A stretch of DNA of 64,000 nt from an uncultured Actinomycetes bacterium (GCA_963742735.1 CAVUMN010000004.1:992001-1056000); one strand, 5' to 3'; positions 1 through 64,000 are shown, numbered from the stretch's first letter. The notes: generated by a model from the sequence alone, not told the origin. Program-made: numbers and translations.

Positions 1-1
1 G

Positions 2-787
2 TACTCGTTCGTCGAGGGCGTCGAGTGGAACGAGGAGCTCTACCAGACGACCGTTCGCGCCGACGACGGCCAGACGCTGGTGTTCGGACACCTGGCGAAG
101 CGCTCGGAGGAGTTCCGCGACGAGCTCAACCGACTGATGGCCGCGCTGGCGAAGCGAACGGCCGACACGTTGGGGGCGTTGCTGCCGGGAGTGTCCGCCG
201 ACACGGCGGGCCGACTGGCGGCCGTCATGCGAGACGGGAGAGCCGCGCAGCAGGCAGCGGTGGATGCCATCGACCCCGCGTTGTGGCCTCTGCTCGAGAC
301 GGCGGTCGTGGGAACCGCGGAGCTCCGCGAGACCTACGAGCACCTCAAGTCGATGACGCCCGCCGGCCAAATGGCGCTCGGCATCAAGTCGGTGAAGGCC
401 GTGGAGGCCGAGCCGGGGGAGGAGCCGCCGCCGCCGGCCCAGGGCGACAACCACCTGTGGTTCTTCGCCCCGGTCCTGGAGAAGGGCAAGGCCATCGCCC
501 ACGAGATCACCAGCGAGGAGGGCCACGCCACCTACCTCTACCGGACGGGGGCGGACGAGGTGGCCGCCTCGATGGCCAGGATCAACCGGGCGATCCTGAC
601 GCTGAACTTCCGGCGGGAGCCGATCTACGCCTCGGACGAGGAGCTCCAGACCGGGAAGTTCTCTCGCTACCGGGTGGCCCTGCGCTCGCTGGACTACCTC
701 AGATTCGCCCGCGAGCGGTTCCTGGGGAGAGCCATCCACAACGACTCGTGGGCGAGGCAGGTCGACGAGGCCGTGGCCAAGGGTTGA
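2..787 (+). CDS. hypothetical protein, 5'-truncated by window edge
   Basis: Frame is open from base 2 and continuous with ORF 80..787, with GC3-rich codons; no family recognised. Confidence 0.7.
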   Translation, partial: YSFVEGVEWNEELYQTTVRADDGQTLVFGHLAKRSEEFRDELNRLMAALAKRTADTLGALLPGVSADTAGRLAAVMRDGRAAQQAAVDAIDPALWPLLETAVVGTAELRETYEHLKSMTPAGQMALGIKSVKAVEAEPGEEPPPPAQGDNHLWFFAPVLEKGKAIAHEITSEEGHATYLYRTGADEVAASMARINRAILTLNFRREPIYASDEELQTGKFSRYRVALRSLDYLRFARERFLGRAIHNDSWARQVDEAVAKG

Positions 788-838
788 GCGGTTCACCCCT
801 GGGTTGAGAGAATCAGCCACCAATAGAGGAGGCATGCC

Positions 839-1042
839 TTGGCCGTCATCAAAACGATCGATCTCGTGGGGGTCTCGTCGGAGTCGTGGCGCGACGCCGC
901 GCAGCAGGCCCTCGCCGAGGCGTCGAAGACCCTTCGAGGCATCGAGGGGATGGAGGTGCTCGAAACGTCGGCCCAGGTCGACGGGAGCCAGATCTCCGAG
1001 TACCACACGCACGTGCGCATCAAGTTCCGGATCGAGCGGTAG
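839..1042 (+). CDS. dodecin family flavin-binding protein
   Basis: 67 aa VIKTIDLVGVSSESWRDAAQQALAEASKTLRGI...EYHTHVRIKFRIE; AGGAGG RBS upstream. Confidence 0.9.
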   Translation: MAVIKTIDLVGVSSESWRDAAQQALAEASKTLRGIEGMEVLETSAQVDGSQISEYHTHVRIKFRIER

Positions 1043-3675
<2,633 letters not shown>

Positions 3676-3683
<8 letters not shown>

Positions 3684-4145
3684 GGGAAGTCCGCTGGTGG
3701 GGATCCTGACCGGGTCCGCGTCGGACCTCCCCGTGATGAACCAGGCCGGCGCGATCCTCGAGCGCTTCGAGATCCCCCACGAGATCAACGTGATGTCCGC
3801 CCATCGCAACCCCGAGGCCGTGGACGAGTACGCCAAGGGCGCCGAGGCCCGCGGGATGCTGGTCCTGATCTGCGGCGCCGGCCGCGCCGCCCACCTGGCG
3901 GGCGCGGTCGCCGCGCGGACGATCCTCCCCGTGATCGGGGTTCCGGTGAGTGCCGATCAGCTCGGCGGCGCCGACTCCCTGTACTCGACCGTGCAGATGC
4001 CGAAGGGCGTCCCGGTGGCGACGGTCGCCATCGACGGCGCCACCAACGCCGCCATCCTGGCCGCCCAGATCATCGCGGTGGGCGACGAGAAGGTCCGCAC
4101 CAAGCTCCGCGAGTTCAAAGAGTCACTCGCGGAAGGCTTCAAGCT

Positions 4146-4149
<4 letters not shown>
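3676..4149 (+). CDS. purE: N5-CAIR mutase / AIR carboxylase catalytic subunit
   Basis: GSASDLP, SAHRNP, GAGRAAHLAG, YSTVQMPKGVPVATVAI. Confidence 0.95.
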
Positions 4150-5453
<1,304 letters not shown>

Positions 5454-5457
<4 letters not shown>

Positions 5458-6341
5458 GCACCGAGCTGTTCGCCCAGGGGAAGGTCCGCGACATCTACGA
5501 GGCCGGACCCGACCGGCTGCTGATGGTGGCCAGCGACCGGATCTCCGCGTTCGACGTCGTGCTGCCCAACCCGATCCCCGACAAGGGCCGGGTCCTGAAC
5601 GCGCTCTCCCTGTTCTGGTTCGAGAAGACCGCCGGCCTGGTCGAAAACCACCTGATCTCCGCGAGCGCCGGCGAGTTCCCCGAGCCGTTCACCGGCCGGG
5701 GGGATCTGGCCGGGCGGGCGATGCTCGTACACCGCGCGGAGATGTTCCCGATCGAGTGCGTCGCCCGCGGGTATCTCTCCGGGTCCGGGTGGAAGGAGTA
5801 CCAGGCCAGCGGGTCGGTGTGCGGCATACCGCTGCCCGAGGGCCTGACCGAGTCCGACCGGCTCCCCGAGCCGATCTTCACGCCGGCCACCAAGGCCGTG
5901 ACCGGACACGACGAGAACATCTCGATCGAGCAGGCCGCGGAGATCGTCGGCGAGGGGATGGCGCAGAAGCTGAAGGAGCTCACCCTCCGCGTCTACGAGC
6001 TCGCCGCCGGGATCGCGCTCGAGCGGGGGATCATCGTCGCCGACACGAAGTTCGAGTTCGGGTTCGTGGACGGCGAGATCGTCCTTGCGGACGAGGTGCT
6101 CACGCCGGACTCCTCGCGGTTCTGGCCGGCGGACGAGTACGCGCCGGGCGGGGCCCAGCCGAGCTTCGACAAGCAGTACGTGCGCGACTGGCTCGACGAG
6201 AGCGGGTGGGACCACGAGCCGCCTCCGCCGGACCTGCCGGCCGACGTGGTGGACGCGACGGCCCGCCGCTACATCGAGGCGTACGAGCGGCTGTCCGGGG
6301 ACTCCTGGCCCGAATATCTCAACCGGATGGGCGCCGAGTGA
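5454..6341 (+). CDS. purC: SAICAR synthetase
   Basis: [49 protein letters not shown]; ATGA overlap with purB. Confidence 0.95.
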
Positions 6342-6613
6342 CCCGGTTTCGCGTCGAGCTGGCCGTATCGTTGAAGCCGGGGTTGCTGGACCCTCAGGGG
6401 AAGACCGTGGAGGGCGCGTTGCCCACGCTGGGATGGGAGAACGTCCGCGACGTGCGGGTCGGCAAGTACGTGGAGCTGACCGTGGAGGCCGACGACCGCG
6501 ACGCCGCCCTGGCCCAGGTCGCCGACATGGCCGAGCGGTTCCTGACCAACCCCGTGATCGAGTCCCACCGGGTGGTCGACGCCCGCGAGGTGGAGACCGC
6601 CGAGATCCCATGA
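6338..6613 (+). CDS. purS: FGAM synthase subunit PurS
   Basis: [13 protein letters not shown]...VRVGKYVEL...LTNPVIE. Confidence 0.93.
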
Positions 6614-7314
6614 AGCCTCGGATCGGCGTCGTGACCTTCCCGGGTTCGCTCGACGACCGCGACGCGTTGCGCGCCGTCCGGGTCCTGGGCGGCGAGGGCG
6701 TCAGCCTGTGGCACGGCGACACCGACCTGCAGGGCGTGGACGCGGTGATCCTCCCCGGCGGGTTCTCCTACGGCGACTACCTGCGCACCGGCGCCATCGC
6801 CCGGTTCGCGCCGATCCTTCAGGCGGTGAAGGAGCACGCCGCCGCGGGCCGGCCGGTCCTGGGCATCTGCAACGGCTTCCAGATCCTGACCGAGGCGGGG
6901 TTCCTGCCCGGGGCGCTCATCCGCAACCGCTCCCTGACCTTCGTGTGCCGCGTCGTGCACATCCGCGTCGAGTCGACCGACACGCCGTTCACCTCGCACC
7001 TGAACACCCGCGACCTCCTGGAGATCCCGGTGAAGCACGGCGAGGGCCAGTTCGTTGCCGACGCGGAGGACCTCGCCCGCATCGAGGGCGAGGGGCGGGT
7101 CCTGTTCCGCTACGTGAACGCGGCGGGCGAGGTCACCGACGAGGCCAACCCGAACGGCGCCGCCGCGAACATCGCCGGCGTCCGCGACGAGCGGGGCAAC
7201 GTGGTCGGCCTCATGCCCCACCCCGAGCACGCCGTCGACCCCGACACCGGCCCCACCGGGGGCCAGCCGCTGTTCGAGTCGCTGTTCGCCTCGCTCGTGG
7301 CGTCGCTGGCGTGA
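6610..7314 (+). CDS. purQ: FGAM synthase glutaminase subunit
   Basis: [37 protein letters not shown]. Confidence 0.95.
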
Positions 7315-9527
7315 CCGACTCCGCCACCGAGCCACTCCACCGGGCCCTTGCCCTGACGGACGAGGAGTACACCCGCATCGTCGAGATCCTCGACCGCGAG
7401 CCGAACCGGGCCGAGCTGGCGATGTTCTCGGTGATGTGGTCCGAGCACTGCTCGTACAAGTCGAGCAAGGTTCACCTTCGGCGCCTGCCCACCGAGGGCG
7501 AGCACATCCTGGTCGGACCCGGCGAGGACGCCGGCGTGGTCGACGTCGGCGACGGCATCGCCGTCGTCTTCAAGCTCGAGAGCCACAACCACCCGTCCGC
7601 GATCGAGCCGGTGCAGGGCGCGGCCACCGGCGTCGGCGGGATCGTGCGCGACGTCCTGTCGATGGGGGCGCGGCCGGTGGCGGTCCTCGACTCGCTGCGG
7701 TTCGGGCCTCTGGACGACGCGCGCAACCGGTGGCTCGTCGGTGGCGTCGTGGCGGGGGTCGGGCAGTACGGGAACTGCATCGGGGTGCCGAACGTGGGTG
7801 GCGAGGTGGGGTTCGCCCCCGGCTACTCGGGCAACCCGTTGGTGAACGCGATGTGCATCGGCGTCGCTCAGGCCGACCGGCTGCTCCGCGCCAAGGCCGA
7901 GGGGGCGGGGAACCTCCTGGTCCTGATCGGCGCCCGCACCGGCCGCGACGGGATCGGCGGCGTGTCGGTCCTGGCCAGCCGGACGCTGGAGGAGGGCGAC
8001 GACCGCCGCCCCTCGGTCCAGATCGGCGACCCGTTCCAGGAGAAGCTCCTCATCGAGGCGTGCCTGGCGCTTGCCGACGCCGGCCTGCTGCTCGGCCTCC
8101 AGGACCTGGGCGGGGCGGGCATCACGTGTGCGGTCAGCGAGTCGGCCGCCCGCGCGAGCTCCGGGGCGGAGGTCGACCTGGAGGCCATCCCGCTGCGCGA
8201 GGCGGAGATGGAGCCGTTCGAGATCCTGACCAGCGAGTCGCAGGAGCGGATGCTCGCCATCGTCCGGCCCGAGGACCTGGACGCGGTGCTCGCGGTGTGC
8301 GACCGGTGGGGGCTGGAGTCGGCGGTGATCGGCAAGGTCACCACCGACGGCCGGGTCCGGGTCATGCGCCGGGGCCGGGTCGTCGCCGACGTGCCGGCGA
8401 AGGCGCTGGCCGACGAGGGGCCCGAGTATCGGCGGCCCATCGAGCCTCCCGCCTGGCTCGACGACCTCCACGCCGACGACCCCACCTACGCGGACGCGCC
8501 CGACTCGGCGGGGGAGGCCTTCCTGCAGGTTCTGGGCGCGCCGAACGTGGCCGGCAAGCGATGGATCTGGGAGCAGTACGACTCGTTCGTGCAGCACAAC
8601 ACCGTCGTCGCGCCGGGCGGGGACGCCGCGCTGATCCGGCTCGAGGACTCCCTGCGCGCGCTCGCGGTCTCCACCGACGGCAACGGACGGTTTGCCTACC
8701 TGGATCCGTATCTCGGCGCGTCCCTCGCGGTGGCCGAGGCCGCCCGCAACGTCGCGTGCGTCGGGGCACGGCCGATCGCCGTCACCAACTGCCTGAACTT
8801 CGGGAGCCCCGAGAAGCCCGAAGTCATGTGGCAGTTCGCCGAGGCCGTGAAGGGGATGGGCGACGCGTGCCGGGTTCTGGGCACCCCGGTGACCGGGGGC
8901 AACGTCAGCTTCTACAACGAGGCCGAGGGCTCGGCGATCTACCCCACGCCGGTCGTGGGGATGCTGGGCATCCTGGAGGACTACCGGCTGGCGGTGCGCT
9001 CCGGGTTCCCCGGGTCGGGTCTCGCCGTCTACCTGCTGGGCGAGACCAGCGCCGAGCTCGGCGGCTCGGAGTACGCCGCAACCGTCCTCGGGAGGGTCTC
9101 CGGCCACCCGCCGCAGCTCGACCTGGAGCGGGAGCGATACCTGATCCGGTTCCTGGCCGACGCCGCGCGGCAGGACGTGCTGGCCTCCGCCCACGACTGC
9201 GCGGAGGGCGGGCTGGCGATCGCCCTGGCCGAGGCGGCGATCGCGGGCGGGACCGGGTTCGCGGTCTCGCTGCGGGGCGACCTGCCGCCGCACGTCGAGC
9301 TGTTCTCCGAGTCGGCCTCGCGCGTGGTCGTCTCGGTCCAGGCCGCGAAGGCCGAGGCCCTGGAGGCCCTCGCCGCCTTCCACCAGGTCCCGTTCGAGCG
9401 CCTGGGCGAGACGGGCGGGCCCCGGCTGGTGTTCGGCGACGCGTTCGAGCTGCCCCTGGCCGAGGCGGCCGCGATCTACGAGTCGGCGATCCCGAACGCC
9501 ATGGCGTCCCGGGCCGCCGCGAGCTGA
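7311..9527 (+). CDS. purL: FGAM synthase synthetase subunit
   Basis: [46 protein letters not shown]. Confidence 0.95.
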
Positions 9528-9544
9528 GTGCTACGATCGATCCA

Positions 9545-10969
9545 GTGAGCGACGACGCCTCCGACACTCACTTCCCCGACGAATCTCCTCGCGAAGCGTG
9601 CGGCCTGTTCGCCATCTGGGCCCCCGGCGAGGAGGTGGCTCGGCACATCTACTTCGGGCTCTTCGCCCTGCAGCACCGCGGCCAGGAGTCGGCCGGGATC
9701 GCGGTCAGCGACCGCAGCAACATCCTGGTCTACCGCGAGCTCGGGCTGGTCTCGCAGGTGTTCAACGAGGCCACGCTGGCCACGCTCCAGGGCGACCTGG
9801 GGATCGGCCACACCCGCTACTCGACGACCGGCTCGACCACCTGGGAGAACTCCCAGCCGGCGTTCAAGCACGAGGAGAGCCACGGGCTGGCCCTCGGCCA
9901 CAACGGCAACCTGGTGAACACGGTCGAGCTGGCGGAGCGCGCCGGCTGGCGTGGCGGGGCGACCACCGACTCGGACCTGGTGGCGACGCTGATCATGCGC
10001 GAGGCCAGCCTCGCGGGCGGGGTCGAGGAGGGGGCCATGCGCGTCCTGCCCACCCTGGAGGGCGCGTTCTCGTTCGTCCTGATGGACGAGCGCACGATCT
10101 ACGGCGTGCGCGACCCCCACGGGCTGCGCCCGCTGGCCATCGGCCGGCTGCCCTCGGGGTTCGTGTTGGCCTCGGAGACCGCGGCCCTGGACATCGTGGG
10201 CGCGACCTACATCCGCGAGGTCGAGCCCGGCGAGATGGTGATGATCGACGACCGCGGCATCCGCTCCCGCACGTACGCGGAGAGCCCCCGCGCGGCGCTG
10301 TGCCTGTTCGAGTTCGTGTACCTGGCCCGGGCGGACAGCCGGCTGTACGGGCGCAGCGTCCACGAGGCGCGGCGGGAGATGGGCCGCAAGCTCGCCGGGG
10401 AGGCGCCGGTCGAGGCCGACCTGGTCATCCCGGTGCCGGACACCGCCGCGTCGGCCGCCGCCGGGTTCGCCGAGGCCTCGGGGATCCCGTACGGCGAGGG
10501 CCTGATGAAGAACCGCTACGTCGGCCGGACGTTCATCCAGCCGTCGACCTCCCTGCGCGCGCTGGGCGTTCGGATGAAGCTCAACCCGCTGCCGGAAGCG
10601 ATCGCGGGGAAGCGCCTGGCGGTGGTGGACGACTCGATCGTGCGGGGAACGACCACGCGGCAGATCGTGCAGACCCTGCGCGAGGCGGGCGCCGCCGAGG
10701 TCCACCTGCGGATCACCAGCCCGCCCATCCGCTGGCCCTGCTTCTACGGCATCGACATGTCCACCCGCCAGGAGCTCGTGGCGTCGGACCTCGCCGTCGA
10801 GGAGGTCCGGCGGTTCGTGGCCGCCGACTCGCTGTCCTACCTTTCCCTCGACGCGCTCGTGGAGGCGACGGGCGCGCCGAAGGCGTCGTTCTGCCGGGCC
10901 TGCTTCGACGGGGAGTACCCCGTGGCGGTCCCCGAGCAGGCCTCGAAGTTCGTCCTGGAAAAGCCCTAG
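9545..10969 (+). CDS. purF: amidophosphoribosyltransferase
   Basis: propeptide followed by EACGLF, LQHRGQESAG, IGHTRYST, VVDDSIVRGTT, FCRACFDGEYP. Confidence 0.95.
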   Translation: MSDDASDTHFPDESPREACGLFAIWAPGEEVARHIYFGLFALQHRGQESAGIAVSDRSNILVYRELGLVSQVFNEATLATLQGDLGIGHTRYSTTGSTTWENSQPAFKHEESHGLALGHNGNLVNTVELAERAGWRGGATTDSDLVATLIMREASLAGGVEEGAMRVLPTLEGAFSFVLMDERTIYGVRDPHGLRPLAIGRLPSGFVLASETAALDIVGATYIREVEPGEMVMIDDRGIRSRTYAESPRAALCLFEFVYLARADSRLYGRSVHEARREMGRKLAGEAPVEADLVIPVPDTAASAAAGFAEASGIPYGEGLMKNRYVGRTFIQPSTSLRALGVRMKLNPLPEAIAGKRLAVVDDSIVRGTTTRQIVQTLREAGAAEVHLRITSPPIRWPCFYGIDMSTRQELVASDLAVEEVRRFVAADSLSYLSLDALVEATGAPKASFCRACFDGEYPVAVPEQASKFVLEKP

Positions 10970-10985
10970 CGCGTACCCTGCGCCC

Positions 10986-11999
10986 ATGAGCGAGGCCTAC
11001 CGCCGGGCCGGCGTCGACCTCGACGCGGCCGCCCGGGCCGTCGACCTGATCAAGGGCGTCGCCGCGTCCGCGACCCGTCCCGAGGTGGTGGAGGGCGTCG
11101 GCGGGTTCGCCGGCCTCTACCGCCTGGACGACGGCCGCATACTGGCGGCGGCCACCGACGGCGTGGGGACGAAGCTCGAGGTCGCCCGCCTGGCCGGCCG
11201 GTTGGACACCGTGGGCATCGACCTGGTGGCCATGTGCGTGAACGACCTGATCTGCACGGGGGCCGAGCCGCTGTTCTTCCTGGACTACCTGGCCACGGGG
11301 CGGGTCGTGCCGGAGGAGGTCCGCGACCTGGTGGCCGGCGTCGCCGAGGGATGCCGCCAGGCGCGGTGCGCGCTCCTGGGCGGCGAGACCGCCGAGCACC
11401 CGGGAACCATGGAGGAGGGCCGGTTCGACCTGGCCGGGTTCGCGGTGGGGGTCGTCGCCGAGGACGAGCTGATCGGGCCCGACCTGGTCCGCGAGGGCGA
11501 CGCGCTGGTGGGCATCGCGTCCAGCGGCCTGCACGCGAACGGCTTCAGCCTGGTTCGGAAGGCGCTGCTGGAGGACGCCGGGATGACCCTCGATGACGTC
11601 CCGGAGGGCCTCGACCGAACGCTGGGCCGCGAGCTGTTGGAGCCGACGCGGATCTACGTCGACCTGCTGCTGCCGCTGGCCCGCGCCGGGGTGCTGTCGG
11701 CCGCGGCCCACGTGACGGGGGGCGGCTTGGTCGAGAACGTCCCCCGGGCGCTGCCGGACGGGCTGGGCGCCGAGATCGACCCGGTCGCGTGGCACGTCCC
11801 GCCCATCTTCCGCATCGTCCGCGACGCCGCCGACGCGACGGAGGACGACCTGCGGGCGACGTTCAACCTCGGCGTTGGGATGGTCGCCGTGACCGCCCCG
11901 GGCGTTGCCGCGAAGGTGATCGACGCCGCCGCCGATGCCGGGGTCCCCGCGTGGGAGATCGGAAAGGTCGTCGCGGGCCCCGGCGTTCGGTTCACCTAG
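10986..11999 (+). CDS. purM: AIR synthetase
   Basis: YRRAGVD, TDGVGTK, GGETAEHPG, SSGLHANGFSL, AHVTGGG. Confidence 0.95.
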   Translation: MSEAYRRAGVDLDAAARAVDLIKGVAASATRPEVVEGVGGFAGLYRLDDGRILAAATDGVGTKLEVARLAGRLDTVGIDLVAMCVNDLICTGAEPLFFLDYLATGRVVPEEVRDLVAGVAEGCRQARCALLGGETAEHPGTMEEGRFDLAGFAVGVVAEDELIGPDLVREGDALVGIASSGLHANGFSLVRKALLEDAGMTLDDVPEGLDRTLGRELLEPTRIYVDLLLPLARAGVLSAAAHVTGGGLVENVPRALPDGLGAEIDPVAWHVPPIFRIVRDAADATEDDLRATFNLGVGMVAVTAPGVAAKVIDAAADAGVPAWEIGKVVAGPGVRFT

Positions 12000-12053
12000 C
12001 CGGACGTCCTTGGCCGCACCGTCAACCCCAGCGCCGGCTCGAACGTCGAACGG

Positions 12054-12563
12054 GTGAACGCGGAGGGAGCCCGCCTGGACGAGGCAACGATCCGGCTCTT
12101 CCTCGAGGCGGAGTACCCACGCCTCGTGGCGGCGGTCGCCCTGGTCTCGGGGAGCCGGGCCGCCGGCGAGGACGCCGTGCAGGAAGCACTGGCCCGGGCG
12201 TGGGAGCGCTCCGACCGCGGCGAGGAGATCGAGAACCTGGGGGCATGGATGACGACGGTCGCACTGAACCTGGCTCGCAGCGGATTGCGACGCCTGCGTG
12301 CGGAGCGACGAGCGAAGGAGCGGATCGCGGACGTTCCTGCTGATCCGGCGCGCGAGCCACTCATGGACCTGGACCGCGCCTTACGCGAGCTTTCGCGCCG
12401 CCAACGGGAGGCCGTCGTCCTCCACTACTACCTGGGGTTGCCGGTCGCGGAGTGCGCCGAGCGGATGCGGGTGGGCGAGGGGACGGTGAAGACGCAGCTG
12501 CACCGGGCCCGGACGACATTGCAACGCGCTCTTGGGGAGAGGGATGACCGTGCCGACCTTTGA
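12054..12563 (+). CDS. ECF RNA polymerase sigma factor
   Basis: EDAVQEALARAW (region 2); LSRRQREAVVLHY...EGTVKTQLHRAR (region 4). Confidence 0.9.
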   Translation: MNAEGARLDEATIRLFLEAEYPRLVAAVALVSGSRAAGEDAVQEALARAWERSDRGEEIENLGAWMTTVALNLARSGLRRLRAERRAKERIADVPADPAREPLMDLDRALRELSRRQREAVVLHYYLGLPVAECAERMRVGEGTVKTQLHRARTTLQRALGERDDRADL

Positions 12564-14286
12564 CGACCGGCTTCGCCGCGACCTCGAAGCCTTGGGTCAG
12601 GAGGGCGGCTCTGCCGACGCCTTTGAGCGGGTCACGGAGCGCAAGAAGCAGCTGCCACGGAAGAGACGCGTGCAGGCTCTCACCTTGGCGATCGTCCTGG
12701 TCACCGCGTCGACCGGGGCCGGCTACGCCTTGTTCCGGGCCTTCAAGACGACCGAGCCGTCTGCCGAAAAGCCGATGCCGGTCCCAAGCTCGCAGTACAC
12801 CAACGGCCGCATCGCCTTCGTCGAGTTCGAGGGCGAGGACTGGGACATCTTCACGTCGGAGCCGGACGGGTCGGACGTCCGTCAGGTCACGAAGTTTCCC
12901 GGCGCGGACTCTCAGCCGGCCTGGTCCGAGGATGGGACGAGGATTGCGTACGTCCGTCACAACCTCCCCTCGAGTACGCAAGGGAACGTCTGGGTCATGA
13001 ACGCCGACGGCAGCGATCCCGTCCGAGTCGCGGTGGCCTACGGGAATCCAGCTCCAACGTGGTCACCTGACGGTACCGAGATCGCCTACACACGCGGAAA
13101 TGGCCGCTTGTTCCGTGTGGGCGTCGGCGGTCAGGACGAGCCCGAGCTCCTCATCGACGGGGGAGTTGGTGGGTTCCCGGATTGGTCTCCGGACGGTGGC
13201 CGAATCGCCTTTGGGCGAAGCAGTGGGGGCCTCGCGATACTGGATCTCGAAACGCACCAGATCGATCAGGTCACACTGGGGCAGGACTTCGGTCCGTCAT
13301 GGTCGCCAGATGGACGGTACTTGGCCTTCATTCGAAGGATCTGCGGCCTTTGCTCGCTCGAGGTCTTCATCGTGCGAGCCGACGGAACGAATCTCCGTCG
13401 TATCACGCAGGACGACTACCACGAGCAGTTCCTCACGTGGTCGCCCGATGGGAAGCAGCTTCTCTTCGAGCGCGCCCTGGAGGGGTTCCAGGCATCCTTC
13501 CAAGGCCTTTGGACGGCCGCCGTCGACGGCTCTGGCGAACGTCAGCTCCAGACCTCAGCCTCCGCCGGCTTCTCCCCTGTCTGGCAGCCGGTACCGCCGC
13601 GGGGAGGTGCGACATTGCCTCCGCCCCCGGCCTTCGAGGGCGGGACATGCATCCTCTCGGCGGCGAACGGCGACTTCGACGGTGACGGCCGGAGCGATGT
13701 GGCAGTGACCCGATCGGAGAGCGAGCCACCTTGCCGACCACCAGACGACTCCATTGAGGAGGGCGCCTCTCTCGAGGTCGATCTCGGGAACGGCAGGAGG
13801 ATTTCGACCGAGTGTGGGAGATGCCTCGCACTCGCGGCTCCCGATCTCAATGACGACGGCCACGATGAGTTGATGATCGAGTTCGTTGCGCCCGAGACCT
13901 TGCGTGGGCCCGTGACGACGACACGAGTGGGGTTCTACGTGCTGGAACACTCGGAGCTCCATCTCGTCGAACGCTCACCGGGCGTCGAGAACTACCGGGA
14001 GGGCCCGGCGGTGTTCCCGCTAGCGCTTGGCATGCCGAAGCCGCCCAACTTCATGCGCGAGGTCGCAGGTCTCATGTGTGGAATCTCCGAGCAGGGGCGA
14101 GAACTGCATGCGATCAGGGCTCGAGGAAGCACTCGGGGGTCTTCGTTCACTCAGGACACGGCGGTCTACGTGCTCGAGGGCTCTATCCTGCATTGGAGGG
14201 AAACGCGTTCGGACACCTTCGCCTCGATCCAGACGGGGGGTCCGTTTCCAACGGCCAGCGCCTCCGTACTAGCCCTTTGCGCCTAA
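12544..14286 (+). CDS. membrane-anchored TolB/PD40 beta-propeller protein with FG-GAP-like C-terminus (putative anti-sigma/sensor)
   Basis: short N-terminus, one TM helix, repeated PxWSPDG motifs, GDFDGDGRSD and DLNDDGHDEL; overlaps the ECF stop. Confidence 0.8.
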   Translation: MTVPTFDDRLRRDLEALGQEGGSADAFERVTERKKQLPRKRRVQALTLAIVLVTASTGAGYALFRAFKTTEPSAEKPMPVPSSQYTNGRIAFVEFEGEDWDIFTSEPDGSDVRQVTKFPGADSQPAWSEDGTRIAYVRHNLPSSTQGNVWVMNADGSDPVRVAVAYGNPAPTWSPDGTEIAYTRGNGRLFRVGVGGQDEPELLIDGGVGGFPDWSPDGGRIAFGRSSGGLAILDLETHQIDQVTLGQDFGPSWSPDGRYLAFIRRICGLCSLEVFIVRADGTNLRRITQDDYHEQFLTWSPDGKQLLFERALEGFQASFQGLWTAAVDGSGERQLQTSASAGFSPVWQPVPPRGGATLPPPPAFEGGTCILSAANGDFDGDGRSDVAVTRSESEPPCRPPDDSIEEGASLEVDLGNGRRISTECGRCLALAAPDLNDDGHDELMIEFVAPETLRGPVTTTRVGFYVLEHSELHLVERSPGVENYREGPAVFPLALGMPKPPNFMREVAGLMCGISEQGRELHAIRARGSTRGSSFTQDTAVYVLEGSILHWRETRSDTFASIQTGGPFPTASASVLALCA

Positions 14287-14343
14287 TACGCCCCAAAAGC
14301 CGCCATGGAGCTGCCCGCCGCTCGTCGTCCTATGGACGGGCGC

Positions 14344-14562
14344 CTAGCTCGGGGGGCTGACGATCTTGCCGTGGCGGACGCCGGCGAAGGGTACGCGCGC
14401 GATCTTGCCGTTCTTGTCCACGACCACGTAGGCCTCGGCGGCGGTGTCCCACTGCTTGAACTCGCCGACGACCTCGCCGACGTAGCCGTTCGGCAGCTCG
14501 TACTGGAAGGACACGCGGCTGCCCACGTCCTCCGGGCTCACGTAGTTCTGGGTCGCCATCAC
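14344..14562 (-). CDS. small hypothetical protein (possible SH3-like beta domain)
   Basis: 72 aa, good codon usage, DVGSRVSFQY...VVGE...W. Confidence 0.6.
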   Translation of the reverse strand: MMATQNYVSPEDVGSRVSFQYELPNGYVGEVVGEFKQWDTAAEAYVVVDKNGKIARVPFAGVRHGKIVSPPS

Positions 14563-14581
14563 TCGAACCGTACCCGATCGC

Positions 14582-15466
14582 TCAGCGGAGGCGCTCGGCG
14601 CGCCCCTCGGGCGGCTCGGGGAACGCCTCCGGATGCAGGGCCCACGCCAGGATCTCCAGCCCGTCGACGATCCGCGGACCCGGCCGCGAGAGGTACGCGC
14701 TGGCGTCCGTCGCGTACACCCGCGCGCCCTTGGGCGCCTTGATCGACGCGGCCTGCTCCACGGCCTCCTCGAGCCCGAACCCGCACGGCATGAACACGAT
14801 CGCCTCGGGATCGGCGTCGTAGATCTCGCTCCACCGCACCGTCCGCGAGGGCTGCCGGGGCGCGTTCAGCAGGTTGATCCCGCCGGCCAGCTCGACCATC
14901 CCGGGGATCCAGTGTCCGCCGACGAACGGCGGGTCCAGCCACTCCAGCGCGAAGGTCCGCGTCGGCCGCAGGTCCATGGTCACCGACTCCACCAGCGCCA
15001 CTCGCTCGCGGAGCTCGGTCGCCAGGTGGAAGGCGCGCCCCTCGACGCCCGTCGCCCGGCCGACCTCCTCGATGCCGTCGAGGATCTCCTCGATCGAGAA
15101 GGGGTCCAGCGAGATCACCTGGCTCGTGCAGCCGATCTTCTCCAGCGCCTCCTCGACCTGGCCGCTGGGGACGGCGCACACCCGGCAGAGGTCCTGGGCC
15201 AGGATCAGGTCCGGCGCGATCGCGCGGATCCGCTCCTCGTCGAGGGCGTAGATCGGCTGCTGCGCGGCCATCTTCTCCCGCACGGCCTCATCGATCTCGA
15301 GCGCGGTCCGGGGCTCGTCGCTGCCGATCGTCGTGTTGGAGATGACCGGCTTGCCCTTCGCCTCCTCGGGGTAGTCGCACTCGTAGGTGACGCCCTCCAG
15401 GTCGTCGCCCAGGCCGAGGGCGTAGACGATCTCGGTCGCCGAGGGCAGCAGCGAGACGATCTTCAC
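14582..15466 (-). CDS. cobalamin/iron-siderophore ABC substrate-binding protein (BtuF-like)
   Basis: KIVSLLPSATEIVYALGL, GVTYECDYP, LEWLDPPFVGGHW, SRPGPRIVDG; GTGA overlap with the E2 stop. Confidence 0.85.
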   Translation of the reverse strand: MKIVSLLPSATEIVYALGLGDDLEGVTYECDYPEEAKGKPVISNTTIGSDEPRTALEIDEAVREKMAAQQPIYALDEERIRAIAPDLILAQDLCRVCAVPSGQVEEALEKIGCTSQVISLDPFSIEEILDGIEEVGRATGVEGRAFHLATELRERVALVESVTMDLRPTRTFALEWLDPPFVGGHWIPGMVELAGGINLLNAPRQPSRTVRWSEIYDADPEAIVFMPCGFGLEEAVEQAASIKAPKGARVYATDASAYLSRPGPRIVDGLEILAWALHPEAFPEPPEGRAERLR

Positions 15467-16701
15467 CGGGGGAGGGCGCCCAGCCGGAACGGCGACTCCA
15501 GGACCTGGCCGAGGGCCTTCAGGGCGCGCCCGGCCTCGGCTCCGTCCAGGACCCGGTGATCGAAGGTCAGCCCCAGGACCGCGGCCGGACGCGCGACCAC
15601 CTGGCCGTCCACCACGAGGGCCTTCGGCTCGATGACCCCCAGCGACAGGATCGCCGCCTCGGGGGCGTTGATGATCGGCGTGCCGAACTCCGCGCCGAAC
15701 GAGCCGACGTTGGTGATGGTGATGGTGCCCCCGGTGAGCTGCTCGGGCGTGGCCTTGCGGGACCGAGCGGCCTCGGCGGCGGCCGCGATCGCCGCGGAGA
15801 GCTGAGAGATCGTCTTCAGGCCGGCGTCCTCGACCACGGGGACCAGCAATCCCGCCTCGGTCTCGGTGGCAATGCCCAGGTGGACGCGGCCGTGCAGGAC
15901 GACCTCTTCGCCGGCCCACGACGCGTTGATACGACGGTGTTCTGCGGCAACGTCCGCAAGGGCCCGCCCGACGATCGCCAGCGGCGAGATCTTCACCCCC
16001 TCGGCCTCGGCCTGGATCTCATCCCGGTAGGCGAGCACGTGCGTGAAGTCGACCGTGAGGAACGTGGTGACGTGGGGGATCTCCCGCCATGCCGCCGAGA
16101 GATGCTCGGCAGCTCGGCGCCGCACGCCGCGAACCGGGACGCGCTCGTCCTCGCGCGCGGCCACGGGGGCCACCGACGCGGCGAACATGTTCCGGACCGG
16201 CGCCGGGGCGGAGGCGGCGCTCTCGACGTCGTCGCGGGTGATGCGGCCGTTGGGGCCGGTGCCGGTCACCGCCGCGAGGTCGACTCCCAGCTCCTTTGCC
16301 ATCTTCCTGACGGGCGGCGTCGCGCGCACCGCCGTTCCGGCTGCCGATCCGCTCGCCGGCCGCTGGGCCTGCTTCCCGGTCGGCTCCTCGTCCGGCGGGC
16401 GGGCCGTAGCCGACCAGCACGGCCCGGCGCTTCGGCGCCGCGTCGCCGTTGCCTCCGGTCTCGACGTCGAACGTCACCAGCGGCGCGCCGACCTTGACCA
16501 CCTCGCCGTCGGCGCCGTGCAGCTTGGACACCGTCCCCGCGAACGGCGAGGGGATCTCCACCATGGCCTTCGCGGTCTCGACCTCGACCAGCGGCTGGTT
16601 CAGCGTCGACCGTGTCGCCCTCGGCGACCAGCCATCGAGACGATCTCGGCGTCCTCCAGGCCCTCGCCCAGGTCGGGAAGCAGGAAGTCCCTCGACGCCA
16701 T
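15463..16701 (-). CDS. dihydrolipoamide acyltransferase E2 (several frameshifts)
   Basis: FLLPDLGEGLEDAEIV, lipoyl motif EVETAKA, RATPPVRKMAKELGVDL, TFDHRVLDG. Confidence 0.9.
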
Positions 16702-17680
16702 CAGTAGCCCGTGACGCCGGTCCACGGCGCGCAGGATCCGCTTTACGCTGGGGACGTAGTGCTCCTCGAGGGTCGCCGGCGGGTACGGCGTGTCCCACCC
16801 CGTCACCCGGAGCACCGGCGCCTCCAGGTAGTCGAACGCGTCCTCGACGATGCGGGCGACGATCTCGGCGCCGAACCCGGCCGTCATCGGGCGCCTCGTG
16901 GACCACGACCGCCCGGCCCGGTCTTCGGCGACCGACGCGGCCAGCGTCTCGACGTCGAGCGGCACCAGCGAGCGCAGGTCGAGGACCTCCGATCGACGTG
17001 CCTCGGCCGAGGCGCGCTCGGCGGCGGCCAGCGAGCGGGCCACCATCGCCCCGTACGCGACGACGGTCACGTCGGAGCCCTCGCGCACGACGCGCGCCTT
17101 CCCGATCGGCGCCCCGTCCGCGCTCAGGTCGCCGGACTCCTTCGACCAGTACCGGCTCTTCGGCTCCAGGAAGATCACCGGGTCGGGGTCCGCGATCGAC
17201 TGCACGCAGCAGCGAGTAGGCGTCCAGTGCGGAGGAGGGGACCACGACCTTCAGCCCGGCCGTGTGCGCGTAGTACGTCTCCGGGCTCTCGGAGTGATGC
17301 TCGGCCGCGCCGATGCCGCCGGCGAACGGGATGCGGATGACCATCGGCACCGGCGCCCGTCCGCGAGAGCGGTACCGGTGCTTCGCGATGTGGCTGATCA
17401 CCTGGTCGAGCGCCGGGTAGCTGAACCCGTCGAACTGCATCTCGGCGACCGGCTTCCACCCCGCCAGCGCCAGACCGAACGACACCCCGGCGATGGCCGA
17501 CTCCGCGAGCGGCGTGTCGAACACGCGCTCCGTCCCGAACTCTGACTGGAGGCCCTCGGTGACCCGGAACACCCCGCCGAGCGGGCCGACGTCCTCGCCC
17601 AGGACGAGCGTTCGGTCGTCGTTCGCCAGGGAGTCGCGCAGCGCCTCGTTGAGCGCCCGGGCCATGGTGACCTCAGCCAT
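16701..17680 (-). CDS. 2-oxoacid dehydrogenase E1 beta (several frameshifts)
   Basis: GEDVGPLGGVFRVT, FDTPLAES, EHHSESPE, DPVIFLEPK, DLRSLVPLD. Confidence 0.9.
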
Positions 17681-18749
17681 CCGCGCGGTCCTCCTCGTTC
17701 GCCAGGCCGAGGGCCTCGTCGCGCTGGCGGCGGAGCGTCTCGTGCGGCTCGGCGAAGACCCACTCGAACAGTTCCTCCACCGGCCGCGGCGGCGCGCCGA
17801 CGATGCCCTCGCGCATGTGCGCGGCCAGCTCGTCGGCGTCGGAGCTCACGGCGTTCCGCACCTCGTCGGTCAGCACCCCGGCCGCGCTCAGGTAGCGCTC
17901 GTAGCGCTCCAGCGGATCCTGGGCGCGCCACGGCTCGACCTCCTCCTCGGTGCGGTATCGGCCCGCGTCGTCGGCGGTGGAGTGGGGCCCGATCCGGTAG
18001 GTGAGCGCCTCGATCAGGGTGGGGACGGCGTCGTCGCGGGCCCGGGCCGCCGCCTCGCGGGTGACCTTGTACACGGCCAGGACGTCGTTCCCGTCGACCT
18101 GCACGCCGGGGAAGCCGTACGCCGCGGCCTTCTCGGCGATCGGTACCTTCGACTGCTGGTCGAAGGGCACCGAGATCGCCCACCCGTTGTTCTGGCAGAA
18201 GAACACGACCGGCGCGCCGAGCACCGCCGCGAAGTTCATGGCCTCGTGGACGTCGCCCTCCGACGTGGCGCCGTCGCCGAAGTACGCCAGCGAGCAGAGC
18301 CGCTCGCCGTCCTTGCGCTTGCCGAGCGCGTAGCCGACGGCGTGCAGCGCCTGCGAGCCGACCGGCACCGACACCATCCCGAACCGGTGCTCGTAGAGGT
18401 CGTACGTCCCACCGTGCCACGTGGCCCGGTAGAAGTGCAGGTACTCGACCAGGTCGATCTTGCGCACGAGCGCCGCACCCAGCTCGCGGTAGCTCGGGAA
18501 GATGAAGTCCTCCTCGCCCAGCGCGAAGGCGCTGCCGACCTGGGCGGCCTCCTGGCCGATGAGCGGTGGATAGACGGCGAGCTCGCCCTGGCGCTGCAGC
18601 GCCGTGGCCTCCAGGTCGGCGCGGCGGGTGAGCGCCATCAGCCGGTACAGCTCGCGGAGGTCCTCCTCCTTCAGCTCCAGGTCGGCGACGGCCCGCTCGT
18701 CGGCCGTTCCGTCCGGGGCGACGATGCGAAACGGTCCCTCGGCGCTCAC
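17673..18749 (-). CDS. pdhA: 2-oxoacid (pyruvate/branched-chain) dehydrogenase E1 alpha
   Basis: LQRQGELAVYPPLIGQEAAQ, TPP motif FGDGATSEGD...NN, YRIGPHSTADD. Confidence 0.9.
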   Translation of the reverse strand: MSAEGPFRIVAPDGTADERAVADLELKEEDLRELYRLMALTRRADLEATALQRQGELAVYPPLIGQEAAQVGSAFALGEEDFIFPSYRELGAALVRKIDLVEYLHFYRATWHGGTYDLYEHRFGMVSVPVGSQALHAVGYALGKRKDGERLCSLAYFGDGATSEGDVHEAMNFAAVLGAPVVFFCQNNGWAISVPFDQQSKVPIAEKAAAYGFPGVQVDGNDVLAVYKVTREAAARARDDAVPTLIEALTYRIGPHSTADDAGRYRTEEEVEPWRAQDPLERYERYLSAAGVLTDEVRNAVSSDADELAAHMREGIVGAPPRPVEELFEWVFAEPHETLRRQRDEALGLANEEDRADG

Positions 18750-19810
18750 GGGGTCCAGGTTAGCTTCAGCCGGCCGACCTTCTTCATCCGGTCGAGCGCG
18801 AACTTGTCGGCCGCCTCGTGGGTGGGGATCCCCTTCGTCTTCGCGACGTGGAAGACGTCGCGCAGGGTCCGGTAGATGCCGCGGACCCGCTCGAGCGCGC
18901 GGTCGGCGTCGTAGCCCTGGAGCTCGTCGGCCACGTTGATGAGCCCGCCGGCGTTGATCACGTAGTCGGGCGCGTACAGGATCCCGGCCTCGTGGAGCGC
19001 CGTGCCGTGCACCGGCTGCTCCAGCTGATTGTTCGCCGAACCGGCCACGATCCGGCACTTCAACTCGGGGAGTGTGTCGTCGCGGATGATCCCGCCGAGC
19101 GCGCAGGGGGCGAACACATCGCACTCGACCGCGTGGATCTTGTCGGCCTCCGCGGTCTCCACCCCGAACTCGCGGACCGCCCGCGCCACGGCGTCCACGT
19201 CGACGTCGGCCACCGTCACGGTGGCGCCGTCCTGGACGAGGTGCTGGACCAGGTGGTAGCCGACCTTGCCCACGCCCTGGACGGCGACGTGGCGGCCCTT
19301 GAGGGAGGGGTCGTTCCACACCTCCTGGGCGCAGGCGCGGAGGCCCTCGAACACGCCGGTCGCGGTCACGGGCGAGGGGTCGCCCGAGCCCCCGAGCGTC
19401 GGGGAGACGCCGGTGACGTGGCGGGTCTCCCGGTGGATGAGGTCCATGTCGTCCCGCGAGGTCCCCACGTCCTCGGCCGTGATGTAGCGGCCGCCGAGCG
19501 AGTCGATGAACCGGCCGTAGGCGCGCAACAGAACCTCGGACTTGATGCGCTTGGGGTCGCCGATGATGACGGCCTTGCCGCCGCCCAGGTCCAGGCGCGC
19601 GGCGGCGGCCTTGTACGTCATCCCGCGGGCCAGCCGAAGGACGTCCAGGAGCGCGGCGTCCTCGGACGGGTAGGGGTAGAAACGCGTGCCCCCGAGCGCG
19701 GGACCGAGGGTGGTGTTGTGGATGGCGACGATGGCCTTGAGGCCGCTGGGCTGGTCGTGGAAGAACACGACCTCCTCGTACTCGCGCCCCATCGCGTCGA
19801 ACACGCCCAC
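18746..19810 (-). CDS. Leu/Val/Phe dehydrogenase
   Basis: IHNTTLGPALGGTRFY, MTYKAA, LGGGKAVI, AEDVGT, YAPDYVINAGG. Confidence 0.93.
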   Translation of the reverse strand: MGVFDAMGREYEEVVFFHDQPSGLKAIVAIHNTTLGPALGGTRFYPYPSEDAALLDVLRLARGMTYKAAAARLDLGGGKAVIIGDPKRIKSEVLLRAYGRFIDSLGGRYITAEDVGTSRDDMDLIHRETRHVTGVSPTLGGSGDPSPVTATGVFEGLRACAQEVWNDPSLKGRHVAVQGVGKVGYHLVQHLVQDGATVTVADVDVDAVARAVREFGVETAEADKIHAVECDVFAPCALGGIIRDDTLPELKCRIVAGSANNQLEQPVHGTALHEAGILYAPDYVINAGGLINVADELQGYDADRALERVRGIYRTLRDVFHVAKTKGIPTHEAADKFALDRMKKVGRLKLTWTP

Positions 19811-19869
19811 GGTGTTCGCATCCTACCCGCAGACCCGGCGCGGCAGGCCCTCTGGACGGCACCCCTAGA

Positions 19870-20691
19870 ATGCGAACGATGATCCCCTGCGCGTTCCTCC
19901 GTGTGTACCGGCCCCTCGACACCTTCGAGGAGCCCGAGCGCGGGAAGTGGGAGCGCTACATCGTCGACGGCGGCCACGTCGCTCCCGCGCGGCCGGTGTA
20001 CCGGGAGCAGTCCACGATCCTGCGGGGCCGGGTGGGGCTGCTCGCCATCCAGGAGGGCGACCACGCGGACGTGCGCTTCGTGGACGGCGTGTACTGGGTG
20101 TGCCCGTGGCGGACGCACCTGCGGGTCCTGGCCAGCATCCTGTCGCTGCGCGAGACCGCGCCGGCCGAGGTGGTCGAGGCGTTCGTCCCCGAGGCCGAGG
20201 CCCGCCGGGCCGCGCGCGAGCTCGCTCGCCTGCGCCGCCGCGACCCCGCGGCCGTCCCGGCCATGCTCCAGAGCCCCTGGCACGTCCCCATCCGGTGGTT
20301 CGCCCTGTTCGACGAGGAGGAGCGGCGCGTGGTGGAGCGTCCCGAGGGCGGCCACCGCCTCTTCTACTGGACGCCCATCGGGACCGCGCGGCGCCGGGCC
20401 GAGGCCGCGCTGGAGGCCCTCCAGCGCGCTCAGCTCGAGCCGGTGAGCTCGATGATGCGGGAGTTGCTCGACTGGCTCTCCGCGTTCGATCCGCGCTCCG
20501 CCGTCGAGCTCGACTACGCGGAGGTCTCCTCGATGTTCGGGTGGGACGAGCTGGACAACGACCACAGCGCCCGGGACATCCAGGCCGCGGTCACCGGGCT
20601 CTTGGAGGGCGACCTGACGCTGGCCACCGAGAAGTACCAGGCCGTCGCGCAGCACTGGGCCGAGGTTCGAAGCCGCGAATCCCTCAATTGA
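19870..20691 (+). CDS. conserved actinobacterial hypothetical protein (vdh-bldC neighbourhood)
   Basis: FLRVYRPL, CPWRT, WHVPIRWF, VELDY, DHSARD motifs; synteny resembles the actinomycete bldC locus. Confidence 0.8.
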   Translation: MRTMIPCAFLRVYRPLDTFEEPERGKWERYIVDGGHVAPARPVYREQSTILRGRVGLLAIQEGDHADVRFVDGVYWVCPWRTHLRVLASILSLRETAPAEVVEAFVPEAEARRAARELARLRRRDPAAVPAMLQSPWHVPIRWFALFDEEERRVVERPEGGHRLFYWTPIGTARRRAEAALEALQRAQLEPVSSMMRELLDWLSAFDPRSAVELDYAEVSSMFGWDELDNDHSARDIQAAVTGLLEGDLTLATEKYQAVAQHWAEVRSRESLN

Positions 20692-20847
20692 TGACCGCAC
20701 GCCACGCTCGAAATCGGGCCATACCTGGGTAGTTCTCACCCACCCACCGAAATTAGCCCGATTTGTCTATGTAGTTTCGGGGTTCTCGCGCCGACAATTC
20801 GTACGAAAGCGTTGCCCGACCGCATGCCCGACAAGGAGGTTAGACAC

Positions 20848-21033
20848 GTGGACAACGGGCGCACCCGTGAGAAGCTCCTCACGCCCGCCGAGGTTGCTTC
20901 GCTGTTTCGAGTGGACCCCAAGACCGTGACGCGTTGGGCAAAGGCCGGAAAGATCTCGTCCATCCGCACGCTCGGGGGCCATCGCCGATACCGCGAGGCG
21001 GAAGTTCGCCAGCTCCTCGGCGCCGCGTCGTAA
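20848..21033 (+). CDS. bldC: BldC family MerR-like DNA-binding protein
   Basis: LLTPAEVASLFRVDPKTVTRWAKAGKISSIRTLGGHRRYREAEV; AAGGAGG RBS before the GTG. Confidence 0.93.
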   Translation: MDNGRTREKLLTPAEVASLFRVDPKTVTRWAKAGKISSIRTLGGHRRYREAEVRQLLGAAS

Positions 21034-21070
21034 GGGACTCAACCGAAACCGAACCGAACACCAACACGAA

Positions 21071-21110
21071 GACGTCCCGGCCGGATCTCCGGCCGGGACG
21101 TCGTCGTTTC
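21071..21110 (+). terminator. hairpin terminator between bldC and the convergent tRNA cluster
   Basis: perfect stem GACGTCCCGGCCGGA-TC-TCCGGCCGGGACGTC followed by GTCGTTTC. Confidence 0.75.
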
Positions 21111-21122
21111 GTGGCTCACCCC

Positions 21123-21197
21123 GGTGGCGAGGGGCGGATTCGAACCGCCGACACCGCGGTTTTCAGCCGCGTGCTCTGCCAACTGAGCTACCTCGCC
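21123..21197 (-). tRNA. tRNA-Phe(GAA)
   Basis: GGCGAGGTAGCTCAGTTGGCAGAGC...CTGAAAA...GGTTCGAATCC. Confidence 0.95.
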
Positions 21198-21239
21198 TCG
21201 CTGCAAACGAGACCGACCTCTTCGGCCGGCCTCGCTGAG

Positions 21240-21314
21240 CGGTCCGGACGGGATTTGAACCCGCGATCTCCGCCTTGACAGGGCGGCGTCCTAACCAGAC
21301 TGGACCACCGGACC
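21240..21314 (-). tRNA. tRNA-Asp(GTC)
   Basis: GGTCCGGTGGTCCAGTCTGGTTAGGAC...CTGTCAA...GGTTCAAATCC. Confidence 0.95.
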
Positions 21315-21329
21315 AAGCTAGATTTCTTG

Positions 21330-21402
21330 TGCCCCCAACGGGATTCGAACCCGTGCCGCCGCCTTGAAAGGGCGGTATCCTGGGCCGCTAGACGATGGGG
21401 GC
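21330..21402 (-). tRNA. tRNA-Glu(TTC)
   Basis: GCCCCCATCGTCTAGCGGCCCAGGA...CTTTCAA...GGTTCGAATCC. Confidence 0.95.
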
Positions 21403-21514
21403 AAGGCCCGCTCCCAATCTCGCCGGGGGCTCTGCGGCAGTATAGCGCCCGGTTGCCCCGGCCCCACCCCGACCGTAGGCTACGCCGACGCCCCGCGTGG
21501 AAGGACTCGAAGCG

Positions 21515-21763
21515 ATGAGCGACGTCAAGGACAAGATCCGTAAGTTCCTGAACGACGAGGTCCTCTTCGAGGAGGGCGCCAAGATCGCCGACGACCAGGC
21601 CCTCGTGGGCGACGTGCTCGACTCCCTGGCGCTCATGCAGCTCGTGGAGTACATCGAGCAGGAGTTCGAGATCGAGGTCGCCGACGAGGACGTCACCCCC
21701 GTCAACTTCCAGACGCTGAACGACCTCGAGCGGTACGTGAAGGACCACGCGGCGTCCGCGTAG
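21515..21763 (+). CDS. acyl/peptidyl carrier protein
   Basis: 82 aa, acidic, LDSLALMQLV phosphopantetheine motif. Confidence 0.9.
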   Translation: MSDVKDKIRKFLNDEVLFEEGAKIADDQALVGDVLDSLALMQLVEYIEQEFEIEVADEDVTPVNFQTLNDLERYVKDHAASA

Positions 21764-21768
21764 GGCCC

Positions 21769-23247
21769 GTGACCCTCCTCCACCGCTACCTCGAGGACGC
21801 CGCTCGCCGCCGTCCCGGCCACCCCGCCGTCGTCGCGGGCGAGCGCTCGATCTCCTATTCCGAGCTCGACGCGCTGGCCGGTCGCGTCGCCCGTGCCCTG
21901 GTCCGCGCCGGCGTCGAGCCCGGCGACCGCGTGGCCGTGTTCGCGCCGAAGTCCATCGAGACGATCGCCGCGTTGTACGGGGCCATGAAGGCCGGCGCGT
22001 GCTACGTCCCGATCGATCCGTCCTCGCCGCCCGTTCGCGCGGGCCTGATCGCCCGCGACTGCGACGTCCGCGCCGTCGTGACCGACGCCGCGCGCGCATC
22101 CGCGCTCGAGCCCGAGCTCGCCTCGGGCGACGTCCGCCACTGGCTGCGGCTGGAGGACCTCGCCGTGCTCCCCGAGGGCGACGAGGCGCTCCCCGAGGGA
22201 TCGCCCGACGCCCTGGCCTACGTGCTGTACACCTCGGGCTCCACCGGCGTCCCCAAGGGCGTGATGCTCAGCCACCGCAACGCCGGCCGCTTCGTGGAGT
22301 GGGCATCCGGCGTGCTCGAGCTGCGCGAAGACGACCGGCTCTCCTCGCACGCGCCGTTCCACTTCGACCTGTCGGTGTTCGACCTGTACGCGGCGGCGAA
22401 GGCCGGCGCGACGCTGTACCCGATCCTGGGCGAGGCGGCGTCGATGGGCGCCCCGATGGCCGAGGCCATCGGCATCCACGAGCTCACCGTTTGGTACTCG
22501 GTGCCCTCCGCGCTGATGCTGCTCGTCACCCAGGGGGGCGTGGACGCCGCCCGGCTCGGATCGCTACGCCACGTGGTGTTCGCCGGCGAGGTGTTCCCCA
22601 CGCCGTACCTGCGCAAGCTGGCCGCGCTGATCCCCGGCGCCAGGCTGCACAACTGGTACGGGCCCACCGAGACGAACGTGTGCACGTACCACGTGGTGGA
22701 GGAGGTCCCGGCCTCGGACGATCCGATCCCCATCGGGCGGGCCTGCGAGCATTACGAGTGCTTCGCGGTGACCGCCGACGCCCGCCGCGCCGGCGTGGGC
22801 GAGGAGGGCGAGCTGCAGGTGGCCGGCGACGGCGTGATGCGCGGCTACTGGGGCGGGCCGGAGCACTCGGGCCCCTATGCCACCGGGGACCTGGTCGTCC
22901 TGCAGGACGACGGCGAGTTCCGGTTCCTGGGCCGCCGCGACCACCAGATCAAGACCCGCGGCTACCGGGTGGAGCTCGGCGAGGTCGAGGCCGCCGTGTA
23001 CGCGCACGACGCGATCCGCGAGGCGGCGGTGGTGGCGGTTCCCGACGAGCGGATCGGCCACGCGCTCGTCGCGTTCGTGGTCCCGCACGACGGGCAGGAG
23101 CTCTCGCCGGTGGCGCTCAAGCGGCACGTCTCCGAGCGGCTCCCGCGCTACATGGTCCCCGGGGCCGTCCACGTCCGGGAGGCCCTGCCCAAGACGTCCA
23201 CCGGCAAGATCGACCGCCAGTCGCTGGTGAAGGAGGCCTCCGCCTAG
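21769..23247 (+). CDS. stand-alone amino acid adenylation enzyme (prolyl-AMP ligase-like)
   Basis: YTSGSTGVPKG, APFHFDLSVFDLY, WYSVPSAL, NWYGPTETNVC, TGD, PKTSTGKIDR. Confidence 0.85.
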   Translation: MTLLHRYLEDAARRRPGHPAVVAGERSISYSELDALAGRVARALVRAGVEPGDRVAVFAPKSIETIAALYGAMKAGACYVPIDPSSPPVRAGLIARDCDVRAVVTDAARASALEPELASGDVRHWLRLEDLAVLPEGDEALPEGSPDALAYVLYTSGSTGVPKGVMLSHRNAGRFVEWASGVLELREDDRLSSHAPFHFDLSVFDLYAAAKAGATLYPILGEAASMGAPMAEAIGIHELTVWYSVPSALMLLVTQGGVDAARLGSLRHVVFAGEVFPTPYLRKLAALIPGARLHNWYGPTETNVCTYHVVEEVPASDDPIPIGRACEHYECFAVTADARRAGVGEEGELQVAGDGVMRGYWGGPEHSGPYATGDLVVLQDDGEFRFLGRRDHQIKTRGYRVELGEVEAAVYAHDAIREAAVVAVPDERIGHALVAFVVPHDGQELSPVALKRHVSERLPRYMVPGAVHVREALPKTSTGKIDRQSLVKEASA

Positions 23248-24426
23248 ATGGCCGACCTGTCGCCCACCGCGAACGACGCGCCCTGGCTCTCGGCCGAGCA
23301 GCTCGAGTTCCGGGCGAACGTGTCGCGGTTCGCCGCGAAGGACCTGCGGGCGGACCCCGAGGAGGCCCGGAGCCGCGACCGCGACAGCGAGTTCTGGCGC
23401 GAGGGCTGGGACGCGTGCGGGCGGTTCGGGATCCAGGGCTTGCCGATCCCCGAGGAGTGGGGGGGCGGCGGCGCGAGCGCGCTGACGACGATCGTCGGCC
23501 TGGACGCGCTCGGCTCGGGGTGCACGGACAACGGCCTGCTGTTCTCCCTGGGCGCGCACATGTGGTCCTCGGAGGTCCCGGTGTGGCACTACGGGACCGA
23601 CGAGCAGCGCACGGAGTGGCTCCCTCGGCTGTGCCGGGGCGAGGCGGTCGGCATCCACGCCATCACCGAGCCCGAGGCCGGCTCGGACGCGTTCTCGCTG
23701 AAGACGCGGGCGGAGAAGGACGCCGGCGGCTACGTCCTCACCGGGCGAAAGACGTTCATCACGAACGCGCCGGTGGCCGACCTGCTGATCGTGTTCGCCC
23801 GGCTCGGCGAGGGGACCGGACCGTTCGGCATCTCCGCGTTCATCGTCCCGCCCGACGCCGAGGGCCTGCAGATCACCCACCTGGAGAAGATGGGTCTGCG
23901 GACCTCGCCGATGGGCGAGATCGCGCTCGACGGGGTGCGGGTCCCGGCCGAGAACCTCCTGGGGCGCGAGGGCAAGGGCGCGCGGGTGTTCCAGACGTCC
24001 ATGGAGTGGGAGCGCGGCTGCATCATGGCCACGACGGTGGGGACCATGCAGCGGGTCACCGAGGACACGGTCGCGTACGCGAAGGAGCGCCGCCAGTTCG
24101 GGAAGTCGATCGGCAAGTTCGAGGCGGTGGCGTTCAAGATCGCCGACATGAAGATCCGGCTCGACGCCGCCCGAGGGCTGCTGTACCGGACCGGGCACGT
24201 CATGGACTCGGGTCAGGCGTTCACCGCCGAGGCCGCCGAGGCCAAGGTGTTCATCTCCGAGGCCGCCGTGCAGACCCACCTGGACGCGCTGCAGGTCCAC
24301 GGCGGGGCCGGGTACCTCACCGAGACGGGTCTGGAGCGCAGCGTCCGCGACGCCCTGGGCGGCACGATCTACTCGGGTACCAGCGAGATCCAGCGCCGGA
24401 TCATCGCGAAGTACCTCGGTCTGTAG
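23248..24426 (+). CDS. acyl-CoA dehydrogenase family (prolyl-PCP dehydrogenase-like)
   Basis: GCTDNGLLFSLGAHMW, AITEPEAGSD, KMGLRTSP, MEWER, GGTIYSGTSEIQR. Confidence 0.85.
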   Translation: MADLSPTANDAPWLSAEQLEFRANVSRFAAKDLRADPEEARSRDRDSEFWREGWDACGRFGIQGLPIPEEWGGGGASALTTIVGLDALGSGCTDNGLLFSLGAHMWSSEVPVWHYGTDEQRTEWLPRLCRGEAVGIHAITEPEAGSDAFSLKTRAEKDAGGYVLTGRKTFITNAPVADLLIVFARLGEGTGPFGISAFIVPPDAEGLQITHLEKMGLRTSPMGEIALDGVRVPAENLLGREGKGARVFQTSMEWERGCIMATTVGTMQRVTEDTVAYAKERRQFGKSIGKFEAVAFKIADMKIRLDAARGLLYRTGHVMDSGQAFTAEAAEAKVFISEAAVQTHLDALQVHGGAGYLTETGLERSVRDALGGTIYSGTSEIQRRIIAKYLGL

Positions 24427-24491
24427 CCCAACCGGGAACGAAGTCGCGAAGGCCCTCGTTGTAGCGTGTGACGAGACCTGAGGAGGCGAGC

Positions 24492-25013
24492 ATGGCGCAG
24501 GAGCAGGCGACGTTCGGTGCGGGGTGTTTCTGGGGCGTGGAGTACGTGTTCCGCCGCGTGCCGGGCGTGCTCGACGTGGAGGTGGGCTACGAGGGCGGGA
24601 TCACCCCCGACCCGACCTATCAGGAGGTGTGCTCGCACACGACCGGCCACGCGGAGGTGGCGCGGGTGACGTTCGACCCCGAGAAGCTCGGGTACGACCA
24701 GCTGCTCGAGGTGTTCTGGGCGCTGCACGACCCGACCCAGGTGGACCGCCAGGGTCCGGACGTCGGCGACCAGTACCGCAGCGTGATCTTCACGCTCTCC
24801 CCGGAGCAGCAGGCGGCGGCCGAGGCCTCGAAGGAGAAGGCCCAGGCGCGCTACGACAAGCCGATCGCGACCGTGGTGGAGCCGTCGAAGACGTTCTATC
24901 CGGGCGAGGACTACTACCAGGCGTACTACGAGAAGAACGGCCACACGCCGTACTGCCACACGGTGCCGGTGCGCACCCTGGAGGAGCTCGGGCTCATCCC
25001 GGCCCGCTCGTAG
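24492..25013 (+). CDS. msrA: peptide methionine sulfoxide reductase A
   Basis: FGAGCFWGVE, HDPTQVDRQGPDVGDQYRS. Confidence 0.93.
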   Translation: MAQEQATFGAGCFWGVEYVFRRVPGVLDVEVGYEGGITPDPTYQEVCSHTTGHAEVARVTFDPEKLGYDQLLEVFWALHDPTQVDRQGPDVGDQYRSVIFTLSPEQQAAAEASKEKAQARYDKPIATVVEPSKTFYPGEDYYQAYYEKNGHTPYCHTVPVRTLEELGLIPARS

Positions 25014-25023
25014 CGGCCGGAGC

Positions 25024-25422
25024 TCAGTCGGCGGCGCTGATCTCGCGCACGGAGCGGTAGCCCTCCAGCGCGAGGTACGCGCCGGCGGCCATGGTCGCGA
25101 AGACGATCCCGTAGGACAGCGCGTCGACGCCCGCGTCCGCGTAGGCGTCGCTGATGACGCTCCATCGCGGGACCAGGTGCACCGCGATGAACCCGACCAC
25201 GGAGCCAACGCCGAGGATCATCGCCGCGAACGGCGCCAGCGGGTGGCCGCGGAAGGCCAGCGCCAGCGCGACGACCGAGGCGACGATCGATACGGCGCCG
25301 ACCAGGTTGACCTCCAGCGGCAGGGGCCGGGCCTGGCGTACGTGGTCCAGGTCGTGGATCAGCGTGAGGACCAGGAAGGCCAGGCCGGCCAGGGTGAGCC
25401 GCGCGCGGGTCGTGTCGTTCAC
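25024..25422 (-). CDS. small integral membrane protein
   Basis: four hydrophobic segments, HDLDH motif. Confidence 0.7.
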   Translation of the reverse strand: MNDTTRARLTLAGLAFLVLTLIHDLDHVRQARPLPLEVNLVGAVSIVASVVALALAFRGHPLAPFAAMILGVGSVVGFIAVHLVPRWSVISDAYADAGVDALSYGIVFATMAAGAYLALEGYRSVREISAAD

Positions 25423-25447
25423 GCGGGCAGAATAGGACGCCTCGGTG

Positions 25448-26373
25448 TCATCTGGAGGACACGACCGGGACCCAGTCGCGGATCTTCCGGCGCATGAACG
25501 AGGCGACGGCGGTCACGACGGGTTTGCCCTCCGGGTTGCGGGCCTCCGAGCGAGCGACGATCAGTCCCTTGCCGCCGTGCACGACCTCGCCAGGTGATCG
25601 GCGATCCAGCAGAGCAGGCCGCCGTAGATGGTGCCCGAAGGCGACTGGAACCAGGGTCGCCGGGAAGGACGTCCGGCTGCGGCCGGGCTCGACGAAGAAG
25701 TTGAGGAACAGCCCGGTGAGGGACATGAAGGGGGCCGGCAGGGTTCCGCCGGAGATCATCCGCGCGATCTCGAGGCCGGTCAGGTCGGCGAGGCTCCGGT
25801 TGATCGAACAGTCCGTCGGGGATGGGGGGCTCGAAGGGGTCCGGGGAGTCGTAGACCGGTGGTTGCGTCTCCTCGAAGGTCACCACCTGCGGATCGACGG
25901 TGTGGATGAAGCACCGCGTGGTGGCGTGCGCCAGGAGGGTCCGTTGGCGTCGTCGATCCGGCCCTCGGAGGTCGCCTGCGTGCGGCCCGCGTCGATCAGC
26001 TGGCCGTGGGCGATGAGCCGCTCCGCGTCGACGCGCACCGGACGAAGGAAGGTGAAGTTGATGTCGGACGTGACCGGGACGGTCCACGGCGGGAGGGCGC
26101 TGAGGATGGCTCCTCCCAGCGCGTAGTCGGCGGCCGGGGCGGTGACGCCGTTCACGAAGAACCCCGCCTGGTCTGGAACCACGGCGAAGCCGGCATCACG
26201 GTGGTGCACGACCCATGCCCGACCTGGACCTGCCGGACCCCGGTGAGGTGTTGCATCGGCGCCCGGGGGGCGCGCCCGTCCATGAGGGCGCGCATGCGCT
26301 CAATGCCGGGCAGCGACAGGAAGCCGGGGCCGGGGATCCCGCCCCGGACCGGCTCGTCGAGGACCGGCGTCAC
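25448..26373 (-). pseudogene. PaaI/double-hotdog thioesterase, multiply frameshifted (decayed or sequence error)
   Basis: fragments DEPVRGG...MPASPWF, INFTFLRPV, TQATSEGRIDD, GKGLIVARSE spread over several frames. Confidence 0.65.
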
Positions 26374-26439
26374 CGTTCCCCTCACGGCCCGAACCCTTCG
26401 CATGGGCCGCCGCGGGGAGGGAAACCGGTCGGCGAGCTT

Positions 26440-27477
26440 CTAGGTCCGGATGGCGCGACCTCGTCGGCGAAGGACCGCTCCGGCGGTGATGAGCCCGAGG
26501 CCCACCAGGACGAGCAACCCGATGCTGGCACCGGTCACCGGAAGTGACCCCGACCCGGCGGGGGTGGGCCCCGTCGGACTGGTTCGCGGAATCACGGGCG
26601 CCCGAGTGGGAGTGCCGTCCCCGGCCGGGGGCACGGGCGTCGGCGAGGTCGTGTCGTCGGTAGGCGTGGGTGCCGGCACATCCGTCCCGGTGGGGGTCGG
26701 TAGCGGGATCACCGTTGAGGTCGGCGTTGGCGTCGGTGTCGAGGCGCACGACTCCCGCGTGATGCTGTTGGTGTCCATGGTGACCGCGCCGTTGCGGGCC
26801 AGCGCCCGGCCGCGGATCCTCGCGCCGGTCACCAGGGTGATCGATGCCAGCGCCATGATGGTCCCCTTGAACGCGGTGGAGGTACCCAGCGTCGCCGAGC
26901 TGCCGATCTTCCAGAAGACGTTGCAGGCGTCGGCGCCGTTGATGACGTCGACCCGGCTCCAGGTGGCGGTGATGAGGGTGCTCGCCGTCTGGAAGATGAA
27001 CACGGCGTGCGGGTCGCCCTCGGCGTCCAGGGTGAGCGTCCCGGTGATCCCGAAGGTCCCCGACGACGAGTTGTAGACGCCGGGCTTGAGGGTGGTCCCG
27101 CCCAGCTCCGTGGCGATGGTGGTGGCCGGACCTCGTCCGGCGGTGTCGTTGTACGCGGTGACCAGGTCCTTCTTGGCCTGGAGGGCGACGGCGTCGGCGA
27201 TGTGCACCTCGCCGTCCAGGGTCACGGCGGGGAATCCGGTCACGGCTGACCCGGGGTGCAGGCCCACGTCTCCGGTGATCACGGTGGGTCCGGTGTTGGT
27301 GATGGTCGAGCCGGCCAGGACCGCGAAGCTGGTGGCCGTTCCCAGGCCGACGGGCGCCTGCGCGGCCTGCGCAGCGGAGCCCGCGACGGTCAGGATCGAC
27401 AGGGTGGCCAGCGTGACGATCGTGATGATGCGCACCATCGTTCCGGCACGCGAAAGCTTGGTTGAGTCTGAGCGCAT
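26440..27477 (-). CDS. DUF3494 ice-binding-like protein with PT linker and LPVTG sortase anchor
   Basis: signal peptide, LGTATSFAVLAGSTITNTG, LKPGVY, VFIFQ, NVFWKIGSSATL; PT repeats; LPVTG + TM + RRR tail. Confidence 0.9.
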   Translation of the reverse strand: MRSDSTKLSRAGTMVRIITIVTLATLSILTVAGSAAQAAQAPVGLGTATSFAVLAGSTITNTGPTVITGDVGLHPGSAVTGFPAVTLDGEVHIADAVALQAKKDLVTAYNDTAGRGPATTIATELGGTTLKPGVYNSSSGTFGITGTLTLDAEGDPHAVFIFQTASTLITATWSRVDVINGADACNVFWKIGSSATLGTSTAFKGTIMALASITLVTGARIRGRALARNGAVTMDTNSITRESCASTPTPTPTSTVIPLPTPTGTDVPAPTPTDDTTSPTPVPPAGDGTPTRAPVIPRTSPTGPTPAGSGSLPVTGASIGLLVLVGLGLITAGAVLRRRGRAIRT

Positions 27478-27613
27478 GGAGTCCCCTCGCTGTTGACGAT
27501 CGAATGGTCAGGTCGAAACCAATGTCGCCTGAGGGGTATCTCGGAGGCGTTACCGGGCAAAACTGGCTTCTGCTCTTGTATCGACATCCCCGGCAGGAAG
27601 CTTGATGGAAATG

Positions 27614-27658
27614 AGCAACCGGGGTTGACAACATGGGTGGCTGTCAACTATGGTTGCT
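27614..27658 (+). promoter_or_regulatory. sigma70-type promoter overlapped by an inverted-repeat operator (leaderless HTH gene)
   Basis: TTGACA-N18-TATGGT-N6-ATG; inverted repeat AGCAACC..GTTGACA / TGTCAAC..GGTTGCT. Confidence 0.65.
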
Positions 27659-27660
27659 CC

Positions 27661-27903
27661 ATGGCCAGGTCGCGAAGCGTCACGACCGAGGAGCTGGATC
27701 CGCGGGAGGGATTGCGGGCCGTGGTCGCCCTGCGAGAGCTCGCCGATCGCCTGGAGGAAGCGCACGTAACCCGGGCCGTCCGCCTCGGTTGGCCCTGGGT
27801 TCGCATCGCCGAGGCGCTGAACGTCACCCGCCAGGCCGTGCACAAGAAGCATGCCGCCCGGCTGCGCGGTCAGGGGATCACGACTGGAGGACGAGATGGT
27901 TGA
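27661..27903 (+). CDS. small HTH DNA-binding protein
   Basis: GWPWVRIAEALNVTRQAVHKKH. Confidence 0.85.
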   Translation: MARSRSVTTEELDPREGLRAVVALRELADRLEEAHVTRAVRLGWPWVRIAEALNVTRQAVHKKHAARLRGQGITTGGRDG

Positions 27904-28366
27904 GCGATTGGGCCGGGGCGCCAGGGCAACGATCCGCCGGGCGCAGCTGCGCGCTCGGGCGGAGGGAGCCCGCACGGTGGAGGCCGCGGACTTGTTGCTG
28001 GCGCTGGTGGAGGCGCCGAGCGGACCTGCGGGGACGGTTCTGGCGGACCTCGGGATCGATCAGGGCGTGGTCCGCGAGGGCCTGCGCCGCGAGTTCGAGA
28101 GCGCGCTCGGGGCGGTCGGCGTGCACGACGCCGTTCCTCCCCGCCCGATGCCTCCGGGCTCCAGGCGCGCCCCGTTCCCCAAGTGGGGCGAGTCCGCGAA
28201 GCTGGCGCTCAAGCGCGCGCTCGAGGAGGCGATCCGCCGGGGGGAGCGGCCCCTGGCGAACGAACATCTGCTGCGAGCCATCGTCAACGCCGAAGCCGGG
28301 GTCATCCCTCGGCTTCTCGAGCAGCTCGAGGTCACTCCGGCCCAGGTTCACGCGGCGCTCGGATAG
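27896..28366 (+). CDS. Clp N-terminal repeat domain protein
   Basis: VEAADLLLAL, AKLALKRALEEA...EHLLRAI. Confidence 0.85.
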   Translation: MVERLGRGARATIRRAQLRARAEGARTVEAADLLLALVEAPSGPAGTVLADLGIDQGVVREGLRREFESALGAVGVHDAVPPRPMPPGSRRAPFPKWGESAKLALKRALEEAIRRGERPLANEHLLRAIVNAEAGVIPRLLEQLEVTPAQVHAALG

Positions 28367-28395
28367 TCTCGGCGCTCCAGGCGGAAGGAGACAGC

Positions 28396-29085
28396 ATGCG
28401 GTTCGGGGTTCTCGGGTCGGGGATGGTGGGCCGCGCCATCGCGGCCAAGGTGCTCTCGCTCGGGCACGGCGCGATGATCGGCACGCGGGATCCGAAGGAG
28501 CTGATGGCCCGCGCGGGACCGGATCCGCGCGGGCGGGAGTCGTTCGCCGAGTGGCGGAAGCGGAACCCCGAGCCGGAGCTCGGAACGTTCGAGGAGGCGG
28601 CGGCCGCGGCGGAGATCGTGGTGAACGCCACCGCCGGGGACGGCTCGCTGGACGCCCTTGCCGCGGCCGGCGCCGACAACCTGGGCGGGAAGATCCTCAT
28701 CGACATCGCCAACCCGCTGGACTACTCGCGGGGCATGCCGCCGAGCCTGTTCGTGCCGAGCACCGACTCACTGGCAGAGCAGATTCAGCGAGCCTTTCCT
28801 CAGGCGCTCGTGGTCAAGACGCTCAACACCGTGACGGCGGCGGTGATGGTCGACCCCGGATCGGTCGGCGGCGGCGACCACGACGTCTTCGTGAGCGGCG
28901 ACGACCAGACGTCGAAGGACACCGTGATCGAGCTGCTGCGGTCGTTCGGCTGGACGCGGATCAGCGACCTGGGCGGGCTGGCTTCGGCCCGCGCCGTCGA
29001 GATGTACCTGCCGCTGTGGGTCGCGAACATGGGGGTGCTGGGCACCCCCATGTTCAACGTGAAGCTCGTCCGCGCCGAGCCCTGA
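28396..29085 (+). CDS. NADPH-dependent F420 reductase family oxidoreductase
   Basis: GVLGSGMVG, IDIANPLD, VVKTLNT. Confidence 0.88.
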   Translation: MRFGVLGSGMVGRAIAAKVLSLGHGAMIGTRDPKELMARAGPDPRGRESFAEWRKRNPEPELGTFEEAAAAAEIVVNATAGDGSLDALAAAGADNLGGKILIDIANPLDYSRGMPPSLFVPSTDSLAEQIQRAFPQALVVKTLNTVTAAVMVDPGSVGGGDHDVFVSGDDQTSKDTVIELLRSFGWTRISDLGGLASARAVEMYLPLWVANMGVLGTPMFNVKLVRAEP

Positions 29086-29144
29086 CCGGGCTCAGGCGTG
29101 GGACCCTCGGCAGCCGGCTCGCCGGGTGGGGGTATCGTGCTGGG

Positions 29145-29603
29145 ATGCCGTCGGACCGTCCCTACATCGAAGACAACGACCGGGAACGCGAGCGCCTGCG
29201 TGCCTTGATCGCGGAAGCGGGTGACGAGGAGCTGGGCCGGCCCGTGAACCCGGAGTGGACGGTGGCCGGCGTGCTCGGGCACGTCGCGTTCTGGGACGCG
29301 CGCGCCCTGCTGCTGGGGCGCAAGCTCGAGCGGGGCGTGCCGTTCTCGCCGTCGGACGACGAGCCGGAGGACGTGGACTGGATCAACGACGCCACGCGCC
29401 CCTTCCTCCACGCGATGGACCCGCGCGAGCTCGCCGAGCTCGCCCTCGGGCTGGCCGAGGAGACCGATGGCCTGATGGCGTCCCTCGACCCGGCGCGGAT
29501 GTATCCGAGCGACGAGTCGAGCCCGCTGAACGCCCTGCGCGCGAGCCATCGCGGCGAGCACCTCGACGAGATCGAGGCCGCCCTGCGGGGCAAGGAGGCG
29601 TGA
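29145..29603 (+). CDS. DinB/MDMPI-like metal-binding protein
   Basis: WTVAGVLGHVAFWD; C-terminal HRGEHLDEIE. Confidence 0.8.
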   Translation: MPSDRPYIEDNDRERERLRALIAEAGDEELGRPVNPEWTVAGVLGHVAFWDARALLLGRKLERGVPFSPSDDEPEDVDWINDATRPFLHAMDPRELAELALGLAEETDGLMASLDPARMYPSDESSPLNALRASHRGEHLDEIEAALRGKEA

Positions 29604-30157
29604 ACCGCGAGCCGGGGCCGACGGTCAGGCGGGCGACGAGCGACGAGCTGACGGGCGATGAGCTCACCGCGCTCCACGCGCTGTTCGACGCGTCCTGGCC
29701 GGACCCGGACGACCGGTTCACACAGGACGACTTCGACCACGCGACGGGCGGCGTCCATTTCCTGAGCGAGGCCGACGGCGCGATCGTCTCGCATGCCTCC
29801 GTCGTCGAACGGCGGCTGGAGGCCGGCGGCGTTCGCCTCCGGGCCGGGTACGTCGAGGGGGTGGCCACCCTGCCCGGCCATCGTGGGCTGGGCCACGCGA
29901 CGGCCGTCATGCAGGCCGCCGGGCGGCACATCGACGAGACGTACGAGATCGGGGTGCTGGGCACCGAGATCCATGCGTTCTACGGCCGGCTCGGGTGGGT
30001 TCCGTGGAAGGGTCGGACGTTCGTGCGAACGGAAGACGGGCTCGTGCCGACTCCGGATGACGACGGCTACCTGCTGTTCCGCCTCACCCCGAACTCTCCG
30101 ACGCTCGACCCCTCCGCCCCGATCAGCTGTGAGTGGCGGCCGGGAGACGTCTGGTAG
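29600..30157 (+). CDS. GNAT acetyltransferase, AAC(2')-I-like
   Basis: DFDHATGGVH, SHASVVERR, GYVEGVAT...RGLG, FYGRLGW, C-terminal WRPGDVW. Confidence 0.85.
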   Translation: MNREPGPTVRRATSDELTGDELTALHALFDASWPDPDDRFTQDDFDHATGGVHFLSEADGAIVSHASVVERRLEAGGVRLRAGYVEGVATLPGHRGLGHATAVMQAAGRHIDETYEIGVLGTEIHAFYGRLGWVPWKGRTFVRTEDGLVPTPDDDGYLLFRLTPNSPTLDPSAPISCEWRPGDVW

Positions 30158-30173
30158 ACGCGCGCGGTCGCGG

Positions 30174-30425
30174 TTACGCTCCTTCCTGGACCTCGAAGAT
30201 GTCGTTGGCCACCAGGCCGTGCGCCTCACGGTGGACCCGAACGGCGGTCTCGGGGTCGGGTGCCTCGACGAGACAGAAGATCTTGCCGCCCTTCTCGTCC
30301 ACCCAGTAGCTCTTGTAGTCGACTCCGTACTCGCCCTGCTTCTCGAGGTCCGCCGCGTGCGCCTTGGCGACGTCCGCGGCCGATACGCCGCCGTCGATGT
30401 TGTGCATGTCCATGTACAAAGGCAT
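30174..30425 (-). CDS. DUF4242 / SCO4226-like protein
   Basis: AHAADL...YWVDEKGGKIFCLVEAP...VHREAHGL. Confidence 0.85.
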   Translation of the reverse strand: MPLYMDMHNIDGGVSAADVAKAHAADLEKQGEYGVDYKSYWVDEKGGKIFCLVEAPDPETAVRVHREAHGLVANDIFEVQEGA

Positions 30426-30519
30426 GTCGCCACCTCCTCGTGTCGTCCTGGACTCTAGCGCCGCGAGATGGGTTTCACTCAGGCACCCTGGCGTGGCGGT
30501 TGTTCGCGGTGACGTCTGG

Positions 30520-31149
30520 CTAGGCCCCCAGCCGGAACGGCGGGTACCGGTCGGTCACGAGCGTGAAGGCGTAGGCCGTCACGCGGGCGTTCCACCGGAG
30601 GACCCCGGCCATGTAGTCGAACAGCCCCCGCGGGTACCGCCCCGTGAACAGGATGGCGAACCACGCGAAGAGCCCCGCGAATACCGCGCCGACGAAGAGG
30701 AAGACGAGCACGACGTAGTGGGGGATGGCCAGGAACCACTTGACCAGCGGGAGCCACCGGTTCAGGTCTCGGGCCGCGTCCGGGAAGTCGTAGTCCAGGT
30801 GCACCGACTGCTGCTCGTCGGTGGAGGGGTACCGGTCGTCCATCAGCGCAAGGTACGCGCCCACCCGCGCGCCGAAGCGCTGGAGCTCGAGGTTCCAGTC
30901 GAACCACCACCGCGGGTACTTCTGACGGAACACGATCATGAGCAGCGGACCGAAGAACAGCAGCCCGCCGGCCCCCGCAGCGACGTATCCGCCGTGCTTG
31001 GCGCTCCACTGCCAGGTCGAGCCCGAGACGCTCGCCAGCACGACGAGGATCGGGATCGCCACGATGATCCGGAAGGCCGTGGTCAGACGGTTCAGCGACC
31101 GGTCGGGGTAGTCGACCGAGAAGCCGACCGGGTAGGTCGTGTCGGGCAT
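30520..31149 (-). CDS. DUF4389 membrane protein
   Basis: duplicated LNR..IP..RYPR..D.YP unit. Confidence 0.85.
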   Translation of the reverse strand: MPDTTYPVGFSVDYPDRSLNRLTTAFRIIVAIPILVVLASVSGSTWQWSAKHGGYVAAGAGGLLFFGPLLMIVFRQKYPRWWFDWNLELQRFGARVGAYLALMDDRYPSTDEQQSVHLDYDFPDAARDLNRWLPLVKWFLAIPHYVVLVFLFVGAVFAGLFAWFAILFTGRYPRGLFDYMAGVLRWNARVTAYAFTLVTDRYPPFRLGA

Positions 31150-31283
31150 CGCGCACCTCCGTGGATCCTGCGTTGGTCCAACCTGGTGACCTTGGGTCGG
31201 GGCCCGGAGTGCGCGAACCGTGCTCTGGGGTTCGGCTCCTTGAGGCTATGCCTATCCGAGGCCGACGAACATGACAGAAAGGG

Positions 31284-32300
31284 TCAGCTCTTCTTGGCGC
31301 GGCTGCGGGAGACGCGGGGCGGCTCGTTGGGTTGCTTCGGATAGACCGGAGGCCACGGCGCGTCCATCAGCCCGTCGGCGAGGTCCTTCTCGTGCATCGT
31401 GAGCAGGGGCTCGATCGACTGCGGGCTCGCGTTCATGTCCTCCCACGGGTCTCCGCCGGCGTCGATCCGGGCCGGGAGCGACTGGACGGTGAGCTCGTCC
31501 GGGTGGACCGCGTCCACGTCCTCCCACAACAGCGGCGTCGACACCTGGGCGCCTGGGCGGGCCCGAACACACCACGCGCCGAACACGGTCTTGTGCGGCG
31601 CGTTCTGGTTGAAGTCGACGAACACGCGCTCGCCGCGGTCCTCCTTCCACCACTGGGCGGTGATGAGGTCGGGACGGCGCCGCTCGAGTTCGCGGGCCGT
31701 CGCTACCACCGCCGCCCGGACCTGGTACGAGTCCCAGCGCGGCTCGAGCCGGACGTACACGTGCAGTCCCCGGTTTCCGGTCGTCTTCGGGTACCCGGCG
31801 ATGCCCAGCTCGTCGAGGAGCGCCCTGACCTCCCGGGCGGCCTCGCGGATGTGCGTGAAGTCCGTCCCCGGCTGGGGATCGAGGTCGATCCGGAGCTCGT
31901 CGGTGAACTCCGGCTCGGCCGCCAGGTAGGGCCACACGTGGAAGCCGAGGCATCCGAGGTTGACGGCCCACGCGACGTGCGCGAGGTCGGCGCACACCAG
32001 CGCGCGAGAGGTGGTCCCGTTGGGCGTGGAGACGATGGTCGTCTCGAGCCAGTCGGGCGCGTTCTCGGGCACGCGCTTCTGGAAGAACGACGAGCCGGTC
32101 GCCCCGTTCGGGAATCGCTGCAGCAGAAGCGGGCGGCCGCCCATGGTTCGCATCACGGCCTCGGCGAAGCGCAGGTAGTGGTTGACCAGGTCGAGCTTCG
32201 TCTCGCCGCGCTCCGGGAACATCACCTTGCGCGGGTTGCTGATCGTGACCTCGTGGCCGTCGATCTCGAGGGGTTCCTCGTCCTTCGGTTTGGCCGCCAC
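31284..32300 (-). CDS. LigD polymerase-domain (primase-polymerase) stand-alone protein
   Basis: SNPRKVMFP, QRFPNG, FFQKRVP, DLDPQP, KTTGNRGLH, FVDFNQNA. Confidence 0.9.
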   Translation of the reverse strand: MAAKPKDEEPLEIDGHEVTISNPRKVMFPERGETKLDLVNHYLRFAEAVMRTMGGRPLLLQRFPNGATGSSFFQKRVPENAPDWLETTIVSTPNGTTSRALVCADLAHVAWAVNLGCLGFHVWPYLAAEPEFTDELRIDLDPQPGTDFTHIREAAREVRALLDELGIAGYPKTTGNRGLHVYVRLEPRWDSYQVRAAVVATARELERRRPDLITAQWWKEDRGERVFVDFNQNAPHKTVFGAWCVRARPGAQVSTPLLWEDVDAVHPDELTVQSLPARIDAGGDPWEDMNASPQSIEPLLTMHEKDLADGLMDAPWPPVYPKQPNEPPRVSRSRAKKS

Positions 32301-32310
32301 GGGCCCGATG

Positions 32311-32607
32311 CTAGCGCGAGTGCTTCCGCCGGCCTCCGAGGAAGCCACCACCGAACAGAATCCCGGTGCCGAGCACGAAGCCGAAGTCGTACCAGTTCCC
32401 TCGGTTGTGCACCTCGTAGACGCTCACGTCGTCGGTGAACAGGGAGATGAAGAAGGTGAACGGGGCGATGATGCCCTGCCACAGGCCGCGCCAGAACCCG
32501 GCGACGCCCTTGCCCTCCTGGGGCATCCCGACCTCGGGGTTCGGCCCGGGCACGCAGGCGACCAGCAGGATCAGCAGGACGACGGCGGCGAGGGCGGCCT
32601 TGCGCAT
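32311..32607 (-). CDS. small lipoprotein/membrane protein
   Basis: lipobox LVAC; GFWRGLWQG; YEVHNRGNWYDFGF. Confidence 0.75.
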   Translation of the reverse strand: MRKAALAAVVLLILLVACVPGPNPEVGMPQEGKGVAGFWRGLWQGIIAPFTFFISLFTDDVSVYEVHNRGNWYDFGFVLGTGILFGGGFLGGRRKHSR

Positions 32608-34091
32608 CACGCTCCCATTCTCGCAGCGCTTCGAGTCGCCGGGGCGCAACGTCCGGGAAGCAGCGATGCCCCGGCGATCTGCCGCGCCGTGACCGTCGAG
32701 CCGCCGCGGGCGTCGTCCCCCCACACGAGGTGGGCCATGCCGCAGCGGTCGATGGCGATGCTCTGGAAGTCGCGAAGGCTCCAGTCGTAGAGCCTCGAGC
32801 CGAGGTTGCCGGCGGCGTTGATCCCGCCGGTGTGCACCGGACGTGCGCCGCTGACCCGGCTCCGGCGGATCACGGGATGGTCGGTTGCGGCGTTCACGAC
32901 CTGGGCGAACATCTCCGCCCACATGGCGTCCTCCGAGGTGAAGTCGGGGGAGGCCGATCCGTACCACGAGAGGGCGACCCGGCCCGGGCCGCCCGCCACG
33001 AGCGCGGGCATGACGTTCGAGCCCGTGCCGGGCGCGTCGATCCTGGCCGGGGCGCTCCAGCTCGCGCCACCGTCCCGGGAGTGGGTCAGGTAGATGTGGG
33101 TCTCGGTCCCGGTTCCCAGGCGCAGGGAGAACGCCGAGTACAGCGTTCCAGCGCGGTCGATGGCCAACGCGGGAAGCACGTGGGCCAGGCTCCCTCCGCG
33201 GGCGGACGGGCCGAAGGCTTCCACCACGTCCAGGGCCAGGTGATTGGTCCAGGTCCGCCCGGCGTCCTCGGATGTGGCCAGCCAGAGCTGGGGCAGCGGG
33301 AACTCCCGGGCGGGTTGTCCGGCCTGCGGGGAGGGGACACCGGCGAGATCGGACAGTGCGCCCGTCGCGTAGAGCAGGTACAGGCGATCCCGGCGCACGG
33401 GGTCGATGAGCGGCCGGCTCGTCAGCGCCAGCGAAGCCACGTGCTCGAGCCCCGTCACCAGCGTGGGGCCTGAGAAGGTCCTCGCGTGGTCCGCGGAGCG
33501 CCACACGACGACGTTGCCGATCCCCTCGCTGTTGAACATGAAGACCGATCCGGGGTGCCGGGGGTCGGCGACGAGCCAGGGCCGGTCGGGCTGGTCCGTG
33601 CCGTGGGGCGGCGGGAACGCCGCCGGACCGTGCCAGGTCTTCCCGTCCGGCGAGGCGAACACCTGGACCCTCGGGCTGAAAGGCTCCTCCGGCGGGTCCG
33701 CGTACCCCAGGTTCAGGACGTACAGGTGTCCGTCCGGCCCGATCGCGGCGTCGGCGTCACCCGTGAACGCGGCGGTGGGGTCGAGGTCCCGACCCGTTGC
33801 CCAGGTCCGTCCGTCGTCGCGTGAGATCCACCACGTGGGCGGCACGCCCGCGTTCGCCTGGGCCGCGCTCACGATGGCGGTCCGCCCCCGCCCGAAGACG
33901 ATCCCGGGCTCCGCGAACGATGCCGGCGGCGCGCCGGCCGGTACGGGCAGCGTCGTCGTGCTCCACCGGAAGGAGGGGGCGGCGCGACCGGCGGCCGTCA
34001 CCGGGGCGGTGCCCCACGCCTGGACGAGGGCGGCGATCAACACGCAGCAGCCCAGCGCCGCCGCCAGCTTCCGGCCTCCGCCCTGGGCCAC
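32607..34091 (-). CDS. secreted BNR/Asp-box (sialidase-like) beta-propeller protein
   Basis: signal peptide; SRDDGRTW, SPDGKTW, SEDAGRTW, SRDGGASW repeats. Confidence 0.8.
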   Translation of the reverse strand: MAQGGGRKLAAALGCCVLIAALVQAWGTAPVTAAGRAAPSFRWSTTTLPVPAGAPPASFAEPGIVFGRGRTAIVSAAQANAGVPPTWWISRDDGRTWATGRDLDPTAAFTGDADAAIGPDGHLYVLNLGYADPPEEPFSPRVQVFASPDGKTWHGPAAFPPPHGTDQPDRPWLVADPRHPGSVFMFNSEGIGNVVVWRSADHARTFSGPTLVTGLEHVASLALTSRPLIDPVRRDRLYLLYATGALSDLAGVPSPQAGQPAREFPLPQLWLATSEDAGRTWTNHLALDVVEAFGPSARGGSLAHVLPALAIDRAGTLYSAFSLRLGTGTETHIYLTHSRDGGASWSAPARIDAPGTGSNVMPALVAGGPGRVALSWYGSASPDFTSEDAMWAEMFAQVVNAATDHPVIRRSRVSGARPVHTGGINAAGNLGSRLYDWSLRDFQSIAIDRCGMAHLVWGDDARGGSTVTARQIAGASLLPGRCAPATRSAARMGA

Positions 34092-34207
34092 GTCAGGATC
34101 GTACCGAGCCCGGCCGCCCGTGTAACGTCCGGGCGACCTCCGACCAAGTACGGGTGTAGCCGAAAAGCGAGGAGGGGCGTGGTCGTGGCGGGTCGAGCTC
34201 GAGAGAG

Positions 34208-34430
34208 GTGCACCGGATCGCGAATGACCCGGAGGCGCTCGAGGCCTTCTGTCGAGCCCACGTCGACCGGGTGCAGCGGTTCGTGGCCCGCCGGACGGCC
34301 GATCCGTATCTGGCCGCCGACCTGACCGCCGAGGTGTTCCTGGCCGCGATCGGCTCGGCCCACACCTACCGCTCCGGTCTCGGGGAGCCCGCGTATTGGC
34401 TCTACGGCATCGCGCGCAACGTCGTCGCAC
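34208..34430 (+). pseudogene. truncated ECF sigma factor (region 2 only)
   Basis: AADLTAEVFLAA...WLYGIARNVV, then homology is lost; no region 4. Confidence 0.7.
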
Positions 34431-34500
34431 CCGGACGGCTGAGTAGGGCGTTCCGGGATCGAGGCGCCGGCCCCGGACCGGATAGTCTCCCGGCATCGCG

Positions 34501-34530
34501 AGAGCGGGCCCCGAAAAGGGGCTCGCTTTC
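34501..34530 (+). terminator. hairpin terminator
   Basis: GAGCGGGCCCC-GAAAA-GGGGCTCGCTTTC. Confidence 0.5.
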
Positions 34531-34551
34531 TGGGTTGAGAGGAGGCACGCG

Positions 34552-35097
34552 GTGGCCCTCTACGTCGCCCTGCTGCGTGGGATCAACGTCGGCGGCAAGA
34601 ACCTGATCAAGATGTCGGCGCTGAAGGACTGCTTCGAGGCCGGCGGGTTCGACGAGGTCGCCACCTACATCGCGAGCGGGAACGTCCTGTTTCGCGCCAC
34701 CGAGGCAGCTCCGGCCCTCACGGAGCGCATCGAAAAGCTCCTCAGCAAGACGTTCGACTACCGGGCGGCCGTCGTGGTCCGGAGCCATACCCAGATGCGC
34801 GCGATCGTCGAGGGTGCGCCGAAGCGGTTCGGCGCCGATCCCGCGACGTACCACTCCGACGTCATCTTTCTGAAGCCGCCGCTCACGGCGAAGGCCGCGC
34901 TGAAGCAGATGCCCACGAAGGAGGGCGTCGACGAGGCCCACGCGGGCCGGGGAGCGATCTACTTCGCGCGGCTCTCGAGCAAGGCGGCGCAGAGCCGTCT
35001 GAGCCGTGTCGTGTCCATGCCCATCTACCAGAGCATGACCATCCGCAGCTGGAGCACGACGACGAAGCTGCAGCGGCTGATCGAGGAACGATCGTGA
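34552..35097 (+). CDS. DUF1697 family protein
   Basis: YVALLRGINVGG, TYIASGNV, TIRSWST. Confidence 0.9.
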   Translation: MALYVALLRGINVGGKNLIKMSALKDCFEAGGFDEVATYIASGNVLFRATEAAPALTERIEKLLSKTFDYRAAVVVRSHTQMRAIVEGAPKRFGADPATYHSDVIFLKPPLTAKAALKQMPTKEGVDEAHAGRGAIYFARLSSKAAQSRLSRVVSMPIYQSMTIRSWSTTTKLQRLIEERS

Positions 35098-35129
35098 CCG
35101 GGTACGCGCGGGCGGCGGCCGTCTTCCTG

Positions 35130-35190
35130 GCCGTGATGGCGGTCTTCGACGACACCTGCGGCAACCTGATCCAGCTCGCCAGCATGAAGT
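35130..35190 (+). pseudogene. C-terminal remnant of a VOC/glyoxalase gene
   Basis: AVFDDTCGNLIQL motif without the rest of the domain. Confidence 0.55.
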
Positions 35191-35286
35191 ACGGGCGCCG
35201 ACGAGATCCGGTTCCGGCCACTGGCCGAGCTCGAAGACGCGAGCGACAAGCCGATCGCCGTGTGACCTCGGGGCGGTGAGCTTCGC

Positions 35287-35811
35287 CTACGCGTTCCGGT
35301 CGAGCTTCTCCTGCACCGACTTCTCGGCCCGGCTCAGCTCCTCGCGCGCCTTCTGCACCTGACGGCTCAGCTTCTCGTGCTTCCCCTGCTCCCACTCGTC
35401 GATCCGCTGACGCGCGGACTCGACCTTCGGAGAGACGGGGGCCTTGTCCAGCCCCTCGCGCCCACGCATCGCGCGACGCGTGATCTTGGCGCGGCGCGAC
35501 GTCTCGGCACGTTCGAGCTTGGCGAGCCCCTTGTCGAACTCGCCGCGAACCTGCGCGCGGAGCTTCTCGTGCGCCGCCTGCCGGGACATCCCGAGCGCTT
35601 TGCCGACGTCGGTCCAGGACGACGTGCCCGCGGTAGCGGCTCGAGCCGCCTCCTTGGCCCGGTCACTGATGATCTCGCCCAGCCTCTTGGTGGCGATCAG
35701 GGCCTCGATCGGCCGGCCATCCCGGATCGCGTCCTCGAGGTACCCGTCGACCGCGTTGATCGTCGCGTCGCCCTCGGGGGAGAGCTCGTAGCTCATCGTG
35801 CGCTCGTCCAT
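35287..35811 (-). CDS. HTH protein with coiled-coil C-terminus
   Basis: SWTDVGKALGMSRQAAHEK. Confidence 0.75.
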   Translation of the reverse strand: MDERTMSYELSPEGDATINAVDGYLEDAIRDGRPIEALIATKRLGEIISDRAKEAARAATAGTSSWTDVGKALGMSRQAAHEKLRAQVRGEFDKGLAKLERAETSRRAKITRRAMRGREGLDKAPVSPKVESARQRIDEWEQGKHEKLSRQVQKAREELSRAEKSVQEKLDRNA

Positions 35812-35814
35812 GGC

Positions 35815-35860
35815 CGTCAGGATATCCTGACAGGTGGCGGCCTGTCAAGATGCCCTGACG
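35815..35860 (-). promoter_or_regulatory. twin palindromic operator upstream of HTH gene
   Basis: perfect GTCAGGATATCCTGAC plus imperfect GTCAAGATGCCCTGAC. Confidence 0.6.
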
Positions 35861-35881
35861 CCGAGATTCGAGCCATCCACC

Positions 35882-36292
35882 CTAGTGCCAGCCGCGAACG
35901 CGCCCGGCCTGTTCGATCCACTCGGCCATCGTGGGGGCCTGCGCCTCCTCGAGCGTCGTCACCTTCGCGTAGCGGGTCCGATCGGTGGTTCCAAGCGGCG
36001 GCGGCGGGTCGAACTCCGCGCCGCCGAAGAACACGACGTTCACGGAGACGTCGTAGGCGACCATCTCGATCAGCCACCCGAGCTCCGGCGTCCCGTAGTA
36101 CGCCTTCTTCCACTTGACGGCGTAGTGAAGGCCGGGGAGCGCCTCGCGGATCAGCTCGTCCAGCCCTTTGACGATGGGATGCAGGGCGGGCATCACGCTG
36201 CCGATCCAGTCGTCGATCTCGGCATGGCTCTCCGTCGGCACCGGCGGCTTCCGGACCGAGCTCGACCCCGGAGTCTTCCCCTTCGGTTTCAT
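35882..36292 (-). CDS. DUF1801 family protein
   Basis: LDELIREALPGLHYAVKWKKAYYG. Confidence 0.8.
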   Translation of the reverse strand: MKPKGKTPGSSSVRKPPVPTESHAEIDDWIGSVMPALHPIVKGLDELIREALPGLHYAVKWKKAYYGTPELGWLIEMVAYDVSVNVVFFGGAEFDPPPPLGTTDRTRYAKVTTLEEAQAPTMAEWIEQAGRVRGWH

Positions 36293-36300
36293 TCCTCCTC

Positions 36301-36660
36301 CTACGGCGTCCGCATCGACTGGTAGGGGGTGAACAGTTGGGGGGGTCCGCCGCCGGCTAACTTGGCTCTGAGCTCTGCGCTCGGCTCGCCGAGGAGCTCG
36401 CCGTGAACCACGTCGACCGTCGCGAGGACCGCGTCCGCGAGGTCGCCGATGTTCGCGGCGTGCTCGATGAGCGCCTCGGAGTCCCTGAACCGCTCGAGCA
36501 TGACGCACTCGGACTCGTCCTCGTTGAAGAAGAGGTCGTATTGGAGCGTGCCGGTGTCCTTGGTCCGCACGATCTCCAGGGCTTGAGCGGACAAGCGCTT
36601 GAACTCCTCGACCTTGCCCTCGTGGAACTTGAACCGCGCGATACCGTGAAGCTCACTCAT
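36301..36660 (-). CDS. antibiotic biosynthesis monooxygenase (ABM) domain protein
   Basis: ARFKFHEGKVEEFK...GTLQYDLF...ERFRDSEALIEH. Confidence 0.8.
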   Translation of the reverse strand: MSELHGIARFKFHEGKVEEFKRLSAQALEIVRTKDTGTLQYDLFFNEDESECVMLERFRDSEALIEHAANIGDLADAVLATVDVVHGELLGEPSAELRAKLAGGGPPQLFTPYQSMRTP

Positions 36661-36809
36661 GGCTCCGACCTCCAGCTCGTGCGTTCGGGTTGGCCTGATC
36701 GGGGAAGTATTCAACCTTCCGTCCGGCGTGACGCGCAGGCCTTGCGCTTTCTGTAGCCCTGCGTGATCATCGGGTACGGCGCGCCCCAACGCGCACGGAG
36801 GGAGGGATC

Positions 36810-37358
36810 GTGGGCACAGACTTGCAGTCGCGCAACATCGCGTATCTGTTCCAGGTCTGGGACACGAACGATACGGGGGAGCTCACCTGGGCCGACTACG
36901 AAGGCGTGGTCGACCGTCTCATTAGTGAATCCGGCCAGCCTGCTGGCGGCGACGCCCATGGGATGCTGACCGACGTCTTCAAGGCCGACTGGGCGGAGCT
37001 GACGAAGTCGGCCGACAAGGACGCGAACGGCTCGATCACTCCCGGCGAGTGGAACGCATACCACGTCAACATGGTGTCCACGGACGACGGATACCAGGTG
37101 GCGGTCGACTCGTTCGCCGAGGTGATCCTCCGGGTGGTCGACAGCGACCAGGACGGCGTGGTCTCCAAGAGCGACTACGGGAAGATCTTCACGGCGTTCA
37201 ACATCGACCCCGGGAAGGTCGACGAGGCGTTCGACAAGCTGGACTCGGACGACGACGGCAAGATCTCGGCGGACGAGCTCCGGCAGGCCGCGAAGGACTA
37301 CTTCCGTCCCGCGAGCGAGGACGCTCCCGGAAACTGGCTGTTCGGCTCGCCCGCGTAG
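36810..37358 (+). CDS. four-EF-hand calcium-binding protein (calerythrin-like)
   Basis: DTNDTGELTWAD, DKDANGSITPGE, DSDQDGVVSKSD, DSDDDGKISADE; C-terminal PGNWLFG. Confidence 0.9.
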   Translation: MGTDLQSRNIAYLFQVWDTNDTGELTWADYEGVVDRLISESGQPAGGDAHGMLTDVFKADWAELTKSADKDANGSITPGEWNAYHVNMVSTDDGYQVAVDSFAEVILRVVDSDQDGVVSKSDYGKIFTAFNIDPGKVDEAFDKLDSDDDGKISADELRQAAKDYFRPASEDAPGNWLFGSPA

Positions 37359-37414
37359 CGACGAGCCCAACCGGCAGGAACGACCGCCCCCGAGGCCGCA
37401 GAGGAGTCGAGGCG

Positions 37415-38659
37415 ATGGTATTTCAGCCAGCAGCCGCGATGGTGCTCGAGCGCGCAACCTCGGGGGCGGTCGTACTCCGGTCCGATTTCGATGTGCTGTC
37501 CAGGAGGATCCACGGAAAGCCGCTGATCTATCTGGACAGCGCGGCGACGAGCCTCAAGCCGCGCGCGGTCATCGCGGCCATGAATGCCTACTACGCGCAG
37601 TACCCCGGCAACGTCTTCCGGGGCAACCACCTGCTGGCAGAGGAGGCCTCGGACGCCTTCGACGCCGCCCGGACGGCGGTCGCCGAACACATCGGCGGAG
37701 ACCCGCTCGAGGTCACGTTCTGGGCCAACACCACCGACGCCATCAACGCCGTCGCCCGGGGGCTCCGCCTCACGACCGAGGACCGCGTGGTGGTCCCGGT
37801 CAGTGAGCACCATTCGAACTTCCTGCCCTGGCTCCGCGGCGCCAGTGTGGACCTCGTGCCGGTCGATCGTGAGGGGTTCGTCGACCCGGCGGAGATCCGC
37901 TCGCGGCTCGAGCGCGGTCCGCGTCCGCGCCTCGTGGCCCTCGGCCATGTGTCCAACGTCACCGGCGCGATCCAGGACGTCGCGCAGATCGGCCGGCTGT
38001 GCAACGAGTTCGGCGTCCCCCTGCTGGTGGACGGGGCGCAGGCCGCCCCCCATCTGCCGGTGGACGTCGAGGAGCTCGGCTGCAGCTTCTACGCCTTCTC
38101 GGCGCACAAGATGCTCGGCCCCACCGGCGTCGGGGCCCTGTGGGGCCGGCTGGACGAGATGGAGCGACTCGAGCCGGTCCGCCTGGGCGGCGGGACCGTG
38201 CTGCGCGTCCAGAAAGACCGCTTCGAGCTCAAGGATCCGCCTCACAACTTCGAGGCGGGTACGCCCAACATCGCCGGGGTGATCGGGTTCGGAGCCGCGA
38301 TCCGCTACCTGCAGGCGGTGCCCGAGCGGGCCGCCGCCGAGACGGAGCGTCGGCTGGCCGGCCGGATGCTGGAGCGGGCCGCGGGGCACTCCCAGCTCCG
38401 CGTGCTGGGACCGCAGACGACCGACCGGCGCATCGCCCTGGTGACGCTCCTGGTGGACGGGCCCCAGTCGGCGGACCTCCTGTCGTTCAAGCTGTCCGAC
38501 CGTCACGCCGTGATGACCCGCAGCGGCACCCACTGCGCACAGCCGTTCTTCAGCTCGATCGGCGCCCCGACCAGCGTGCGCCTGTCCGCGTACCTCTACA
38601 CGACGGTCGGGGAGATCGACACGGCGTTCGACGCCATCGAGAGCATCCTGGCGGACTGA
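37415..38659 (+). CDS. cysteine desulfurase, SufS/CsdA group
   Basis: YLDSAATSLKP, DGAQ, SAHKMLGPTGVG (PLP Lys), RSGTHCAQP (catalytic Cys). Confidence 0.9.
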   Translation: MVFQPAAAMVLERATSGAVVLRSDFDVLSRRIHGKPLIYLDSAATSLKPRAVIAAMNAYYAQYPGNVFRGNHLLAEEASDAFDAARTAVAEHIGGDPLEVTFWANTTDAINAVARGLRLTTEDRVVVPVSEHHSNFLPWLRGASVDLVPVDREGFVDPAEIRSRLERGPRPRLVALGHVSNVTGAIQDVAQIGRLCNEFGVPLLVDGAQAAPHLPVDVEELGCSFYAFSAHKMLGPTGVGALWGRLDEMERLEPVRLGGGTVLRVQKDRFELKDPPHNFEAGTPNIAGVIGFGAAIRYLQAVPERAAAETERRLAGRMLERAAGHSQLRVLGPQTTDRRIALVTLLVDGPQSADLLSFKLSDRHAVMTRSGTHCAQPFFSSIGAPTSVRLSAYLYTTVGEIDTAFDAIESILAD

Positions 38660-38672
38660 GGCCCGCGCGGGC

Positions 38673-39788
38673 TCAGGGTCCCGCGGCGCCCGTCAGCGTC
38701 CCGAGGAGCCAGCCGAGGACCAACACGCCCCCCGCCGCCAGCAGTACGGAGGAGACGGCGGCGCCGATCGCGTAGGTCACGTACAGGCGACGCAGCCTCG
38801 CGGGGACAACCGGCGCCGGCTCGGTGGAGCGGCCGAGCGCCCGCTTCACCCAGCCGGTGACGTGGTCGATCGACCGGCGCCGCAGGTTCGGCGTGTCGAC
38901 CGCGTTCGACAGAAGCAGATAGCCGTCACCGCTGAGGAAGGGGATGAGCGTGCGCACCGCCCCGATGAGGTTGACCACCATGAAGGCGACGGCGCCCCGG
39001 GCGGCGAGACCTCCCGGCGGGGACCCCCACCACGCCAGCGTCGCAAGGGCCCACAGGACGATGGTGGCGAACGGGCCGGCGATGATCACGCCGGCGCGGC
39101 TCCGCCGGTCCGGAAAGAGCCAGGCGTCGCTGACGTCGGTGTAGAACCGGGGCAGCAGGTAGTGCAGGATTGCGCCCATCCGCCGCACGCTGCCGCCGTG
39201 GGCTTTCACGGCCAGGCCGTGCATGAGCTCGTGGATCGAGACGCTGACGACCAGGGCCGGGACCAGGAGCCCGACCCCCGCGGGTGAGGCCAGGGTCTCG
39301 ATCCCGTCCAGGACTTCGCCGAGCTCCAGGACCCACACCCCCGCAGCCACCAGGATCGGGACGGCCGCGGCGAGCACGAAGGCCCGGGAGAACAGGAAGC
39401 GCGTGCCGCGCAGGAGCCCCGTCAGGAACCGGTCGGGATCGACCTCGAACGGCAGACGAACGTAGAACAGCTTCCGGAGCGGGCCACCGGAGATCCCCAG
39501 GTCCTCCTCCGGTCCGGCGACCTCCTCTCCCGGAGCGACGATGAGCTGCAGCCCGTGGAGGCGGTCGCGGAACCGCTCCAGATTCTCGATGGGGGCGACC
39601 ACGCCGTGCTCGGTCTCGAGCCGGCCCCGGATCTCCTCGAGGGTCGAGGCGCCGTCGAAGTGGCGCGCCACGAGCATCTCGGCGGCGCCCAGCCGCACGA
39701 AGGTGTTGCGGACCGGGTCCTTGACGACGAAGTGGGACTCCTGCGGGACGATGACGAGATCGGGACGCAGGCGCAGCAGCCGCGTCAC
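38673..39788 (-). CDS. M50/site-2-type membrane zinc protease with N-terminal PqqD/RRE-like domain
   Basis: IHELMH, YTDVSDAW, AGP, LIPFLSGDGY; N-terminal VKDPVRNTFVRLG...FDG; GTGA-coupled to the upstream peptide. Confidence 0.8.
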   Translation of the reverse strand: MTRLLRLRPDLVIVPQESHFVVKDPVRNTFVRLGAAEMLVARHFDGASTLEEIRGRLETEHGVVAPIENLERFRDRLHGLQLIVAPGEEVAGPEEDLGISGGPLRKLFYVRLPFEVDPDRFLTGLLRGTRFLFSRAFVLAAAVPILVAAGVWVLELGEVLDGIETLASPAGVGLLVPALVVSVSIHELMHGLAVKAHGGSVRRMGAILHYLLPRFYTDVSDAWLFPDRRSRAGVIIAGPFATIVLWALATLAWWGSPPGGLAARGAVAFMVVNLIGAVRTLIPFLSGDGYLLLSNAVDTPNLRRRSIDHVTGWVKRALGRSTEPAPVVPARLRRLYVTYAIGAAVSSVLLAAGGVLVLGWLLGTLTGAAGP

Positions 39789-39985
39789 AGAGCCACCTTG
39801 TACTCGAGCTGTTCCACCTCCTCGAGATCGAGCACGGTGCCCGCCTTCACGAAGATCTCGGAGAGGCTGAGCGATCCGGGTCTGATCTCGACCAGCTCCA
39901 CCGACACGCCCGGGAGCGGGTCGACCTGCCACTCCAGGAAGTCGGCCTCGACGCCGGGGGGCGGCGCGAACGGTCCCTCGGTCAC
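39785..39985 (-). CDS. 66-aa acidic peptide, putative pearlin scaffold/precursor peptide
   Basis: GTG start with GGAG RBS, GTGA overlaps at both ends; ends VLDLEEVEQLEYKVAL. Confidence 0.75.
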   Translation of the reverse strand: MTEGPFAPPPGVEADFLEWQVDPLPGVSVELVEIRPGSLSLSEIFVKAGTVLDLEEVEQLEYKVAL

Positions 39986-41220
39986 GAGCCCGCTCCGTTC
40001 CCGGTCGTGAGACTCCGTCCGCTCGCCGTCCAGCTCGCCATCCCGCCGTCGAGCCAGCCCGCGCGGGCGAACCCCAGATCGGCCAGGGACTTGGCGGCGA
40101 GGGCCGAACGCTCGCCGGTGTCGCAGTAGCAGACGACGGGGAGCCTCGTGTCGGCGAGCTCGGCGATGGCCACCTCTTCGACCGTTCCTCTCGGAACGCT
40201 CAGGGCGCCGGGGATGTGACCCGCCAGGAACTCCTCCGGCTGGCGAACGTCCAGCAACACCCCGCGACCGAGTGCCTCGTCGGCCCCGGACAGGTCGGCG
40301 GCCGCCACGCCCTCCCGCGCCTCCGCCACCAGGTCCTGGAGGGTTCTGGCCTCCGGTGACGCGTCCGCCGACCCCGGCGCCGCGGGCTTGTTGGCGGCGG
40401 CGAGGATCCACTCGACCTGCAGCCGGATGCCCTCTTCGGTCGCGTGGCGGGACACGGTCTCCTTGATCTCGCGGACGATCGGTTCCTGGGTCTCGGGCGG
40501 CTCGCGCCTGAACCGGTACGTGAAGGAGGCGACGGTGGTCAGGTAGAGGTCCCAGTACGTGTCGGCATCCTTCGTGGTGATCATCGTCGCGTAGCGGCCC
40601 GTCCATGCTTCGACGAAGCCGGCGCGGTGGAGCGTGGCCTCGGCCGCGCCCTCGGGAGCGAACCGGAAGTTCGACGGACCGCCCTGGTACAGCAGCACCG
40701 TCGGAAGGTGCTTCATGACGATGCGCAGGGGCACCATGAGGTAGGGCGAGTTCTCGGATCGCCCGATGACACCGAACGCGAACCGTCCGCCCGGCTTCAG
40801 GACCCGATGAGCCTCGGTCAGGGCCTGATGGTCGTCGGGCACGTACATCAGCGTGTACTGGGAGATCACGACGTCGAAGCTCTCATCGGGGAAGGTGAGG
40901 TCCTCGGCGTCCATGACCTGGAAGGTGACGTTCGTGTCCCCGCGAGTACGCGCCTTCTCCTCGGCCAGTCGCACCATCTCCGGCGCGATGTCGATCCCTA
41001 CCACCGAGCCGGAGGGCCCCACGAGGTCCGCGGCCAGGAAGGCGTCGGCGCCGGTCCCGCACCCCACGCTCAGCACGCGGTCGCCGGGCTTGATCCGCGC
41101 CTCGTCCAGCAGGCGGACATGCAGGGGCAGCATCAGCGCCTGAAGGCCCCCGTCGTAAACGGGCGCCAGCTCGTCCCAGTACAGGCGCTGCTTCCTCTTA
41201 TAGGCCCGCGCGCTGAACAC
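39982..41220 (-). CDS. class I SAM methyltransferase-rhodanese fusion (catalytic Cys present)
   Basis: VLSVGCGTG, GIDIA, DAEDL; LLDVRQPEEF..GHIPGA, CYCDTGERS. Confidence 0.85.
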   Translation of the reverse strand: MFSARAYKRKQRLYWDELAPVYDGGLQALMLPLHVRLLDEARIKPGDRVLSVGCGTGADAFLAADLVGPSGSVVGIDIAPEMVRLAEEKARTRGDTNVTFQVMDAEDLTFPDESFDVVISQYTLMYVPDDHQALTEAHRVLKPGGRFAFGVIGRSENSPYLMVPLRIVMKHLPTVLLYQGGPSNFRFAPEGAAEATLHRAGFVEAWTGRYATMITTKDADTYWDLYLTTVASFTYRFRREPPETQEPIVREIKETVSRHATEEGIRLQVEWILAAANKPAAPGSADASPEARTLQDLVAEAREGVAAADLSGADEALGRGVLLDVRQPEEFLAGHIPGALSVPRGTVEEVAIAELADTRLPVVCYCDTGERSALAAKSLADLGFARAGWLDGGMASWTASGRSLTTGNGAGS

Positions 41221-41229
41221 CGCTGCTCC

Positions 41230-42384
41230 TCACTCGGGGGAGGTGGGGGGGATGGGGGGCTCCGCGGGCTCGGGGAGCTCGACCTCGTAGCCGTACCGCT
41301 GCCAGGCGCGGACGCCCCCGACCAGGTTCCAGACGTTCCGGTATCCGAGCTCCTCCAGGCGGAGCGTAGCCAGGAGCGAGCGCCGGCCGTCCTCGCTGTA
41401 CACCGCCACCGCGGCCGGGCCGTCGGGGAGGGCTTCGTCCACCGCCGTCTCGAGCACTCCCCGGGGCACGTGCACCGAACCCGGCACGACTCCGGTCGAC
41501 CGCTCCCCGGCCTCTCGCACGTCGAGGAAGACGGTCCGCTTCCCCGGCACGCCGCGCCGGGCCTCGAACGGCGACAGCTCCCGGATCCGGGGGCGGACCT
41601 CCGCCGTCAGCTCGTCGAAGGAACGGGGGCGGGCCAGCTCGGCCTCGTCGGCCGGTTTGGCCGCGGAGGCGTAGACGACCTCCATCGACAGGTGGGCCCC
41701 GCCGGGCGCGGCGCACAGCCGCTCCAGCCCGGCCTGCACCTCCGGGTACCGGACGTCGTCCCAGCGGGCGACGGAGGCCGCCGTCGACCACAGGCCCCAC
41801 GCGTCGGTGGCGCGAACGATGATCCGGATCTCCTGGGTGAGCACGTCGACGAATCCGGCCCGGCGCAAGGCCTCCTGCAGGGGGCCCGCGCCGTCCGTCT
41901 CGAACAACCGGTCGATGCCGGGCCCTCCTTCATCGCCGTTGTCGAGCAGCTCGTGGACCGCCGTGACGAACGTGTTGCGCTCGTGCGCACCGAGCGTCAG
42001 CAGCACCAGGCGGCCGGCGCGCCTCAGCACGCGTCGGGCTTCGGACAGGGCCCGGGCCGGGTGGTCCGCGGCGATGAGGCCGAGCTGAGAGAAGACGACG
42101 TTGATGCTCTCGTCGGGGAGATCGAGGGCCTCGAGGGAGCCCGTCCGGAGCTCCAGCTCGGGGCCGATCCCCAGGTTGGCCGCGTGACCGCGGGCAGCTT
42201 CGATCGCCGAGGCGGACGGGTCGATCCCGACCACGTGCCCGCCCGGAAGGACGCGCGAGGAAACGAGCACGGACACGGGGCCGTCCCCGCACCCCAGATC
42301 GAGAACCGACGCGCCGGGGCCGAGCTTGCCGAGATCGATCAGCTTTTCCGTCGCGGGACGCAGCAGCGCGGCGGAGGCCGACAT
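41230..42384 (-). CDS. class I SAM methyltransferase-rhodanese fusion (Cys replaced by Ser)
   Basis: VLDLGCGDG, GIDPS; FLDVRE..E, VYSEDGRRS, LVGGVRAW. Confidence 0.85.
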   Translation of the reverse strand: MSASAALLRPATEKLIDLGKLGPGASVLDLGCGDGPVSVLVSSRVLPGGHVVGIDPSASAIEAARGHAANLGIGPELELRTGSLEALDLPDESINVVFSQLGLIAADHPARALSEARRVLRRAGRLVLLTLGAHERNTFVTAVHELLDNGDEGGPGIDRLFETDGAGPLQEALRRAGFVDVLTQEIRIIVRATDAWGLWSTAASVARWDDVRYPEVQAGLERLCAAPGGAHLSMEVVYASAAKPADEAELARPRSFDELTAEVRPRIRELSPFEARRGVPGKRTVFLDVREAGERSTGVVPGSVHVPRGVLETAVDEALPDGPAAVAVYSEDGRRSLLATLRLEELGYRNVWNLVGGVRAWQRYGYEVELPEPAEPPIPPTSPE

Positions 42385-42447
42385 GGCTCGATGCTACAAG
42401 GCCCTCGGCGAACTCGGGCCACCCGTGAAGGGGGCCTTCATGGCCTC

Positions 42448-44739
42448 CTACCGGTCCAGACAGACCGTCGCCCGGAGCTCGGAGGTGTACGTGGCGCCGG
42501 CGGGGTCCTCGAGCCACAGCTCGCCCGGTCCGGGGAGCATCTCGGTGACCGAGAGGGCCGGAGCCTCCTGGGCGAGCTTGTACAGGATCTCGACCAGGAA
42601 GAAGCTCGTGAAGTCGACGAAGATCGGCTTCGGCTCGGCGGGGGATTTGACGAAGACGCGATCGGGCATGCCCAGCTCGCGCTGAATCCGGCGGACCCAC
42701 GCCAGTCGCTCGGCCGAGTCCGGCTGGGCCCGGCACGCACGCAAGCGGCCGGCCTCGAGGACCCACGACCGCCGCCTGACCACGACGTCTCCCAGCACCA
42801 CGCGGGGCGCCGCCGTGGCCGGGGGAAGCTCGACCGGATCGATCCCGAGCAGCCGGTGCTGCAGGAACCCGGTCAGCACCGAGAACAGCCAGGTCAGCGG
42901 GCCGCCGTCGCGAGCGCGGACGAACAGCTCGCCGTCGTCCTCCACCACCTCGAGCCGGGCCACGGGGATCGTCCGGTCGTCGGGGTACCGGGAGGCGGCG
43001 CCCTCGGTGAGGATCTCGTGGAAGCCGGGGAGGTCGGGCCAGTTCATGTCGGAGCGCTGGTAGGCGGAGGGAGCGTCGGTCAGGGCCACGACCGGGGGCT
43101 CGACCGCGGCCAGGATCTCCCTGGACAGCGCTTCGGGGTCGGGACAGAACGGCATCGCGGCGGGCTGCGCGGCCAGGAACACCGCCTTGTGGAGCTCCCC
43201 GAGCACGATCGTCCCGCCACCGGTGGCGGCCTCATGGGATGAGGCGGCTACGAGCAGGTCGAGCGAGTGGAAGCGCGCACCGAGAACCTCGCGCCCGGCA
43301 TGCGACTCGGGGCCGGCCAGCAGGGCGAGCACCTTCGTGCAGTCCTCGGGCGTGATCACCAGCAGGGGTGCCGGGTCGCCGAGGCGATCGCCCAGCACGT
43401 TCTGCCAGGCCCCGGCGATCTCTCGGCGCAGTTCGGCGTCGGGGGCGGCTTCCTCACCGATCCAGGCGGTCTCGCGGACGAAGCGCACGAAGTCGACCGG
43501 GGCCTCGCCGCCCAGCCGCAGGAAGATCTCTCGGAACCTGGTCTCGTACCGCCGGGCGAGCTCCGCGGTGATCCACCGTGCAATCTCGAGCAGGGCGGTG
43601 AGCGGCTCCAGCCGGCGGATGAAGCGCCGTCCCAGCCGCGGGGGCTCGGCGTTGCGCTCGCAGTCCTCGTACACCAGCCCCCGTCCGGCGTACATCTGTC
43701 CGAGCCGGCGCGACGGCGCGCGGCCCGTCAGCTCGGCGAACCGGGCCTCGACGTCGTCCATCAGGCGCCGTCGGTCGGCGAGCCCCGCGTCGCCGATCGC
43801 ACCGGCGGACTCGTAGAACCAGCGGATCCGGGGCTCCCATCGGCTGCGGGCCGGCTCATCCAAATCACCCACGCGGGCGAGCAGGGCACCTTCGGGCCGG
43901 TGGATCACGGTGGGGATCAGGATGTCCCGCGTGACGACCCGCCGGGCGAGGAGCTCCTCGGCCACGTTCTCCGGCGAGGGTCCCGCAAGCGAGAACGCGG
44001 GGTCGGCTTCGAGCTCCTCGAGGAGCTCGGCCCACGTTCGGGATCCGTCGCAGCGCTCCAGCACGGCCACCCACCGATCGGAGGCCTCGGTCCGCTGGTC
44101 CACCGGGTAGTGCAGGGTGCGGCCGTCCAAGCGGCACGCCGGGCTGAGCGTGGGCACGAGCTGGGCGGCGACGTCCGGGTCGCGCCCGACCGCCCGGGCC
44201 AGCTCCTGAACGGCCCAGTGCTCGAAGGAGACGAGCCGGCGCGACACGAGGGGTCCCGGGGCCGGCGAGCAGGACACCCCCTCGTCGGCGTCCGGCTCGA
44301 ACCGCCCCCAGGCGACCGGGCCGAAGAAACTGGCGGTCTCGTTCTTCGTCGCCAGGCGCTGCAGGTACTTGGCTGCGGTCGTCTCCTTCTGCCGGGACCG
44401 GCTGTTACGAGGACGGAGCTCCCGGGCGAGGTGACCCTCGATCGTCTCGAGGAAGCGCGGGTTCATCAGGAAGAGCGCCTCCCGCACCCGGTCACCGGTC
44501 AGGACGTCGCGGAGGGCGATCCGGGCCCGTGTCAGCGCCTCGTGGACGGCGGACTCGGCTTCGTCCATCGCGGCCGCCCGCTCCGGAGTCGGCGCCCCGG
44601 CGTCCTCGAGGTCGAGCGCACGGTCCACGACATCCATCGCGGGCCCGAGCCCCAGACGGTCGATCAGGTCGAGCGGAAAACCGGCCGAGCGCATCCAGAC
44701 GAGCGCGCAGAAGGACCAGCCGTCGCTCAGGGGAACCAT
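42448..44739 (-). CDS. LanB glutamylation-domain-only protein (PEARL-like peptide aminoacyl-tRNA ligase)
   Basis: MRSAGFP, KYLQRLATKNETASFFGP, VLGELH, FVKSPAEPKPIFVDF, TEMLP..LWL...YTSELR; 763 aa, ends without an elimination domain. Confidence 0.85.
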   Translation of the reverse strand: MVPLSDGWSFCALVWMRSAGFPLDLIDRLGLGPAMDVVDRALDLEDAGAPTPERAAAMDEAESAVHEALTRARIALRDVLTGDRVREALFLMNPRFLETIEGHLARELRPRNSRSRQKETTAAKYLQRLATKNETASFFGPVAWGRFEPDADEGVSCSPAPGPLVSRRLVSFEHWAVQELARAVGRDPDVAAQLVPTLSPACRLDGRTLHYPVDQRTEASDRWVAVLERCDGSRTWAELLEELEADPAFSLAGPSPENVAEELLARRVVTRDILIPTVIHRPEGALLARVGDLDEPARSRWEPRIRWFYESAGAIGDAGLADRRRLMDDVEARFAELTGRAPSRRLGQMYAGRGLVYEDCERNAEPPRLGRRFIRRLEPLTALLEIARWITAELARRYETRFREIFLRLGGEAPVDFVRFVRETAWIGEEAAPDAELRREIAGAWQNVLGDRLGDPAPLLVITPEDCTKVLALLAGPESHAGREVLGARFHSLDLLVAASSHEAATGGGTIVLGELHKAVFLAAQPAAMPFCPDPEALSREILAAVEPPVVALTDAPSAYQRSDMNWPDLPGFHEILTEGAASRYPDDRTIPVARLEVVEDDGELFVRARDGGPLTWLFSVLTGFLQHRLLGIDPVELPPATAAPRVVLGDVVVRRRSWVLEAGRLRACRAQPDSAERLAWVRRIQRELGMPDRVFVKSPAEPKPIFVDFTSFFLVEILYKLAQEAPALSVTEMLPGPGELWLEDPAGATYTSELRATVCLDR

Positions 44740-44781
44740 AGGGGTGGCGTACGATAACGCGCGCCCGCGGACTGGGAGGCG

Positions 44782-46197
44782 ATGGGTTTGTACCGAGATG
44801 TGCTTCAGCAGGCCGCGGAGCTCGCCATCCAGTTCCTGGAGGAGCTGCCGGAACGGCGGATCACCCCCAGCGCCGACCTCGAGCTGCTCCGGGGGACGCT
44901 GGGCGGAGCCCTCCCCGAGCGGGGGGCCGAGCCGACCGAGGTCATCGCCGCGCTCGTCCGGGACGCCGACCCGGGACTCCTGGCCTCGGCCGGACCCCGC
45001 TTCTTCGCGTTCGTTTTCGGCGGCAACCTGCCTGCCGCCGTCGCCGCCGACTGGCTCACCTCCGCGTGGGACCAGAACGCCGGCGCCTATCTCTCCTCCC
45101 CCGCCCTGTCCGTCGTCGAGGAGACGGCGGGGAACTGGTTGCTCGAGCTGCTCGGCCTGCCCTCGGAGTGCAGCGTCGGGTTCACGACCGGCTGCCAGAT
45201 GGCGAACTTCACGGCCCTTGCCGCGGCCCGCCACAGCGTCCTGCGGCGGGCGGGCTGGGACGTCGAGGCCCAGGGGCTCCAGGGCGCCCCCGAAGTTCGC
45301 GTCCTCGTTGGCGCGGGGGCGCACGTGACGATCTTCGGAGCCCTCCGGTACCTGGGGCTCGGTGCGGGGCGGGCCGTCGTGGTCCCCGCCGACGCCCAAG
45401 GGCGGATGCAGCCCCGAGCCCTCCGCGAGGCGCTGGCGGCGGGAGACGGCCCCACGATCGTGTGCGCCCAGGCGGGCGAGGTGAACACCGGCGCCTTCGA
45501 TCCGCTGGACGAGGTCGCGGACGCCGTGCGCGAGCACGAGGGTGTGTGGCTCCACATCGACGGCGCGTTCGGCCTCTGGGCGGCGGCGGTCCCCTCGCTG
45601 CGTGAGCTGGTCCGCGGGCACGACCGGGCCGACTCGTGGGCGAGCGACGCGCACAAATGGCTGAACGTCCCGTACGACTCGGGCCTCGTCTTCGTCCGCG
45701 ACGTGGCCGCACACCGGGCGGCGATGTCCATGCAGGCCGCCTACCTCACGCCGGAGCTCCGGTCGGAGTTCGATCCGTTCGACTACGTCCCGGAGTTCTC
45801 CCGGCGGGCCCGCGGGTTCGCGGTCTACGCGGCGCTGCGGTCGCTGGGGCGTGACGGCATCGTCGAGATGGTGGAGCGGAACTGTCGGCAGGCCCGGCAG
45901 ATGGCCGCGCGTTTGAGCGAGGACCCGAGGGCGACCGTCCTAAACGACGTGGTGCTGAACCAGGTGCTCGTCCGGTTCGCACCGCCGGAGGGCGCGGACC
46001 CGTCGGCGGCCGCCGCCATGACGCAGCAGACGATGATGGGCGTGCAGATGGACGGCACCTGCATGGTCAGCGGGACGGAGTGGGACGGCCTGCCCGCGAT
46101 GCGGGTCTCGTTCACGTACTGGTCGACGACCGAAGACGACGTCGAGCGGTCCGCGCAGGCCATCCTCCGGGCGCTCGACACGGCGACCGTCCCGTAG
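44782..46197 (+). CDS. group II PLP-dependent amino acid decarboxylase
   Basis: WLHIDGAFG, SDAHKWLNVPYD, EFSRRARG. Confidence 0.9.
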   Translation: MGLYRDVLQQAAELAIQFLEELPERRITPSADLELLRGTLGGALPERGAEPTEVIAALVRDADPGLLASAGPRFFAFVFGGNLPAAVAADWLTSAWDQNAGAYLSSPALSVVEETAGNWLLELLGLPSECSVGFTTGCQMANFTALAAARHSVLRRAGWDVEAQGLQGAPEVRVLVGAGAHVTIFGALRYLGLGAGRAVVVPADAQGRMQPRALREALAAGDGPTIVCAQAGEVNTGAFDPLDEVADAVREHEGVWLHIDGAFGLWAAAVPSLRELVRGHDRADSWASDAHKWLNVPYDSGLVFVRDVAAHRAAMSMQAAYLTPELRSEFDPFDYVPEFSRRARGFAVYAALRSLGRDGIVEMVERNCRQARQMAARLSEDPRATVLNDVVLNQVLVRFAPPEGADPSAAAAMTQQTMMGVQMDGTCMVSGTEWDGLPAMRVSFTYWSTTEDDVERSAQAILRALDTATVP

Positions 46198-46219
46198 CCG
46201 GCTGGGAACGCGCGAGATT

Positions 46220-46297
46220 TGGTGGGCCGTGCAGGATTCGAACCTGCGACACATGGGTTAAAAGCCCACTGCTCTGACCAGGCTGAGCTAACGGCCC
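46220..46297 (-). tRNA. tRNA-Lys(TTT)
   Basis: GGGCCGTTAGCTCAGCCTGGTCAGAGC...CTTTTAA...GGTTCGAATCC...ACCA. Confidence 0.95.
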
Positions 46298-46336
46298 CGG
46301 AGGCAGCGTAGCGGGTCGCCGCGGGCCGATCACGGG

Positions 46337-47005
46337 TCAGAAGCCCGTGATCAGCGCCCGCAGGAACAGGAACCCAACCGCGCCGGCGGCGCCGCCGGCG
46401 GCGACCAGCAGGTAGACACGGGTGCGGGCCTGTCTCGCGAAGACCCATGGGATCGCGAAGGCGCCGGCCAGCAAGGCGACGACGATGGTCAGGTCGATGA
46501 GCCGGTAGGACTCCGCGGCGAGGTTGTAGCGCCACACCCGGCGATCGAGGAGGAGGAAGATCGCCTCGGCGGTGAGCATCGCCGCCGGTGCGGCCACCGC
46601 GAGCGACCGGTACTGCCGCGACCCAGCCGCCACCGCCGCCCCGCTCAGACCCATCATCGGCCCGGCAGCCAGCGCGACGGCGGTCCAGATCACCGTAACC
46701 GACCCGCCCGCGTAGCCGCGCACGGCGGTCGCGCCGTAGTACGTGGCGACTCCCACGAGCAGTGTGAGCGTTCCGGCGAGCGCCCCCCGCCCGGGTGATG
46801 GGGCACGGAGGCCGACCAGGAAGGCCACGATCACCCAGGGCGCGGCGATGTTGCCGAGGATCGTGAACAGGCGTCCAGGCAGGATCCCGTCCGCGAGGAT
46901 CGAGAACACCCCCAGCCCGACGCCGGCCACGACCGCGAGGAGCAGCGGTCGCCGGAGGCGGATCGCGCCCGCCTTCGCCTCACCCTCCGAGGGCTCCGGA
47001 GCCAC
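46337..47005 (-). CDS. membrane protein (DUF6518-like)
   Basis: GNIAAPWVIVAF, ATYY, several TM helices; starts at the nadE stop. Confidence 0.7.
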   Translation of the reverse strand: MAPEPSEGEAKAGAIRLRRPLLLAVVAGVGLGVFSILADGILPGRLFTILGNIAAPWVIVAFLVGLRAPSPGRGALAGTLTLLVGVATYYGATAVRGYAGGSVTVIWTAVALAAGPMMGLSGAAVAAGSRQYRSLAVAAPAAMLTAEAIFLLLDRRVWRYNLAAESYRLIDLTIVVALLAGAFAIPWVFARQARTRVYLLVAAGGAAGAVGFLFLRALITGF

Positions 47006-48636
47006 TACGGGCTCCGGCGATGACGGTTGGTGATGGGAAGCCGCCGGTCGCGGCCAAACGCCTTGGGGGTGATCTTCACGCCGGGCGGAGCCTGGCGGCG
47101 TTTGTACTCGCTCGTGTCGACCAGCCGGACCACCCGGTCCACGAGCTCCGAGTCGGCGCCCTCCGCGACGAGGTCCTCCGGCGAGCGGTCCTCCTCGACG
47201 TAGGCCTCCAGGACCGGGTCGAGCACGTCGTAGGGCGGCAGCGAGTCGGTGTCGGCCTGGTTGGGCCGAAGCTCGGCCGACGGCGGCTTCTCGATCACCG
47301 CCTGCGGGATCGGACCCTCGCCCGGTCCCCGCTCGTTGCGCCATCGCGACAGCTCGTACACCCGCGTCTTCATCACGTCCTTGATGGGCGCGAACCCGCC
47401 GGCCAGGTCGCCGTACAGGGTCGAGTAGCCCGTGGCCATCTCGCTCTTGTTGCCGGTGGCGAGCACCATCGCGCCGAACTTGTTCGAGATCGCCATCAGC
47501 AGGTTCCCGCGGATGCGGGCCTGGAGGTTCTCCTCGGCCACGTTCAGCGGCGTACCGGCGAACGGCTTCTCGAGTGCGTCCAGGTAGGCCTGGAAGACCG
47601 GGTCGATCTCGACGTGGTCCAGCCGGATGCCCAGCCGGTCGGCGAGAGCCTGCGCGTCGAGCACGCTCCCTTCCGAGGAGTACCGCGACGGCATGGACAA
47701 CCCGCGGACGGCCTCGGCCCCGAGCGCGTCGACGGCGAGCGTCGCCACGATGGAGGAGTCGATCCCGCCGGAGAGCCCCACGGCGACCTCGGTGAACCCG
47801 TTCTTGCGGACGTAGTCGCCGAGGCCCAGGACGAGCGCGCGGTAGATCTCCTCGGTCTCGCCCGGCCACGGAGGCCGCTCGGTCGAGGGCAGCGGCGGCT
47901 TCTCCTCGCCCGGCCCCAGGATGTCGACGACCAGCAGGTCCTCCTCGAACACGTTGGCTCGCCACGCGACGTCGCCGTTTGGATCGACGACGATGCTCCC
48001 GCCGTCGAAGACGAGCTCGTCCTGCCCGCCGACGGCGTTCACGTAGACGATCCACGCGCCGGTCTCGCGCGCGCGGTCGCGGCAGATCCGCTCGCGGTCC
48101 TCGGCCTTGCCCCGGTGATACGGAGAGGCGTTGAGATTCGGGATCACCCGCACCTTGCCGGCGTACTCGTCCCACGGCGGGCCGGGCTTCCACGCGTCCT
48201 CGCAGATCGAGACGCCGATCGAGGAGTCCGCGAGCCGCAGCGAGCACCCCTCGTCGCCGGGGACGAAGTACCGGGCCTCGTCGAACACGCCGTAGTTCGG
48301 GAGCTTGTGCTTGTGGTAGCGGGCCAGGACCTGGCCCCCGCGGATGAGCGCCGCGGAGTTGTGCAGGCCGAGGTCGCTGCGATCGACGAAGCCGACCAGC
48401 AGCGCCGGACCGTCCGCGGTCAGCAGGGCCAGCTCGCCCAGGGCGCGGAGGTTGTCGGAGACGAACGCCTCGCGAAACAGCAGGTCCTCGGGCGGGTAGC
48501 CGGTGATGGCCAGCTCGGGGTAGACGACGAGGTCCGCGCCCACGGCCCCGGCCTCGGCGGCGGCTGTCGCGATCCGCTGGGCGTTGCCCTCCAGGTCGCC
48601 GACGGTCGTGTTGATCTGTCCGAGCGCGATCCGCAT
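47005..48636 (-). CDS. nadE: glutamine-dependent NAD+ synthetase
   Basis: PELAITGYPPEDL, LPNYGVFDE, ICED, LSGGIDS, TGNKSE, EYKRRQ. Confidence 0.95.
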   Translation of the reverse strand: MRIALGQINTTVGDLEGNAQRIATAAAEAGAVGADLVVYPELAITGYPPEDLLFREAFVSDNLRALGELALLTADGPALLVGFVDRSDLGLHNSAALIRGGQVLARYHKHKLPNYGVFDEARYFVPGDEGCSLRLADSSIGVSICEDAWKPGPPWDEYAGKVRVIPNLNASPYHRGKAEDRERICRDRARETGAWIVYVNAVGGQDELVFDGGSIVVDPNGDVAWRANVFEEDLLVVDILGPGEEKPPLPSTERPPWPGETEEIYRALVLGLGDYVRKNGFTEVAVGLSGGIDSSIVATLAVDALGAEAVRGLSMPSRYSSEGSVLDAQALADRLGIRLDHVEIDPVFQAYLDALEKPFAGTPLNVAEENLQARIRGNLLMAISNKFGAMVLATGNKSEMATGYSTLYGDLAGGFAPIKDVMKTRVYELSRWRNERGPGEGPIPQAVIEKPPSAELRPNQADTDSLPPYDVLDPVLEAYVEEDRSPEDLVAEGADSELVDRVVRLVDTSEYKRRQAPPGVKITPKAFGRDRRLPITNRHRRSP

Positions 48637-48672
48637 GACGGATCAAGCGTATCGCGGTGATACTCCGCGCTC

Positions 48673-49434
48673 ATGCCGGAGACGATCGAGATCGGGCCGC
48701 AGTACTACGGATTTCCGAACGTAGGGTTCGGGGGCTACGTCGCGGGGCGCCTGGCCGCGTTCGTCGGCGAGGCAGCGGAGGTGACGCTCCGGTCGCCGCC
48801 CCCGCTGGAACGGCCCATGACCGTCGAGGACCACGGCGAGGGACGGTTCCGGCTCCTGGATGGCGACGTCCTCGTCGCGCAGGCGATCGCCTCGCTGCCC
48901 GAGGTCCAGATCCCGGCCCCGCCGGTGAGCCTCGAGGAGGCGTCGCTCGCGTCGGAGCGGTTCCCGGGCTGGCGCGCTCACCCGTTCCCGATGTGCTTCA
49001 CGTGCGGGATCGAACGCGCCGAAGGGCAGGGTCTGCGGATCTTCCTCGGCCCGCTGGAGGACCGCGAGGGCGCGGCCGGAGCCTGGGTGCCGCACCCGGC
49101 GTTCGCCGCCGGGGATGGCCTGGTCCGCCCGGAGTTCGTGTGGGCGGCGCTCGACTGCCCGACCTACTGGGGGATGTTCCCCGACGGCCGTGGCCCGAAC
49201 AGCGAGGACGGGACGCTGCTCGGCCTCACGACCGGGCGCATCCACACCCAGGTGCTCGGGCCGGTCGCGGTGGGCGAGCGCTACGTCGTCCAGGGCTGGC
49301 CGCTGTCGATGGACGGCCGCAAGTACATCGGCGGCGCGGCGGTCTTCGACGAGGACGGCGAGCCGCGCGCGGTGAGCCTGGCGACGTGGCTGCCGCTCCC
49401 GCCCGAGGCGATGGCGCGGCTTCGCGGCGCGTAG
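48673..49434 (+). CDS. hotdog-fold thioesterase-like protein
   Basis: GGYVAGRLA, VTLRSPPPL, HPFPMCFTCG, WAALDCP. Confidence 0.75.
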   Translation: MPETIEIGPQYYGFPNVGFGGYVAGRLAAFVGEAAEVTLRSPPPLERPMTVEDHGEGRFRLLDGDVLVAQAIASLPEVQIPAPPVSLEEASLASERFPGWRAHPFPMCFTCGIERAEGQGLRIFLGPLEDREGAAGAWVPHPAFAAGDGLVRPEFVWAALDCPTYWGMFPDGRGPNSEDGTLLGLTTGRIHTQVLGPVAVGERYVVQGWPLSMDGRKYIGGAAVFDEDGEPRAVSLATWLPLPPEAMARLRGA

Positions 49435-49438
49435 CCGC

Positions 49439-49822
49439 TCAACCCTGCTGCACCCGCAGGAACCCGCCGAGCACGTCCTCGTGGAGGGTCAGGGATACGC
49501 CGCGGGCCTCGGCTTGGCGCATGCCCTCGACGACCGCCTCGCTGGCCCGGCCGAAGATCTCCAGGCGCTCGGGGACGATGTACTCGTACGCGACGGCGGA
49601 GCGCTCCTCGGCGCCGGCGACGTGGTCGTCCATCGCGCCGGCGTCTTCGAACACGTGGATGAACGTGACCGCGCCGTCGTCGGCCGCGTAGGAGGCGAAC
49701 ACCAGCGTCCGCGGCTTCGCCCGGTCGAGCTCGGAGGTCACCCGGGCGGCGACCTCCCGGAACTCCTCGAGCTTCCCCTCCTTGATCCGGTTGTGGCTGA
49801 TGAAGACGATCGGCTCCGCCAT
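49439..49822 (-). CDS. dimeric alpha/beta barrel (ABM-like) protein
   Basis: RIKEGKLEEF...FIHVFEDAGAMDDH. Confidence 0.7.
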   Translation of the reverse strand: MAEPIVFISHNRIKEGKLEEFREVAARVTSELDRAKPRTLVFASYAADDGAVTFIHVFEDAGAMDDHVAGAEERSAVAYEYIVPERLEIFGRASEAVVEGMRQAEARGVSLTLHEDVLGGFLRVQQG

Positions 49823-49868
49823 GTCGGGCGCTCCCCTCGGATGAAGAGGCCCTCAGTATCCGCGCGCC

Positions 49869-51198
49869 CTACAGCAGCGGCAAGTAGCGCTTCAGCTCGA
49901 AGGGCGTCACGTACGCCTTGTACTCGTCCCACTCCTCGCGCTTGTTGCGGAGCAGGAAGTCGACGACGTGCTCGCCGAGGGCCTCGCGCAGGACCTCGCT
50001 GCGCTCGGCCGCGCGGATGGCCTCGTACAGGTCCTCGGGCAGCGACTCGATGCCGGCCGCGCGCCGCTCGTCCTCGCTCATCTCGTAGATGTTGTTCGAC
50101 GCCTCGGCGGGGAGCTCGTACTCCTGCTCCACGCCCTTGAGGCCGGCGGCGAGCATGGCCGCGAACGCCAGGTACGGGTTGCACGCCGGGTCGGGGGAGC
50201 GGAACTCGATGCGGGTGGCGCCCTCCTTGCCGGGCTTGTACATGGGGACGCGGACCAGCGCGCTGCGGTTGCGCCGGGCCCAGCAGATGTACACGGGCGC
50301 CTCGAAGCCGGGGACGAGCCGCTTGTAGGAGTTCACCCACTGGTTGGTGACCAGTGTGATCTCGCGGGCGTGCTTCAGCATGCCGGCGATGTAGCCCTTC
50401 GCGGTCTTGCTCAGGTGGTACTCGTCGGTGGCGTCGAAGAACGCGTTGCGCTCGCCCTCGAACAGTGACTGGTGGGTGTGCATGCCCGAGCCGTTCACGT
50501 CGCTCACCGGCTTCGGCATGAAGGTGGCGTAGACGCCGAACTCCTGTGCGGCCTCCTTCACCGTGAGGCGGTAGGTCATGACGGTGTCGGCCATGGTCAG
50601 CGCGTCGGTGTAGCGCAGGTCGATCTCGTGCTGGGAGGGCGCGACCTCGTGGTGCATGTACTCGACGGGGATGCCCATCGACTCGAGGTAGAGGACCGTG
50701 CGCTTGCGGTAGTCGGTGGCGACGTCGAGCGGCGTGAGGTCGAAGTAGCCGCCGTGGTCGAGGAACTCGGTGGACTCGGAGTCGCCGGAAGTAGAAGAAC
50801 TCGAGCTCGGGCCCGACGAAGAAGGTGAACCCGAGGTCGGCGGCCTTCTGCAGCTGCTTCTTCAGGACGTAGCGGGGGTCGCCGTCGAACGGCTCGCCGT
50901 CGGGGTTGTAGATGTCGCAGAACATCCGGGCGACCTGGGCCTCGGATTTCCACGGGATGATCTGGAACGTCGAGGGGTCGGGCTTGGCGACCATGTCGGA
51001 TTCCTGGATGCGGCTGAAGCCCTCGATGGAGGAGCCGTCGAAGCCCATGCCCTCGCTGAACGCGCCCTCGAGCTCCTGCGGAGTGATCGCGAAGGACTTC
51101 AGGAACCCCAGGACGTCGGTGAACCACAGCCGGATGAACTTGATCCCGCGCTCCTCGACCGTGCGCAGGACGTACTCAGCTTCGTTGGTGAGCGTCAT
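49869..51198 (-). CDS. glnA: glutamine synthetase (GlnA2/GSI-alpha-like), frameshift near 50787
   Basis: RLWFTDVLG, FDGSSIEG, HHEVAPSQHEI, TFMPKP, NSYKRLVPGFEAP, NPYLA. Confidence 0.9.
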
Positions 51199-51248
51199 TC
51201 GAATCGACCTCCTGGCCCCCGAGCGTAATCCCAGGATGTGGGGCCCGT

Positions 51249-51264
51249 GTTACACGAGCGTTAA
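51249..51264 (-). promoter_or_regulatory. putative GlnR box upstream of glnA2
   Basis: TTAAC-N6-GTAAC on the minus strand. Confidence 0.55.
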
Positions 51265-53456
51265 TTCGAGGGCGAGGCGGTGCAGGCAGGGTCGGTGAAG
51301 GGTCCTTCGTCGAGCCGATCGAGATCGACCCGGATGACCTCGTAGCTCTGGTCGATGGTGATCCACGCGGCCTGGCCGCCGACCCCAACGCCCAGGAGAG
51401 GCCCCACCACTCCAATATTCGCGTAGGCCGGCTCGTTCTCGATGGCTACGAGTGCGACGGTCTGCGACCGACCATCGGAAGGATCAAGTCGTACCAACTC
51501 GAGGCAGGGGGTCGTTTCAGAAGGGCGAACCACCCAGACGCCGCCCTCTCCCACGGCGAACCAGGCGAACCAGCGCTGGAGGTCCTCATTGGTATGGGTG
51601 ATCTCGCCGGTCGCGGGATCGATGCGAACCAAGGCTGACGGTCCCAACCCGGTGGCATGCACCCACACGGCTCCCTCGCCGACCGCGAGCCTGTGTCCGC
51701 CCCATCGATAGTGCGGCCTGATCTTGGGCTGGAGGTGGATCTCCTCCGTCGCGGGGTCGAACCGGGCGAGCTCGCCGTCGAACTTGCCCCCGATCTTGCC
51801 GAGTGCCCACAGCGAGCCCTCGCCGAATGCGGTTCCCTGGCAGCATGCCCACCCATCGATCATCAAGGAGACCGAGTTCGTCTCCGGATCGATCCGTCGC
51901 AGATGCCCGTCCCTGCCGTCGCTAGTGGTGACCCAGAGCGATCCGGCTCCGAAGGCGATCCCGAAGATGGCTTGGGGGAGGTCGATGGTGGCTACCAAGT
52001 CGAGGGTGGTTGGGTCGATGCGAAAGATCGTGGTCTCGTTCCCGCAGTCCGGCCCGGCACTCGTGCATGACGCGGTCCAGATAGAGCCGGCCCCCGCCGC
52101 GATGAAACCGGCATGCCCGGCTGCCCGGACCCGCGTGATCTCGCCGGTCTCCACATCGATCCGCGCCAGACCCATACCCGTCTCCGGGTACTGGACCGTG
52201 AACCACGCTGCCCCGTATGCCACGACGACCGGTCGGATGGGGCGCCCGCCCATGTCGAAATGGCGGACGGCCGGTCGCGGGGGAGGCTCGTCCTTCGAGC
52301 GGAGATCGATCCGCACAAGCTCGCCTTCGGTGTAGTTCGAGAACCAGAGCGTTCCTCCGCCGATGGCGCTGAACAATGGATCGCCCCCGGCCAAGCCTTT
52401 CGAGGCGAACGACGGATTTCCCACGGAACCAGGGATGGTGGTCTTGGGTCCAACCGCGCCCGACTGAGGATCGATACGCCGAATGGAGATCTCGTTGCCT
52501 TGGGAGCGCGACCCCACCCACACGGAGCCATCACCCACCCCGAGCATCTCTCCTTCCCCGGCTTCGACCGTGGCCGAGACGAGCTTCGTGGCCGGGTCGA
52601 CCTTCCATACGCGCCCGTCGCAGCTCGTCGTCCATACCGAGCCCTCGCCGGCAGCGATGGAGCCGAAGTGTGAGCACGGCTCGGGGCCCTCGATCGTCTC
52701 CTGGCCACCCGTGGCGAGATCCACCTTGGCCATACCGCCACCACGTGCCGTCCAGAGGGCCCCGAATCCGCCTGCGAACAGGAGGCTCTGACAGCAGTCG
52801 ATCCGGCGCTCCACGACGCCCCCACGAACGACGGCCAGCCCCTCCTCGTCCTCGGTCCAGACTGCGACCCGGTCGCCGACGACCGCGATCGAGGTCGGCG
52901 AGCTTGCAGGGCCAACATCCACACGGCCAACCTCCGTGCCGCCAGGCCCAAGCTCCACCAGGGCGGCCCGTGCGCAACTCCCTAGCGCAGTCGGCGGCGC
53001 ATCTCGCACACAGGCCAACGCCCAAGCCCGGTCACCGGATGCGCCGACCGCCATGACCCAGGCGCCCACGTCGAGGCGGCGAACATCACCGGTGACGCGG
53101 TCGACGCGAAACAGCGCATCGGCGTCCGTGCCCTCGCCCTGGCGGAGGCTCGCGATCGCCCAGGCGGCATGATCATTGGCGGCTATCAGCTGGGGTGGCG
53201 CACCCAGGGGGATGCGAGTGATCTCACCCAACTCGGTGAGTCCCGACGAGGGCTGCGGGTCGTCGAGGCCGCGGAGGGAGAACAGCGCCCAGGTCGAGCC
53301 GCTCAGGACGACGATCACCGTGGCGGCCGCAGTCCCACGTCGGAGAAGGGACCGGCGGCGGCCGCGGGCCATCAGTCGCCCAAGCGGTGGGGCGTCGTCT
53401 ACCCGGAGGGATCGTCCCGCTCGGCCAAGTCGTTCTCGAAGGTCAGCTTCGTTCAT
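51261..53456 (-). CDS. membrane-anchored double beta-propeller protein (putative anti-sigma/sensor)
   Basis: short N-terminus, one TM helix, repeated AxGEGSxW...RIDPxT blades; overlaps the ECF. Confidence 0.75.
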   Translation of the reverse strand: MNEADLRERLGRAGRSLRVDDAPPLGRLMARGRRRSLLRRGTAAATVIVVLSGSTWALFSLRGLDDPQPSSGLTELGEITRIPLGAPPQLIAANDHAAWAIASLRQGEGTDADALFRVDRVTGDVRRLDVGAWVMAVGASGDRAWALACVRDAPPTALGSCARAALVELGPGGTEVGRVDVGPASSPTSIAVVGDRVAVWTEDEEGLAVVRGGVVERRIDCCQSLLFAGGFGALWTARGGGMAKVDLATGGQETIEGPEPCSHFGSIAAGEGSVWTTSCDGRVWKVDPATKLVSATVEAGEGEMLGVGDGSVWVGSRSQGNEISIRRIDPQSGAVGPKTTIPGSVGNPSFASKGLAGGDPLFSAIGGGTLWFSNYTEGELVRIDLRSKDEPPPRPAVRHFDMGGRPIRPVVVAYGAAWFTVQYPETGMGLARIDVETGEITRVRAAGHAGFIAAGAGSIWTASCTSAGPDCGNETTIFRIDPTTLDLVATIDLPQAIFGIAFGAGSLWVTTSDGRDGHLRRIDPETNSVSLMIDGWACCQGTAFGEGSLWALGKIGGKFDGELARFDPATEEIHLQPKIRPHYRWGGHRLAVGEGAVWVHATGLGPSALVRIDPATGEITHTNEDLQRWFAWFAVGEGGVWVVRPSETTPCLELVRLDPSDGRSQTVALVAIENEPAYANIGVVGPLLGVGVGGQAAWITIDQSYEVIRVDLDRLDEGPFTDPACTASPSN

Positions 53457-53937
53457 CGTCGGCTTCCACCTTGCTGAGCGTCTTGCGTAGGCGGTCCATC
53501 CCCTGGGAGGTCAGGGCGCGGACGGTGCCCTCCTTCTTGTGCAAGGCCACCGCCGTCTCGGCGACCGACAGATCCGCGTAGAACCGCAGCACGATGGCCG
53601 TGCGCTGGGCTGGGGAGAGTCCGCGGAGGGCGGCCAGCAGCTCCTCGTCGGCCGGCTCGGGTGGGTCGACCGCCTCCGTAGATACTTGCGTACGCAAATA
53701 TCGGTTCTCCTTACGCCTCCATGACAACGCCAGGTTGCCGGCGACCCGTTGGAGCCACGCGGCCGGACGGTCCAGGTTCTCCACTGCTCGCCAGCGCTCG
53801 TAGGCGCGGGCGAAGGTTTCCTGGGCCACGTCGAGGGCCTCCTCGCGGTCGCCGGTGATCAGCCAGGCCGTGCGAACGACGGCCGCGTACTCCTCGCGGC
53901 ACAGCGCCTCGAAGGCTTCGCGACGGGTGGCGTTCAC
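53443..53937 (-). CDS. ECF sigma factor (SigE-like)
   Basis: LDVAQETFARAYERW; LSPAQRTAIVLRFYADLS...EGTVR. Confidence 0.9.
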   Translation of the reverse strand: MNATRREAFEALCREEYAAVVRTAWLITGDREEALDVAQETFARAYERWRAVENLDRPAAWLQRVAGNLALSWRRKENRYLRTQVSTEAVDPPEPADEELLAALRGLSPAQRTAIVLRFYADLSVAETAVALHKKEGTVRALTSQGMDRLRKTLSKVEADDERS

Positions 53938-53991
53938 CGATTCACTCTGTACGACGCTCGGCGTGCCTGCCGCGCTTAGGGTGCGGGTCGC

Positions 53992-54681
53992 CTATTGCGA
54001 ATGCCAGATCCGGCCCAGGGCCCAGACCACCAAGGCGGCTGCCGCGGAGACCAGGCTGATCGTGACGAACACCGGGTTGTTCTCCCAGGGGCCCACCTCG
54101 AAAGGCGTGACGCCGAAGGGCTTCAGGTAGCCGCCCAGCCACCATCCCAGGAACATCACCACGGCCAGGACCGTCAGGGACAGCACCGCGGCGCGCCACA
54201 GGTTGCGCGGCAGTCGGCGGAGTTCAGCCTCCGCGTCGCGGCGGACCCGCGGCGGGACGAACGGCTCGCCCCGGCGGACGCGGAGGATCCCGTTCACGCC
54301 GAACCAGATCACGGCGACGATCGCCGCCAGGAACGGCAGGGCTTTCGTCCAGGCGTCGAACACTCCGCGATGCGCGACGTCGAACGGGTCCCACACCCTC
54401 GACAGCGCCCAGAACGCCCCCATGGCCGCGAGGAAGATCCCGAGCGCGAGCAGCAGGTTCCGGCCCGGTCCTCGTAGAAAGAACTCGCCGGCATCCTCCG
54501 CGATCGAGGTTTCCTTCCACGGGTCGACGTCGGGCTCGGCGGAGGGGTCCAGCGGTTCGGCCGGCGGGAGCTCCTTCGTGTTCACCCAGTCCGACCGCAC
54601 CGGATCCCACCGCGCGAAGCCGGTGCCGCGCTGGATCCAGTAGGTCCCGCCGCGCTCGAACGGCGCCTCCGGCTCAGTCAC
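53992..54681 (-). CDS. hypothetical membrane protein with Trp-rich N-terminal motif
   Basis: four TM segments; ERGGTYWIQRGTGFARWD. Confidence 0.7.
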   Translation of the reverse strand: MTEPEAPFERGGTYWIQRGTGFARWDPVRSDWVNTKELPPAEPLDPSAEPDVDPWKETSIAEDAGEFFLRGPGRNLLLALGIFLAAMGAFWALSRVWDPFDVAHRGVFDAWTKALPFLAAIVAVIWFGVNGILRVRRGEPFVPPRVRRDAEAELRRLPRNLWRAAVLSLTVLAVVMFLGWWLGGYLKPFGVTPFEVGPWENNPVFVTISLVSAAAALVVWALGRIWHSQ

Positions 54682-55306
54682 GCTTCACCCACCGCCGTAG
54701 CGAGACCAGGAGCCATCCGGCGGCGATGACGCACGCCACCATCGCCGTCTCCCTGCTTCGGACCAGCTCGCCGGCGGTCAGACCGGTCGCGCGCGAGACA
54801 CCCCAGAAGGTGAGGAAGGCGCCGCCGAGCAGGATCGCCGCCCCCGCCACCAGCCCGAACGGCGGGTCGACGAATCTGCCCACGGTCACCGCCAGGGAGA
54901 GGAACCCCGTGGCCGCGACCGTCGCGCCGAGCAGCACCAGCAGCACGTCGCCGAGCCGGACCTCTCCGGTCAGCCACGGGACGAAGAAGACGTTCCACAG
55001 CAGTGCGATCGGCAACAGGATCACCAGCACGAGGCCGAACAGGATCAGGCCGGGCCCGGCCGACTCGCCCCACGTGCGCAGGAAGTACCAGGCGGGCGAT
55101 CCCTCCGGGCCGCCGTCCGGCGGGGGCGCGTAGACGCCGGAGCTCTCCGGCTCGAGCGGCGCGACGTCGCCGGGCCCGGTCATCTGCGCCGCCCAGTCGT
55201 TCGTAGTGTTGTCCCATCGCGCCCAGGACCCGTCGCGGGCCTGCGCCCACCACGCACCGTCGCGCTCGACCTTCCTGCGCCACCTCATCGGGAGGCGATT
55301 CGACAT
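54674..55306 (-). CDS. hypothetical membrane protein with Trp-rich N-terminal motif
   Basis: four TM segments; ERDGAWWAQARDGSWARWD. Confidence 0.7.
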   Translation of the reverse strand: MSNRLPMRWRRKVERDGAWWAQARDGSWARWDNTTNDWAAQMTGPGDVAPLEPESSGVYAPPPDGGPEGSPAWYFLRTWGESAGPGLILFGLVLVILLPIALLWNVFFVPWLTGEVRLGDVLLVLLGATVAATGFLSLAVTVGRFVDPPFGLVAGAAILLGGAFLTFWGVSRATGLTAGELVRSRETAMVACVIAAGWLLVSLRRWVKRD

Positions 55307-55340
55307 GGGGCGATTCTGACCTGCGGATACCATCGAGCCC

Positions 55341-57995
55341 ATGACCACGCCGGAGGTCCTCGGGCGCGCCCTGGCGGCCGCCCCGGACCCGGAGCGCGCC
55401 CGCGTCGCGCTGTCGCGCGTCGGGGAGGACCCCGCGGCCCGCGAGGCGCTGGCCGACCCGGCGATCCTGGACCGGGCGCTGCCGGTGCTCGGCATCTCCA
55501 CCGCCGTGACGGACTTCCTGGTGGCCCATCCGGAGGAGGTCGCCCTGTTCGCCGACGTCGAGCCCCGTGATCGCGGGACGCTCCTCGCTGAAGCGGCCGC
55601 GGACGTGGAGCGCCTCGGCGCCGAGGCCGGCCTGCGCAGGTTCCGGCGAAGGGCGATGGCCCGCGTCACCGCGCGCGATCTGGCGGGGGAGTCGCTCGAC
55701 GATGTCGTGGCCGAGATCTCCGCGGTAGCCGAGGCGTGCCTGCAGGCCGCGCTGGCCGAGGTCGGCGACGACCTCACCGTCATCGGGATGGGCAAGCTCG
55801 GCGGGGAGGAGCTCAACTACTCGAGCGACGTGGACGTGCTCTTCGTCCACCCCGGGAGCGGCGGCGACGCCCAGGACCGGGCCGGCAAGGCCGCCGCGAA
55901 GCTGATGCGGCTCTTGAGCGACCCGACCCGCGACGGCGTGTCGCTCCGAGTCGACGCCGACCTCCGCCCCGAGGGGCGCGCCGGGGCGCTCTCCCGGTCC
56001 CTGCCGGCGATGCTCGACTACTACGAGCGCCACGCCGAGACGTGGGAGCGCCAGGCCCTGGTCAAGGCCCGGCCGGCGGCGGGCGACCGGGAGATCGGCG
56101 CGGCGTTCCTGGAGGGCGTGGCCCCGTTCGTCTACCCCGAGCGCCTGGCGCCGACGGCGATCGAGGACGTCCGGCGCATGAAGGTCCGGGTCGAGGAGTA
56201 CGTCCGCAGCCGCGGCCGGGCGGACGTGAAGCGGAGCCCGGGCGGGATCCGGGACGTGGAGTTCTCGGTCCAGCTTCTGCAGCTGGTCCACGGGCGGCGC
56301 GACGCGGCCCTGCGCGTGACCGGGACGCTGCCTGCGCTGGCGGCGCTGGCCGAGCACGGCTACGTCGCCGAGTCGGACGCCGAACGATTGGCCGACTCCT
56401 ACCGGTTCCTCAGGCGCCTGGAGCACCGGCTGCAGATGGTCCGTGACCTGCAGACCCACGACCTGCCCGAGGACCCCGCGGCCCTGACGGTGATCGCCCG
56501 TTCGCTCCGGCTCGCCGACGGTCCGGCCCTCGCCGAGGAGCACGGCCGCCACGCCGACGTCGTCCGCGGCATCCACGAGCGGCTGTTCTACCGGCCGCTG
56601 ATGGAGGCCTTCGCCGGCGCCGAGCCCCACCCCGGCGTCGACCGCGCGGCGACGGAGGAGCTCCTGGCCGGCCTTGGGTTCGCCGACCCGGCCGCCGCCT
56701 ACGGGCTGCTCGAGTCGCTCATCGAGCCGTCCACCCGCATGGGCAAGGTCCTCGGGACGCACTTCCCGATCCTGGCCCCGGGGCTGGCCACCGCCGCGAA
56801 TCCGGACCGCGCGCTGGTCCGCTTCGCGCGGGTGATCGAACCGCTTCGCGACGACGCCGGCCTGGCCGACGACCTGGCCGACCGCCCGGAGGCGATCCAG
56901 GACCTGGTCGCGCTGGTCGCGGCGAGCGACTCCTTCGCGGACGTGCTGGTCCGGCGGCCGGAGGTCGTCCGGGCGCTCGGGCCGGACGGCGAGGCCCCCG
57001 ACCCCGAGGCGGAGCTGGCCCGGCTGGCCGGGCGGTACGCGGCCGGAGCCCTTCCGGTCCCCGAGTCGGGGCGCGCGCTGTCCCGGGTGGCGGACCAGGT
57101 CGTGCGCCGTGCGGTCGAGGCCGCCGCGCCCGACGTGCCGATGGCCGTGATCGGCCTCGGCAAGTTCGGCGCCGAGGACCTGAACTTCGCGTCGGACCTC
57201 GACGTCCTGTTCGTCTACGAGGGGGAGGGACCGGAGGACTTCCAGGCCGCGGAGGCGGCGGCGGAACGGATCCTGGCCAACGTCCGGGAGGCCGGATACC
57301 AGGTCGACCCGGACCTGCGCCCGGAGGGCCGCAACGGCCCCCTGGCCCGCTCGGTGGAGTCCTACCAGGAGTACTGGGAGCGATGGGCGCTGCTGTGGGA
57401 GTTCCAGGCGCTCCTGCGGGCGCGCGCGGTGGCCGGCGACGAGGCCCTGGGCCGCCGCTTCGTCTCCCTGGCCGATGAGGTCGCGTACCCCGAGGCGCTG
57501 CCGAGCGACGCGGTGGCCCAGGTCCGGCGGATGCGGGTCCGCATCGAGGAGGAGCGGGTCCGGCCCCGCGAGGCCGTCCGGTTCCACTTCAAGCTCGGCT
57601 ACGGCGGGCTGGCGGACGTGCAGTTCGCCGTGGAGCTCTCGCTGCTGCGCCACGGGCGCGCCCACCCCGAGGTCCGGCGCCGCCACACCCTGGAGGCGAT
57701 CGAGGCCCTGGCCGAGGCCCGTCTGATCGAGGACAGCGTGGCCCTGTCGCTGAGCGAGGCTTACGTCTTCCTGAACGAGGTGAAGAACGCGCTGGAGCTC
57801 GAACGGCGGATGAGCGCGGAGTCGGTCCCGCCGGCACTGGAGGAGCAGGCGGCGCTCGCGCGGAGGCTGGGCTACGAAGAGCAGCCCCGCCGGCGGTTCC
57901 TGGAGGACTACCGCCGGATCACCCGCCGGGCCCGCCAGGCCATGGAGCGGGTGTTCTACGGCGAGGAACACCAGGAACCCTCGTACCGCACGTAG
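55341..57995 (+). CDS. glnE: glutamine synthetase adenylyltransferase/deadenylylase
   Basis: two nucleotidyltransferase domains GMGKLGGEELNYSSDVD and GLGKFGAEDLNFASDLD; LRPEG; WERQAL. Confidence 0.95.
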   Translation: MTTPEVLGRALAAAPDPERARVALSRVGEDPAAREALADPAILDRALPVLGISTAVTDFLVAHPEEVALFADVEPRDRGTLLAEAAADVERLGAEAGLRRFRRRAMARVTARDLAGESLDDVVAEISAVAEACLQAALAEVGDDLTVIGMGKLGGEELNYSSDVDVLFVHPGSGGDAQDRAGKAAAKLMRLLSDPTRDGVSLRVDADLRPEGRAGALSRSLPAMLDYYERHAETWERQALVKARPAAGDREIGAAFLEGVAPFVYPERLAPTAIEDVRRMKVRVEEYVRSRGRADVKRSPGGIRDVEFSVQLLQLVHGRRDAALRVTGTLPALAALAEHGYVAESDAERLADSYRFLRRLEHRLQMVRDLQTHDLPEDPAALTVIARSLRLADGPALAEEHGRHADVVRGIHERLFYRPLMEAFAGAEPHPGVDRAATEELLAGLGFADPAAAYGLLESLIEPSTRMGKVLGTHFPILAPGLATAANPDRALVRFARVIEPLRDDAGLADDLADRPEAIQDLVALVAASDSFADVLVRRPEVVRALGPDGEAPDPEAELARLAGRYAAGALPVPESGRALSRVADQVVRRAVEAAAPDVPMAVIGLGKFGAEDLNFASDLDVLFVYEGEGPEDFQAAEAAAERILANVREAGYQVDPDLRPEGRNGPLARSVESYQEYWERWALLWEFQALLRARAVAGDEALGRRFVSLADEVAYPEALPSDAVAQVRRMRVRIEEERVRPREAVRFHFKLGYGGLADVQFAVELSLLRHGRAHPEVRRRHTLEAIEALAEARLIEDSVALSLSEAYVFLNEVKNALELERRMSAESVPPALEEQAALARRLGYEEQPRRRFLEDYRRITRRARQAMERVFYGEEHQEPSYRT

Positions 57996-58045
57996 AATTC
58001 AAACGGAACAAGCAGGCGCCCGACCGGACAGCCGCGAGAGGTTCG

Positions 58046-58567
58046 ATGAAGAGGTTGCGTTCGACGGGGCGAGTGGCATTGCTGCTGACGGTCCTCACCG
58101 CCGCCACGTTCGGTCCGGCCCCCGCCGCGGACGCCGTGACGTCGCAGCTCTACTGCACGCTCGCCGCGCAGGTCACCTTCACGCCGGGGCTGTCGCTGAC
58201 ACCGAAGGCCCAGACCTTCTCGGGCTCGGGTCCGGTCGCGTGCGTGCGCAAGCCCGCCAACGCGTACGCGGGGACGATCTCCATCACCGGCACGACCTCG
58301 CCGCTCGACGTCTGCGCCACCGGCGCGGGGTCGGGGACGTTCTCGATGTCCCTCGCCGGCGCGCCCTCGCTCAACGTGACCGGGCGGTTCACGTTCCTGC
58401 GGGCCGGTCTGGCGATCGACGGGCCGATCACCCTCACCGGCAACGACTCGGGCTTCGGCAACCTCGACGTCACCCTGGTGCCGCTGCCCGGCCAGAATTG
58501 CGCACAGACGTCGCTCAAGAACGCGACGATGACCGGCACCGCCACCGCCAAGGGCACGATCCAGTAG
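58046..58567 (+). CDS. secreted hypothetical beta-rich protein
   Basis: signal peptide, four Cys, Thr/Gly-rich. Confidence 0.7.
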   Translation: MKRLRSTGRVALLLTVLTAATFGPAPAADAVTSQLYCTLAAQVTFTPGLSLTPKAQTFSGSGPVACVRKPANAYAGTISITGTTSPLDVCATGAGSGTFSMSLAGAPSLNVTGRFTFLRAGLAIDGPITLTGNDSGFGNLDVTLVPLPGQNCAQTSLKNATMTGTATAKGTIQ

Positions 58568-58615
58568 CGGGGCCCTTGGCCCCAGTCGGTCTCGTCTTCG
58601 ACCCCGTTCGACCCG

Positions 58616-58652
58616 GAAACGACGAGGGCCCGGCGTCTCGGCCGGACCCTCG
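58616..58652 (-). terminator. intrinsic terminator after glnA1
   Basis: GAGGGTCCGGC-loop-GCCGGGCCCTC followed by GTCGTTTC on the minus strand. Confidence 0.6.
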
Positions 58653-58678
58653 CGGAGTGAAGCTATTTGAGCGATCGC

Positions 58679-60100
58679 TCAAATATCATAGTAGAGCGCA
58701 AACTCGTACGGGTGGGGCCGGAGCCGCACCGCGTCGAGCTCGTGGATCCGCTTGTACTCGATCCAGGTGTCGATGACGTCCTGGGTGAACACCCCACCGT
58801 CGAGCAGGAACTGGTGGTCGCCCTCCAGCGCGTCGAGGACCTCCTCGAGGGAGCCGGGAACCTGCTTGACCAGCGCCGACTCCTCGGGCGGCAGGTCGTA
58901 CAGGTCCTTGTCGATCGGGTCCGGCGGCTCGATCTTGTTCTTGATCCCGTCCAGGCCGGCCATGAGCATCGCCGAGAACGCCAGGTACGGGTTCGCCGTC
59001 GGGTCGGGGGAGCGGAACTCCAGGCGCTTGGCTCCGGGGTTCTTGAAGAACACCGGGATCCGGATGCACGCGGAGCGGTTCCGCTGCGAGAACACCAGGT
59101 TGATCGGCGCCTCGTAGCCCGGGACCAGCCGGCGGTAGCTGTTCGTGGTCGGCGCCGCGAAGGCCAGGAGCGCCGGCGCGTGGTGCAGCAGCCCGCCGAT
59201 GTAGTGCCGCGCCATGTCCGAGATCTGGGCGTAGCCCAGCTCGTCCCAGAACAGGTTCTCCCCGTCCCGCCACAGCGACTGGTGCGTGTGCATCCCCGAG
59301 CCGTTGTCCTGGAAGATCGGCTTGGGCATGAACGTCACCGTCTTGCCGGCCTGCCGCGCCGTCTGCTTCACCACGTACTTGTAGCGAAGCACCCGATCGG
59401 CGGTCTCCAGGAGCTCGCCGTAGCGGATGTCGATCTCGGCCTGGCCGGCCGTGCCGACCTCGTGGTGCTGGACCTCGACCTCGATGCCGACCTTCTGGAG
59501 GTTCATGACCATCTCGGACCGCAGGTCCTGGTAGTGGTCCATGGGCGGCACCGGGAAGTAGCCCTCCTTGTACCGGGGCTTGTATCCCAGGTTGTGCCCA
59601 CCCTCCTCGGCGCCCGAGTTCCACGCGCCCTCGACGGCGTCGATGTAGTAGTAGCCGGAGTTCTGGGTCTGGTCGAAGCGGATGGAGTCGAAGATGTAGA
59701 ACTCGCACTCCGGGCCCCAGTAGGAGATGTCCGCGACGCCCGTCGACTTCAGGTGCGCCTCGGCCTTCTTCGCCACGAACCGCGGGTCGCGCGAGTACCA
59801 CTCACCGGTCACCGGGTCCTTGACGAAGCAGTTCAACACCAGGGTGGGGTGCTGCAGGAACGGGTCCATGAACGCCCCGTTCGGGTCGGGGACCAGGAGC
59901 ATGTCGGACTCCTGGATCTCCTGGAACCCGCGGATCGAGGAGCCGTCGAAGCCGAACCCGTCCTGGAAGCTCTCTTCCTCGAGCTGAGAGATCGGCACGG
60001 AGAAGTGCTGCCACAATCCCGGCAGGTCGCAGAAGCGGAGATCGACGATCTCGGCGCCCGCGTCCTTGGCGAGTGCCAGGGCGTCTTTCGGTTCGGCCAT
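58679..60100 (-). CDS. glnA: glutamine synthetase type I (GSI-beta, adenylylatable)
   Basis: [50 protein letters not shown] adenylylation Tyr. Confidence 0.96.
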
Positions 60101-60136
60101 GAGTGAACGCTCCCTTCGAGCTCGAGGTATCGGCGA

Positions 60137-60190
60137 AGACTATCCGGACGGCGTTGCCCGCGAGTTTCGGCGTTGTTAATTCCTGGTAAC
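60137..60190 (-). promoter_or_regulatory. GlnR box array and -10 element of the glnA1 promoter
   Basis: GTTAC-N6-TTAAC-N6-GAAAC-N6-GCAAC, then TAGTCT, on the minus strand. Confidence 0.75.
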
Positions 60191-60862
60191 GCGGACCTCG
60201 GCGCGGGGCTTGAACAGCGGGTTCGCCGCCAGCAGCAGGATCACCGCGAGCCCGCCGAGGATCGTCAGCGGCGGCTTCGCGGCGCTGTCCGCCGGAGGGG
60301 TCAGCGCGCCGGCGGCGATGGGGGGTGGGGCGGCGGGAGCGCCCCCGCCGGTGTCGCTTCCGAACGCGGGAAGGACCGTCGGCGTGGGGCTCGGCGTCGG
60401 CGAGGGCGAGGGCGCCTCGGTGGGCTCGGACGTCGGCGCCTCGGTGGGCTCGCTGGACAAGGTGGGCTCCGGCGACTCGAACGGGTCCGGCTCGTAGGAG
60501 GGCGTCTCCGTCGGCTCCGGGCCGGCGCCGCGAGCCGTGACCGCCCCCTTCATCGTGCTCGGGTGGTACTCGCACGTGTACGAGTAGGTCCCTTCCAGCG
60601 CGAAGTCGATGCTCTGCGAGCCGCCCGGGACCAGCAGGCGCTCGCCGGCGGGCCAGTTCGAGCTGGTGCCGATGATGTTGTGGACGTTCTCGCCGACGTT
60701 GGTCCACGTGACGCTGTCGCCGGGCTCGATGGTGACGTTGCTGGGACTGAACGTCGCGTCGTAGGCCACCACGCCCTTGGACTGGGCGAGCGAGATCGAC
60801 ACCGGGAGCACCACGAGGGCGCCGGCGGCCAGTGCCAGGGCAAGCAGGATTCGCGGACGCAT
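60176..60862 (-). CDS. secreted cupredoxin (type-1 copper) protein with Pro/Thr linker and C-terminal TM anchor
   Basis: VTIEPGDSVTWTN..HN; YTCEYHPSTM; PT/EPTE linker; TM helix. Confidence 0.85.
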   Translation of the reverse strand: MRPRILLALALAAGALVVLPVSISLAQSKGVVAYDATFSPSNVTIEPGDSVTWTNVGENVHNIIGTSSNWPAGERLLVPGGSQSIDFALEGTYSYTCEYHPSTMKGAVTARGAGPEPTETPSYEPDPFESPEPTLSSEPTEAPTSEPTEAPSPSPTPSPTPTVLPAFGSDTGGGAPAAPPPIAAGALTPPADSAAKPPLTILGGLAVILLLAANPLFKPRAEVRVTRN

Positions 60863-60917
60863 CTGCTTACTATTGCACCACACCCGCGGGGTGTTCCCCA
60901 TCGGCATTTTTTCGTAC

Positions 60918-61592
60918 CTACTCGGGCGCGCTGCGCACGGCCGCGGCGCGGTAGCCGACCCCGCGGACGGTCTCGATGAGGTGCTCGTGCTCGGGCCCGA
61001 GCTTCGCGCGGAGCCGCCGGACGTGCACGTCGACGGTGCGGGTGCCGCCGTAGAAGTCGTAGCCCCACACCTCCTGGAGGAGGGCGGCGCGGGAAAACAC
61101 CCGGCCCGGGCGCTCGGCGAGGAACCGCAGCAGCTCGAACTCCTTGTACGTCAGGTCCAGGGGCCGTCCGCTGACGGTCACCTGATAGGTCTCGACGTTC
61201 ACCGCGAGCGGGCCCACCCGCACCGTCGCGTCGGGCCCTCCGCCGATCCGCCGCCGGAGCATCGACAGGCGCGTGCGGATCTCGAGCTCCGGGGCGCCCG
61301 CGTACAGGAACTCGTCGGCCACCTCGGCCCAGGCGTACGTCTCGAGGTCGGCGCGGGCGACGACCGCGACCACCGGGATGACCAGGTCGGTCGCGGCCAG
61401 GGTGGTGAGCAGGCGGAAGGCGTGGGGGGCGTTCTCCTCGGCGTCCACGATCAGGGCGTCGGGGGAGAGGTCCGGAAGGTGGACGAGCGAATCCACGGCG
61501 AGCGGCTCCACCTTCACGTCGGCGTCGATGCCGCGGATCGCGGGGAGCACCTCGTCGGGGGAACGGTCCGAGAACAGGACGATCCTCGCCAT
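60918..61592 (-). CDS. glnR: orphan OmpR-family regulator GlnR
   Basis: atypical receiver; DLTYKEFELL, VWGYDFYGGTRTVDVHVRRLRAKLGPEHE; next to glnA/glnE. Confidence 0.85.
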   Translation of the reverse strand: MARIVLFSDRSPDEVLPAIRGIDADVKVEPLAVDSLVHLPDLSPDALIVDAEENAPHAFRLLTTLAATDLVIPVVAVVARADLETYAWAEVADEFLYAGAPELEIRTRLSMLRRRIGGGPDATVRVGPLAVNVETYQVTVSGRPLDLTYKEFELLRFLAERPGRVFSRAALLQEVWGYDFYGGTRTVDVHVRRLRAKLGPEHEHLIETVRGVGYRAAAVRSAPE

Positions 61593-61699
61593 GCGCCACC
61601 TATCTCAACGCCGGAGGTACGGGGGCGAGGGTAACAGACACCCGAAGCCGAACCGGGTGGCGCGGTCGAATTGCCGGGGATGGGTAGGCTGGGGTCGGT

Positions 61700-62481
61700 A
61701 TGCCATCGCTCCTGTCCCCGCTCACTCGCAAGTTCCGAGTGCCCCATCGCGTGTTCACGGTGCGGACCGAGGACGGCCTCACGCTGGTCGGCGCGCGGCT
61801 GGGCACCGCGCCGGTGGCCCTGGTGTTCTGCCACGGATTCCTCGGCTGGCATCGCAAGCTGCGCGTGGTCCGGTTCTGCGAGGCGCTCGCCGAGCGGTTC
61901 ACCGTGTACGCCTTCGACTTCCGCGGCCACGGGGCCAGCGAGGGGCACTCGACCCTCGGTGCCCTGGAGGTCCACGACGTCGACGCCGTGGTGCGCCTGG
62001 CCCGGAGTGACGGCCACGAGAAGGTCGTCACCGTGGGCGGCTCGATGGGGGGCGTCGCCGCGGTCCGCCACGCCGCGCTGCTGGGGGGCGTGGACGCCGT
62101 CGTGGCGATCTCGACACCGGCCGGGTGGGACGGCCACGACTCGGCGGTGGTTCGCCGGATGAGCCGGATCACCTCGACCGACCGGGGCCGGCGGGTCGTC
62201 CGGAGCCTCGGGGTCCGCATGGCGGACTCCTGGGGGACTCCGAGTCGCCCGAGGAGATCGCTTCGCGGATCAGCCCGACGCCGCTGGTCGTCGTGCACGG
62301 GCGCGACGACCACTACTTCGACGAGGAGCAGGCCTGGCGGCTCTACCGCGCGGCCCGGGAGCCGAAGCGGCTGCTGCTGGCCGCCCCCTTCGGTCACGCC
62401 GAGGACGGCTACTCGCCCGAGCTCGCGGAGCTCCTCGCCCGGCGGCTCCACGAGGTCCTGGAGGCGCGGACCTCGGGTTGA
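61700..62481 (+). CDS. alpha/beta hydrolase, frameshift near 62245
   Basis: HGF, DFRGHG, GGSMGG, then VVHGRDDHYF and GHAE in the second frame. Confidence 0.85.
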
Positions 62482-62582
62482 CATCTACTTTCTGACTGTT
62501 CGATAATTTCCGAACATCCCGACGGAGGAGAACCCCCCCGGCGGCCCGCAGGAGTGACCGAGGTCACAGTGACCGGCGGTCA
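62478..62582 (+). promoter_or_regulatory. promoter and TetR-like palindromic operators for the MMPL operon
   Basis: TTGACA-N18-GATAAT; TGACCGAGGTCA and TGACCGGCGGTCA palindromes. Confidence 0.55.
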
Positions 62583-62608
62583 GTCATTGGGTAGGATCGG
62601 GAGAGCCC

Positions 62609-63778
62609 ATGTTCGGTCGCATCGCCGCGTTCGTCGCCCGCCACGCCAAGCTCGTCATCCTGGCCTGGTTCGTCCTCGCCGCCGTCCTGTTCGCGGTGGC
62701 CCCGAAGTTCGAGGAGGTGGCCACCCAGGACACGTCGGCCTTCCTCGGCGAGAGCGCCCCCAGCGTGGAGGGCGCCTACCGGATCTACGAGCTGTGGCCG
62801 GACGAGGAGTTCAACCAGGCCGGGGCGCTGGTGGCGGCCCGTTCGAGCGGACTGACCGAGCGGGACGAGCGCTTCCTGCGCGAGATGGAGTCGTGGCTGA
62901 ACTCCCCGGCCGCGCCCGAGAACGTCCGTGTCACTCAGTCCCCGTACTCCCGCCCCGAGCTCGCCGACGTCCTGGCCTCCGCCGACGGCGAGACCGCGAT
63001 CCTGATCGTCGGATTCACCACGCCCCCGTTCGAGCCCAGGACGAACGAGGCCGTGGCCGCGATCCGCGAGCGCGCGACCGGGGAGAAGCCCGAGGACCTC
63101 CAGGTCCACTTCACCGGCAACGCCGGCGTCGGCGCCGACCAGAATGCGGCCATCAAGACGGCCGTGGAGCGCACCACGATCATCACCCTGATCCTGGTGA
63201 TCACGATCCTGGTGTGGATCTACCGCTCGCCGGTCGCGCCGCTCGTCCCGCTGACCACCATCGGAGTGTCGTTCGCGGTCTCGCTCGGGGTGATCTCGCT
63301 GCTGGCCCAGGCCGGGCTGAAGGTCTCGGCGCTGGTCGAGACGTTCATGGTCGTGATCATCCTGGGGGCCGGCACGGACTACTGCCTGTTCATCGTGAGC
63401 CGCTTCAAGGAGGAGCTCGCCGAGGGCGGCGAGGCCCGCCGGACCCTCATCGGGACCATGGCCATCATCGGGGGCGTCATCGCCTCGAGCGCCGCCACGG
63501 TCATCGTCGGGTTCGCCGCTCAGGGTGTGGCCCGGTTCGGCATGTTCCGGACGATGGGCCCGGCGATGGCCATCGCGGTGGCCATCACCCTGTTGGCCGG
63601 ACTGACCCTCACCCCCGCGCTGCTGAAGATCCTGGGCACCCGGGCGTTCTGGCCTCAGCGGATCGGGCTACGGATCCCCGGACAGGAAGAGGTCGCCGAA
63701 CCACCCGCGCTCGACCCGGCGCCGGCGAAGCCTGGGTCGAAGCGGGGCGGGCGGAAGCCGGCGGAGGAGCTCGCGTGA
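62609..63778 (+). CDS. MMPL/RND transporter, N-terminal half
   Basis: YRSPVAPL, GAGTDYCLFIVSRFKEEL, LTLTPALL. Confidence 0.88.
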   Translation: MFGRIAAFVARHAKLVILAWFVLAAVLFAVAPKFEEVATQDTSAFLGESAPSVEGAYRIYELWPDEEFNQAGALVAARSSGLTERDERFLREMESWLNSPAAPENVRVTQSPYSRPELADVLASADGETAILIVGFTTPPFEPRTNEAVAAIRERATGEKPEDLQVHFTGNAGVGADQNAAIKTAVERTTIITLILVITILVWIYRSPVAPLVPLTTIGVSFAVSLGVISLLAQAGLKVSALVETFMVVIILGAGTDYCLFIVSRFKEELAEGGEARRTLIGTMAIIGGVIASSAATVIVGFAAQGVARFGMFRTMGPAMAIAVAITLLAGLTLTPALLKILGTRAFWPQRIGLRIPGQEEVAEPPALDPAPAKPGSKRGGRKPAEELA

Positions 63779-64000
63779 GCTGGCAAGGGCTCTCCGAGTT
63801 CGTCCGCCGGCGCCCGCGACGGGTGATGCTGTTTTCGCTGGCGGTGCTGATCGCGCCGACCCTGGCCCTGCCTACCACCCGGGTCAGCTACGACCTGCTG
63901 GGCGAGCTGCCGCGCGACGCCGACGCGGTGAAGGGCTTCGAGGTCCTGTCCCGCTCGTTCTCTCCCGGTCAGATCCAGCCCCTGATCGTGGTCATCGAGA
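63775..64000 (+). CDS. MMPL transporter, second half (3'-truncated by window)
   Basis: GTGA overlap; WQGLSEFVRRRP...YDLLGELP...GFEVL..FSPGQIQP. Confidence 0.75.
   Translation, partial: MSWQGLSEFVRRRPRRVMLFSLAVLIAPTLALPTTRVSYDLLGELPRDADAVKGFEVLSRSFSPGQIQPLIVVIE

What the first reader, a model, noticed from the sequence alone, without database searches (positions are those of the whole stretch)
38673..44739. Putative new pearlin (PEARL) RiPP cluster with methyltransferase-rhodanese tailoring enzymes
Seen in sequence: five co-oriented minus-strand genes. They encode a 763-aa LanB-like protein with glutamylation-domain motifs (YLQRLATKNETASFFGP, KPIFVDF, TEMLP...YTSELR) and no elimination domain, two SAM-methyltransferase-rhodanese fusions, a 66-aa acidic peptide, and an HExxH membrane protease with an RRE-like N-terminus. 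No LanC, YcaO or elimination-domain gene is present in the window. Established knowledge: stand-alone small LanBs are peptide aminoacyl-tRNA ligases (TglB in 3-thiaglutamate, BhaB/AmmB in ammosamide-type pathways). They append an amino acid to a scaffold peptide's C-terminus, which is then modified and cut off by a protease. Inference: this cluster makes an amino-acid-derived small molecule, but it lacks the DUF692 oxidase of tgl-type clusters and the multiple PEARLs of amm/bha-type clusters. Methyl plus sulfur-transfer tailoring is an architecture I do not recognise from characterised pearlins.
Basis: partly seen in the sequence, partly recalled or inferred. Interest (0 to 1): 0.92.

Follow-up and report, generated by a model that had tools for sequence, protein, structure and literature searches.

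The report
Rare PEARL cluster with sulfur-relay tailoring
A compact gene cluster encodes a small acidic carrier peptide, an enzyme of the kind that adds an amino acid from tRNA to such a peptide, sulfur-transfer and methylating enzymes and a releasing protease, so it probably makes an unknown sulfur-containing small molecule by a route not yet described.

Summary
On the minus strand lie, tightly coupled, a 763-aa stand-alone LanB-like enzyme, two methyltransferase-rhodanese fusions, a 66-aa acidic peptide and an RRE-M50 protease. No elimination-domain, LanC, YcaO or MNIO gene was found in the assembly (88.9% complete).

The LanB-like enzyme carries the residues that published work gives as PEARL-specific (Asp494, Glu754-x-Arg756, Glu515-x-His517). 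It groups with stand-alone PEARLs, next to tmo/tgl-type ones, not with full-length LanBs.

The peptide is real. Seven relatives exist, and its C-terminus (LDLEEVEQLEYKVAL) shares the motif of scaffold peptides in tmo-type and bha-type loci.

The unit is wider than reported. A convergent SufS-like cysteine desulfurase probably belongs to it, and a divergent PLP decarboxylase possibly does. SufS-like genes recur beside related PEARLs in two myxobacterial loci.

LanB and methyltransferase-rhodanese relatives (52-57% identity) co-occur in Haliangium ochraceum and on three metagenome contigs.

Best reading: a pearlin-type pathway in which a SufS-to-rhodanese persulfide relay plus SAM methylation replaces the MNIO step. 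The added residue may be Cys, because two of eight peptide relatives encode an extra C-terminal Cys. The product is unknown. I rate it a new variant of a known kind.

The parts
37415..38659 (+). SufS-like (group II) cysteine desulfurase, 414 aa, convergent with the operon. Probable sulfur source for the rhodanese.
   Evidence: PF00266 at 347 bits and TIGR01979 sufS at 369 bits, below the cut-off of 475. ATG at 37415 preceded by GAGGAG. SufS-like genes also sit beside related PEARLs in L053 and L054.
38673..39788 (-). RRE-like N-terminus plus M50 HExxH intramembrane metalloprotease, 371 aa. TglG-like scaffold-recycling protease.
   Evidence: PF02163, NCBIfam daptide_HExxH at 175 bits (cut-off 300), HELMH motif. 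26-33% identical to the M50 genes of tmo-type loci L002 and L004-L006. The N-terminus aligns to the PqqD-matching region of L054:2871-5369. The GTG start overlaps the peptide's stop.
39785..39985 (-). 66-aa acidic scaffold (carrier) peptide ending ...LDLEEVEQLEYKVAL.
   Evidence: GC3 of 0.90, 13 acidic and 3 basic residues, no Cys. GTGA overlaps at both ends. Seven relatives at 46-73% identity. The C-terminal motif is shared with the peptides of tmo-type and bha-type loci.
39982..41220 (-). SAM methyltransferase-rhodanese fusion 2, 412 aa, with an intact rhodanese loop (C364-Y-C366-D-T-G-E-R-S).
   Evidence: Class-I methyltransferase families plus PF00581 at 65 bits. The rhodanese part hits the MoeB-type model PRK08762. 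The Cys is conserved in 10 of 11 fusion relatives aligned.
41230..42384 (-). SAM methyltransferase-rhodanese fusion 1, 384 aa. A paralogue of fusion 2 (32% identity) with Ser330 in place of the catalytic Cys.
42448..44739 (-). Stand-alone LanB-like enzyme, 763 aa, with PEARL-type active-site residues.
   Evidence: PF04738 only. R17, Y125/R128, D494, E515-x-H517, R656, F696, K704 and E754-x-R756 are conserved. Tree placement.
44782..46197 (+). Group II PLP-dependent decarboxylase, 471 aa, divergent from the PEARL gene across 42 nt. Possible member of the unit.
   Evidence: PF00282 at 157 bits. The same divergent decarboxylase-PEARL pair, 35 nt apart, is in L055. Absent upstream of the PEARL in L007.
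46220..46297 (-). tRNA-Lys(UUU). A conserved anchor that marks the right edge of the variable region holding the cluster.

Best explanation
This is a pearlin-type pathway, in which a small molecule is built on the C-terminus of a ribosomal carrier peptide. It has a tailoring set not described so far.

Shown by sequence:
- the gene set, the domains, the signature residues, and the recurrence of its parts in other loci.

Inferred steps:
1. The 66-aa acidic peptide is made.
2. The PEARL phosphorylates the carboxylate of Leu66 with ATP and joins an amino acid from an aminoacyl-tRNA to it. My best guess is Cys, at about 45%.
3. The SufS-like enzyme takes sulfur from free cysteine as a persulfide and passes it to Cys366 of the rhodanese domain of fusion 2.
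4. That sulfane sulfur goes to the scaffold-borne residue, for example to a thiol to give a hydropersulfide. The fused SAM methyltransferase domain then methylates it, which would trap an unstable intermediate as a methyl-(di)sulfide.
5. Fusion 1 has a dead rhodanese but an apparently intact SAM site. It adds a second methyl group or serves as a partner.
6. The RRE-M50 membrane protease cuts the modified residue off and frees the scaffold for another round.
7. The PLP decarboxylase may turn the released amino acid into an amine.

In short, the persulfide relay stands where tgl/tmo clusters have the MNIO pair TglH/TglI.
For: PEARL identity:
- The enzyme matches PF04738 without PF14028, and no PF14028 match exists in the assembly (positive control).
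- All 70 of 70 stand-alone LanB-like sequences aligned, the window's included, have Glu754 and Arg756. Of these, 69 have Asp494 and 69 have His517. Two full-length LanBs read E-I-V and E-V-L at that spot.
- Passages of PMC11117183 state that Asp542 and Arg803 of TglB are PEARL-specific and are Tyr and Leu in split LanBs.
- The BhaB7 ATP-site residues listed in PMC12945691 (E575, H577, R715, F755, K763, E813, R815) map at a constant offset of 59-60 onto the invariant E515, H517, R656, F696, K704, E754 and R756.
- In the tree, the window family has support 0.993. It joins L053's PEARL at 1.0 and is sister to the tmo-type clade and a third group at 0.917. All are far from full-length LanBs.

Peptide:
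- Eight family members exist.
- The C-terminal motif is shared with tmo-type (...FDLDDIEVIESKVFG) and bha-type (...LEEIEDKIAPLAL) peptides. The tag LEEIEDKVAPLALA appears in a section heading of PMC11962472.

Protease:
- It is homologous to the M50 genes that follow the PEARL in tmo-type loci. Those loci also hold MNIO, TglI, a methyltransferase and a B12-rSAM enzyme.
- Passages of PMC9016710 describe TglG as a membrane protease with an RRE.

Conservation of the set:
- LanB and fusion-2 relatives share contig lengths of 81970, 10355, 9096 and 9446314.
- In H. ochraceum they are ACY16840 and ACY16838.
- Peptide relatives share contig lengths with a fusion relative (7553) and with a LanB relative (10176).

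Sulfur link:
- SufS-like genes lie beside related PEARLs in L053, next to the peptide homologue, and in L054.

Cys hint:
- Two of eight peptide relatives end K-I-A-L-C.
- The sister clade is of the tmo/tgl type, whose PEARLs add Cys according to PMC9303977 and PMC9016710.

Operon coupling: GTGA overlaps join fusion 2, the peptide and the protease genes.
Against: - No biochemical or expression data exist. No RNA run was listed.
- PEARL specificity cannot be predicted (a statement in PMC9303977), so the Cys guess rests on two peptides whose gene context I could not see.
- I never saw the DNA of the close family at 52-57% identity, except the 3.6-kb L007. Whether M50, SufS and the decarboxylase are conserved there is therefore untested. 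The co-occurrence evidence is contig-length coincidence and neighbouring accession numbers.
- The SufS-like gene is the best class-V hit in the genome, and no SufB/D was found. It could be the cell's general desulfurase that happens to lie nearby.
- The decarboxylase recurs in only one other locus (L055) and is absent upstream of the PEARL in L007.
- In L053, the PEARL beside the peptide homologue lacks Asp494, Glu515 and His517, having S, K and Y there. That relative may work differently.
- The methyltransferase domain resembles generic class-I methyltransferases, so the atom that accepts the methyl group is unknown.
- No acceptor chemistry for the persulfide is shown.
Confidence: 0.7

Rival explanations
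1. Peptidyl-thiocarboxylate route. The PEARL-like enzyme only activates the peptide's C-terminal carboxylate as an acyl phosphate. The rhodanese persulfide, not an aminoacyl-tRNA, then attacks it and gives a peptide thiocarboxylate. That product is either S-methylated or used as a sulfur donor. The peptide would then be a ribosomal sulfur carrier, analogous to CysO/ThiS with MoeZ, but without an E1 enzyme.
For: - The PEARL is the only ATP-using activating enzyme in the cluster.
- The rhodanese domains score best against the MoeB-type model PRK08762.
- In L053 the peptide homologue lies beside SufS and a SufU-CysM fusion (cysM model at 264 bits) plus an M50 protease. This repeats the logic of the CysO/MoeZ/CysM/Mec+ cysteine pathway, which I recall and did not look up.
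- PEARLs do form acyl phosphates (passages of PMC11962472 and PMC11117183).
Against: - The residues that published models place at the tRNA CCA end (Tyr205 and Arg208 of BhaB7) are kept as Y125 and R128 in the window enzyme and in all close relatives. An enzyme that had given up tRNA would not need them.
- The peptide ends in A-L, not the G-G of known sulfur carriers.
- No PEARL is known to use a non-amine nucleophile.
- The peptide folded alone gave no fold at all, and hence no sign of a beta-grasp fold (mean pLDDT 44.6, shallow alignment).
Confidence: 0.12
2. The PEARL acts on a small molecule or on a product of another pathway, as in sinefungin or the sna NRPS-PKS system. The 66-aa ORF would then not be its substrate.
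For: PEARLs that act on small molecules or NRPS products are reported (abstract of bioRxiv 10.64898/2026.05.21.726688; search-listing abstracts of PMC11212132 and PMC10769383).
Against: - The peptide is translationally coupled within the operon.
- It is conserved beside a related PEARL in another phylum.
- It carries the C-terminal motif of known scaffold peptides.
- It is followed by a TglG-like protease.
- No NRPS, PKS or nucleoside genes lie in the flanks examined.
Confidence: 0.05
3. A split LanB dehydratase of a lanthipeptide or thiopeptide pathway, with its elimination partner encoded elsewhere.
For: The PF04738 match. Public sources name the relatives 'lantibiotic dehydratase'.
Against: - No PF14028, LanC or YcaO match exists in the assembly, although the assembly is only 88.9% complete.
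- The motif is E-x-R, not E-x-L/V.
- The enzyme scores only 36.5 bits against TbtB in a profile search and gave no blastp hit at E<=1e-5 to two full-length LanBs.
- The peptide has no Cys.
Confidence: 0.02
4. The core (peptide, PEARL, protease) is a pearlin system, but the SufS-like enzyme and the decarboxylase are unrelated housekeeping neighbours. The rhodanese domains would then be non-catalytic modules, so no sulfur is added beyond what the appended residue brings.
For: - The SufS-like gene is the genome's best SufS-type hit.
- One rhodanese has already lost its Cys.
- The decarboxylase is not conserved in L007.
Against: - The catalytic Cys is kept in 10 of 11 fusion relatives aligned with the window's two fusions.
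- SufS-like genes recur beside PEARLs in L053 and L054.
- The decarboxylase-PEARL divergent pair recurs in L055.
Confidence: 0.1

Closest known systems
tgl / tmo clusters (3-thiaglutamate, 3-thiahomoleucine): TglA/B/H/I/G, TmoA/B/H/I/S/D/G
   Same: - An acidic scaffold peptide with a similar C-terminal motif.
- A single stand-alone PEARL, in the sister clade of the tree.
- An RRE-M50 membrane protease.
- A class-I SAM methyltransferase.
I saw the tmo-type layout directly in L002 and L004-L006.
   Different: - No MNIO (TglH) or TglI was found in the window genome, and no B12-rSAM gene lies in or beside the cluster.
- Instead the cluster has a SufS-like desulfurase, and the methyltransferases are fused to rhodanese domains.
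- The scaffold is longer, with a conserved non-acidic N-terminal half, and ends in A-L rather than F-G.
amm / bha pyrroloiminoquinone clusters (AmmB1-4, BhaB1/4/5/7)
   Same: PEARL chemistry on a scaffold peptide. The peptide C-terminus resembles that of BhaA (PMC11962472).
   Different: - Those clusters have several PEARLs in tandem, as in L009, L019 and L031. The window genome has one.
- None of the cluster's seven gene products has a flavin-enzyme domain.
CysO-MoeZ-CysM-Mec+ cysteine pathway and ThiS/MoaD sulfur carriers (recalled, not looked up)
   Same: A small carrier with a reactive C-terminus, a rhodanese persulfide, a desulfurase, and a metalloprotease that frees the product. L053 even has a CysM-like enzyme.
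   Different: No E1-like adenylating enzyme. The carrier ends in A-L, not G-G. A PEARL stands in the activating role. The window locus has no CysM.
Daptide maturation protease (NCBIfam NF041824)
   Same: It is the best named model for the M50 protease.
   Different: The score of 175 is below the cut-off of 300. None of the cluster's seven gene products scored against another daptide model. The tmo-type M50 proteins hit the same model at 108 bits, so the model reports a wider RiPP M50 family.
Anaerobic ergothioneine route EanA/EanB (recalled, not looked up)
   Same: A methyltransferase, a rhodanese-type sulfurtransferase and a cysteine desulfurase together make a C-S bond.
   Different: No homology to the EgtD-type methyltransferase was seen. 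The enzymes here are fused and sit in a scaffold-peptide cluster.

Membership tests
PEARL (peptide aminoacyl-tRNA ligase) | LanB N-terminal (glutamylation-like) domain without an elimination domain, in cis or in trans | tested here: met
   PF04738 only. No PF14028 match in the assembly, which is 88.9% complete. The control search rang in G002 and G075.
PEARL (peptide aminoacyl-tRNA ligase) | ATP-site Arg in the C-terminal E-x-R motif (TglB Arg803, BhaB7 Arg815); Leu in split LanBs | tested here: met
   E754-L-R756. E and R are present in all 70 of 70 stand-alone sequences. Two full-length LanBs read E-I-V and E-V-L. The criterion comes from passages of PMC11117183.
PEARL (peptide aminoacyl-tRNA ligase) | ATP/Mg-site Asp (TglB Asp542, BhaB7 Asp558) and the E-x-H motif (BhaB7 Glu575/His577) | tested here: met
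   D494 is present in 69 of 70 sequences, E515 in 63 of 70 and H517 in 69 of 70. I mapped them by motif spacing, not by direct alignment to TglB or BhaB7, whose sequences I did not have.
PEARL (peptide aminoacyl-tRNA ligase) | Residues placed at the tRNA CCA end (BhaB7 Tyr205/Arg208) and the N-terminal Arg (TglB Arg10) | tested here: met
   Y125, R128 and R17 are invariant in the nine-sequence alignment. TbtB shares Y-x-x-R, so this feature does not separate PEARLs from LanBs.
PEARL (peptide aminoacyl-tRNA ligase) | Adjacent scaffold peptide and a protease that recycles the scaffold | tested here: met
   (peptide). (protease).
PEARL (peptide aminoacyl-tRNA ligase) | ATP- and aminoacyl-tRNA-dependent addition of one residue to the peptide C-terminus | not testable with these tools
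   This needs expression and mass spectrometry.
tgl/tmo 3-thia-amino-acid clusters | MNIO enzyme TglH with its partner TglI | tested here: not met
   No PF05114 match in the assembly. L002 and L004-L006 have both.
amm/bha pyrroloiminoquinone clusters | Several PEARLs in one cluster | tested here: not met
   One LanB-like gene in the genome.
Class I lanthipeptide / thiopeptide (split LanB) | Elimination domain, LanC or a YcaO/cyclase partner, and a Cys-, Ser- or Thr-rich core peptide | tested here: not met
   The peptide has no Cys.
ThiS/MoaD/CysO sulfur carriers | Beta-grasp fold and a C-terminal Gly-Gly | tested here: not met
   The peptide ends in A-L. The fold prediction gave no structure, at low confidence, so the fold part is inconclusive.
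Daptide system | Protease above the NF041824 cut-off, plus the daptide tailoring enzymes | tested here: not met
   175 bits against a cut-off of 300.

The most novel reading that the evidence does not exclude
The LanB-like enzyme does not use an aminoacyl-tRNA here. It phosphorylates the carrier peptide's C-terminal carboxylate, and the rhodanese persulfide, loaded by the SufS-like enzyme, converts it to a peptidyl thiocarboxylate. The fused methyltransferase then methylates that thiocarboxylate, or it serves as a sulfur donor. This would be a ribosomal-peptide sulfur carrier activated by an ATP-grasp-derived enzyme instead of an E1, and a new reaction type for the LanB/PEARL superfamily.
Probability: 0.12. 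Interest if true: 0.9.

Novelty: new variant of a known kind. Interest (0 to 1): 0.63.

Why it matters
By the papers seen here, known pearlin pathways fall into two main types: 3-thia amino acids made with an MNIO enzyme, and pyrroloiminoquinones made with several PEARLs. PEARLs are also reported on NRPS products and on sinefungin.

This cluster would add a third tailoring logic on a scaffold peptide, namely a cysteine-desulfurase-to-rhodanese persulfide relay fused to SAM methylation. It predicts an unknown small sulfur metabolite.

The methyltransferase-rhodanese fusion suggests channelling of an unstable sulfur intermediate. That would be new enzymology.

The family is very rare: about ten LanB relatives and thirteen fusion relatives among 5.8 billion protein clusters. 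It has seven genes and is simple enough to rebuild in E. coli.

It also offers a PEARL with a short, well-defined recognition motif for work on C-terminal labelling.

Tried and rejected
Close-family context.
- I tried to fetch the genome context of the relatives at 52-54% identity.
- A single-protein scan of genome contigs confirmed 0 relatives among 266 pattern stretches.
- A profile scan gave 6 loci, all at 31-33% identity.
- The metagenome scan gave 30 loci, of which only L007 (3.6 kb, partial) is close.
- Searches of the order and class of G001 did not reach Haliangium ochraceum: 0 of 147 genomes at E<=1e-120 and 0 of 401 at E<=1e-110.
- The conservation of M50, SufS and the decarboxylase in the close family therefore stays untested.

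Peptide searches.
- The word-index search found only the window's own peptide.
- The exhaustive profile search found 23 proteins. I kept the 6 small ones and dropped the 17 large proteins (554-3260 aa, several short stretches each) as acidic-repeat matches, without looking further.
- Peptide-profile searches found nothing in 401 genomes of the phylum of G001, and only the window itself in 401 genomes of its own phylum.

Structure.
- Fusion 2 folded from a single sequence was useless (mean pLDDT 35.9). That job was wasted through my own choice of input.
- The peptide folded with eight sequences gave mean pLDDT 44.6 and no secondary structure. No conclusion can be drawn.
- No fold search was run.

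Island idea.
- A tRNA-Lys gene abuts the cluster.
- No second copy of its 3' end exists in the window, and no att-like direct repeat was seen.
- Left-flank genes gave no matches in four relatives.

Other steps that led nowhere.
- Promoter and terminator scans and a fold of the convergent junction showed nothing above chance.
- The Pfam scan of the M50 N-terminus alone gave no PqqD hit.
- PDB sequence searches gave only generic methyltransferase and rhodanese hits for fusion 2 and none for the M50 protease.
- Sequencing runs: one DNA run with a small share (0.08) and no RNA holder listed.

Readings rejected.
- An ArsM-type arsenic methyltransferase reading was rejected because only the SAM core (residues 41-150) matches those models.
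- A daptide reading was rejected because the score is below the cut-off and none of the cluster's seven gene products scored against another daptide model.

Literature.
- Searches found no paper that joins PEARLs with rhodanese, cysteine desulfurase or the Hoch_4343-4346 genes.
The supplements of the PEARL papers (cluster lists, alignments) may already catalogue this cluster type.

Unpublished genome: G154 entered only the tallies.

Full report
**Anatomy**

The window is 71% G+C, so I called genes by codon-position G+C.

Five minus-strand genes form one tight operon:
- the LanB-like gene, 44739 to 42448 (763 aa);
- methyltransferase-rhodanese fusion 1, 42384 to 41230 (384 aa);
- fusion 2, 41220 to 39982 (412 aa);
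- a 66-aa ORF, 39985 to 39785;
- an M50 protease gene.

The peptide's GTG overlaps the stop of fusion 2 as GTGA. The peptide's stop is overlapped in the same way by a GTG at 39788. The NCBIfam alignment begins just after it.

Two further genes abut the operon:
- A SufS-like cysteine desulfurase lies at 37415..38659 on the plus strand. It has an ATG with a GAGGAG upstream, and its stop lies 13 nt from the protease stop.
- A group II PLP decarboxylase lies at 44782..46197 and is divergent from the LanB-like gene across 42 nt.

Beyond these lie unrelated genes: EF-hand, DUF1801, DUF1697, BNR, a LigD primase-polymerase, DUF6518 and NadE. A tRNA-Lys gene sits at 46220-46297.

**The LanB-like enzyme is of the PEARL type**

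It matches PF04738 only. Searches of the whole 3.08-Mb assembly (88.9% complete) found:
- one LanB-like gene;
- no PF14028 elimination domain;
- no LanC, no YcaO and no MNIO gene.

The PF14028 search is able to find the domain. It rang in G002 (two full-length LanBs) and in G075.

Passages of PMC11117183 state three things. Arg743, Phe783 and Glu851 of TbtB are shared by all these enzymes. Asp542 and Arg803 of TglB occur only in PEARLs. In split LanBs those two positions are Tyr and Leu.

I aligned 73 sequences: 52 stand-alone LanB-like ORFs from the fetched loci, 18 database proteins including the window's, and 3 long ORFs from two full-length LanB loci. One of those three was an antisense artefact, and I dropped it before building the tree.
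- All 70 stand-alone sequences have Glu754 and Arg756.
- Of the 70, 69 have Asp494, 63 have Glu515 and 69 have His517.
- The two genuine full-length LanBs read E-I-V and E-V-L at the E-x-R spot. The Arg printed for them in that column comes from a gap placement.

The BhaB7 ATP-site residues listed in a passage of PMC12945691 (Glu575, His577, Arg715, Phe755, Lys763, Glu813, Arg815) fall at a constant offset of 59-60 from the invariant Glu515, His517, Arg656, Phe696, Lys704, Glu754 and Arg756 of the window enzyme. I could not align TglB or BhaB7 directly, because I had no sequence for them.

The residues placed at the tRNA CCA end (Tyr205 and Arg208 of BhaB7, PMC11962472 section 11) correspond to the invariant Tyr125 and Arg128. 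TbtB shares this Y-x-x-R.

Similarity to solved split LanBs is weak: TbtB at 36.5 bits and the goadsporin enzyme at 26.7 bits. blastp gave no hit at E<=1e-5 to the two full-length LanBs.

I built a FastTree (LG+gamma, 72 sequences, 715 columns) rooted on the full-length LanBs. The window and its close relatives form a clade with support 0.993. That clade joins the L053 PEARL at 1.0. The whole group is sister to a clade holding the tmo-type PEARLs and a third group, at 0.917.

**The peptide is a scaffold peptide**

It has GC3 of 0.90, 13 acidic and 3 basic residues, and no Cys.

A homologue at 52% identity over the full alignment (57% in the eight-sequence alignment) lies directly after a related PEARL in a myxobacterial genome, at L053:11843-12046. 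An exhaustive profile search found six more small proteins. That makes eight members.

A motif scan of all loci found the C-termini of peptides beside other PEARLs:
- ...EEFDLDDIEVIESKVFG in L002 and L004-L006;
- ...LEEIEDKIAPLAL in the multi-PEARL locus L031. This matches the BhaA-derived tag LEEIEDKVAPLALA named in a section heading of PMC11962472;
- ...LDIDEVDVSESLERKISA in L058.

The window peptide ends ...LDLEEVEQLEYKVAL, so it shares the acidic helix and the K-[VI] motif.

L002 and L004-L006 are tmo-type clusters by direct test. They hold an MNIO gene (PF05114 at 144 bits), a TglI model hit (132 bits, below its cut-off of 450), a PEARL, an M50 gene and a class-I methyltransferase. A B12-rSAM gene is present in L004 (Pfam) and in L005 and L006 (by similarity), and a LysE gene in L004.

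**The protease**

It is 26-33% identical to the M50 genes that follow the PEARL in those tmo-type loci. Both hit the same NCBIfam model.

Its N-terminus (residues 13-83) aligns to the part of L054:2871-5369 that matches PqqD (PF05402 at 26.6 bits). A direct Pfam scan of the window N-terminus found nothing.

Passages of PMC9016710 describe TglG as a membrane protease with an RRE that frees the product and regenerates TglA.

**The tailoring enzymes**

The two fusions are paralogues at 32% identity. Fusion 2 keeps the rhodanese loop C-Y-C366-D-T-G-E-R-S. Fusion 1 has Ser330 at the catalytic position. That this loop holds the catalytic Cys is recalled knowledge.

Thirteen fusion relatives exist among 864 hits, and the other hits lack the rhodanese domain. 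I aligned 11 of the 13 with the window's two fusions. Ten keep the Cys, and one (P0033) has Ser like fusion 1.

The rhodanese parts score best against a MoeB-type model. The methyltransferase cores resemble generic class-I enzymes, so the atom that accepts the methyl group cannot be read from the sequence.

The SufS-like protein scores 369 bits on the sufS model (cut-off 475). It is the best of five class-V hits in the genome. No SufB/D was found, so a housekeeping role cannot be excluded.

**Is the set conserved?**

The close family is tiny. The window LanB has seven full-length relatives at 52-54% identity, one partial relative and one at 38%.

Four of them share their contig length with a fusion-2 relative: 81970, 10355, 9096 and 9446314 bases. 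In H. ochraceum the two proteins are ACY16840 (Hoch_4346) and ACY16838 (Hoch_4343), with one accession number between them.

A peptide relative (P0164) shares the contig length 7553 with a fusion relative. Another (P0142) shares 10176 with the 38% LanB relative.

I did not see the DNA of these contigs.

Associations with sulfur enzymes recur in more distant loci that I did read:
- L053 holds LanC, a PEARL, an M50-HlyD fusion, a second PEARL, the peptide homologue, SufS (560 bits), a SufU-CysM fusion and an S41 protease.
- L054 holds a PqqD-M50-HlyD fusion, a PEARL, a methyltransferase, a SufS-like gene, a small PDZ protein and a second PEARL.

The divergent decarboxylase-PEARL pair recurs in L055. 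It is absent in L007, where OYE-like, TetR-like and HD-like genes precede the PEARL (names read by eye from the translations, no family search run).

**Distribution**

No LanB-like match was found in 30 relatives, one of the same genus (61% complete) and 29 of the same order.

NadE followed by tRNA-Lys is conserved in 4 of 4 relatives read, but none of the cluster genes follows it there.

The cluster thus lies in a variable region, and its nearest relatives are myxobacterial. This fits horizontal gain, though I found no att repeat and looked for no integrase.

**Mechanism**

I commit to a pearlin pathway, at about 0.7. The PEARL extends Leu66 by one residue from an aminoacyl-tRNA. A SufS-to-Cys366 persulfide relay and SAM methylation then modify that residue on the scaffold. 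The M50 protease releases it, and the decarboxylase may act on the freed product.

Cys is my best guess for the added residue, for two reasons. Two of eight peptide relatives end K-I-A-L-C. The sister clade is of the tmo/tgl type, whose PEARLs add Cys (passages of PMC9303977 and PMC9016710).

A thiol acceptor would make chemical sense of the fusion. A rhodanese persulfide passed to a thiol gives an unstable hydropersulfide, which a fused methyltransferase could trap as a methyl disulfide. This step is inference only.

The main rival (0.12) is direct thiocarboxylate formation on the peptide. It is suggested by the MoeB-like rhodanese and by the SufS/SufU-CysM/M50 set in L053. The retained tRNA-site residues weigh against it.

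In L053 the PEARL beside the peptide has Ser, Lys and Tyr in place of Asp494, Glu515 and His517, so that relative may divide the work between its two PEARLs.

**Novelty**

PEARL pathways are known. This is a new tailoring variant.

Full-text searches found no paper linking PEARLs to rhodanese, cysteine desulfurase or the H. ochraceum genes. Supplements and subscription journals were not searchable.

Papers and what I saw of each:
- PMC9303977: passages.
- PMC11962472: abstract, sections 9-12, part of the reference list.
- PMC11117183: passages.
- PMC9016710: passages.
- PMC12945691: passages.
- PMC3091789: one passage.
- PMC11876861: passages.
- bioRxiv 10.64898/2026.05.21.726688: abstract and outline.
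- PMC11212132 and PMC10769383: search listings only.

The CysO/MoeZ/CysM/Mec+ pathway, EanA/EanB, the daptide pathway and the rhodanese loop are recalled, not looked up.

Noticed in passing
window 46220-46297 and 21123-21402: tRNA-Lys(UUU) lies directly after the decarboxylase gene. NadE followed by tRNA-Lys is conserved in 4 of 4 relatives read. In two of them a tRNA-Glu/Asp pair follows within about 1 kb and 11 kb, against about 24.8 kb in the window. The stretch between these tRNA genes therefore looks like a variable region that holds the cluster.
   Followed up: partly
L053:9575-11836: The PEARL that sits beside the peptide homologue in this myxobacterial locus has Ser, Lys and Tyr in place of Asp494, Glu515 and His517, and no usual start codon before position 9905. 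A second PEARL with intact residues lies 5 kb upstream. It may be a non-catalytic paralogue.
   Followed up: partly
L053:13278-14606: A fusion of a SufU/NifU-like domain with a CysM-like cysteine synthase (cysM model at 264 bits, cut-off 394) lies directly after SufS and the scaffold peptide. A LanC-like gene is in the same locus.
   Followed up: partly
L055:12465-12827 and L054:13710-14072: Small PDZ-domain proteins (120 aa) follow PEARL genes. The one in L055 ends ...LDVGDVSEVLERKISPAAR, which resembles the scaffold C-terminal motif. In these loci the scaffold may be a folded PDZ protein.
   Followed up: no
proteins P0151 and P0160 (no context available): Two relatives of the peptide end K-I-A-L-C, with a gene-encoded extra C-terminal Cys. 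One relative (P0142) ends K-V-S-L-A-A.
   Followed up: partly
L009, L010, L019, L022, L031: Metagenome contigs with three to six PEARL genes in tandem. L031 also encodes a BhaA-like peptide at 243-389 ending ...LEEIEDKIAPLAL.
   Followed up: no
own genome (G000): No SufB/SufD core domain (PF01458) was found in the 88.9%-complete assembly, although all 14 control genomes have it. The SufS-like gene of the window is the genome's best class-V aminotransferase hit.
   Followed up: no
window 46337-47002: A DUF6518 gene lies between tRNA-Lys and NadE. No tblastn match to it turned up in the four relatives' loci read, including the same-genus relative L066.
   Followed up: no
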